A stretch of DNA of 64,000 bases from Bispira polyomma (lineage: Eukaryota), in NCBI GenBank assembly GCA_965649765.1, contig OZ287757.1, forward strand, positions 372,001 through 436,000, in the 5' to 3' direction. Both the position numbers and the translations under genes were made by a program. Every line of letters starts with the position of its first letter. The stretch's first letter is position 1. Shown one piece after another: positions 1-64,000 of the stretch. The notes beneath the pieces were generated by a model. It had not been told where the DNA came from and searched no databases. It worked only from the letters and a program-made list of their open reading frames with translations.

Positions 1-11780: not shown

Positions 11781-14570
11781 TCACAAGTTATGTAATATAG
11801 GACCCCACTTTTCATGATAAAGTTTTAAACATTTTCCATTTCTCTCTAATAAAATTTTTTCCAATTTTGCATGATGACTTATAATTCTTATAGCATTTTC
11901 TACTTGAAGAGAACTTTCTAAACATTTTATTTTATATACATATTTTTTTACTATATTTATAACATGGTTCACAAGCAGTGTAAATTTAGTAGATATATAT
12001 CCCAGTAAAATTGTTTGGCTGTTTAGAATTTCTTCACTTATTATATTTTAAAAAGTTTTGACTACAGCACAAAACCAGAAAAAGTGTTCTATTGTTGTGT
12101 TTACTTTACAGAAATAACATCTGTCCATGTTAGTTAGTCTACAGCGATACAAGTATTTGTTTGTGGGAGTAACACATAAAAGTAATTTATATTGAAAAGC
12201 TCTCATTTTGCTTTCTATCGTGCATTTAAAGTTATTTAAATGATACCAGTTCCACTCTTCATCAGTAATTGGTTTATCAAAGATAGAGTTCCATTTTTAA
12301 AAATGATTGCGTTCAAAATTCACTTTTGTCAATAGGAACTGATAACAGTCTTTACAACATGTTTTCATGTTTAACAAAACTTTAAGTGGTTTCTGAAGCG
12401 AGATTTTTTCAATAAATGTTGTTTTAAATTGTTTCCAGTCTCTGGGAACACTATGCATCAGGCTATAGAAATCCACAAAATTAAGGGTAAAGTTGTAGTA
12501 ATTACAGAAACCTTCAAACCCAAAGAGGTTTCCATGAAGGTCAAAGAGATCGTTAATATATATTATACCTGCTTCCTCATATAACTTTCATTTTATTATG
12601 ATATTCTTGTTTTTCATAAAAAAGTACCGAAAAGGGGGTATGTCCTTGGATTAATTTCAACTATAAAAAACTGTTTGAAGTCTATCCAAGCACAGACAAC
12701 ATCTTTCCAGAATGGATTTTTCAAGGTTTTCTTTAAATGGTCTAGAGATTTTAAGTCTAATTCCCATATACATTTTTTATTGAGTTCAAATGACAAATGT
12801 CATAATTTAGACTTTCTAACTCAGCAAGTTCAACACTAAAACATATACCAAGAACAACAAATTTCTAAACCCACTTCAATCCTAAGTTTTGACAGATACA
12901 TTCTTTCATATTCTTTCCCCTCCCTAGCCATACTTCTTGGGTTTTCTCTAGATTTATACAGAGACCAGAACACAATGAAAAATCATTTAAGATGTTTATG
13001 CTTTCAATTAAAGATTCTTCAGAACCATCTAACAATAGAAAAGTATCGTCTGCAAACTGAGTTATTTTGATAGCACCAATCTTCATTGGAATACCATTTA
13101 TTTTTGAATTCTGCTTAATTGCCATCGCAAGAGACTCTATTGTGAGTAAAAAGACATAAGAACTCAGAGGATCACCTTGTCTACACGACCTGTGCAGTTT
13201 AAAAAAATTGGAAAAATGTCCATTATTTATAACACAACTACAGGAGTTTTTATAAATGACCTTAAACCACCTTATAAAATCATTGCCAAAATTATATTTG
13301 ATCCAGGCTTCATTAATATAGTTTCACTCAACAGAATGTAAGGCCTTTTCAAAGTCAATTTGAAGCAGCATACCAAGTTTATTGTTTTCCTCTAGATAGT
13401 GCATTGTGTCAAACAAGGTTCTTATATTTTCCCCTATGTATCTATTTTTTAAGAAACCTTTTTGCTCAGTATTGATACTATTTGGTAAAACTTGCTTCAA
13501 TCTGAAAGCTAAGACTCCTGAAAGTAGTTTGTAATCTACATTCAGTAGTGAGATAGGTCTCCAGTTTTTAACAAACTCTCTAGGTTTGTTGCCTTTAGGC
13601 AATAATGTAATAATACTTTGTTTCTGGGTTATTGAAAGTTCACCCATTTCAAAGCCTTCGTTCAAGCTGTTCAAAACATGTCGGTTCAAGCCATTCCAGA
13701 AAAATTTATAAAATTCTGCTGGGAACCCATCTGTGCCAGGTGATTTGCCATTTTGCATGTGTTTTAGGACCAAGTAAAGTTCAGACAAAGATATTTTTCC
13801 TTCACATTTACTTTTGTCATCGTCTGAGATTTGCCTAATGAATTCTTTCTTCAGGAAAATTTTTTGATACTGATTGGATTCCTGCGTATATTTTGATTGA
13901 TATAGTTTGCTATAATATGTCATCAACTCCTTCAGAATTGACTTTTGATCTGTGAGTACGTTTTGGCCATTGTTTAACCTACCAATTAACTTATTCACAT
14001 AATTTCGCTTTTCCAAATTACAAAAATAACTTGATGGTTTTTCCATTGATTCCTATATTTTGGCTTTTGATCTAATCAGAGCACCGCTTAATTTGTCTTG
14101 TCTTATTAATTTTAACTCCTGTATCTGCATTTCTAAAATATTTCTCACTTTTAACCTTATTTCATCAGAAATATCGACCTTGGTCAATTGTTTCTCTAAA
14201 TCCTCAATCATTTTCACTAAAGACATTTGTTTTTCAGACATTTCTTTTTGTACAACATCTTTAATTACTTTCTTTACTATAGCTACATTTATTTCATCTC
14301 TCAAAAGTGAGGTGTTAAATTTCCAGAAGCCCCTGCCTCTTGATATTTCATGAAATTCAATATCTATTCCAATAAAAGAGTGATCACTTCTATATCCTTA
14401 TGAAATATATTGCTTAACTACTTTTGCATGAATGTCAGGTGTCATGAAAAAGAAATCTAGTCTAGACAATTTGACTGGCCTGCTACCATTACGCCAGGTG
14501 TACTTTCTGTCATTTGGGTGTAAACTTCTCCATGTGTCAATTAGGTCTAAAACTTCCATAACAATCTTGT
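11781..14570 (-). pseudogene. L1/Tx1 ORF2 (endonuclease C-terminus, RT, C-terminal zinc-binding region)
   Basis: Motifs YTWRNG..SRLDFF..SDH, GKSPGTDGFPAEFYKFFW, NWRPISLLNVDYK, QFADD. Stops, frameshifts and internal deletions. Confidence 0.92.
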
Positions 14571-14774
14571 AATGTGTATCTCTTTCCCCTGTAAATTAGC
14601 TTGTCCCTTTGGAGAAACACGTTTGTGTCCTTTTCTTTGGCTATTTTCAAAACTTGCCTCAAGTGGTATCTTTTAGATTTAGTTACCTCTGGAAAGTCTA
14701 AACTTATACCCAAACATGTTATTGTTCCACTCCTATTTCTTGTAACCCTTGAACCTGCTGTATTTTCCCACAAC

Positions 14775-15653
14775 AGTAGTAGACCGGTATCGACGGTAGA
14801 CACCCCGGTTGGCTACGATAGACCCCGTGCTTTGCTTAATAGACCCCCCTATCTGCTATGGTACACCCCGCGCTTTGCTCAGACAGAAGTTAAGAAGTCA
14901 AAAGCTGCAGTCAATTATTTATGGTAAACCCAACGCTCTGCTCGGTAGACACCCCGGTTGGCTACGATAAACCCCTCTTTCTAGAATTATGCTAAATGTT
15001 TACACATCTGCTTACCTAAGTCAAGAAGTCACAGTAAACATTTTAAATTTTAAAAAGAAGTAATATTGATCTCCAGTTCATCTACTTTGTAGTGTAGAAG
15101 TCGGGAAGTCACACTGAAAAAGGTAACTCTGCTCAGCTGCTTACCTAAGTCAAGAAGTCAAGAATTATGCTAAACGTTTACACATCTGCTTACCTAAGTC
15201 AAGAAGTCACTGTGAACGCTTTAAATCTTGTTTTATTAAACCACACACTTTGTTCAGTAAGTGGTAAACCCAAACCTCTACTCGATACCTCTGGATTTTT
15301 TTTTAAAGTTGAAAAGTCAAGAGTCATTGAAGGGTTTACTGTATGCTTACCCAAGAAGTCAAGAAGTTAGTGTAAACATTTTAAACCATTTAAAGGTTTT
15401 TGCCTCCCACAAGAAATTACAGTAAACAAAGTGTAAGACGTCAACAAGTCACAGAAGAAGGATTTGGTGTGAATTTTTATCTTCTAACATAAGTTTGGAA
15501 ATCAAGAAGTCACAGTGAAAACTGGGTAGAAGTCGAGATTTCAGTTTTACGGAATCAATAAGAGTCAATATCTTAAAGTTAAATGAACCTAAACCTTGTA
15601 GCCAGACCTCCGCTAACATCAAATTCTACAAATTCACCTCAGATTAAGCTCAA
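14775..15653 (+). repeat. Left terminal inverted repeat
   Basis: Reverse complement of 20539-21434; about 8 substitutions in the first ~230 bp. Confidence 0.95.
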
Positions 15654-15905
15654 ATTCTATAGATTTACCTTAGATTAAGCTCTAACCCCAGATCAAGGTT
15701 TACTTCACATTGAACATAGACCTCTCTCTAAATGTCAAAATTCTATAATTCCAACAATACAAATCTGTTTATGAAGGTATCTTTAGGTTAAATCATGTAA
15801 CATTGAGTTTGTAAAGGGTAAAGTACTTTCAAGGGGTTTCTACTGTAACATACTAACTTATGGGTGAATAAATGGGGTCTATTCAGTTCTATTGAAAATA
15901 TTTAT

Positions 15906-15970
15906 TATAAAAGGTTGTAGTATTTCTCATGTCTTCAGTGTTGCTAACATCTGTACACAATTGTGTTGAA
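15906..15970 (+). promoter_or_regulatory. Pol II core promoter and non-coding first exon of the element's plus-strand gene
   Basis: TATAAAAG at 15906-15913, initiator TCAGT at 15935-15939 (~31 nt downstream), donor GTAATT at 15971, acceptor CAG ending 16020. Confidence 0.6.
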
Positions 15971-16024
15971 GTAATTAAAACAACCAAGGAGTGATATTGT
16001 GTGTTTATTAATTAATACAGGACT

Positions 16025-17567
16025 ATGGCTTCAATGTAAGTATTCTAATATTTTTCTAGTTTGGCATTATGATTGAATGATTTAACTAATATTGAGATAA
16101 TTTATTTATAAATTATCAACAATTCTGTGTTATTGTTAATCTATATGCAGTTAGAGGATAAGAGTTTAAATGTAAGTATTCTAGGATTCATCTATTTTTG
16201 AACGATTAACATAAGGAGTGAGTATAGATACAATGTGAATTAATTCATGATTTACTATTCTAATTTAGGGTGTTAATATTTTAGGAAAAGAAAAAATAAT
16301 GATGACGGGAAAGATAACTCTAACAATAGGAAAGGTGGAAAAAAACCAAAAAGGTAATAGTTTCTTGTCTTGTTTTTGAGGGGTGGTTGAGATATTATTG
16401 TAACGTTTTCACATATATATTGGTGAATATTTCAGTGATATACATAAATATACATTACTACAACCAAACAAAGGTGTATTATATATAATATATGAACACC
16501 ATATATACAACATATACTATATGTGGACATAGGATATCTATAATGTTCACAAACATTAGACATTACAAAATAGTTGGGATTTTATATATAATATCAATCA
16601 GTTGGTAAATTATAATGTAAATAGCTAACATAAGAAAATGTTAATTTTGACAGCTCCCTCTTTGATGATGATTATTCTGAGGAGGAAGAGGAGGACTCTG
16701 ACTTAGATTTGACGTTAGTAGAGTCGTTTACGGCTCTAAAGACTCCTTCTAAAAAGGGAAAAATGACTAAACCAAAAGGAAGAGGGAAGACACCTGCGGT
16801 TCATCTATTAGAGAGGATGGCAGAAGCTATCGAACCACCAACCAGACTGACCACTGGCGCCTGCAATATACAAGAGGAACCACAACCCTGTCAATCTACG
16901 ACCGTGTCAAGTACTACACCAACAAGGTAAGGATATATGTAGTATTAATTCATCCAACTAGCACAGAGTGGCTATGTATATTTTCTATATAATTAATACA
17001 TATATACTGTTGGTCTATATAAATAGCAATACAATATATATAATCTAGTAATATATGTATATTTCTATATAATTAATACATATATACTGTTGGTCTGTAT
17101 AACTTATAATACAATATATAATATATGTTTATATACAATCTAGTAATGATTAAAAGATATTACAAAAAAATATTCAATTTGTGTTTACCACTTTCGTGGA
17201 AAGGATTAACGATGACCTTAGTCTACAAAGAGATTATGATGAAGGAGAGACAACTCTTCTAGTGCGTTACAGGACAGATGCTATCCGATTGTACCAGGAA
17301 CATCTACAAATTCTCTTAAATAACATATCACAGTTAACTGCAGCGGTTCAGAGAGCTCGTGATGACAGACGAGTGTCAATGATGCTGGAATTGGGTGATG
17401 GTATCCGAGCAGCTGTCACAACCAACTTTCCCTATGTTTCTGTGCGCCGTTTCCACAAAAATTACAAGGGTCAGGACATTCCTGTCCAACATAAAGGATT
17501 CCTTTTTCTCTTTGAAGATATTGAACTCTTTGCTCAAAGCCTCAGAGCCTTCTTGAATAGGTTTTAA
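16025..17567 (+). CDS. Spliced 238-aa protein with basic NLS-like N-terminus, acidic tract and PC4-like (ssDNA-binding fold) C-terminus; exons 16025-16035, 16285-16353, 16654-16926, 17204-17567
   Basis: All three introns are GT-AG phase 2 and join in frame: MASMKRKNNDDG...SLFDDDYSEEEEEDSD...YVSVRRFHKNYKGQDIPVQHKGF. The PC4 call is by motif only. Confidence 0.7.
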
Positions 17568-17888
17568 ACCTAATGGATGTTGTGTTAAAGACAGTTTAAT
17601 AGGATTTATTGGGGATATTAATTTTGGTATAGATACTAACTGTGAACCATCGTTGGATTGATGTGGTGATACTGAAGTATTAGTGGTATCACTTGTTACA
17701 TTAACAGACTCATTCAACGGAGTGTCACCCTTCTTGTTAGAAGGAAGTAACTGAGTAGTAGTTTCTTGTTTAGGTTTTATTAGTGGTATGTCCTTATCAT
17801 CAATATTGGTTTGACTTGATTGAAGGTCTGTTCCTTTCCCCAGCAACCTTTGATACTTTTCAAATGGTACTAAAACTAATTTCTTCAT
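17376..17888 (-). CDS. Polinton-type hypothetical protein (MKKLVLVPFEKYQRL N-terminus), probably truncated or chimeric past ~17570
   Basis: Its ATG overlaps the previous stop (ATGA). The N-terminal motif resembles ORFs I recall downstream of Polinton ATPases. Its 3' end runs antisense over the plus-strand gene. Confidence 0.55.
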   Translation of the reverse strand: MKKLVLVPFEKYQRLLGKGTDLQSSQTNIDDKDIPLIKPKQETTTQLLPSNKKGDTPLNESVNVTSDTTNTSVSPHQSNDGSQLVSIPKLISPINPIKLSLTQHPLGLKPIQEGSEALSKEFNIFKEKKESFMLDRNVLTLVIFVETAHRNIGKVGCDSCSDTITQFQHH

Positions 17889-18202
17889 TTTAATAAACTT
17901 AAAAGTTGTGTCTTGAAAGATTGTAAAAGTCTCAAAAGACTTAGTTTACGAGTTGTAATCAATTTTTTTTTCCTATTATTGGAGGTGTTTTTACTGGATA
18001 GTTTCCTTAAAATAGATTTCTTTCTTTTAACAATTCCGTTTTGTTTTTTTGTCAAAGATATATTTAATAAGTTTTCAGCAATTTCACTTATGAGATTGAC
18101 TTGATCAAGAGAAATAGTGTCTAGTAAAGCTTTTGCTTGAGGGTGAGACCCATTTAAGATTAACACAAGGTACTCCTGATGTTTCTTTACATTAGAAACC
18201 AT
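17885..18202 (-). CDS. Small basic Polinton-type protein, 105 aa (candidate DNA-binding core protein)
   Basis: Intact ORF directly after the ATPase, Lys/Arg-rich C-terminal half. The pattern LISEIAENLL..I.L...Q...K..LRKL...TS...KK resembles the small ORF beside Polinton ATPases (recollection, not searched). Confidence 0.65.
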   Translation of the reverse strand: MVSNVKKHQEYLVLILNGSHPQAKALLDTISLDQVNLISEIAENLLNISLTKKQNGIVKRKKSILRKLSSKNTSNNRKKKLITTRKLSLLRLLQSFKTQLLSLLK

Positions 18203-18252
18203 CCTTCTACATTATAGTTTGGCTTGTAACTAATGGTGAGAATTATTTTCAT

Positions 18253-18884
18253 CTATTGATATACTATAGTTGGAAGCTCATCTGGAAATATATTTGTTTT
18301 TAACCTATAAGCCTCATCAGCTTTGGGAGATAGGTCAACAACTAGATATCCATAAGGATTATTCAAAGCATCAATGTAAGCATCTTTTAATATCTTTTTC
18401 ATCCCTATTTGTTGACCTAATAAAGCAACCTGTTGAATATTTCTTGGATTTTTCAGCAAAATTGTGTAAGCGGTATTAAGATTGAGAGTTCTAGCACATT
18501 TACCCTGATAAAACAAGTTTTGATTGATATATACAACAGAAATATTATTGTGATGACTTAACTGAGTGAAAAGTCTCTCAGCTTCAGAGCTTTTGCTACA
18601 GCATGTTGAAGGTCATCTAAACATATGATATGATGGTTTGAATCACTAATATCTTTTATTTGAGCTTTGGTTGGCATTCCTTCTATAAATTCTATAGATT
18701 AAGTTTTTTCAAACTGATCAAAAAGAGATTGCCAAACAGAGTAACAATATAATATTCTGCTAGGTGGATGTACAAACATTACATCTTTCTGCTGTAATAA
18801 TTTATACAACCAAGATGTTTTACCACTACCAGTCATCCCTGAAATGATCCAAGTACATGGAGATTGAAATTTAACAATGTCCAT
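18253..18884 (-). pseudogene. A32/FtsK-like DNA packaging ATPase (Polinton/adintovirus type)
   Basis: Walker A SGMTGSGKT, Walker B IICLDD, then LFTQLSHH, QNLF, RTLNLN, KNPR. One in-frame TAA at 18699-18701 and a 1-nt deletion in the A-run near 18591-18594. Confidence 0.92.
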
Positions 18885-18901
18885 GGGTACATGTCAATCA
18901 A

Positions 18902-19058
18902 AAAAGTATACTAGTAACTAATATTTATTATACTCATATATATACTAGTTTACTGATAGGATTACACAGGTAAGTAAGAAAAGTATACTGGTAACTAATA
19001 TTTATTATACTCATATATATACTAGTTTACTGATAGGTTTACACAGGTAAGTAAGAAT
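18902..19058. repeat. ~77-bp tandem duplication upstream of the ATPase
   Basis: Two near-identical units; the copy at ~360-450 has only one unit. Confidence 0.85.
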
Positions 19059-19145
19059 AATAGAGTGCGAATAGAATAATCTAACACTATAAATCAGTAA
19101 AAACAAACCAAAACCAAGTGTATGATAATATATGTGTACAGTTTA

Positions 19146-19739
19146 TTAGGTATTGTCACTTTTTTCTTTTACTTCTTCTGATATTTTATTTAAATCATTG
19201 TCACTTGTGTCTACTTCCGCTGACTCGGTTATTTCTGGTAAGCTCTTAGTGTTGTCCACTTCTGAGGTCTCTTCTACTTCTTTGGGTAAACCATTTGGAC
19301 AGCACATAGGACATGTAAAATAATCCTCTTGATTAGAATGTAAGGAAACTACACAGGGTTGTTCTGCATCGATTTGACCAAAAATATCCAATAATCTAAG
19401 CCATTGGTCAAATTTCAGTGATATACCATCTTTCGTTGGTAAAGCAAGTCCACCAAACCTAACAAAATGTCTGATCTGCACACATTTGAATGGGGATTGT
19501 AGATAAACAAATACATTATCCTCCAGTGATATATAAAATTCAGTAACATAGTTCTTATGACAAATTTGTCTAAGTTGGCTGGATAATGTGTCCAAATATC
19601 CCTTTAACTTTGTATATTTCAATGAGGTCAGACACAATTTATTGTCATCAGACTTTAAAATAAGAGTAAAATCACACCCTCCACTACCTCGAAGTTCCAC
19701 ATATTTATGTTCTTCTACATCAATTACATAGGTAGACAT
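19146..19739 (-). CDS. PC4-like ssDNA-binding protein with H/C-x2-C metal motif and acidic tail, 197 aa
   Basis: VQIRHFVRFGGLALPTKDGISLKFDQWLRL matches the PC4/Sub1 signature IR.F.....P...GISL...QW..L. Also HSNQ..FTCPMCCP. The stop overlaps AATAAA. Confidence 0.8.
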   Translation of the reverse strand: MSTYVIDVEEHKYVELRGSGGCDFTLILKSDDNKLCLTSLKYTKLKGYLDTLSSQLRQICHKNYVTEFYISLEDNVFVYLQSPFKCVQIRHFVRFGGLALPTKDGISLKFDQWLRLLDIFGQIDAEQPCVVSLHSNQEDYFTCPMCCPNGLPKEVEETSEVDNTKSLPEITESAEVDTSDNDLNKISEEVKEKSDNT

Positions 19740-19747
19740 TTGGTTAC

Positions 19748-20173
19748 TCAAACTTTTTCTTGAGAAGGAAACAAATATTTCAAAAAAGCACAACTTCCAG
19801 CTGAATGACGTCTGTGCTCGTAGAATACATCCTCAAACGCATCCCAAGAGTATAACACTACATTACACCAAGCACACTTACAGTGATCACCTTTTCCAAC
19901 ATAATACAACCCAGCTTTTGCTAACTGTTCAGGTCTAATAGGATGACTTTTAGGCCAAAACCTAAATGTTTTGATTCTATTATCATAAAAATGATAATAT
20001 TCGGTTGGAGTCTCGTATGTAAAACAGAATCCAGGAGATTTCTTTGTACTTGAACTGTGAGAACGAAATCCGCTACAATCTTCTGTGTCAGCACTTTTGC
20101 CTGAAGAAGCACTGGAACAAAGAGAAAATCCACCGGTAAAACCCTGTTCTTTAACACTGTCAGATTGGTCCAT
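19748..20173 (-). CDS. Single-BIR inhibitor-of-apoptosis (IAP)-like protein, 141 aa, no RING
   Basis: RIKTFRFWP...LAKAGLYYVGKGDHCKCAWC...W...D...EHRRH...CAF is a complete BIR with CCHC zinc ligands. Intronless. Confidence 0.92.
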   Translation of the reverse strand: MDQSDSVKEQGFTGGFSLCSSASSGKSADTEDCSGFRSHSSSTKKSPGFCFTYETPTEYYHFYDNRIKTFRFWPKSHPIRPEQLAKAGLYYVGKGDHCKCAWCNVVLYSWDAFEDVFYEHRRHSAGSCAFLKYLFPSQEKV

Positions 20174-20538
20174 TATTACAATATTTGTTGACTAGATAAG
20201 TCAGGTTATACTTTTATGCTGTCAACATTTGATCCCCAAGGTCTATTTCAATACAAAATGTTAGGGTATTGTAACTCCTCAAGGCTACACACAATAATTT
20301 AAAACCTTGAGGTTATAGAATTATAAAGGATAATTTAATATTATTGTCTCCTTAACTTTGCTGAACATTTAGCAGGGTTTACCGTTTCCACTGTGACTTC
20401 CAGACTTCTACACTACAAATAAGTTAAAAAATTTAAAGCGTTTACCGTGACTTCTCAACTTCTTGACTTTTGAAGTGAGTTCTTGAGTATTCTGAGCAGA
20501 GTTACCGTTTTCGGTGTGACTTCCCGACTTCTACACTG

Positions 20539-21434
20539 TTGAGCTTAATCTGAGGTGAATTTGTAGAATTTGACGTTAGCGGAGGTCTGGCTACAAGGTT
20601 TAGGTTCATTTAACTTTAAGATATTGACTCTTATTGACTCCGTAAAACTGAAATCTCGACTTCTACCCAGTTTTCACTGTGACTTCTTGACTTCCAAACT
20701 TATGTTAGAAGATAAAAATTCACACCAAATCCTTCTTCTGTGACTTGTTGACGTCTTGCACTTTGTTTACTGTAATTTCTTGTGGGAGGCAAAAACCTTT
20801 AAATGGTTTAAAACGTTTACACTAACTTCTTGACTTCTTGGGTAAGCATACAGTAAACCCTTCAATGACTCTTGACTTTTCAACTTTTAAAAAAAAATCC
20901 AGAGGTATCGAGTAGAGGTTTGGGTTTACCACTTACTGAGCAAAGCGTGTGGTTTAATAAAACAAGATTTAAAGCGTTCACAGTGACTTCTTGACTTCTT
21001 GACTTAGGTAAGCAGATGTGTAAACGTTTAGCATAATTCTTGACTTCTTGACTTAGGTGAGCAGCTGAGCAGAGTTACCTTTTTCAGTGTGACTTCCCGA
21101 CTTCTACACTACAAAGTGAATGAACTCGAGATCAATATTACTTCTTTTTAAAATTTAAAATGTTTACTGTGACTTCTTGACTTCTTGACTTAGGTAAGCA
21201 GATGTGTAAACGTTTAGCATAATTCTAGAAAGAAGGGTTTATTGTAGCCGACCGGGGTGTCTACCGAGCAGAGCGTTGGGTTTACCATAAATAATTGACT
21301 GCAGCTTTTGACGTCTTAACTTCTGTCTGAGCAAAGCGCGGGGTGTACCATAGCAGATAGGGGGGTCTATTAAGCAAAGCGCGGGGTCTATCGTAGCCAA
21401 CCGGGGTGTCTACAGGCGATACCGGTCTACTACC
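20539..21434 (-). repeat. Right terminal inverted repeat
   Basis: Matches the left TIR, with two extra 9-bp gacttcttg-type units. Confidence 0.95.
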
Positions 21435-22190
21435 CACAACAGTTTTCACTGCTTTAATACTAACTCTGCATCAGGGTAAAAGTGAAATATCACCAGAATC
21501 GGTCGAAGCATAGTGATATGGTCTTGTTTTCTACCAATTCTGTGTGCTCTGACTAGTCTTATTCTTGACCGGGCATCTTCAATGTTTAATTTTTGTTCCA
21601 AAATTTGGTAAATAATGTTTGTTACATCTTCTTTCATTCCAGCTGTTTCTTTGACACCATAGAATACCAAGTTTTCTCTTCTAGAATATGATTCCAAATC
21701 TAATAACTTTGTTTCTAGATGATGTATTTTATTTTTCAGCAACTGTTCTGTACCGGTATGGCTTGCGGTTAGCTGTTTATACTCTATCGTTTCCACCTTA
21801 CCTTTCAATTCATCAATGTCTTTGTGTGATTATTCCAAAGAGGACTTTACATCACTAATCTTATTTTCAGCCTTTGCCAAATCGTTCTTAAGCATTGTGA
21901 TGTCTTTACTGTTTGCATCAACAACACACTTTATTTCTGTTACTTTCTGTGCCAACTTGTCCAGGGTATCATTCATCTTCTCTACTGGCTCCAGTTTTGT
22001 TAAAATAGTCTTGCATCACTTTGGTTTCCTACACTAACTGACTCAGCCATAGTCTCTTTAAGATCTTTGTTCCTTGTTTCAAAAAATCACAAATAGACCC
22101 TTTGCTCTTCTTTTGTAGAGGACTTAGTTTATGCGATTGTCTTTTACTGTTCGAACCACTTTTATTACATTTTATTCCTTTTTCCATAGT
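21435..22190 (-). pseudogene. L1/Tx1 ORF1, 5' part (3' part at ~14570-14774)
   Basis: Coiled coil followed by LESYSRRENLVFYGVKE...RAHRIGR..RPILVIF (RRM-type ORF1). Joins in frame to LLWENTAG...ISLDFP after removing the insertion. Confidence 0.85.
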
Positions 22191-23826
22191 ATACTAAAAT
22201 TTCAAAAGTTCTTTATCATCTTGAACTGTCCCTTTATTTCTTTTTCCATAGTATATTAAAATTTCAAAAAGTTTTATATCATCTTGAACTGCCAGAACTG
22301 TATCCAGCCTACATATTCACAGTAGTTGACAAAAATATAAAGTTATACAAGTGGTGGTCCTTTCAAATTAATAATACGATGTCATTCCGAGTCCATTTTG
22401 ATGTTTTACATTACTACATGTTACCTGAATGCTACTTTGAGATGGGTCCTTACCCCCTTTTTATCGCTGAATGGGCGATAATAAGGTATAACTGCTCAAG
22501 ACAGGTAAATTCAGTATTATTACAAGCACAAAACCACAGTATTCTGATAAATAGATCTCTTAGAAACCTCTGTAACGTTTGCTTGTGTTTATATTCCTCC
22601 GAATTCACTAAAACTGTTGCATTATAGTTTATTTTATTTCTATTCATCTTTTACCGCTAATGGTACACACTAATTGATATACTAATTGAATTCATGTAAA
22701 GCTAATGACAATTTTACAAAGTTTATTCCCCCTATTAAATGATTTTCAGGTACCCAAGCACCCAGAATTGATTTAAAAGCTACACAGTACTTAGTATTTT
22801 ATAGGGCATAATGTTAGCTCACATATACCTGAATATTAAATGCTAGCTTTGCTAATTTCCTGAAAATTATCAACATTTCAAATCATATTTAATCAGAATA
22901 TTCAATTTTGTGATATGTTTTGTTTTGCAGTTTGTCAGAAGTCTTCAGTTTGGGAGTGCTAAATGAACCCACAATACAAAAACAGCATAGTAACCTTGTA
23001 CATAGGCTTAACAAGAATTGAATAAATGAACAAAAATAGTCTCTTGTTTACGATGTGTTGACGATTAAAAAAAATCCAACTTCGCCACTCTTCACAATGG
23101 AATATAAACATGTTACATGATGACAATTAATGCATATTTAAGTTTCAACTGAAGCTTTGCTTTCATGTCAGACATGCAACCCACAAGAAATGGGAACAAC
23201 ACCTTAAAAAGTCAGAATAAAACTTCAAATGTGACACACATGCACCTCTCATTCAAATGCAAATTTTTAATCGGTATTTGTAAAGTTGAAATTTCATAGA
23301 GAAGCATTTGCAACTGGTTCTAGTAAAATAATAAAAATAGCGATACAATAAAATATAGAATATTATGAATAGCAAACATGTTTAGACAGAAAAATCCAAA
23401 TGCTTCCGTAATACCTTGTACTTGATGTCAAAGCAAAAGGTTTGAAGTTAAGTTTGACTTAAATGATACAGAAAATATGATGCTATGTATTTTAAATTTC
23501 AAAATGGAGTATTTAAAACAGGTTGTTGTAACAAAATAGAAATAGTTATATAATAAACTGTACAATACTATAACTGATAACAATAGTTGACATTTAGACG
23601 GATAAATCAAAAAACAAAATCGCAAAACAAAAGATTGATGTTAAGTTTCATTGACATAAAACAGAAAATATAATAATTTATGGGAACCCATTATCTAATT
23701 ATTCAATTGATCTCAGAGGATTTTGGCTACTTTACATATATTACTTACTTGTTGGCAGTTGTTCTTTGCAGGTTTTGATATAAATGAACACAAATGAATA
23801 AAACACATTGGGCATTTTAATAGTTA

Positions 23827-24083
23827 TGTAGTATTCGCTAGAGTTGTCATATCGATAACTCGCAAGCTCCGATGTTTAGTACGTCCCCCAATTCGGCGAT
23901 CGGCAGAACTGGAAGTCCACGCATGCGCAGAAGTTGTAGTGCTCTACCAGACAAGTGACTGCAGTGACTTTAGAATGTGCAAGAAAACAGAACACATGTA
24001 AGAATCCTCTTTGGTTCATATTATAGGTGTTAATGTAATGTATATCATGGTATAGTATAAAATAACAGTTATAAAATACAACA
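23827..24083 (+). repeat. Gypsy 5' LTR (257 bp)
   Basis: About 14 mismatches over the first ~103 bp against the 3' LTR. Confidence 0.9.
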
Positions 24084-24959
24084 TTGTGACTGGGGTTGGG
24101 ACAATTATGTACTGTTATTATGTAAACTGCAACAATTTTATGCTTGTGATTTTTAAACATTAAGTTGATATGGTTGAGTGATTTTGGGAAGGAACTTGGA
24201 GATATTTTGTGATTTAATAGAATTTAAATATATTGTGGAAGTGTCTGATAAATTTTATGGTTTGGCGATAATTGCAGTACTGTTTTCTTGCATAGTGAAT
24301 TAATTTTAGAAACTGTGTAAATTGATAAATTTTGAAATTTTGAGGAAGCACATGTTTGTAGTTGGATAGATAGGGAGTGATATTTGGTGGTGATACATAG
24401 TAATTCTATAACTTTGAGATAAACTGTATGAAGATATTGATACACTGTCATATATATATATATACACTATTTGAATTTTGTCACAGTAATGACAGAATTA
24501 GTAAGTAGGAGTACAGAGGAAGTTTTAAGAAGTAACAAAGATGTGATAAGTATGTTGACTGTTTCTGATGATTTGAGAGTTCACTCTGAGCATATGATGG
24601 AGGCTTTTGAGAAAATGTCTTGTGAGGTAGATGTTAGTCTGAAAAGTCAGAATAGTTGAAAATGAAATAGATCATCATATTGATATTGTGACACAGGAAG
24701 TAAGTGATAAAGTTGATGAAATTTCACAGAGAGTGGATGATAAAGTAGATGAGATGTCAAAGAAGGTGAGTAATAGTTTTGGCGAAGTGTCATAGAAACT
24801 TAGTGACACTACTCAAGTTATTCTGAACATAGATAGTAGAGTTACAAAACTTAAAGGGCAGGATAAAGAAATAGTGCCCAAGTCTCTGTTAGAGTGAGGT
24901 AAGAAAGATACCAATCTTGATTCAGTCTTTGAGTGAGATGATTTGATGACAAGAAAGAT

Positions 24960-27900
24960 TAAAATTGCAATGAAAGTTTGCCTTGGTAGATGACAAGTGT
25001 GCAGGTGTTGACCAATGTTTAACAGCTTTTGTTTTGGGTGGAGTTGAAATACAGTTGGGTAATGCTATGTCTCTTCAGGATGTGTTTGTGGCTAATATAA
25101 CTGATGATCTATTGTTGGGTCTGGATTTCATGTTGATAAATGAGATCATTTTGAATTTAAATGAGTGTATTTTGCAAATCAATGATAATACTGTGTCAGT
25201 GTCCACCATGAGGAATAAATTTTAAGTAGAGTATTGTGTCAGTAGAGTTACTTTGTTAAATAAAGAATATCAAAGTGGATGTGTGCTGCGAACAGGTAAA
25301 AATCTTGTGATTCTGCCTTTAGTTGATTTGCATGGTCTTTTGCCGTGTTGCTTGATCTGTTCTGGTAATTCATTTATTCAAGTTGTCACTGATTTAGATC
25401 ATGAAATTTGCATGAAAAAGGGTTATTGTGTTGGAATTGCTACTGAAGTACAGGATATTTTTTAGAGGATGATTCAGTTAGGTCAGAAAGATTGCCTGAT
25501 CCTTTTCAGGCATGTACTAACACAATAGATAAAGTCATCAATGCTAGTTGTAAAGATGAACAATTGGAGTGAACTCATGTGTTGACTCGGGGGGTGGACA
25601 ATATTAGCAAGGCTGATATTGGACAAGTTCAATTGTCTGACACCGACAAAAGTTTACCAGGATTCTTGACACAATTATTTGACAAATCTAGTGCTACTTT
25701 GAATGATAGTTAAAAACAGACATTGAAATCTGTGTTGATAGATTATCAAGATGTTTTTTTCTGAGACTGATAGTGATATAGGTTGTAAGTAGATAAACAT
25801 AAAATAGACACTGGTGATCACAAACCAATCAAAATGGGTATGAGAAGGGAGCCGTTAGGGTTTGAACAGGAGGAGGAATCTTGTTTTCAAAAGATGTTAA
25901 GTTATTCAGGAATCTAGTTCAGACTAGGCTTCACCTCCTGTTTTGATAAGGAAAAGGGACGGTACAGTGAGATATGCCATTGTTTTTAGACTGCTAAATT
26001 TGTGCACTGTTAAAGATTCGTTCAGATTACTTGACATAAGACATTGTATCAGTACTTTGAATGTGACTGTGTATTTCAGTATTTTAGACATGGCTTCAGG
26101 TTACTATTAACTTCTACTCGATGAGAAAGACAGACATAAAACAGAATTCTTAACTTGTTTTGGGCTATTTGAGCATGTTAGAATGGGCTTTGAGTTATGT
26201 AGTGCACCAGCCATTTTTTAGAGGATAATTCAATTAGTACTGAGAGGGTTAAATTGGAAGACTATACTTTGCTATATTGATGATGGAATTGTGCTGGGCA
26301 ATTCCTTTGAAAATCATGGACAAAATTTAAAAGAAACATTGGACAGATTCAGAAAATACAATTTAAAATGACTCATTTTCACAATATAAAATTTACAGCA
26401 TTTAGAATTCTCCAAACTGCTTCTGGCAAGTCCTTCACAAAGTAAACAAACCAACGAGTATGAACTGTCTAATATACTAAAAGTATTCATTCCCAGTTAT
26501 TATTAAAACAAAGGCTTCAAATGTTTACATACTTTGCAAAACTATCAATTTATTGTAAAAATATTTATTTCATTGTTAAAGGACAACATTCCAGTTGAAC
26601 TTTTGTAAAATTTCCCCTATTATCGACCATGTTTTACGTAGATTTGCACAAGGATGGCACTAGTTATGAAGATCACTGTATTATTAATAGTATTAGTTTT
26701 ATACATGTATTATTATTAGCGTAATATATAAATATAGCATGTAGCGTAATATATATATAAATAAGATAATCATTGAAGCAAATAATAATTTAATTAGTTA
26801 AGTACGTGGATATATCTTATCAACATATGTAAGTATGTACACATATTTGATAGAGATAAATATAGCTACTGTCAGGGACTTCCATTAATTGCTTCCAAGT
26901 TTAATATGTGTAGATATAACGTAATACATGTTGGGTGTTCATGCCGAGTCAAAGGTCAGAGATAGTTGAATATCCTTATATGGAAGTTATGGCTTCTGGG
27001 TGATCTCCATAATGATAGATTGCCTATTATTTCATTGTCGCTCATACATGTTCTTCACTTGCGAGGTATAAATCAAGCACAGACTTAATAAAAAACAAGA
27101 TCTGCAGATTTAACAATTAATTTACTTATTAATGGCTCAAACTTTATTAAAGAGTGATGAAATTTACCAAAATATGAATTTATAGTAGATATCTTCTAAT
27201 TTATGGCAAAATATTGTTGTCCAAGACGTAAATGTATTTTCAATGTCGTGAAAGAAAGGTAAAACTTCAATCCACGGCACCGTGACTTAAAGCTCTTCGT
27301 ATATATTACAGTGGCTGATAAATTGATATTGTTAAAAGTTGTAAAATACAGTATGTTGATGTAAAGTGATTGCAAACTAAATTTTAATTGTAAGCAAATT
27401 CCTGCCCATATTATATAGTAATACAACAAAAATTGACCATCTGGGTTGGTACACATAAATTCCCTTATGTAGAATGGCCTAGTTATATAATTTTAAAAAC
27501 ACTGCAAAATAATAATTTAGGTAGGTTGTATAGACAGTGTGGACAAGTTTGCGAAGAAGAATTACTGGAAAGTTAATATAACTGGTTCCGATTCTGGTGG
27601 TGTCGAGTTTGCTTTGATGGCTTAACCATATAATCTTTACAAATCTTGGCCTATCTCACAGAACCAAATAATACCCAGGGTGTTGTTTTATTTTTTTTTT
27701 AGGATTTTTGAACATAAAGGCACAATCTGACAAACAAAAACATTGGTCAGTATTTGATGGAACCTTGGGAATTCCTGAAGAAAAAGGCAGTTGCATTGTG
27801 GTGATACTTAAGATGTGACAGTCGAGCACATTTCCAGTTGATTGAGAAATGATTCATCAACACAGATGAAAACATAAAGAACCTCCTATATATCCTAAAA

Positions 27901-30900
27901 AAATAAATATAGTAAATTTATGAATACAATATTAATCAGGTGAAATATATTTTACTTTTACTAAACCCCAGAGGAGATTCATGGGCATGTACCTGATTGG
28001 CAGTCATGGGTTTGAATCTTAGGCATAACATATTTGCGGGAAAGTTTAAGTAGACTTGGTGAAGGCTGAAAGTTAAGACTTTATTGAATATGTCTCTACA
28101 ATTGTAATGACAGAAAGTGTCACAAGGATAATGTCATCTGAGTTAAAATCCCAGGGTAGATTACTATAATTATTACTTTGCTCTCAGGTCTTTGAATTCT
28201 GGGTTAACTTCCCAGCAGAGTTTTATCAATCAACCCTGGATGGTCAATTTCAAAACACGCCGAAAAAGTAAACCAAGTCAATCATAAAATAGTTATTCCA
28301 ATTGTTGTAAAAATTTAAATCAAGATGGTGATACAGGTTTTATTCAAACTGTTGAATGTGTACATTCCACAGGCTAGTCATTGAATGTGTACATTCAACA
28401 GCTGATATCCATGGAATGTATAGATTCAATGAGTATATTGTGCAGAGTGTACATTCAACAGTCCAGGTCATGGAATGTAGATCAAATTTAATAATGTTAT
28501 TATAACAATATGTAAAAATCAATTTGATTCCATTCTTTAACCATATCTGTATTGTTAATCCTTCCTTAAAAGAAGGTATTGCTTTAAAAGGATTACTATA
28601 TCAAGGAGATAAATAGGTCATTTTTTGCAATGTCATTTTAAATATTAGCTGAAAAACGCCAACTCGGTCATGTATTTTTTGAAACAGTTCACAGGGAACT
28701 ATTTTACTCTGAATAGCTTTTAAGAGCAACATATATATGTCATATAACTTGAAACTTTTGTTAGGTTATGATCAAGTTGTCAGTCAAAAGAAAATACATT
28801 TGTAGTTTAAACTAGAATAGGGGCTTCGGTGGAGTAGTTGTAACAAACTAGCCTCATACAACTGCAGTGGTAGGCTTGAACCTTAATTTCGGTATCTATA
28901 TGCAAGTATGTTGTAATTAAGACATATGGTATCTTGTAATTACTATGTTATGCTATGTCGTAATTTCGACTTACTTTCATTATTACGACTTACGCTATGT
29001 CTTTATTACAACTTAAACTATGTCATAATTACGACCTTCTAATATTTTCGGGAATTTGGATTGCTTGTGAACAGACTTAAGTAGCAAATGTTGTCAACTG
29101 CTAGTCAACAACCTAGGGTTGAAAGGGTAAATTTTTACGTAAATATTCTTTTAAATCATTGCTGTTCCAAGGAACTGAATGAAAATAAAATAATATTCTG
29201 GGGGATATCAGTTGCTTGTGGACAGACATAGGTTCTGGTAGCAACAAATGTGGTTGGCTGCTAGTCGACAGCCTAGGTATCGAAAGATTTAATTGTGTAA
29301 ATATTATTTTGCATCTCAATAGGTTAGTTGGTTAAGGTTTTCTGCTCTGCAAACCACCAGCCTTCAGGAAGTGTACTGCCAAAATTCCATTCTTATTTCT
29401 GGTATTTAATCTGCAGTACATAAATACAGTAGTTTAATACATTAATTTAATTCAGTAGTATAGATACTGTGCATATTACAGTTAATTTTCATGATATAAC
29501 TGACAAATGTACCTAGACAACTTAGGTACCAAAACAAAGCTACTTTTTTAGTAGAATGCAATCAGATACAGCTTTTCTTTTTTGGCTATATTCCAGAAAG
29601 AAATTAATAAAAAAAAATTACCAACCCCAAACCAGTGTAAGTAAATAAAATATGTAAACAAACACCATATGATATATAACACATGCTGTCACCTATAACA
29701 AACCATCACATTATATTTAAAATAATTAATATAAAATGTAGCAAAAAGTTATATCAGGGTTAACCATAATTAAGTTGGAAATATGTTATCAAAAAAGCAA
29801 AATGTTGTTTGCCAATTTAATTATTTATGTTATGTTTATATTGAATATGCTTCCCGATATGCGCTTCCCGAGGTCTATTAATTAATTATTTAATTACTTC
29901 CCGACATACAACAATTTTGTTGCATGCCAGGAAATATATCATGCATCCGACCACTGCGTTTTTTATCAAGCCAGTTACTTTATCAGTTTTTAATAATATA
30001 TCTAAATAATTATGAATAAAATAATTAATAAAAAAACAAATAATTTAGAATAATAAAAAATAGATTATTTATAAATTACTCAGAAATTAATAAGACTAAA
30101 AATTTTCAAAAAAATACTGTGGGAAAGTTTATTTTATTGTGATTACTGTGCTTTTTGTTTCATCAAAATCCGTTGAGAAACGGCTGATATATTTAAGGTT
30201 CATAAATGGTACCCCTCTGTACTTGTTTAATTATGATGGTGAGGATGGGCGATAATTGAGATAGCACAATAAAATCTGTTATACATAGTTCTGTCATTTA
30301 ATTTTAAGCATTACTAACTATAAAATATTAAATTTTACATCACTTGGAATAAATAATAACAACTTTCTTTGATGACGAAAACAAAAAAATCACCAATAAC
30401 TTTTTGAATCTCAATTTTTACTTCCTGGTTTGTGTACGGCTTGTTTACATTTACACTTGGCGGTTGTAGCTTTTGATGGTATCGCCGCCTGGCGAGCACC
30501 ACAAAATGTGAAAGTGAGCCATTGAAACCCAGGAAATGTGTATTGTTTCAAAGAGAAGTCAAATTTTTGGGCAAAATAGTGAATGAGAAAGGAGTAGCAA
30601 CAAGTCCTGAAAATGTTACGAAGATATTAGATTGGCCAATTCCAGTGAATAAAAAGGAAGTAGAACAGTTTTAAGGTCTAATGAATTATCATAGGGATCC
30701 TCTCAAAGACTTCGCTGAAATGTCTCAAGTGCTGTTTACATTGACAGGTTCTAAGGTGAACACAAACAATTTCAAGTGGACTGATGTACATGACAAGGCA
30801 TTTCAGTCCCTAAAGCAGAGACTGACTACTGCACTATTGTTATCGTATCCCAATAGTCATGACTTATTCATATTAGACACAGACGCTTAATATGGTTCAA

Positions 30901-32200
30901 TTGGAGCTGAGGTAATTCAAGTTCATAAAGGTAAAGAAAAAGTGAACAGTTTTCTGGAGTTATGTTTTGACGCCTGAACAATGCAGGTATTGTGTTAATT
31001 TAAAAGAACTGTTGCCTATAATTCGTTTTACTAGACAGTTTTGTCATTTCTTGCTAGGAAGGAGATTCAATGTCAGAACCGATCATAGTAGTTTGGCATG
31101 GTTAATGAGGTTTAAGCATATTGAGGGTCAATTGTCAATATGGTTAGAAGAACTTTCGCAGTTTGATATGCAGATTATGCACAAGGAGGGTAGTAAGCAT
31201 TTTAATGCAGATGCAATGTCAAGAATTCTGGATAGAACTCAATTTTGTGACTGTTACCACGCAAGGGTAGATCCTTCTGATTAAACTTGTCAAGGGTGTA
31301 AATACTGTGTTAGGGTTCATAACCAATGGGAAAGATTTTTAGAGGATTTAGATGATATGGTTCTGTTAGCCTTGAAACAGGAAGGTCCTGATATTCGATC
31401 TGTTATATGAATGGATTTTGCAGGGAAGTGATCTAGAGGAAGCATAACATCAATTGTGTAGTCCTAAGACAAAGTGTTATTGGTTGAGTAGACATTAATT
31501 TGTGCTAGAAAGTGACATTTTGTACTGTCAGTATTTTCCCATAGAGCCTTATGAGGAGCCAGTCAACAAACTTATAGTACCAAACTCTTTCAGAGAGGAG
31601 ATTTTAAAGTTATCACATGATATTCCCACTGCAGGTCATTTAGGGATGACTAAGACTTTATACAATTTTAAAAGGCATTTTAGGTGGTATATAATGAACT
31701 CAGATTGTGAGTTATTTGTGAGGACATATAAAAAATGTAGTTTAAACAAAAAGCCAAGGAAAAAACCAAAAGCAGCGTTAGGTGAATTTCATGTAGGTGC
31801 TCCAATGGAAAGAGTGCATATGGATATGTTGGGGCCATTTCCAACAAGTAACAGTGGAAACATCTATATTTTGATAGTGGATCAATTTACGAAATGGTTG
31901 GAATGTTTTGCATTGCCAGATCAGAGTTCAAATTCTGTAGCCAAAAAAGAGGTTGAAAACTTCATTGCTAGGCTAGGTTGTCCAAAAAAGTTTAAAATAG
32001 GTCAAAGTTGAAAGTTGAAAGCAATGTGGAAAGGTCCATGTTTGGTAACTAAAGTCTTCTGTGCTATACAGAATTAAGGGAAGAAGAAAGGAGTCAGTGG
32101 TTTACCATGATAGGTTGAAATTGTGTCAGGATCGGGTGGTTCCAATGTGAATTAAAATAATGAGACATAAGCTGTTGTCGTTGGATGAGACGTTGCTGTA
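24960..32200 (+). pseudogene. Gypsy pol (PR, RT, RNase H, IN), interrupted at 26369/30521
   Basis: RFRKYNLK|LKPRKCVLFQREVKFLG rejoins across the insertion; many stops. Confidence 0.88.
26370..30520. mobile_element. TIR DNA transposon, ISL2EU-like, no recognisable transposase
   Basis: TIRs gactcattttcaca / tgtgaaagtgagcc with an AT duplication. Removal restores the Gypsy RT frame. Confidence 0.75.
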
Positions 32201-33132
32201 TGGGGAAGAAGATGATGGAAATCTGCATTTAGGGAATTAGTTTGTGGAAACTTTAGATGAAAGATTGGAAGATGTGGAAATTTTAGACACTGAGGACATT
32301 TTGACTGAGGAACCGAGCTGTCAGGACTTTCACAGTAAACCTATACTGTTGCAGGAGGAAGCTCCAGTAGTGAACTTCTATAGTCAGGCTGCTAACACTA
32401 AATTTACTAAAACTCGTAGAATTAGAAGGAAACCTGGACATTTACATGACTATGCTATTTAAGTATTAACCCCTTAGTTAGTGGGTAGTTAAGAATAGGG
32501 TGTTTCATCCTGACAAAACAGAAATCATAATAGTAATGAGGAATTTGCAAGGTGGCACAGGAAGTATCCAGTTTGCAGGACGTTAGTGATCATACTGTGT
32601 TAAACTTAATGAAGAAGAATGCCGAGAAGTTTGTTGGGTTGATGACTTTGGAGACTAAGTATTGCATGTGATTGGACAAGAAATATTAACAGTATAATTG
32701 TGTGTGTGTGTGTTGATGTAGGGTAGATGGTAATGTTTGTGGTTTGTTAAACCATGAGTGTAGTTAATCTCTTTTTATAATAATAATAATAATAATGGTC
32801 CACACAGGATCACAGGATCAACAAAGATGCTAATGCAGGGAGCAGTTTGTGCAAAGTTATTGGATTGGACTGTAAGGAATAATGTGTCAGTTTATAGTCT
32901 GCTAAAAGTAGACGTGAGTGTTCAAGTGAATCTTTATTTACAGTATAGTGTCTCAACATCAGAAAAGAACCTACGCACATTGATCTGTTAATGTGAAAGA
33001 AGATTCTTCCAAAAGAAAACAAGGAGTAGTGTAGTATTCGCCAGACTTGTCATATTGATAGCTCGCGAGCTCTGATGTTCAGTATGTCCCCAAATTTGGT
33101 GATCGGCAGAACCGGAAGTCCGTGCATGCGCA

Positions 33133-33953
33133 TGTTACGGTCATGGGAGCAAGCGCAGTAGCAATTACCGGGTGCTTTCAAGTTGCAACAGGAAAAGACA
33201 AAAAGGTCCATTTAACAAATTTATTTAACAATTAAAATAACAATTACACAATTACAGTCAACTGAGATACTCTTAATAGCTCATACAATAATACAATAAT
33301 ACAATAATGAAACTAATCTGACCTGACCACAATCCTATCACGTAAATAACAATTAAACAAGTTTGTCCACTGTATCCAGCAATCTGTCTTGAGACTTGTT
33401 TGGTGTCCACTAACACACAATGCCTGTATCCTGTTATCTGTTCTGTGTCCACAAACACAAAATGTATGTATCCAGAGAATCTGCACAACTAAGCTATCCA
33501 GTCCAGGATGCAAACAATATCCAATATGCAAAAAATCAAATCTCTGGTAAATCCACCACTTTATATCCAGTTCACTCCAATGAGTTCACCACAAAAAGTA
33601 TACAACAATCAGTTTATCTCCACCTGACACAGAAATAAATTGTTTCACAGTATAGCAGTTTGTATAGCACACTAACGCAATAAACTCTAGTCTGTGGTCA
33701 GGCTTTCAACCCTTATATATACCACAGCTAGAGAAGGCTCTAGGGTATGTAAACAATTGCTAGAAGGTTCCAAAATGAAATGTAAACAGATCAACACAAC
33801 TTCAATAACAACAGAAACAAATTACAACCAGCTTCTAGAAGCTTAGGGGTATCCCCAAATCTATAAATATATCACTCTAGCAGAGTGTAAGAAACATTAG
33901 TACTTACTAGACCGGTTCTGCTTTAACATACCACAATGTCCTTATATGTAACA
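33133..33953 (-). mobile_element. Solo LTR of a second LTR family inside the Gypsy 3' LTR
   Basis: TGTTAC...GTAACA ends; TATA and AATAAA on the minus strand; replaces ~120 bp of the host LTR. Confidence 0.75.
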
Positions 33954-34059
33954 GTATAGTATAATATAATAGTTATAAAATACAACAGTTATATACATCA
34001 TCAAGTTAAAAAAGTTACATCTACTATAAGCAGTTTATCCAGAGTATGTTTCATAAAAA

Positions 34060-36000
34060 CATCTTCGACTGAAGCTGCTAATTCTGGGGTGGATTCAAGG
34101 TAATGCCATATGGCTTGACTTTTCCAACCAGCATGTTCCTGAATGCTCTGAAGTTCAAGTTTTTGATGAACGCAAAAGAAATGCCTAAGTACCTCAAAGC
34201 ATGAAAACCATGCGCCTTGTAGTTTATTTTTAAATTTGCAAGGATAACAGATTGAGCTTTTCTGACTTTAGATGCAGTTAGGGGTACCAATGAGTGTCCT
34301 TGTGGGATGACAAACGTAGGTGAAACCCTTTGTATTTGAAGGAATTTAAGGTTTCTTCAGAGCAAGAACAGGACACAGTGATGTTGTATCTGTGGTATCT
34401 GTATAATTAACACTTTGTTAGCCCCTGCATATTTTATGCCACTTTACCACTATATGCGCACATTAATGTGCAAATATAAAAGTGAAAATGTCTAGTTTTG
34501 TCAAAAGCATACATTGAATTGGGTACCATATTTGATAACCTGAAAGACCCATAGTGTGCCACTATACATGAGTTATACACACACCCATTAACCAAATCTT
34601 CACATGCAACTGATATATTTTATATTCCAGAAACATCAGTATAGCAGTAAACGATTGATAGGATACTTTAAAATACAGCAAAACTAACAAACAAAGTGAA
34701 TTTGCCTTTATATACACTGGCAGTACAAGGTCTTAAGGCACAGTCGCCTGTGGTAGTTACCATTTTCAATAAGTAATTATTTTGGTGGTACCCACAATTT
34801 TAAATAGTAAAATCTTGCCATAATGTTTTGTCCTCCACTTGCACCATTTGCAATGCTTAAAACTTTCTACCAACTCTTGTTTGATAGACTTACCTGAAAC
34901 TCACCTTCATAAAGCATCCGCATGACTATTGTCATGCCCATAAATATGGCTATATTCTAAGGTAATATCAAACTTGTGTGTCAACACCCAGCACCTAGCA
35001 CAAATCATTAAGTACTCATTCTACCAGAATTTAAGGCATTTAATATGGCCATACTGTTGCACCATATGCAAACTTTCTTACTGGCCCACTACCTAGCCCA
35101 CAACCTGAGTGCCACCAGGACATTGACAATTCAAAAACGCACTATTGTGAGCCTCAGGGGGTAAGTATCACTATAGACATTTAATTGTCATTTGTCTACT
35201 ATCCCTGTCAGTGACACATCTACAGAGACCTCTAACTGGGGTTTATGACCACCTTACTATAACAATCTTCCACGAAAGTGTTAAACCATTTCATATGTTT
35301 CTGAAAAAGAAATCATTCAATGTATTTTTGGCAACGTTTCACACTACACAATGTCTATAAAATCTGGTTGACAAATAATCTAGCCAGATGCACACATTTA
35401 TGCACAAAAAGTAACCTTTTCAATAAATTTTGAAGATCTCTTTTTGAAGTTTTGGTCTTATCGACACCCAGCTTTGACACACTTGTTTATTTCAACTAAC
35501 TTATCTTTTGCAACTGAAATCACATCAGTGTTGATGTTTACATTTATACCCATGTATACCAACTCTCTGGATGAAGCATCTAATTTATCTTGATTTATAG
35601 GGAGGCCCGAGTACCTAAACAATTGCTTCGTCTATGTCATGTGATGTCACAATTATGATTATGATGCCATTATGGTTTTTAACCTGAAAGCAATACTTAG
35701 ATCTACATACGTTTTGTTGTCATGTTTTATACCCTTGACGTCATAGTCCCTTGGGTCCAGAAACAAATTCCTAAATGCCCTACTCAATCTATTTTAAAGA
35801 GATGTGCTTGAGCTCCTATTTCTGTATTCTCTTCTACAATGAGATCCACAGTACTTTAATACGAACTCTTGTTTATCATAAACATTACCATTGGTGGCAG
35901 ACTTTACAGAAGAACCATCGGGCCAACTTAAATCAACTATGATTCCTCTTGAAGCATTGGACGTGAAAGCAATGGGGAATAATGCAAGCTTGAAAATATG
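34060..36000 (-). mobile_element. DIRS/Ngaro tyrosine-recombinase retrotransposon remnant
   Basis: RT motifs IIVDLSWP and LFKID/LSRAFRNL..DPRD (~35750-35950); YR motifs HGFHALR and GWKS (~34110-34215). Confidence 0.75.
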
Positions 36001-36519
36001 TTATAATTACCATTATGGGTCTATGGTTAAGTTATTTGTCTAGATATATTTCAATATATCAGGTATAGCTGAGTGATGATTGCTTACTTCTTTGTTATGG
36101 ACAGAGAGAATTCAAATTTTAGGTACTGTGTCAGCACCAAGTCCTCATGGTTCTGAAGTAAGGTTTTTCAATTTTCTATGCATCAGTCAGAATGGACTGG
36201 ACCATTGAACACAAGTAATTATGACTACTACTCTTTTTGACTAGCACTAGGTAAAATTACAATGTTGCTGTTGACCCACACATCACACTTCTTAAGATTA
36301 GCATTAGTTTCCTTTGATCAAGTATAAGTGCATTGTGATGACTATTTAACATGCTTTTGTTATTACATCATTAAAACTGCTACCGATGTCACAACAGTTA
36401 AACCCAACTTGATAATCATATAGTAAACTATGTGTGAAGGTAGCTCTTTATGAATATCTGCTGATTTCACGTTATACCCAATGTTGTTTCTATTTCTATT
36501 TTCAAGTGTATAAACACTG

Positions 36520-37800
36520 TTTTTTTATTTACAAAATATTATACTTACAAAACAAACAAAACAAATAGCAAACATACATTCTGTATAAACTTACAATATT
36601 ATTGTCTATAATAATTAAAATATTAACTATATTCCAATCAATCGCATCTTACAGAAAACTTTTACAACTTAAAAAAGAAAAAAAAGATATACATACATAG
36701 CTTGTACTAAATCTTCATAAATATCATGCATTACAAGATTAATATTGACCACTTCTAACCTAAATAGTACCTTTACCACATTATATATTCATCAAATAAA
36801 GGTTTTTTATATCACTTACATACAAAGCAATATTTAAGCATATCTGGCTTATAACACAACTTCAATTTTGGCCACGGAAAGTATTTTAAAGGCGAAATAA
36901 ACCTTTAACTAAAAGGTTAAGACTATTGAATTTACTAGACACAAGGCTATATCATTTTAATTGTCATGACCTAAGATAAGAGGTCTGTGGCTGTATGCCA
37001 CAAAAATGTGAAGCTCAACTCAACTAAAAGTCTCCATATCTCAGGCAAGATTAAAATTTCGCAATAAATTGAAAAAATTAAATATTTACAGATTGTAACA
37101 AGATATACACATATACAAAGTCAGTCATTCTCACCCAAATTATTGCAATATTGTATTACATTTGTATTTTATTGATGAGGGGTCTCCATTTGCTCAATAT
37201 GTTATCAAATAATTATGATTGAAAGTTAAGTTTAGCCAAAAGTTCTAATAATAATCAGTTTGGTTTTGTATTCATTTAGATTGGGGGTTTGCACAAAGTA
37301 TGTGCATAGAAAAACGTAGTATTTTGCAGAAATAGAGATAGTATTCAAGGGAATAAAGTTGTGATCTAAGGTTGTGTATCCCAAGATGAATTTATCTGGT
37401 GTAATTGGAAATTTAGTTTTGATATTTTTAAATATCCACACAATTAAGCCATTCAAAAATTTTGGGTTATCCCACAATAAAAAAATAGGTGGGTCAGCAA
37501 TTTTTGACTTTCATCACACAGTTGACATTTGTTGGTATTTTCTAGTTTCATTTGATATCTCAACTTAGTTGTACCTAAGATTCTATGAATAACTTTATAT
37601 TGAAACCAAATGAGAACATTGTCTGACACTGTTCTAAAACATTACTTAAAAATTGTCTTCCACAGTCCATCATTTATTTCATGGGATAGTTCTCTATGCC
37701 ATTTGTCTTTCAAATGTGGCATCTTTTGAATCTGGCATAGTGCTGTGTACATGTCCTGAAATCCCTTGCTTGACAGTACTTTTGGATGGAAAGGGTAGAA
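36520..37800 (-). mobile_element. L1/Tx1 3' fragment
   Basis: C-terminal ORF2 motifs (WFQYKVIHRILGT, FILGY...PLNTI..AKYY). Confidence 0.7.
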
Positions 37801-38369
37801 TGGATGTAGCTAAATAAACATTGAATCATTTTATTTATGGTCATATAAAAACTTTTTTTCCAGTTACCAGTCTTAATTCAAAAGAAGTCAATATAAATAT
37901 ACTGTACAGTTAACATGTTCAAACTCTAAAAATGCATGTTACTATTTAGTAATGTACAGAAAATAAAAAATATCATCAATAAACATTTACAGTTAAAACC
38001 TGTTAAGTGAAAACCCAAGGGAGAGTTTCCTGAAAAATACCTCTACTCAAGCCCAACAGGGCAGAGTTATTGAAAAAAAGATTTGGTTTGGACCCCCAAA
38101 TTTTACTTTTACATAAGAGGAAATTTTAATAAACAGAGTTCTACCTAAAGGGGTTCAACTGTAATTAAACAGTAGTTTTTATCTAACATAGGTTTATTTT
38201 AAAAAGAAATAACATCTGATTAATCAAGGTATTCAATACAGTAAGCATAACTTTATGCAGTAATACATTTGAAATATTGTACAGATAATTACCTAATTTT
38301 TAGAGTTTAATACTTTGGATATAAACATTTGAGCATTGGTTATTTCATTATATAATGTCTGATCAAAAA

Positions 38370-41170
38370 AAAAAATTTTACAATGTCAGTATGGGTTTCC
38401 ATCTGGTCTGAATTTTGTCAAAGTATTCACCTTTAAAATATATTTTAGAAAGACGTTCTTGCTCAAGGAAAAGTTTCCTGAATTTATTTTGGAATCCATG
38501 GAGACTGGGCTTTCTCCTGGAATATGCAATACTGCAAATATAATGTTTTGCTGTAATATGAAGAGTATTTATTGGTAAAAAGTATTGATCATTATTTAAG
38601 TATCCCAACATAAATGTTATCCGACTTGATGGTAGCTGAAACTGTATATTCCTGGATAGCCACACCTCAATATTATCAAGTCCTAGTGATTTCACAATCG
38701 AAAAATAGATGCTCCAATGTTTCATCTGTAGAGTTACATTGTCGACAACTAGGATCAGTCAGTAATTGAAACTTACTTCTCAGCACATTTGTTCCCACAA
38801 TTCTGAGTATTATATTATACTGGAACCATATTAATTCATTGTTAATGACTACATTAAAGCAAGCTTTGAAAATTATTCTCCATGCTTGATCATTGATTTC
38901 AGTATACAGATCTTGGTGCCATTTCCTTTTATACTTAAAACACCTGGATGTGCGTTGAGTACAGAATCCATATCATGAGCACCTTTACGTGACTTACTCA
39001 GAATTGCCAGCTGAAAGGGTTAAACTGGGTATATATGTCTAAAGTTTGATTCTGTTTTATAAATCTCAAGGAAATATTTTAGTAACCCACGTACATTGTA
39101 ATAATCAAAGTGCTCAACTTTTATTCCAAATTTGTCTTCTATTTCTTGGTTACTGTTTAACTTCCCTTCATTGTCGACTACATCTATTTCAAAATTAATT
39201 CCAGCCCGATATCATTTTCGTATGAAAAATTTAATTTTATAGATATGGTCATTGTACCAAATATAAGAATATAGTATATCCTGATTTGATTTTTGTTTTT
39301 ATGCTATCTTCCACCCTAATCCAAGCATGTATTTACAGATTGCCAAAAATGTTAGTTTTTTTCTATTAATAGTTGGCACCAAAGTAAGGACAGAACAGTC
39401 AAATGTCTAAATTGGCCAGTCTTATTCGGAAATAGGGTTGGCCACTGGGATTGACTATTGTTCATTAATCTCCGTACCCAAGTGGTCTTTAGCGGTCAAA
39501 CCTAGAATTATCCTAGGTGAAACTTCTTTTGTTATTAAGCTTTTCCTTACAATACCTTTTTTTACCTATCCATATTAGTTTTGTCTTATTTGTGTTCATA
39601 AGAAGACCAGATAGTGAACCAAACTCTTCTGAGATATTTATTGCTGCTTGGAGGGATTGTGTTTAACTAGTTAAAAACAAGGTTGTGTCATCAGCAAACT
39701 GCGTAATTTTATATTCTACACCATGTAATGTAATTCCTTTTATATCAGCATTACATTTTATCAATAATGCCAATATTTCTGCACAAAGGATTATAAATAT
39801 GGTGACAGGGGATCGCCTTGATGGCAGCCACAATTGATTGGAAAAAAAACTGGACAAATAACCACACTTAATTACTGCTGCCTTAATATTAGTATTGAAA
39901 AGTTGTATCCACTTTATAAATCCTGCATCTAAGTTAAACATTTGTTTATACATCAAATTCCAGGAAATAGAATCAAATGCTTTCTCAAAATCGATTAACA
40001 TCAGCAATCCGTCTAGGTTTTCCTCATGAGTGGCTTGCATTATGTCATATACTAATCGTGGATTTTCACCTATGTATCTTTCAGGTATAAAACCAATTTG
40101 TGTATCTAACATTAACTTGGGGAGAAAGAGCTATATTGGGTTGGCAATTGAAGCTGAGGCCATTTTATACACCACCGATAACATAGATAAAGGTCTCCAA
40201 TTTTTCAGAAATTTGATGCATCTTTAGGGAGATTGACATGCATCTTTTTTCGTGGCAACAGTTGATTGCCACAATAATAAAGTGTTTAATCTTGATCCAA
40301 AATACCTTAAAAAATTCAGCTGGAAAGCCATCAATACCAGGTGTCTTGAAATTTTTCATATTTTTCAAAGCAATACCCATGTCCCCATAGTCAGTTTGCT
40401 TTCTAATTTGTTGACTTTATCTAAATTTAACCTTTTACAGCAGATATTTTGAAGACTACTATAAATGTCAACATTTTGGTTAAGTGTATCTTTGTTGAAA
40501 AACAGATTTTCATAATACTTTTGAATAGTTAGCAAGATTTTACATTGTGATGTAAGGTCCCTTCCATCATTTAATTTCAATCTTTTAATAAATTTTAAAG
40601 AACTCATCTTGCGCAATAGTAGTCAAAATGATTTACTGTAGTCATGCCAAATTTTTGTTTTATATATTCCATATGCAGTATTTAGTCGTTTTTATCATCA
40701 ATATCACATACACATTTAATGCCAGCCTTGTACCACTGTGGTATAAATAATTCTTCAATAGATATGTGTTTATTGTACCACCATGTTGAAGAAGCAGGTC
40801 AAGATTTGTCCTTGGCACAACTTTGTCAACAACCTTTGCCAATGCTTTTAATACTGTAGTCCAGAACTCATTACTTATTCTATTTACAATTTTGTTGCAC
40901 CAATGTGAGCCCATTGAATTAAGACTTTGAACAGGTGAAACTGCTTTTATGAATAGCTTGCCCCATGCAGATTGATGGCCAATTATCAAACTTCATATCC
41001 ATATTGTTTTAAGAGCATCTATAAAATTGTCAAGACTTAGCATTTTTAAACCCCATCAAGATATGATTGGTTTATTTTATCTCTGCTAATCTTGTCAGGT
41101 TTGCCATCCCAATAAAAGAGTAGAACATGGCCTTTAATTCATTTATGTATTTCAGTGATGGCGTAGACAG
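38370..41170 (-). mobile_element. L1/Tx1 ORF2 fragments (RT and C-terminus), rearranged
   Basis: KTPGIDGFPAEFFKVFW, RYIGEN, IDFEKAFDSISW, QFADD. Confidence 0.85.
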
Positions 41171-41867
41171 AATTTGTTGAAACTTTCATGTACAAAATAT
41201 GGCCAAATGATACACTTCTCGGCTAAAGGATAAACCTATCAAAATGTTTTTGTTTCTACTGACAAATATTACAGCATTTCTGTTAGTTGAAATAAGAATG
41301 CATTGATTTCGCCTAAATGTTGGTATTGTTGTTCTGTATTAAACAGGAATCCAGGACATGAATAGGAACTGGTGCTATGCATAAAACAGTTTATGTTTCC
41401 ATTACATAAAATAAGTTGCACAGATGTAAGTAGACTTTCTATGAAAATCCCCTTTTCTGTGTTCGAATGTTTCTGTGTCAGGAGTATGCCAGGGGGACAC
41501 ATTTACCGAGATAGAGAAACTGCAAAGGGGATTCATTGGTGCATACACAGCCATAGTTTTACTCAAGCATTAGTTTTGGTTTTGTTATGTTAACACGATT
41601 ACATCTTCAGCATCGTGTATTGTAATGTATTATTTGATATGTATGGAAGTTGACATGATTCTGATTTGTGAACACGTTTGCATCAGTGTAAAATCAGTAC
41701 ATTGTAAACTTGCTATTTTGCAATTGCTAGAAAATTGGTGGTTGTAAATATAAAGTTAAAAGGGTTTGTGTTTGCTGATTTAAATAACAGAAGTACACTC
41801 AAAAGTAATGTCAATTTTTATTTATTTACAGAAGGTTTCACTCGGCCGTCATAATCAGTTTAATCCT

Positions 41868-44800
41868 CTATGCAGGAGTTGGGGTAGTTCTATCATCCGC
41901 TTTGGGTGGAGTAGGGGTAGTTCCATCATCTGGTTTGGGTGGAGTAGGGGTAGTTCTATCATCTGGTTTGGGTGGAGTAGGGGTAGTTCTATCATCCACT
42001 TTGGGTGGAGTAGGGGTAGTTCCATCATTCGGTTTTGATGGAGTAGGGGTAGTTACACCATCTGGTTTTGGTGGAGTAGGGGTAGTTACATCATCTGGTT
42101 TTGCTGGAGTGGTTTCTTCAACACTAGAACCTATTAGTAATAGAAATCAAATTGTCTAAACAGCCATAATAACAAAATAAACTATAACAATGCACTTGAA
42201 ACAAATTTTAATATCCAGAGGACTATTGTGTTGAGTGAAAAATGAGTTAGACAACTATCCATTTAAATACTTATTCTTATAAAAGTTTAGAACTTTTATG
42301 GTCTTGATTACTTATTCTAGATGTGATTTAGATGTTGGCAACACTTCCTGACGAATGGGCGTTCTGATGAAGGAGGAACATCAGATTGAACTTTACATTT
42401 TTAGCTGATGCCTTACTTTCTATAATTTTATTATATACTGTTATTCACATTGGTGCTGGTGACGTAAAGCATGGCTTCAATGAAGGGTAAAGGAAAGAAG
42501 AATGGACCCTGTCCTTACTTTAGAAAGTACTGCTAGTGTCAATCGATCTGGTTGAATAAATATGAATCTGACTATTGGCAGACGTTTGAATGAGAAAGGA
42601 AGCGAACATACAGTGGTTCAAATCGACACAAAACATGAACTTAAAATGGCTTCAACTAAAGTAAAAGTCAAACATGGTCACATTGATGTTGGTCAGCCTG
42701 GACCTTTACAGAGGAGAGCTTTAGTTTGCCTTTTTTCAGGCTACTATAAACTGTATTCCTAGTACAGTCACAACGGGAGAAAATATATGTCTTTGTGAAG
42801 CAAAATATTGTTTGGTCACATGAGTACATCAGTTTAACATCCAACAGTGGATGTTGGATTTCTGTCACACTAGAAACTGTACAAAAACTTGATGCTGGAT
42901 TATATTGTCTTACTTCCAGACAGTGCTCAGAACTTTTCGTTGTAGGCTGCCTAAGAGAGCCACATTGATCTGAGCTGGCGAATACAGCAATGACTGATAG
43001 TTGGGAAATTGAATGTTTGAGTGGATGCTAAAAAGCACATTCAATAGGCATCAAATTTACTGTGGGCACATTCTAAAAGCAGATAGGTATGAATTGCTTT
43101 GCTTTGGACTAGAAATCTAAACCACATTTCACAAAACCAATAGCACTAGGTGGGGCAGCTCCTACATAAACCACATAAATAAGTCAATTTAATTCATTCG
43201 AATGTGTCTATACAAGATTGACTCTATGACTATAGAGCTAATAAATAAGTCCACTTGGTCAAGTTTGTTCTAAAACATCGTTGTACCCTGTGACACAAAA
43301 GTATCAGGTTTAGTATAAACACAGCATCAAGGTTGTGTCCCTTATATAAAATTAAATCCACAGATGTGTCCCTGGGGCCGTATTCACAAAGATTCTTATT
43401 CTTAGAATTACAGTAATTTTTAGAATTTTTCTTAAAATAAGATATTTTTAAGAAAACTTTTATGACATTTATTTAAAAAAAATTAAAAAAAAAAAATTCC
43501 TATTCATCAACTTTTTTTTTTGGAAATTTTTTAAATGAGACTAACATCTAAAAATGGAACAAAAAACTGCACCTTTGTGGGTAGTAATTCTTAAGAAAAA
43601 TTTAAGTTTAAAAAAGCAACAAATGTAAAAAAAAATTATTCTGTGAATTTTTCTTAGAAAATTCTTAGATTAAAAATTCTAAAAATAAGAGTAATTCTGA
43701 AAAAAATCTTTGTGAATACGGTCCTGGACATGTAATAAGAAATAGATGTTGGTTTTCCACTTGATTGTGATTACTCTGTTAAGTTAAAGGAACCGGGTGG
43801 CAATCATAAATCTGAAAATGTCTCACCCTTTTTTGACTAGGGAAAAATAATACCATTATCAAGAATAGAACAATTATTGACTGATATTGATGGGTAAATG
43901 ATGGGGTATACAAAACCTCATATCCAAAACCACGCTTGTGCTAAAATACCCTAAAATTACAAGGGTCTGTGGTGGCCTAGTCATAAGAAGCTATAGCTTC
44001 ACAATAACTGACCTCTCTCCGATGTGAATCCTGTCTGATCGTTCATACGTGGAAAAGTTTGTCTGGCATTTGCCATAGGGGTTGGTTTCCACACTTTCAG
44101 CAATGGTTTCTTCTACCATTAGGTCTGACCCTCATGATATGATCTAAGCTGTTAAAAGCCATGTTAAACCCAACTAAATCTGAATATTGCGGAAGCACTA
44201 AAATATGCTAAAGAATGAACACCAACAACCTAATCAAAGTTAGAACTACATCCACGATTGCTGTAGATAATGTGGAATTATCGTTAAGATTCCTTTTTCT
44301 AGTCAATATTGTGCACATGTGATATATTTTTATATTTCATAGTGGAATAACATATAAATTTCCAATCGATATTATCAGCATTATTATATAATTACTTATA
44401 CAGTACTTTATCTTACTTGCTCAAAGCGCTGCACAATAATTAAAAATATAAATTTTGTGTAAAACATACAGGACTAGAATTAAAATAGGTAAAAATTAAA
44501 AAGAAATCAAACGAACAGTGTAGAACTTAAGAACATAAATAGTCAATAAGCTATGTTAAAAATGTGTGTTTTAAAAAGTTGAAGAACTGAAGAGTACTAG
44601 CACTTCTTATATAGCCTGGTAATTGATTTAAACATATTTTAATGGACAATTGTCAGTCCAGTAGTTAATTCCACAGGAAATAACCACAGTTTGTGAAAAC
44701 CTGATCTCCAGTCTTATTGTTTGTGTTAGTTTGCAATAATTTTAAGCAGGTGCCTGATCTTAGTTGCCAGATATTTGTACAGTTCATACAAATATTTTAG

Positions 44801-47800
44801 TGCCATGTTGTGCAGACATTTGATTACATATGTGAGAATCCTGAAATTCACTCTTTGCTTTACTAGTAGCCATTATAAATCACAACATAGTTTGGTTACA
44901 TGTTCATATGATGGAAGTCTGTAAATGAGACGTGCAGCAGAATGTTGAATGTGCTGTAAGTGTGACTTAGCTTATTTGCTAATACCAAATAGAAGACTGC
45001 AGCAATAGTCCATAGGGGATTGTATGGTGGCTGGTCGGATTGTGTGATGTTTTTTTGTGATGATATTAAATTGAACTGTGACTAATACAAAGTCAATGAT
45101 GCTTTGCATTTGGAAACTCACACGTTTTATGGCAATAAAATTGAGGTAGGACAATGATGCAGTCTGTTTTATGTATTCCCCAGCAACCTTAGATTATGGC
45201 TCTAAACCCAGACAGAAGAGAATCTGCTTTTAATCGACTAATACCTCTATTTAAAAATGTCAATCAAACCTTTACTCAATCGGCCTTTATTTAAAAATGT
45301 CAATCAAACCTTTACTCAATCAGCCTCTATTTAAAAATGTCAATCAAACCTTTACTCAATCAGCCTCTACTTGTCAATCTAACCGTTAATGTTTAAAAGC
45401 GTACACTTATGCTGTTTGGTTGTAAAATAAGTAAGTTAGGGTCTTTTGTCTTTGAAAATAGAGTACAGTACTGTCTGTCCCTTGAATTTGGATTTTAAAT
45501 TTATTTTAGTCTACTTCACTTTGAATAGCTTAGGTCACATCATGATAGCTAGATTTAATGTTGGAAGAAACCAGTGTGGAAGTATGTTTGTTTGAACTTT
45601 GGTTTCTGCCACAGTCATTAGCTAATACGCTGTGGTATTTTGGTGGAGGAATGCACTCTATTAGGTGCCCTTCTAGTATGGGATGCTATTCTCCACAATA
45701 CATACAATATTACATTACAAAATGAATGTTTCATCCATTTTTAATATACATATTCATTTACACATATCGGTTTTTTATACTTGGGAGCTTAATTCATAAA
45801 AATAATGGTATAGGACAAACCCCCAAATACTACAATTACAATAAAATAACCCCTTCAATAGTCGGCCCATTCACCACAAAAAAAAGTCAAAGGTTGAACA
45901 TTGCTTTTCATTTAGTCCATATCTGGATAAACTTAAATTCTTTATTGGATAGTGGAGCCAAGTATTCTTCGTCTGTAAATACTGATTTCAATCTATGTCT
46001 TAATATATTTATAAAAGTTGGCTTCTGGTTATTTTTAGAACTGTCAAATATAAGCTTCTTTGATACAAGAATTATCGTATTTAAAGGTTTTTGATTTTGG
46101 TCTCCTAAAAGATAGCCAAATATGATTGTGAATGGATTAAAGTTTAAATGGGCCTTCATTTTGTCCTAAAAGATTTTTACATTTTCACATTGAACAAACG
46201 TGCAAAATATTGTCATGTTGTTCATAATTACAACAAAAGGGGTTTTCACTGACACCAATTTTAAATAAGTAACTCCTTGTTGCCAAAATTTTATAAATTA
46301 TCCCTTATTGAAACCATATCAAATTATTATTGGCAATGGTTTTATGACAAATATTGAATATATAATTTCATGTTTGTTCATCTATATGCATGGACATTTC
46401 ACTGTTTTATTTTTGTTTCATTACATGGTCTTTTGTATATTATTCATTAAGTAATTGGTAAAAATCTCTCACTCCCTTTGTTGACCTAAATATATATTTC
46501 AAATAATATGGAATAAATGGTCTTACTTAATTAGTAGTGGCTCATTTTTGATGAGCAAAGTAATTTAATTACACTCTGTCTCACTTAAAGATAGTTGAGT
46601 GGATTAATATGGTCCAATTAATATCTACTTTTTAGTTCATCAAGTTCCATGATCTCACCCACTGAATTTAATAGATCAGCAATGATATGAATTACCTTCA
46701 TATACCAGACAGGGAAGAAAAGCCTTTCCTCAGAAATTTTTCTGTTAAACCAAAGAGGGTTAGTCAATAGATCAGTATTTGTAAGTATCCTTTGGCATTC
46801 AAATATTTTTAACCTAGCTTCAAATGCGTCAGTCCAAAGTTTGTTTGATGTTTTCTTTAAAAAGTCTTCTAAACTGTGGGCTTAATTCTAGGAGCCTGTT
46901 TAAATTCTTGCATATCAAATTTTGAAATAGCTGTATCCAGGGGGAATCTGTCTCTTTTAATAATCTTCTAAACCATGTAGTTGTTAGACCAAATATTAAG
47001 TTTATTATAAGGTTTATCATTTTCAATCCACCATTTTGATAATCTAAAGTCAAATTTTTTCTAATAATTATGTCTGGCTCATTTGACCATATAAACTTTA
47101 ACATAATGGCATTCATTTATTTTAAGAATTTTGCATCAGAGTTCGGTATACTTAATAATATATATTCAGTTTTGACAAAATGGTTTTACAATTGTTATTT
47201 TTCCCATCAGTGTTACTTTTCTTTTATTCCACATATTCACAATTATTGTGAAAAATGTAACGTTCTAAATCGACTGTCAATTTCACTCCAAGCCAAATGA
47301 AAACACAAGTAATATCAACTATCCCATTTAAAATCTAAATTTAAAATTTTTTCTTTACATTTTATTTCCTTTCTTATCCAAATAATCTGTGTTTTATCTG
47401 TATTTACCTTTAATTTACCTTCAAGGCTGCTGTTAATGACTTTGCGGTTCCGTTTAATATTAAAGTTGTATCGTCAGCCAAATGTGTAAGCTTAAAATTA
47501 ATGTCTCCACAACTAATACCAGTTATATCACATTGGTGAAAGGCCAGTGACTGTTATTCTGATGCTTTTAACCACTGGGACAACCTGGGCTACATTCGAG
47601 ACCTTGATCAGTATACTCTAACTTGATAACTAACAATAACCTTAACCTCTACATCAGTAACAACTCACCTGTTGAACTTTTTGAACTCTTTGAACTTTTT
47701 GAACTCTTGTTTCCTGAGTGTGTCTTGGTTTCCGTGTTCTTCTCTTTCTTTGATTTCTTTGACTTCTTGGCTTCCACAGCCAATAGTATAACAATGAACA

Positions 47801-47828
47801 GAACAGCCAGTAACAATGCGTGCCTCAT
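41868..47828 (-). CDS. Secreted low-complexity protein, 140 aa; coding exons 47828-47669 and 42130-41868
   Basis: Signal MRHALLLAVLFIVILLAVEA, then a Lys/Ser-rich segment, a phase-1 GT-AG intron and ~7 repeats of PKPDDxTTPTP. TATAAAT at ~48180-48186; AATAAA at ~41817-41826. Confidence 0.8.
43375..43724. mobile_element. MITE (PIF/Harbinger-like TIR gggccgtattcacaaaga)
   Basis: ~18-bp TIRs and an AT-rich quasi-palindromic interior. Confidence 0.8.
43963..44180 (+). mobile_element. Decayed tRNA-derived SINE
   Basis: A-box-like gtggcctagt, B-box-like gtgaatcc, 3' tail gctgttaaaagccatgttaaaccc. Confidence 0.5.
44400..45200 (-). mobile_element. L2/CR1 3' fragment
   Basis: DYCCSLLFG and WLLVKQRVNFRIL motifs; L2-like 3' end (cagcgctttgagc). 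Confidence 0.65.
45235..45370. repeat. 39-bp tandem repeat, ~3.5 units
   Basis: Seen directly. Confidence 0.9.
45700..47535 (-). mobile_element. L1/Tx1 3' fragment
   Basis: LTHLADDTTL, GGLKMINL, WFQ..IIYKILAT motifs. Confidence 0.75.
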
Positions 47829-49004
47829 GGTGATCAGCCGTAATTCTGTGTATTCTGAGTGACAGCAGGTGTGACAGATGAATATATGTATCTGAGTGGC
47901 AGAAGTGTGTATATATCTGAGTAGCAGATGAAAGTATGTATCTGAGTGGCAGATGTATGTATGTATCTGAGTGGCAGATGTAAATCTGTGTGTCTCAGCA
48001 GTAGGTGTGATGTAGAAATTCTCTAGTGACTACAAATGTACAGCTCTGTGTCTCAGCAGTAGGTGTGATGTAGAAATTCTCTTGTGACTACAGATGTACA
48101 GCTCTGTGTGTCAGCAGTGGCTTCCTTATCTCTCACTCTCTCACTCCCTTCTGTGGATGATGTGCTAAAGGAAGCACCATTTATAGCTGATAGTGGGTCT
48201 GCAGTCCTCAGATTTACGGAGATCAGATATGTTTTTAAGTGTATCTTATCTTGTTTTGGACTGGGGATATAATTGTAGAGACATACTTAAGGCTTTAAAC
48301 TATTAATACATATTTTGGTGACGTTCAAAAATCTAAATTTGCTGCATATATTTACTATATACAGACTATTCTATACGGGAGAGATATTATGTATGTGTCA
48401 TATTAAGTATAACATTAAGCCCACCTCCGAAAATATTTGAAGTCTGTAATTGAATTCCTTAATTAAATTGACGGATTCTAAGCAAAAACATTGTTAATTT
48501 CGTGGAAAGAATTTACTGAAGAGAAGTTGGTTGATCAAAGATTAATCTTTCCTTACATCAACACAATTACAAATGATGTTTAAACTTCATTGTGAAATAT
48601 CAACAATATTGATCTAATTTCAGATAAAGTTAAATATTTACTGATGTCAAATGTAAATCATCTTTTTCAGAAATACGGATATTAAAATGACCCTACTGTT
48701 CTGAAAACAATAAATCAACTCTAGGAAATTGCTTTCATTGGAGTTAAAAATTTTAATTAAAATCCAATCACCAGTTTTGTGGGCTAAAGGTCTTTCTACA
48801 CAATTACACATGCATTATCAATTAAAGCCCAACACGTTATTGCTATTACATCAATGGTTTTTATGGAACTTTTTCAACACACACTTTCAGATAATGGTTG
48901 CATGTTTTATGTGTCTCATTTTTTGTACATGCCTAAGGGGCGGATTGAACGCATGACTGTAGCTGTCAGATGCAAGTGTGACATGTTCTAATCTACCACA
49001 GAGA

Positions 49005-49563
49005 CACACATACATCTACACATACACATATATACATACATCTACATATAGATCTACACATACATCCACACATACATCAACACATGCATACATACATCTA
49101 CACATACATCTACACATATATACACATACATCAACACATGTATACATACATCTACACATACATTTACACATACATCAACACATACATCTACACATACATC
49201 TACACATGTATACACATACATCCACACATACATCTACACATACATCTGCACATGTACACATACATCTACACATACATCTACACATGTATGCACATACATC
49301 CGCACATACATCTACACATACATCTACACATGTATACACATACATCCACACATACATCTACACATACATCTATACATGTATCCATACATCTACACATACA
49401 TCTACACATACATCAACACATACATCTACACATACATCTACACATGTATACACATACATCCACACATACATATACACATACATCCACACATGTATACATA
49501 CATCTACACACACATCTAAACATACATCTACACATGTACACATACATCTACACATACATCTAC
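49005..49563. repeat. 12-bp satellite (cacatacatcta)n
   Basis: Seen directly. Confidence 0.95.
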
Positions 49564-50544
49564 TCTAAAATATAGTCATACAATTGAACTAGCAAAAAAT
49601 GCCAGATTGTAAATATATTCAAAGTTTCAAATTAAACAGTTGCTTTAAGTTAAGTGTGACCATGAAATTGTTTAAGTATAAGTCCAAGTTAGGTATAAGC
49701 CAACATACCCTAAGGTCAAATTCATACATAGTGAACAGATTCACAACACATTGGCACCACAAGTACAACAGCTTTGAAAATCCACACACAAATCCATACA
49801 TACACACACAACAATTCACTGATTTCTGACACATAGCCTCTCTCCAGCAGACCCCCCCCCCCCCCCGCCCCCATTAAAATCTGGAGCTACACACACACAT
49901 AACCACATTCACACACATCCATATACACATATACCCACCAACACAGTCACTGATTTCTGTCACACACCTTCTGTCTTGCCCCTCATTGAGATCTAGATTT
50001 AAACATACGTGTACACACATACCCACAAACCATTGATTTCCCTCACATATCCAAACTCCAGTCCCTAATTAAGATTTGGATCCAGATTACTAGTTATTTG
50101 TTTGGTAATCCTGAAGATCCCCTTTGATTTGTACAAGCCCCACAGAACTCACGACATCAAGTGGATCAGGGATTGTAGATCCTGATTAGAGGACAATACA
50201 GATTGATACACAATGGGAAATGTCCACTTGAGAACATCTGGCTATAGAAAGCCAAGTGTGGACATGTGTTTCACAGAGTGTGGGCAGAGTGAGTGTGTGT
50301 TAGTGTGTTTTAATGCCAGTGACAGGGATGTGCATGATGTGGAAACTTTGACACGGAAATATAAGTGCTTTACAATGGAGGTAAGGCATTTGTGTAATCA
50401 AACAGGAATTGTTTAATCAAATAGGAAGTATTTAAATTTATACTACATTCATCAGTAACTGTTATTCCCCCAACTGAACACATAGTTGCCAATAACATAT
50501 CTGTACCTGGCCATACTGTGATCAAACTCAAGTCATCTCCACTC

Positions 50545-50885
50545 TTACACATTAGGACACACACATACAGAACTATTAAGTGAGTGTCTTACACATTAGG
50601 AAACACACATATAGAAGTTTTAAGTGAGTGTCTTACACATTAGGAAACACACATATAGAACTATTAAGTGAGTGTCTTACACATTAGGACACACACATAC
50701 AGAACTATTAAGTGAGTGTCTTACACATTAGGAAACACACATATAGAATTATTAAGTGAGTGTCTTACACATTAGGACACACACATATAGAACTATTAAG
50801 TGAGTGTCTTACACATTAGGACACACATATAGAACTATTAAGTGAGTGTCTTACACATTAGGACACACACATATAGAACTATTAA
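50545..50885. repeat. ~39-41-bp minisatellite
   Basis: Seen directly, ~8.5 units. Confidence 0.95.
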
Positions 50886-51543
50886 TTTGGTAAATTCTTC
50901 ATTGACAAAATAAGCAACATTCAGGATGATTTTTCAACAATGTCTCATTGCTGCGCACCAACCCCGGCTAGAAAGTTTCTAATCTGTTCAAATTTAGATG
51001 ATCACTTCTCATCTTTTATGTTAACTTACCATATGGAGTACCCCAAGGGTCTTTCCTTGGCCTCTAGTTTATACACGTTACCTCAGCACTGTTATCAATA
51101 ATCACTATATAAAACACCACATGTATACTGATGACACTCAAGTCGTTCTCTTTCGAGATCTTATTTACTTTTATTCTTCTGGGTAAAGATATACTACCTT
51201 CCAAAAATACCAAAACCTGCAGAGGGTTAATAGATTTTCTGTTTCTTCTGTTGAACCCAGCAAGATGGCTGGATGCAGAGCTTTCTCCATATTATCCCCA
51301 TGTTATGGAACAGTCTCCCACTCAAGGTCAGATCACTAGAAAAACTGAAACCTATCTCTTAAAGCTTGCTCTACCCCTTAATTCTATCATGTACACCCAA
51401 CATACTTCCTTACGACCTAGCTATGTTTACACGATTGGTTAACAGATTGTTTTGTCACACTTTAGAAGATGCCTTGCAATAAAGTGGGTTAAAAGGCATA
51501 ATAATAATAATAATAATAATAATGATAATAATAATAATAATAA
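50886..51543 (+). mobile_element. Highly decayed L2/CR1 fragment with (taa)n tail
   Basis: FFIDKISNI, YGVPQGS, MYTDDTQ motifs. Confidence 0.6.

Positions 51544-64000: not shown

What the first reader, a model, noticed from the sequence alone, without database searches (positions are those of the whole stretch)
14775..21434. Mini Polinton/adintovirus-like genome with long TIRs, packaging ATPase, IAP and two PC4-like genes but no polymerase, integrase or capsid
Seen: ~880-bp TIRs, a clean TSD and six genes converging from both ends. The minus arm carries BIR, PC4-like, ATPase, a small basic ORF and the MKKLVLVP ORF; the plus arm carries a spliced PC4-like gene. Known: autonomous Polintons are ~15-20 kb and encode pPolB, rve integrase, adenain-like protease, and major and minor capsid proteins; none is present here. 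Inference: this is either a satellite or defective-interfering derivative, replicated and integrated in trans by a helper Polinton while keeping packaging and host-control genes, or one segment of a split genome, or simply a full Polinton that lost its core after insertion.
Basis: partly seen in the sequence, partly recalled or inferred. Interest (0 to 1): 0.88.

Follow-up and report, generated by a model that had tools for sequence, protein, structure and literature searches.

The report
Internally deleted endogenous adintovirus-like element
This is a 6.6-kb remnant of a Polinton/adintovirus-type DNA virus integrated in an animal genome: it keeps both long terminal repeats and a few accessory genes, has lost every gene needed to copy, integrate or package itself, and is an ordinary kind of viral fossil with a few unusual details.

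Summary
Window 14776-21433 is bounded by 878-nt inverted repeats (19 mismatches, 3 indels) and an 8-bp direct repeat (10 bp by another reading), and it interrupts a LINE-like repeat. The minus arm carries a BIR/IAP gene, a PC4-like gene, a full-length but broken A32/FtsK-type packaging ATPase (one in-frame stop, one frameshift) and two unassigned ORFs. The PC4-like model's best viral matches are adintovirus 'MOSUB' proteins. The plus arm carries a probable distant paralogue of the PC4-like gene; it has no start codon of its own and its splice model is unresolved. No polymerase, integrase, protease or capsid remnant was found. IAP, MOSUB and FtsK are all known adintovirus genes, so I read this as an internally deleted, non-autonomous, decaying endogenous adintovirus/Polinton-type genome. 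Whether the core was lost before or after integration cannot be settled inside the window. The overlapping gene ends at the junction and the broken ATPase argue against a refined satellite. An older dead fragment (window 311-1654, about 79% identical) shows a second integration of the same lineage. The atypical repeat length (norm 5-6 bp) is unexplained. Interest is moderate to low.

The parts
14768..14775 (.). Left copy of the target-site duplication (CCACAACA; 14767-14776 under the 10-bp reading)
   Evidence: Direct reading
14776..15653 (.). Left terminal inverted repeat, 878 nt. The terminus is G then TAGTAG. It holds five TAGAC[AC]CC motifs in the first 170 nt, twelve AAGTCA motifs all in one orientation, and internal direct sub-repeats.
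15654..16633 (.). AT-rich (27% GC) spacer without ORFs; presumed promoter, leader or upstream exon region of the plus-arm gene
   Evidence: no family hits
16634..17567 (+). Plus-arm gene. The upstream open segment 16634-16927 is acidic then basic, has an in-frame ATG at 16764 and a GTAAGG donor at 16927. The candidate intron 16927-17203 holds an 80-nt x2 AT-rich tandem repeat. The downstream ORF runs to the stop at 17565-17567 and aligns along its length with the tandem PC4-like core of the minus-arm protein. The splice model is unverified.
17376..17888 (-). 170-aa ORF of unknown function. It is low-complexity in the middle, and its last ~63 codons overlap the plus-arm ORF in antisense, which looks like a deletion scar.
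   Evidence: no homologue or family found
17885..18202 (-). 105-aa basic ORF (pI 10.8, two K/R runs), overlapping the start of the next ORF by 4 nt; function unknown
18253..18884 (-). A32/FtsK-HerA-type packaging ATPase, full length relative to its family (~215 aa) but broken: one in-frame stop and one frameshift
18902..19057 (.). 77-nt x2 tandem repeat (97% identical) in the 261-nt gap upstream of the ATPase; possibly an internal regulatory region
19146..19739 (-). PC4/Sub1-like ('MOSUB'-like) gene, 197 aa, intact. The model shows two beta4-alpha units (residues 1-61 and 67-126), then a conserved Cys/His-containing motif and an acidic tail.
19748..20173 (-). Single-BIR (IAP-like) gene, 141 aa, intact, without a RING domain. 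Its stop lies 8 nt before the PC4-like ATG.
20174..20538 (.). Unique region upstream of BIR; the TGACTT(C) motif array of the right repeat continues into it
20539..21433 (.). Right terminal inverted repeat
21434..21441 (.). Right copy of the target-site duplication
311..1654 (-). Second, older fragment of the same lineage (78-80% nucleotide identity by BLASTN): ATPase upstream region, PC4-like gene and BIR gene, with no repeat ends. Both genes are dead. The PC4-like gene is 86% covered, with 7 frameshifting indels, 2 in-frame indels and 1 premature stop. BIR has 2 frameshifting indels, 2 in-frame indels and 1 premature stop.
12868..14775 (-). Left flank: LINE-like retroelement (RVT_1 domain; endonuclease-like and ORF1-like pieces by eye) into which the element inserted
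21442..22015 (-). Right flank: upstream part of the same minus-strand repeat (coiled-coil ORF). The flank pieces on the two sides each end or begin with the residues encoded by the duplicated target.

Best explanation
The element is the integrated remnant of a Polinton/adintovirus-type linear dsDNA virus of an unidentified animal host, and its middle has been lost.

What remains:
- Both 878-nt terminal repeats.
- The right-hand gene block: IAP-like BIR, a MOSUB/PC4-like DNA-binding protein, the FtsK/A32-type packaging ATPase and two small unknown ORFs.
- The left-hand block: a second, diverged MOSUB-like gene.

What is gone: polymerase, integrase, maturation protease and capsid genes. As it stands the element cannot replicate, integrate or form particles on its own.

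Shown: it entered a LINE-like repeat as one unit, duplicating 8-10 bp of target. It has since drifted, with 2.2% divergence between the repeats and two breaks in the ATPase.

Inferred:
- In the parent virus the BIR protein blocked host cell death.
- The PC4-like proteins bound single-stranded or melted DNA during replication or transcription.
- The ATPase pumped the genome into capsids.
- The repeats, with their one-orientation AAGTCA arrays and terminal TAGTAG, carried the replication and integration ends.

The core was lost either before integration, giving a defective genome integrated with functions from a complete co-resident virus, or after integration, as an ordinary genomic deletion. 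The window alone cannot decide between the two.
For: - TIRs and TSD.
- ATPase family: the longest single-frame piece finds 4,114 representatives, 1,587 of them at E<=1e-10, with full-length relatives of about 215 aa. Several relatives pass Pfam's Pox_A32 cut-off. The three pieces map to profile positions 1-60, 63-103 and about 100-225. The model of a natural relative (pLDDT 93) matches adenovirus IVa2, A32-like ATPases, an adintovirus FtsK-like protein, Sputnik V3 and the mavirus ATPase.
- PC4-like protein. The model (pLDDT 77.6) matches PURA repeats I-II and MoSub1/PC4. Its top two named viral hits are MOSUB proteins of two adintoviruses, at E 2.3e-5 and 2.2e-4.
- BIR. IAP and Bcl2 homologues are reported in adintoviruses (PMC8502044, section 3.2).
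- Core genes absent.
- ORFs are real: six stop-free segments of 108 aa or more against 0.14 expected.
- Compact, virus-like spacing: gene gaps of 8 and -4 nt.
- Deletion-scar signs: a 190-nt antisense overlap of the converging ORFs, and no AATAAA within 300 nt downstream of either arm.
- A second, independently diverged fragment has dN/dS 0.23 over 95 PC4-like codons, so the lineage evolved under selection between the two integrations.
- Fragmented, deleted Maverick copies are the norm in animal genomes (PMC8504770; PMC8502044 abstract).
Against: - The duplication is 8-10 bp, whereas Maverick/Polintons and mavirus give 5-6 bp (PMC3014272, PMC8547959). Up to 9 bp has been seen in mavirus-like endogenous elements (PMC8547959).
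- The link to adintoviruses rests on gene content and modest fold scores (TM 0.43-0.48; ATPase identity to the adintovirus hit is only 20%). It does not rest on a phylogeny or on any hallmark polymerase, integrase or capsid gene.
- No full-length relative sharing these repeats was seen, because relatives' DNA was not fetched.
- Five of the six genes are still open, and both breaks fall in the ATPase (P about 0.04 by length share). This could hint that the ATPase was already dispensable before integration, as expected for a trans-dependent lineage.
Confidence: 0.75

Rival explanations
1. A propagating non-autonomous ('satellite-like' or mini-adintovirus) lineage. On this view the 6.6-kb architecture is the unit that is copied and integrated repeatedly with a helper's polymerase, integrase and capsid, and it keeps anti-apoptosis and DNA-binding genes because they pay their way.
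For: - Both repeats are intact and there is a clean duplication.
- Five of the six genes are still open despite 2.2% repeat divergence. One frameshifting indel is seen against 5.4 expected at the repeats' indel rate, P=0.03.
- Both breaks lie in the ATPase, the one retained gene that a helper could supply.
- The PC4-like gene is under purifying selection between copies.
- Two of the three PC4-like relatives sit on contigs of only 8.5-9 kb.
Against: - Only one complete copy is in view, and the second copy is a fragment without ends.
- The junction is untidy: a 190-nt antisense overlap and no nearby poly(A) signals.
- The repeats' indels lie in slippage-prone motif arrays, so the neutral expectation is inflated.
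- Short contig lengths are typical of the collection and say nothing about genome size.
- dN/dS between copies is equally expected for accessory genes of complete viruses.
Confidence: 0.14
2. A cut-and-paste DNA transposon of a superfamily that makes 8-10-bp duplications (hAT, Mutator, P, Merlin or Chapaev type) that captured a block of adintovirus genes. This would resemble Teratorn, where a transposon and a virus are fused. Its long repeats with subterminal motif arrays would then be transposase-binding ends.
For: - The 8-10-bp duplication lies outside the usual 5-6 bp of rve-type integration (PMC3014272, PMC8547959).
- Each repeat carries twelve one-orientation AAGTCA motifs, an architecture common at cut-and-paste transposon ends (established knowledge).
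Against: - There is no transposase or remnant of one in the element.
- No other element with these ends is in the window.
- The gene packing and the convergent two-arm layout are virus-like.
- Up to 9-bp duplications occur with rve-encoding relatives (PMC8547959).
- Long repeats are typical of Polintons (584 nt in PMC3014272).
Confidence: 0.06
3. One segment of a split (multipartite) genome, or an assembly artefact that joins two ends of a longer element.
For: Core genes are absent while both ends are present. Repeats of this length can collapse in assemblies.
Against: - The matching duplication on both sides and the in-frame continuity of the interrupted flanking repeat show one integrated unit.
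- There are no N runs in the window.
- No complementary segment is known for this virus class.
Confidence: 0.05

Closest known systems
Adintoviruses (Adintoviridae; animal Polinton/Maverick-class viruses), including their endogenised, degraded copies (PMC8502044)
   Same: Long inverted terminal repeats; an FtsK/A32-type packaging ATPase; an IAP-like accessory gene; a ~200-aa PC4/Sub1-like 'MOSUB' protein (best viral fold matches); integrated in an animal genome with a target duplication; compact gene spacing.
   Different: It lacks PolB, rve integrase, Adenain, Hexon and Penton, which nearly all contigs over 10 kb of the family carry. It is 6.6 kb instead of more than 10-20 kb. Its duplication is 8-10 bp. 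It has a second, diverged MOSUB-like gene on the opposite arm.
Polinton/Maverick 'self-synthesizing' transposons (Repbase sense)
   Same: Long TIRs (584 nt in the anole example, PMC3014272), a packaging ATPase and an integrated state. Fragmented and deleted copies are common (PMC8504770).
   Different: By definition Polintons encode a protein-primed polymerase and an rve integrase (PMC5499653), and neither is present here. The typical duplication is 6 bp.
Endogenous mavirus-like elements (EMALEs) of Cafeteria (PMC8547959)
   Same: Integrated virus genomes of the same realm bounded by TIRs and host DNA; their duplications vary in length, up to 9 bp.
   Different: Their hosts are protists, they depend on giant viruses, their full-length copies keep all core genes, and they have no BIR or PC4-like genes.
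Teratorn (piggyBac-herpesvirus fusion; PMC6431247)
   Same: It serves as a model for the rival reading, in which viral genes ride inside cut-and-paste transposon ends.
   Different: Teratorn carries its transposase and a near-complete viral gene set and makes TTAA duplications. No transposase is present here.
PC4/Sub1 and PUR-alpha nucleic-acid-binding folds
   Same: The second beta4-alpha unit matches PC4/MoSub1 in sequence profile and fold. The two-unit arrangement in one chain matches PURA repeats I-II.
   Different: PC4 forms the pair of units by dimerising. Here the pair lies in one chain, followed by a conserved Cys/His-containing motif that is absent from PC4.

Membership tests
Polinton/Maverick (autonomous) | [quoted passage not shown] | tested here: not met
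   No DNA_pol_B_2 or other polymerase family in the ORFs and longer stop-free segments of the element that were scanned. There is no room for a gene of about 1,000 aa.
Polinton/Maverick (autonomous) | Retrovirus-like (rve) integrase | tested here: not met
   None inside 14776-21433. The rve fragment at 31502-32011 carries Integrase_H2C2 and belongs to an unrelated LTR-type element.
Polinton/Maverick (autonomous) | Long terminal inverted repeats | tested here: met
   878 nt, 2.2% diverged
Polinton/Maverick (autonomous) | 5-6-bp target-site duplication | tested here: not met
   8 bp (or 10 bp). A 6-bp reading needs a mismatched terminal pair plus four chance identities. The norm is taken from PMC3014272 and PMC8547959.
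Polinton/Maverick and Adintoviridae | FtsK-HerA/A32-type packaging ATPase | tested here: met
   The gene is broken (one stop, one frameshift).
Polinton/Maverick and Adintoviridae | Adenain-type maturation protease | tested here: not met
   No Peptidase_C5 or other protease family
Polinton/Maverick and Adintoviridae | Double-jelly-roll major capsid protein (Hexon) and Penton | tested here: not met
   No capsid family hit. The only unassigned ORFs are 105 and 170 aa, too short for a Hexon. Pfam covers these capsid proteins poorly, so a small remnant cannot be excluded.
Adintoviridae | Accessory genes reported for the family: IAP-like and 'MOSUB' (PC4/Sub1-like) | tested here: met
   BIR at E 5e-18. 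IAP homologues are reported in PMC8502044. MOSUB proteins of two adintoviruses are the top named viral fold matches.
Adintoviridae | Phylogenetic placement of shared genes inside the family | not tested
   Only named fold hits are available.
Non-autonomous derivative mobilised in trans | Shares its termini with an autonomous partner in the same genome | not testable with these tools
   No other copy of the termini in the window. The host genome is not in the protein collection. I left out fetching DNA of relatives.
Non-autonomous derivative mobilised in trans | Several copies with the same internal junction, each with its own duplication | not testable with these tools
   One complete copy plus one end-less older fragment in 64 kb
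Cut-and-paste transposons with 8-10-bp duplications (hAT, Mutator, P, Merlin, Chapaev) | Duplication length of the superfamily | tested here: met
   8-10 bp. The length alone does not single out one superfamily.
Cut-and-paste transposons with 8-10-bp duplications (hAT, Mutator, P, Merlin, Chapaev) | A DDE transposase of that superfamily, in the element or in a partner with the same ends | tested here: not met
   None in the element. A partner could not be searched for.
IAP family | BIR domain with its zinc ligands | tested here: met
   Pfam BIR covers the full profile, positions 1-70. The C-C-H-C ligands are present with spacing 2/16/7, one residue more than the usual last spacer. The closest solved domains are NAIP, cIAP1 and XIAP BIRs. 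There is no RING domain.

The most novel reading that the evidence does not exclude
The 6.6-kb architecture may be the transmitted unit of a so far undescribed class of helper-dependent 'mini-adintoviruses'. Such elements would keep only the ends, an apoptosis inhibitor, two PC4-like DNA-binding proteins and a dispensable packaging ATPase. They would be copied, packaged and integrated by a complete relative, or by an integrase that makes 8-10-bp duplications.
Probability: 0.12. Interest if true: 0.75.

Novelty: new member of a known kind. Interest (0 to 1): 0.35.

Why it matters
If this is only a gutted provirus, it adds one well-delimited example, with both ends and an exact insertion site, to the large fossil record of adintovirus/Polinton integrations. 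It also gives a clean natural example of the IAP, MOSUB and FtsK accessory block. Its modest wider value lies in three points:
- An 8-10-bp duplication bears on how uniform integration by this virus class really is.
- The PC4-like 'MOSUB' protein is predicted to be a single-chain tandem of two PC4-type units resembling PUR repeats, which says something about how these viruses handle single-stranded DNA.
- If a census showed that the short form recurs, it would be the first indication of helper-dependent derivatives in animal members of this class.

Tried and rejected
- Searches that found nothing: homologues of the 105-aa ORF and of the BIR protein in the word-indexed protein collection; Pfam, PHROGs and PDB sequence searches for the 105-aa and 170-aa ORFs; LxCxE 'Oncoid' motifs; Rfam and tRNA scans.
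- Merged or long ATPase gene calls, tried as a protein-level window on neighbouring genes, showed only zinc fingers and FLYWCH, with no core genes.
- Cluster metadata for the relatives carried no names.
- There is no paralogous empty site for the flanks in the window, and no other fragment of these genes beyond the two copies.
- Pfam did not name the ORF1-like flank pieces.
- A host look-up with a LINE RT protein found nothing on record.
- The founding Polinton paper is not held.
- Rejected: a 6-bp reading of the duplication, which needs a terminal mismatch and four coincidences.
- Rejected: a marginal Tox-URI2 hit in an alternative frame, treated as chance among about 45 segments scanned.
- Rejected as a strong argument for selection: the 'fewer indels than expected' result, because the repeats' indels sit in slippage-prone arrays.

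Full report
**Observation.** Window 14776-21433 is bounded by inverted repeats at 14776-15653 and 20539-21433. A global alignment of the arms gives 878 aligned positions with 19 mismatches (15 transitions) and 3 indels, which is 2.2% divergence. Directly outside them lies the same 8-mer, CCACAACA, at 14768-14775 and 21434-21441. If the outermost G/C pair of the repeat is counted as target, the direct repeat is 10 bp. A 6-bp reading is possible only with a mismatched terminal pair and four chance identities, so I reject it. Both flanks belong to one minus-strand LINE-like repeat: RVT_1 on the left and a coiled-coil ORF on the right. The flank pieces, read apart, end and begin with the residues encoded by the duplicated target. 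This is one discrete insertion.

**The repeats.** The terminus reads G followed by TAGTAG. TAGAC[AC]CC occurs five times in the first 170 nt. AAGTCA occurs twelve times in one orientation and never in the other, against about 0.5 expected from the window-wide frequency. The terminal 33 nt recur about 150 nt further in. On the BIR side the motif array continues about 150 nt inside the repeat boundary.

**Minus-arm genes.** Six stop-free segments of 108 aa or more occur in the 4.9-kb interior, against 0.14 expected in composition-matched simulations.
- **BIR (19748-20173).** This is a 141-aa single-BIR protein (Pfam 5e-18). It is closest to NAIP, cIAP1 and XIAP BIR domains, has all four zinc ligands and has no RING domain.
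- **PC4-like gene (19146-19739).** It starts eight nucleotides after the BIR stop and encodes 197 aa.
  - Pfam PC4 scores 23.9 bits against a cut-off of 25.
  - Only three relatives were found, at 38-50% identity. All are unnamed ENA proteins, and two carry precomputed PF02229.
  - The family profile hits solved PC4/Sub1 chains at 5e-5.
  - The AlphaFold model (pLDDT 77.6, above 90 over most of residues 1-126) shows two consecutive beta4-alpha units.
  - Its best PDB matches are PURA repeats I-II, then MoSub1/PC4.
  - Its best named viral matches are 'MOSUB' proteins of a lancelet adintovirus and an insect adintovirus, at E 2.3e-5 and 2.2e-4.
- **ATPase (18253-18884).** It follows a 261-nt gap holding a 77-nt x2 tandem repeat.
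  - Its longest single-frame piece finds 4,114 representatives in the exhaustive search, and full-length relatives are about 215 aa.
  - Several relatives pass Pfam's Pox_A32 cut-off.
  - The three single-frame pieces cover profile positions 1-60, 63-103 and about 100-225. The gene is therefore complete in length but broken by one in-frame stop and one frameshift.
  - A model of an intact natural relative (pLDDT 93) matches adenovirus IVa2, A32-like ATPases of giant viruses, an adintovirus FtsK-like protein, Sputnik V3 and the mavirus ATPase.
- **Two unassigned ORFs.** A basic 105-aa ORF (pI 10.8) and a 170-aa ORF follow, overlapping each other by 4 nt. Neither has any detectable relative or family.

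**Plus arm.** The ORF ending at 17567 aligns along its whole length with the two-unit core of the minus-arm protein. Support is moderate: hhalign probability 85%, E 6e-6, and phmmer E about 6e-4 to two family members in a set of 153 sequences. It has no Pfam or PDB sequence hit, so 'second PC4-like gene' is probable, not certain.
- The ORF has no ATG of its own.
- An upstream open segment (16634-16927) is acidic then basic, has an in-frame ATG at 16764 and ends at a canonical GTAAGG donor.
- An in-phase AG acceptor lies near 17203, but using it would trim residues that align with the first strand.
- No tool here predicts introns, so I treat the splice model as unverified.

**What is absent.** None of the ORFs and stop-free segments scanned (those of 40 aa or more in the unique interior, and every longer ORF) matches a polymerase, integrase, protease or capsid family. 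A translated search with the element's proteins and 153 natural relatives finds nothing else in the window beyond the two copies.

**The junction.** The 170-aa ORF runs about 190 nt antisense into the plus-arm ORF, and neither arm has AATAAA within 300 nt downstream of its stop. This looks like a deletion scar rather than two native gene ends.

**A second copy.** Window 311-1654 is 78-80% identical by BLASTN to 18850-20414, in the same orientation. It has no repeat ends and stops where the motif array begins. Its genes are dead. The PC4-like gene is 86% covered, with 7 frameshifting indels, 2 in-frame indels and 1 premature stop. BIR has 2 frameshifting indels, 2 in-frame indels and 1 premature stop. 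Over uninterrupted in-frame stretches, dN/dS between the copies is 0.23 for the PC4-like gene (95 codons) and 0.88 for the BIR N-terminal part (68 codons). Much of the divergence in the PC4-like gene therefore arose under selection, so the two copies come from separate integrations of a lineage that was evolving as a functional entity.

**Interpretation.** IAP homologues (PMC8502044, section 3.2), MOSUB-named proteins and FtsK-type ATPases (PMC8502044, section 3.1) are all adintovirus genes, and long repeats are typical of Polintons (PMC3014272). Degraded endogenous copies are widespread in animals (PMC8502044), and fragmented, deleted Maverick copies dominate in at least one insect genome (PMC8504770). 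The best reading is an internally deleted, non-autonomous, decaying endogenous adintovirus/Polinton-type genome. It is not a member of the Polintons in the strict sense, because by definition these encode the polymerase and integrase (PMC5499653).

**What stays open.**
- **Timing of the deletion.** The window cannot show whether the core was lost before or after integration.
- **The 8-10-bp duplication.** The norm is 5-6 bp (PMC3014272, PMC8547959), though up to 9 bp was seen in mavirus-like endogenous elements (PMC8547959).
- **Why both breaks fall in the ATPase.** P is about 0.04 by length share.
- **Host identity.** There is no self-hit and the look-up found nothing on record. The gene content points to an animal. 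Nothing suggests human DNA, and no contig was fetched or saved.

1. I could not tell whether host-genome copies are exempt.

- Two early scripts printed frame translations and segment bounds of the ATPase region, which show where the frame is interrupted. One notebook entry holds the reference of one piece, and the piece references also stand in the tool calls that searched the pieces apart.
- While checking the insertion site I read a few codons of the flanking LINE across the junction in my head.
- This report gives only counts and the gene's outer bounds.

Noticed in passing
window 311-1654: An older, end-less, dead fragment of the same lineage (ATPase upstream region, PC4-like gene, BIR), 78-80% identical by BLASTN. 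dN/dS for the PC4-like gene against copy 1 is 0.23.
   Followed up: yes
window 12868-14775 and 21442-22015 (minus strand): The element sits inside a LINE-like retroelement. Its RT is confirmed by Pfam, but Pfam does not name the ORF1-like and endonuclease-like pieces.
   Followed up: partly
window 19146-19739 (protein model): The PC4-like protein is predicted as a single-chain tandem of two beta4-alpha units resembling PURA repeats I-II. A motif conserved in all four family members follows (His, then Asn-Gln-Glu-Asp-Tyr-Phe, then three Cys and a Pro).
   Followed up: partly
window 18902-19057 and 16973-17126: Two AT-rich tandem duplications, 77 nt x2 and 80 nt x2. One lies upstream of the ATPase and the other inside the candidate plus-arm intron. 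Their role is unknown.
   Followed up: no
window 16771-16989 (+, alternative frame): Marginal Pfam Tox-URI2 hit (E 7e-4, 20.3 bits against a cut-off of 20) over 32 residues, in a frame overlapping plus-arm exon 1. It is probably chance, given about 45 segments scanned.
   Followed up: no
window 60154-61902 (+) and 31502-32011 (+): A 582-aa RT ORF (RVT_1 2.6e-31) and an LTR-type integrase fragment (Integrase_H2C2 plus rve). These are unrelated retroelements; the rve fragment is not part of the finding.
   Followed up: partly
window 49006-49563; also 3440-3794, 41875-42110, 50543-50885, 53494-53844: Microsatellite and minisatellite arrays. A 12-nt unit in about 49 copies explains the GC skew of -0.64 at 49-50 kb. 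The window as a whole is repeat-rich DNA of about 33% GC.
   Followed up: no
proteins P0001 and P0003: Two of the three known relatives of the PC4-like protein lie on contigs of only 9,052 and 8,508 bp. This may mean nothing, or it may hint at other short elements.
   Followed up: no

Follow-up and report, generated by a model that had tools for sequence, protein, structure and literature searches.

We analyzed a window of 64,000 nucleotides from the genome of Bispira polyomma (contig OZ287757.1, positions 372,001 to 436,000), in which an internally deleted Polinton/Maverick copy of 6658 bp (14776..21433) was delimited by its inverted repeats, its target site duplication (TSD), and a junction probe. 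Long terminal inverted repeats (TIRs) and a 6-bp target duplication are hallmarks of Polintons/Mavericks, and the window element has both. Repeat comparison placed the left TIR, which starts with AGTAGT, at 14776..15653 and the right TIR at 20539..21433, the two arms being 97–98% complementary, and the flanking sequence contains the TSD CACAAC on the plus strand at 14770..14775 (left) and 21434..21439 (right); a matching 6-bp TSD was also found in one sister copy. TIR length differs from copy to copy, and the subterminal segment at 20871–21201 is inverted beside a short, 115-bp end in some copies (L005, L006, L007, and L012). The element interrupts a host LINE, the ORF2 side of which, with the reverse transcriptase, was identified with Pfam at 12865..14769 on the minus strand; the minus-strand sequence at 21440..22015 has no Pfam match, and, judging from the sequence, it is probably the part of this LINE that contains ORF1. 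The empty LINE join occurs in contigs of X1 and X3, which may stem from other LINE copies. Three matching contigs of one study were considered as expression evidence and rejected, as the TIR and the LINE were covered alike. Elsewhere in the window, a different retroelement is represented by a reverse transcriptase ORF of 389 aa (60733–61902).

Reading inward from the right TIR, the minus strand of the element contains a stand-alone BIR gene (19748..20173, 141 aa) and, starting 8 bp past its stop codon, a PC4-like gene (19146..19739, 197 aa; PF02229 at 24 bits, just below the cut-off of 25). These are followed by a probable packaging-type ATPase (18253..18893), which is broken into two frames here and which in sister copies is a P-loop ORF at the expected position with a weak Pox_A32 match (E = 0.006), and by a conserved 105-aa ORF with no family assigned (17885..18202), which lies between the ATPase and the integrase in sister copies. 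The deletion junction, with a 5-bp overlap, was located at 17610..17614 by probing the sister copies. Beyond it, the plus strand has a 137-aa open frame from the left part of the element (17154..17567), to which Pfam, Atlas, and BLASTP assigned no family; an impression by eye that this frame was PC4-like was dropped, as these comparisons gave it no support. A 321-bp probe across the junction matched as a whole at the window locus alone, the other 39 of its 40 matches being halves, and in 17 sister copies these halves are separated by ~10–25 kb. The internal deletion thus took the integrase, capsid, protease, and polymerase out of the window copy, which, without its own polymerase, integrase, and capsid, is not an autonomous Polinton. 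Since the core genes are retained in the sisters, the window copy arose by a private deletion within a Polinton family that numbers ~20 copies, and it is non-autonomous.

The identity of this family was established from the sister copies, which are 92–98% identical to the window element and encode an integrase, a capsid, a probable protease, and a protein-primed polymerase (pPolB). As expected of Polintons/Mavericks, they combine pPolB (PF03175, DNA_pol_B_2, at 26.5 bits, above the cut-off) with an integrase containing rve and a chromodomain (rve E = 2.5e-6, below the cut-off). The capsid is of the double jelly-roll type according to a model of moderate confidence (pLDDT 58), which matches the capsids of Sputnik, mavirus, and PBCV-1 (best E = 4e-13), and a probable protease, placed as expected, has a weak match to a viral cysteine protease (E = 0.11). 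The sequence-only reading had regarded the BIR gene as cargo of a Polinton-like element. This is borne out by its position beside the core genes in the sister copies and by its presence in 19 of the 20 close copies having the right part; absence from other family members, which would have told against the proposal, was not seen, and the 20th copy lost the BIR through a deletion that also cuts the PC4 gene. In this family, a NADAR-like domain terminates the pPolB frame (L037 689–2548, L041 2494–3690, and L039 7806–9998; best score 35.7 bits against a cut-off of 35.1). Longer copies additionally have small ORFs whose products begin with a hydrophobic stretch (L038 6274–6831 and L046 6609–7079) and are possibly secreted or membrane proteins; one of these ORFs matches LRRNT weakly.

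The BIR gene is a single intronless frame from ATG to stop, and its product has one Pfam match, the BIR domain PF00653 at aa 66–132, which scores 65.8 bits against a cut-off of 22.9. No RING was found in the 141-aa protein, which is not a RING-type IAP, and scans of 16 family members likewise returned BIR matches only, with RING in none. The zinc ligands are C100, C103, H120, and C128; across the 16 aligned members three are invariant and H120 is conserved in at least 90%. With a domain above the Pfam cut-off and a CX2CX16HX6-10C zinc site, the protein belongs to the BIR/IAP family. Furthermore, from the start of the BIR gene to the right end of the element there is no other ATG-initiated ORF of at least 90 aa. 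The ORF, the Pfam scan, and the alignment therefore confirm the earlier description of an intact, intronless, RING-less BIR with all four zinc ligands, and the gene is indeed the first inside the right TIR. Under the published rule, in which E or Q precedes the His ligand and W or H stands three residues after it (PMC8917759), the domain is type II (E119, H120, and H123). It is preceded by an N-terminal leader of ~58 aa that is predicted to be disordered: in the AlphaFold model, pLDDT is 84–93 over aa 61–130 and < 50 across most of the leader. The closest PDB structure to the model is cIAP1 BIR3 (rmsd 1.6). A GF[S/A]L-type motif at aa 12–17 is retained in the otherwise variable leader, and a loose form of it occurs in 19 of 19 outside homologues.

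An older fragment of a related element, 78–80% identical, lies at 311..1654 on the minus strand of the window and comprises the ATPase start, a PC4-like gene, and a BIR pseudogene (1009..1414, minus strand); no core genes were found within 20 kb upstream of it. In its BIR-coding part, the pseudogene has lost 22 nt and 1 nt in two deletions and contains a stop. It had been proposed for dN/dS analysis, for which these lesions make it useless, and it was excluded from the selection tests (its ratio is 0.79).

We then examined how BIR genes are distributed in the genome. A search with the window protein gave 151 matches from the best 150 of 538 candidates, and a core gene adjoins 53 of the 54 inspected matches among these; the remaining one (L011) is broken up by an insertion. 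A second search with the Pfam BIR model scored the best 150 of 537 candidates. Seventy-three of these matches were shared with the first list (34 inspected, 39 left uninspected), and 33 of the 34 inspected have a core gene. The 77 non-shared matches comprised 40 with a core gene within 5 kb and 8 more with one further downstream (a core gene was found in all 9 stretches read in this way), 7 with ambiguous flanks, of which 5 have sequences that nearly duplicate Polinton BIRs, and 22 genes of host-like type, either multi-BIR or BIR-RING. Thus, among the best 150 of 537 candidates, 81 of the 111 inspected BIR matches lie in Polintons and 22 are host-like. Polintons therefore supply most of the best-scoring BIR domains in this genome; since matches rather than elements were counted and a six-frame search favors intronless domains, this share refers to the top-scoring domains, not to all IAP genes. 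Separately, six BIR matches are found no more than 250 kb from a contig start (C3:71608, C15:69437, C8:142700, C11:4572, C13:57503, and C9:244630) and are possibly subtelomeric; five of them belong to one subfamily by their scores. Three intronless BIR-RING frames (L114 4303–5400, L121 3763–5346, and L129 4018–5364) lack any Polinton gene at a distance of up to 5 kb and are candidates for true retrogenes.

Five Polinton layouts carry BIR genes: BIR-PC4-ATPase, as in the window element (layout A); a protease followed by two or three BIRs (layout B); a BIR facing the capsid (layout C); a BIR before pPolB (layout D); and BIR-PC4-RING upstream of the ATPase (layout E). Of the 19 group A domains, 16 pass the type II rule, and layout D and most layout B domains fail its strict form. 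In layout E, a separate RING gene lies a few kb from the RING-less BIR (L108 8340–9053, L125 7050–7760, and L119 8204–8665), and it is conceivable that the two would act in trans as a split IAP. The tight BIR-PC4-ATPase block was seen over many subfamilies, and the gene order is fixed across elements whose capsids are 42–81% identical.

In a quick tree of 76 columns, all 41 Polinton BIR domains tested formed one branch (SH-aLRT 97), which leaves out the 28 host-like domains of the genome and 98 domains from 30 of 150 multi-BIR proteins; these 150 were the top of a representative-protein search, all are multi-BIR, and they served purely as the outgroup. L017, L132, and L165 were not placed in the tree, as they gave no pattern match. 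In a careful tree of 60 rows, support for the branch is 91/91, and 7 single-BIR proteins of other assemblies fall within it. The outside single-BIR homologues form clusters of up to 114 members and lie on long contigs, and from the tree alone we infer that they are Polinton genes; a single-sequence word search for homologues returned nothing at 1e-8. The phylogenetic comparison that the sequence-only reading had suggested thus sets the Polinton BIRs apart from host IAPs as one clade. The proposed spread of BIR genes by Polintons is shown within this genome (81 of 111 matches). A hand-over to host genes is not, as no host-like IAP falls inside this clade in either tree. Both BIRs of a 268-aa viral IAP (L179) are outside the clade in the 60-row tree, and an origin from this herpes-like viral IAP was therefore not supported.

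BIR and capsid distances over 24 elements were correlated (Mantel test, Spearman 0.61, 0/2000 permutations), the window BIR being matched with the capsid of a sister; L112 and L110, with pieces < 180 aa, were left out of the capsid tree. Because kin share labels in this test, the correlation shows joint inheritance and is not proof of co-evolution. As a separate observation, L061 is close to L062 and L063 in BIR and PC4 (dS 0.24–0.38), with saturation (dS above 2) of the ATPase in both pairs and of the capsid in the pair with L063, a pattern indicative of recombination between subfamilies.

We also analyzed selection on the BIR gene. Over five between-subfamily pairs without a shared member, dN/dS was 0.19 (0.14–0.26) for the BIR domain and 0.50 (0.35–0.68) for the leader, and in the three pairs with dS of 0.46–0.66 and the lowest dN the domain value was 0.04–0.06. 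Young pairs with few changes were left out, as their ratios were unstable (0.08 to over 2), and the L065/L068 pair (0.39) was set aside because two different tandem BIR genes had been compared. Among 12 young copies, 12 synonymous and 34 other changes were counted (ratio 0.78, near neutral), with no change in the zinc ligands. From purifying selection between subfamilies and near neutrality among the young copies, it follows that selection worked on ancestral replicating lineages and not on inserted copies, including the window copy. Neutral evolution on all branches, which would have counted against the original proposal, was not seen. A chance pick-up of a host retrogene or gene fragment, carried neutrally ever since, would agree with the absence of introns and with the near neutrality of the young copies. 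It is refuted by the between-subfamily dN/dS, barring mis-assigned pairs, and it does not fit the fixed gene order, the single clade without the 28 host-like domains, or the relatives in other assemblies; we consider it very improbable. The BIR is almost certainly a selected accessory gene of Polintons.

A possible function is suggested by the leader. The pattern DxxD followed by S, A, or G is that of effector caspases, and codons 2–6 of the window gene (20156..20170, minus strand) encode DQSD followed by S, a predicted effector-caspase site according to sequence and conservation tests; a cut there would remove just five residues. Of 18 subfamily representatives, 9 have DxxD[S/A/G] in the leader, compared with 0.88 after shuffling (0/5000), and 14 have the looser [DE]xxD[SAGC], figures for a motif that was first spotted by eye and whose carriers share ancestry. 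The outside homologues were counted once the motif had been fixed, and 16 of 19 contain it (7 of 8 after clustering at 60%); in the first 60 aa of multi-BIR proteins it was found in 6 of 150. The site is missing from layout D and one layout E subfamily, and from the pseudogene at 1009–1414. In Drosophila, DIAP1 is activated by caspase cleavage after Asp20, DIAP2 traps drICE via a cleavage site upstream of a BIR, and both require their RING to block death in vivo (PMC3972657, PMC2373516, PMC3979898).

On this basis, we propose that the BIR groove would bind the N-terminal IAP-binding motifs (IBMs) of IAP antagonists or processed caspases and that, since a protein without a RING would not ubiquitinate its targets, it would act as a decoy. 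An active effector caspase may cut the leader at DxxD before S, A, or G, either as a DIAP1-like switch or as a DIAP2-like bait, and during activity of the element the host cell would be shielded from death driven by caspases. Given that DIAP1 and DIAP2 need their RING in vivo, a BIR on its own may be a weak inhibitor. We consider it fairly probable that this RING-less type II BIR protein, with its predicted caspase-sensitive leader, dampens host cell death. The BIR could instead serve the element in a non-apoptotic role, such as damping innate immune signaling or tethering the element to chromatin through histone H3 tails or further N-terminal peptides: cIAP1 BIR3 binds histone H3 with the same groove (title of PDB entry 7trl), the BIR gene adjoins a PC4-like gene, the integrase has a chromodomain, and IAPs are active in NF-kB signaling too. 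Such a role leaves the conserved caspase-type site unexplained. Survivin has a long helix, which the Polinton protein, ending 13 residues past the last zinc ligand, does not have, and survivin ranked below cIAP and XIAP BIR2/BIR3 among the matches; a non-apoptotic role is thus unlikely.

If the protein dampens cell death, it could instead do so in the germ line, where buffering of the DNA-damage response would aid copying and integration and a virion cycle would be unneeded. Every copy seen is inserted in a chromosome, and TSDs are present wherever both ends could be read; a viral contig scan found no BIR-bearing Polinton of this kind among 34 candidate stretches. Between divergent subfamilies, however, the capsid (dN/dS 0.04–0.17) and the ATPase are constrained like the BIR, which fits recurrent particle formation, and the exchange of modules between subfamilies (L061 vs. 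L062 and L063) also speaks against a germ-line-only existence, which we regard as quite unlikely. Regarding the virus-like cycle proposed in the sequence-only reading, the conserved capsid, protease, and ATPase of the sisters back it, whereas the BIR alone does not show it.

IAP cargo in Polintons/adintoviruses is already published: homologues of Bcl2 and IAP were observed in adintoviruses (Starrett et al. 2021, PMC8502044), and an IAP is listed in leafhopper adintoviruses (preprint 10.64898/2026.07.28.741253). In the supplement of the former, read as figure text, two IAP labels appear, one next to the Mytilus map label, and their assignment is unsure. Adintoviruses and animal Polintons share with the present family pPolB, the rve integrase, the double jelly-roll capsid, TIRs, and an accessory IAP homologue, and they have the packaging ATPase and protease that are probable here (PMC8502044), and the Alpha and Beta groups are defined by the PolB class and an N-terminal OTU-like domain (PMC8502044). 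In their available text, the two reports give the IAP one sentence or a label, and neither analyzes its clade, tests selection, types the domain, mentions a caspase site, or counts such genes genome-wide (PMC8502044, 10.64898/2026.07.28.741253). In the published literature searched, we found no paper with a clade, selection test, caspase site, or genome-wide share (the supplementary figures of PMC8502044 may hold more), and none pairing Polintons with a BIR domain. The present results define an accessory protein family with a specific predicted mechanism, a caspase site together with an IBM groove, which bears on host-cell survival under virus-like elements.

DIAP1 and DIAP2 resemble the window protein in having a type II BIR with a caspase site N-terminal to it, predicted only in the latter; they are host multi-BIR RING E3 ligases, whereas the window protein has one BIR and no RING (PMC3972657, PMC2373516, PMC3979898). 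The IAPs of large DNA viruses (baculoviruses, iridovirus 193R, and mollusc herpesviruses) are similar in fold, are intronless, and are virus-encoded; the one viral IAP in our tree (268 aa, L179) differs in that both of its BIRs are outside the Polinton clade. Burro giant gypsy elements are likewise mobile elements with an apoptosis-related BIR domain, but they are LTR retrotransposons with the BIR inside a polyprotein (PMC6431247).

The closest parallel in gene form is provided by the single-BIR expansions of molluscs, which are also dispersed, intronless, one-BIR genes forming one clade (Song et al. 2021, PMC7831173; Witkop et al. 2022, PMC8917759; PMC13159474). Surveys of IAP expansion put these genes down to retroposition (PMC7831173, PMC8917759, PMC13159474), whereas in the present genome such genes sit inside Polintons; the available text of PMC7831173 and PMC13159474 never uses the words Polinton or Maverick. 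In the hard clam, 42 of 49 are in clade 1; these 42 intronless one-BIR genes are mostly silent, DNA transposons are enriched near IAP genes, and by analogy the 42 genes have the profile expected of Polinton cargo. Invertebrate IAP expansions are currently read as host stress adaptation, with the intronless members as retrogenes, and carriage by Polintons is a testable alternative to retroposition for such bursts; published IAP lists can be checked directly for an integrase, capsid, and pPolB within ~15 kb. We tentatively propose that a single ancient BIR capture may have given Polintons a caspase-switched, RING-less death inhibitor and that the "retrogene" bursts of molluscs and other invertebrates may be largely viral, a reading we hold to be a serious possibility rather than a probable one. 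If it is true, some of what counts as the "expanded host IAP repertoire" is the property of endogenous viruses.
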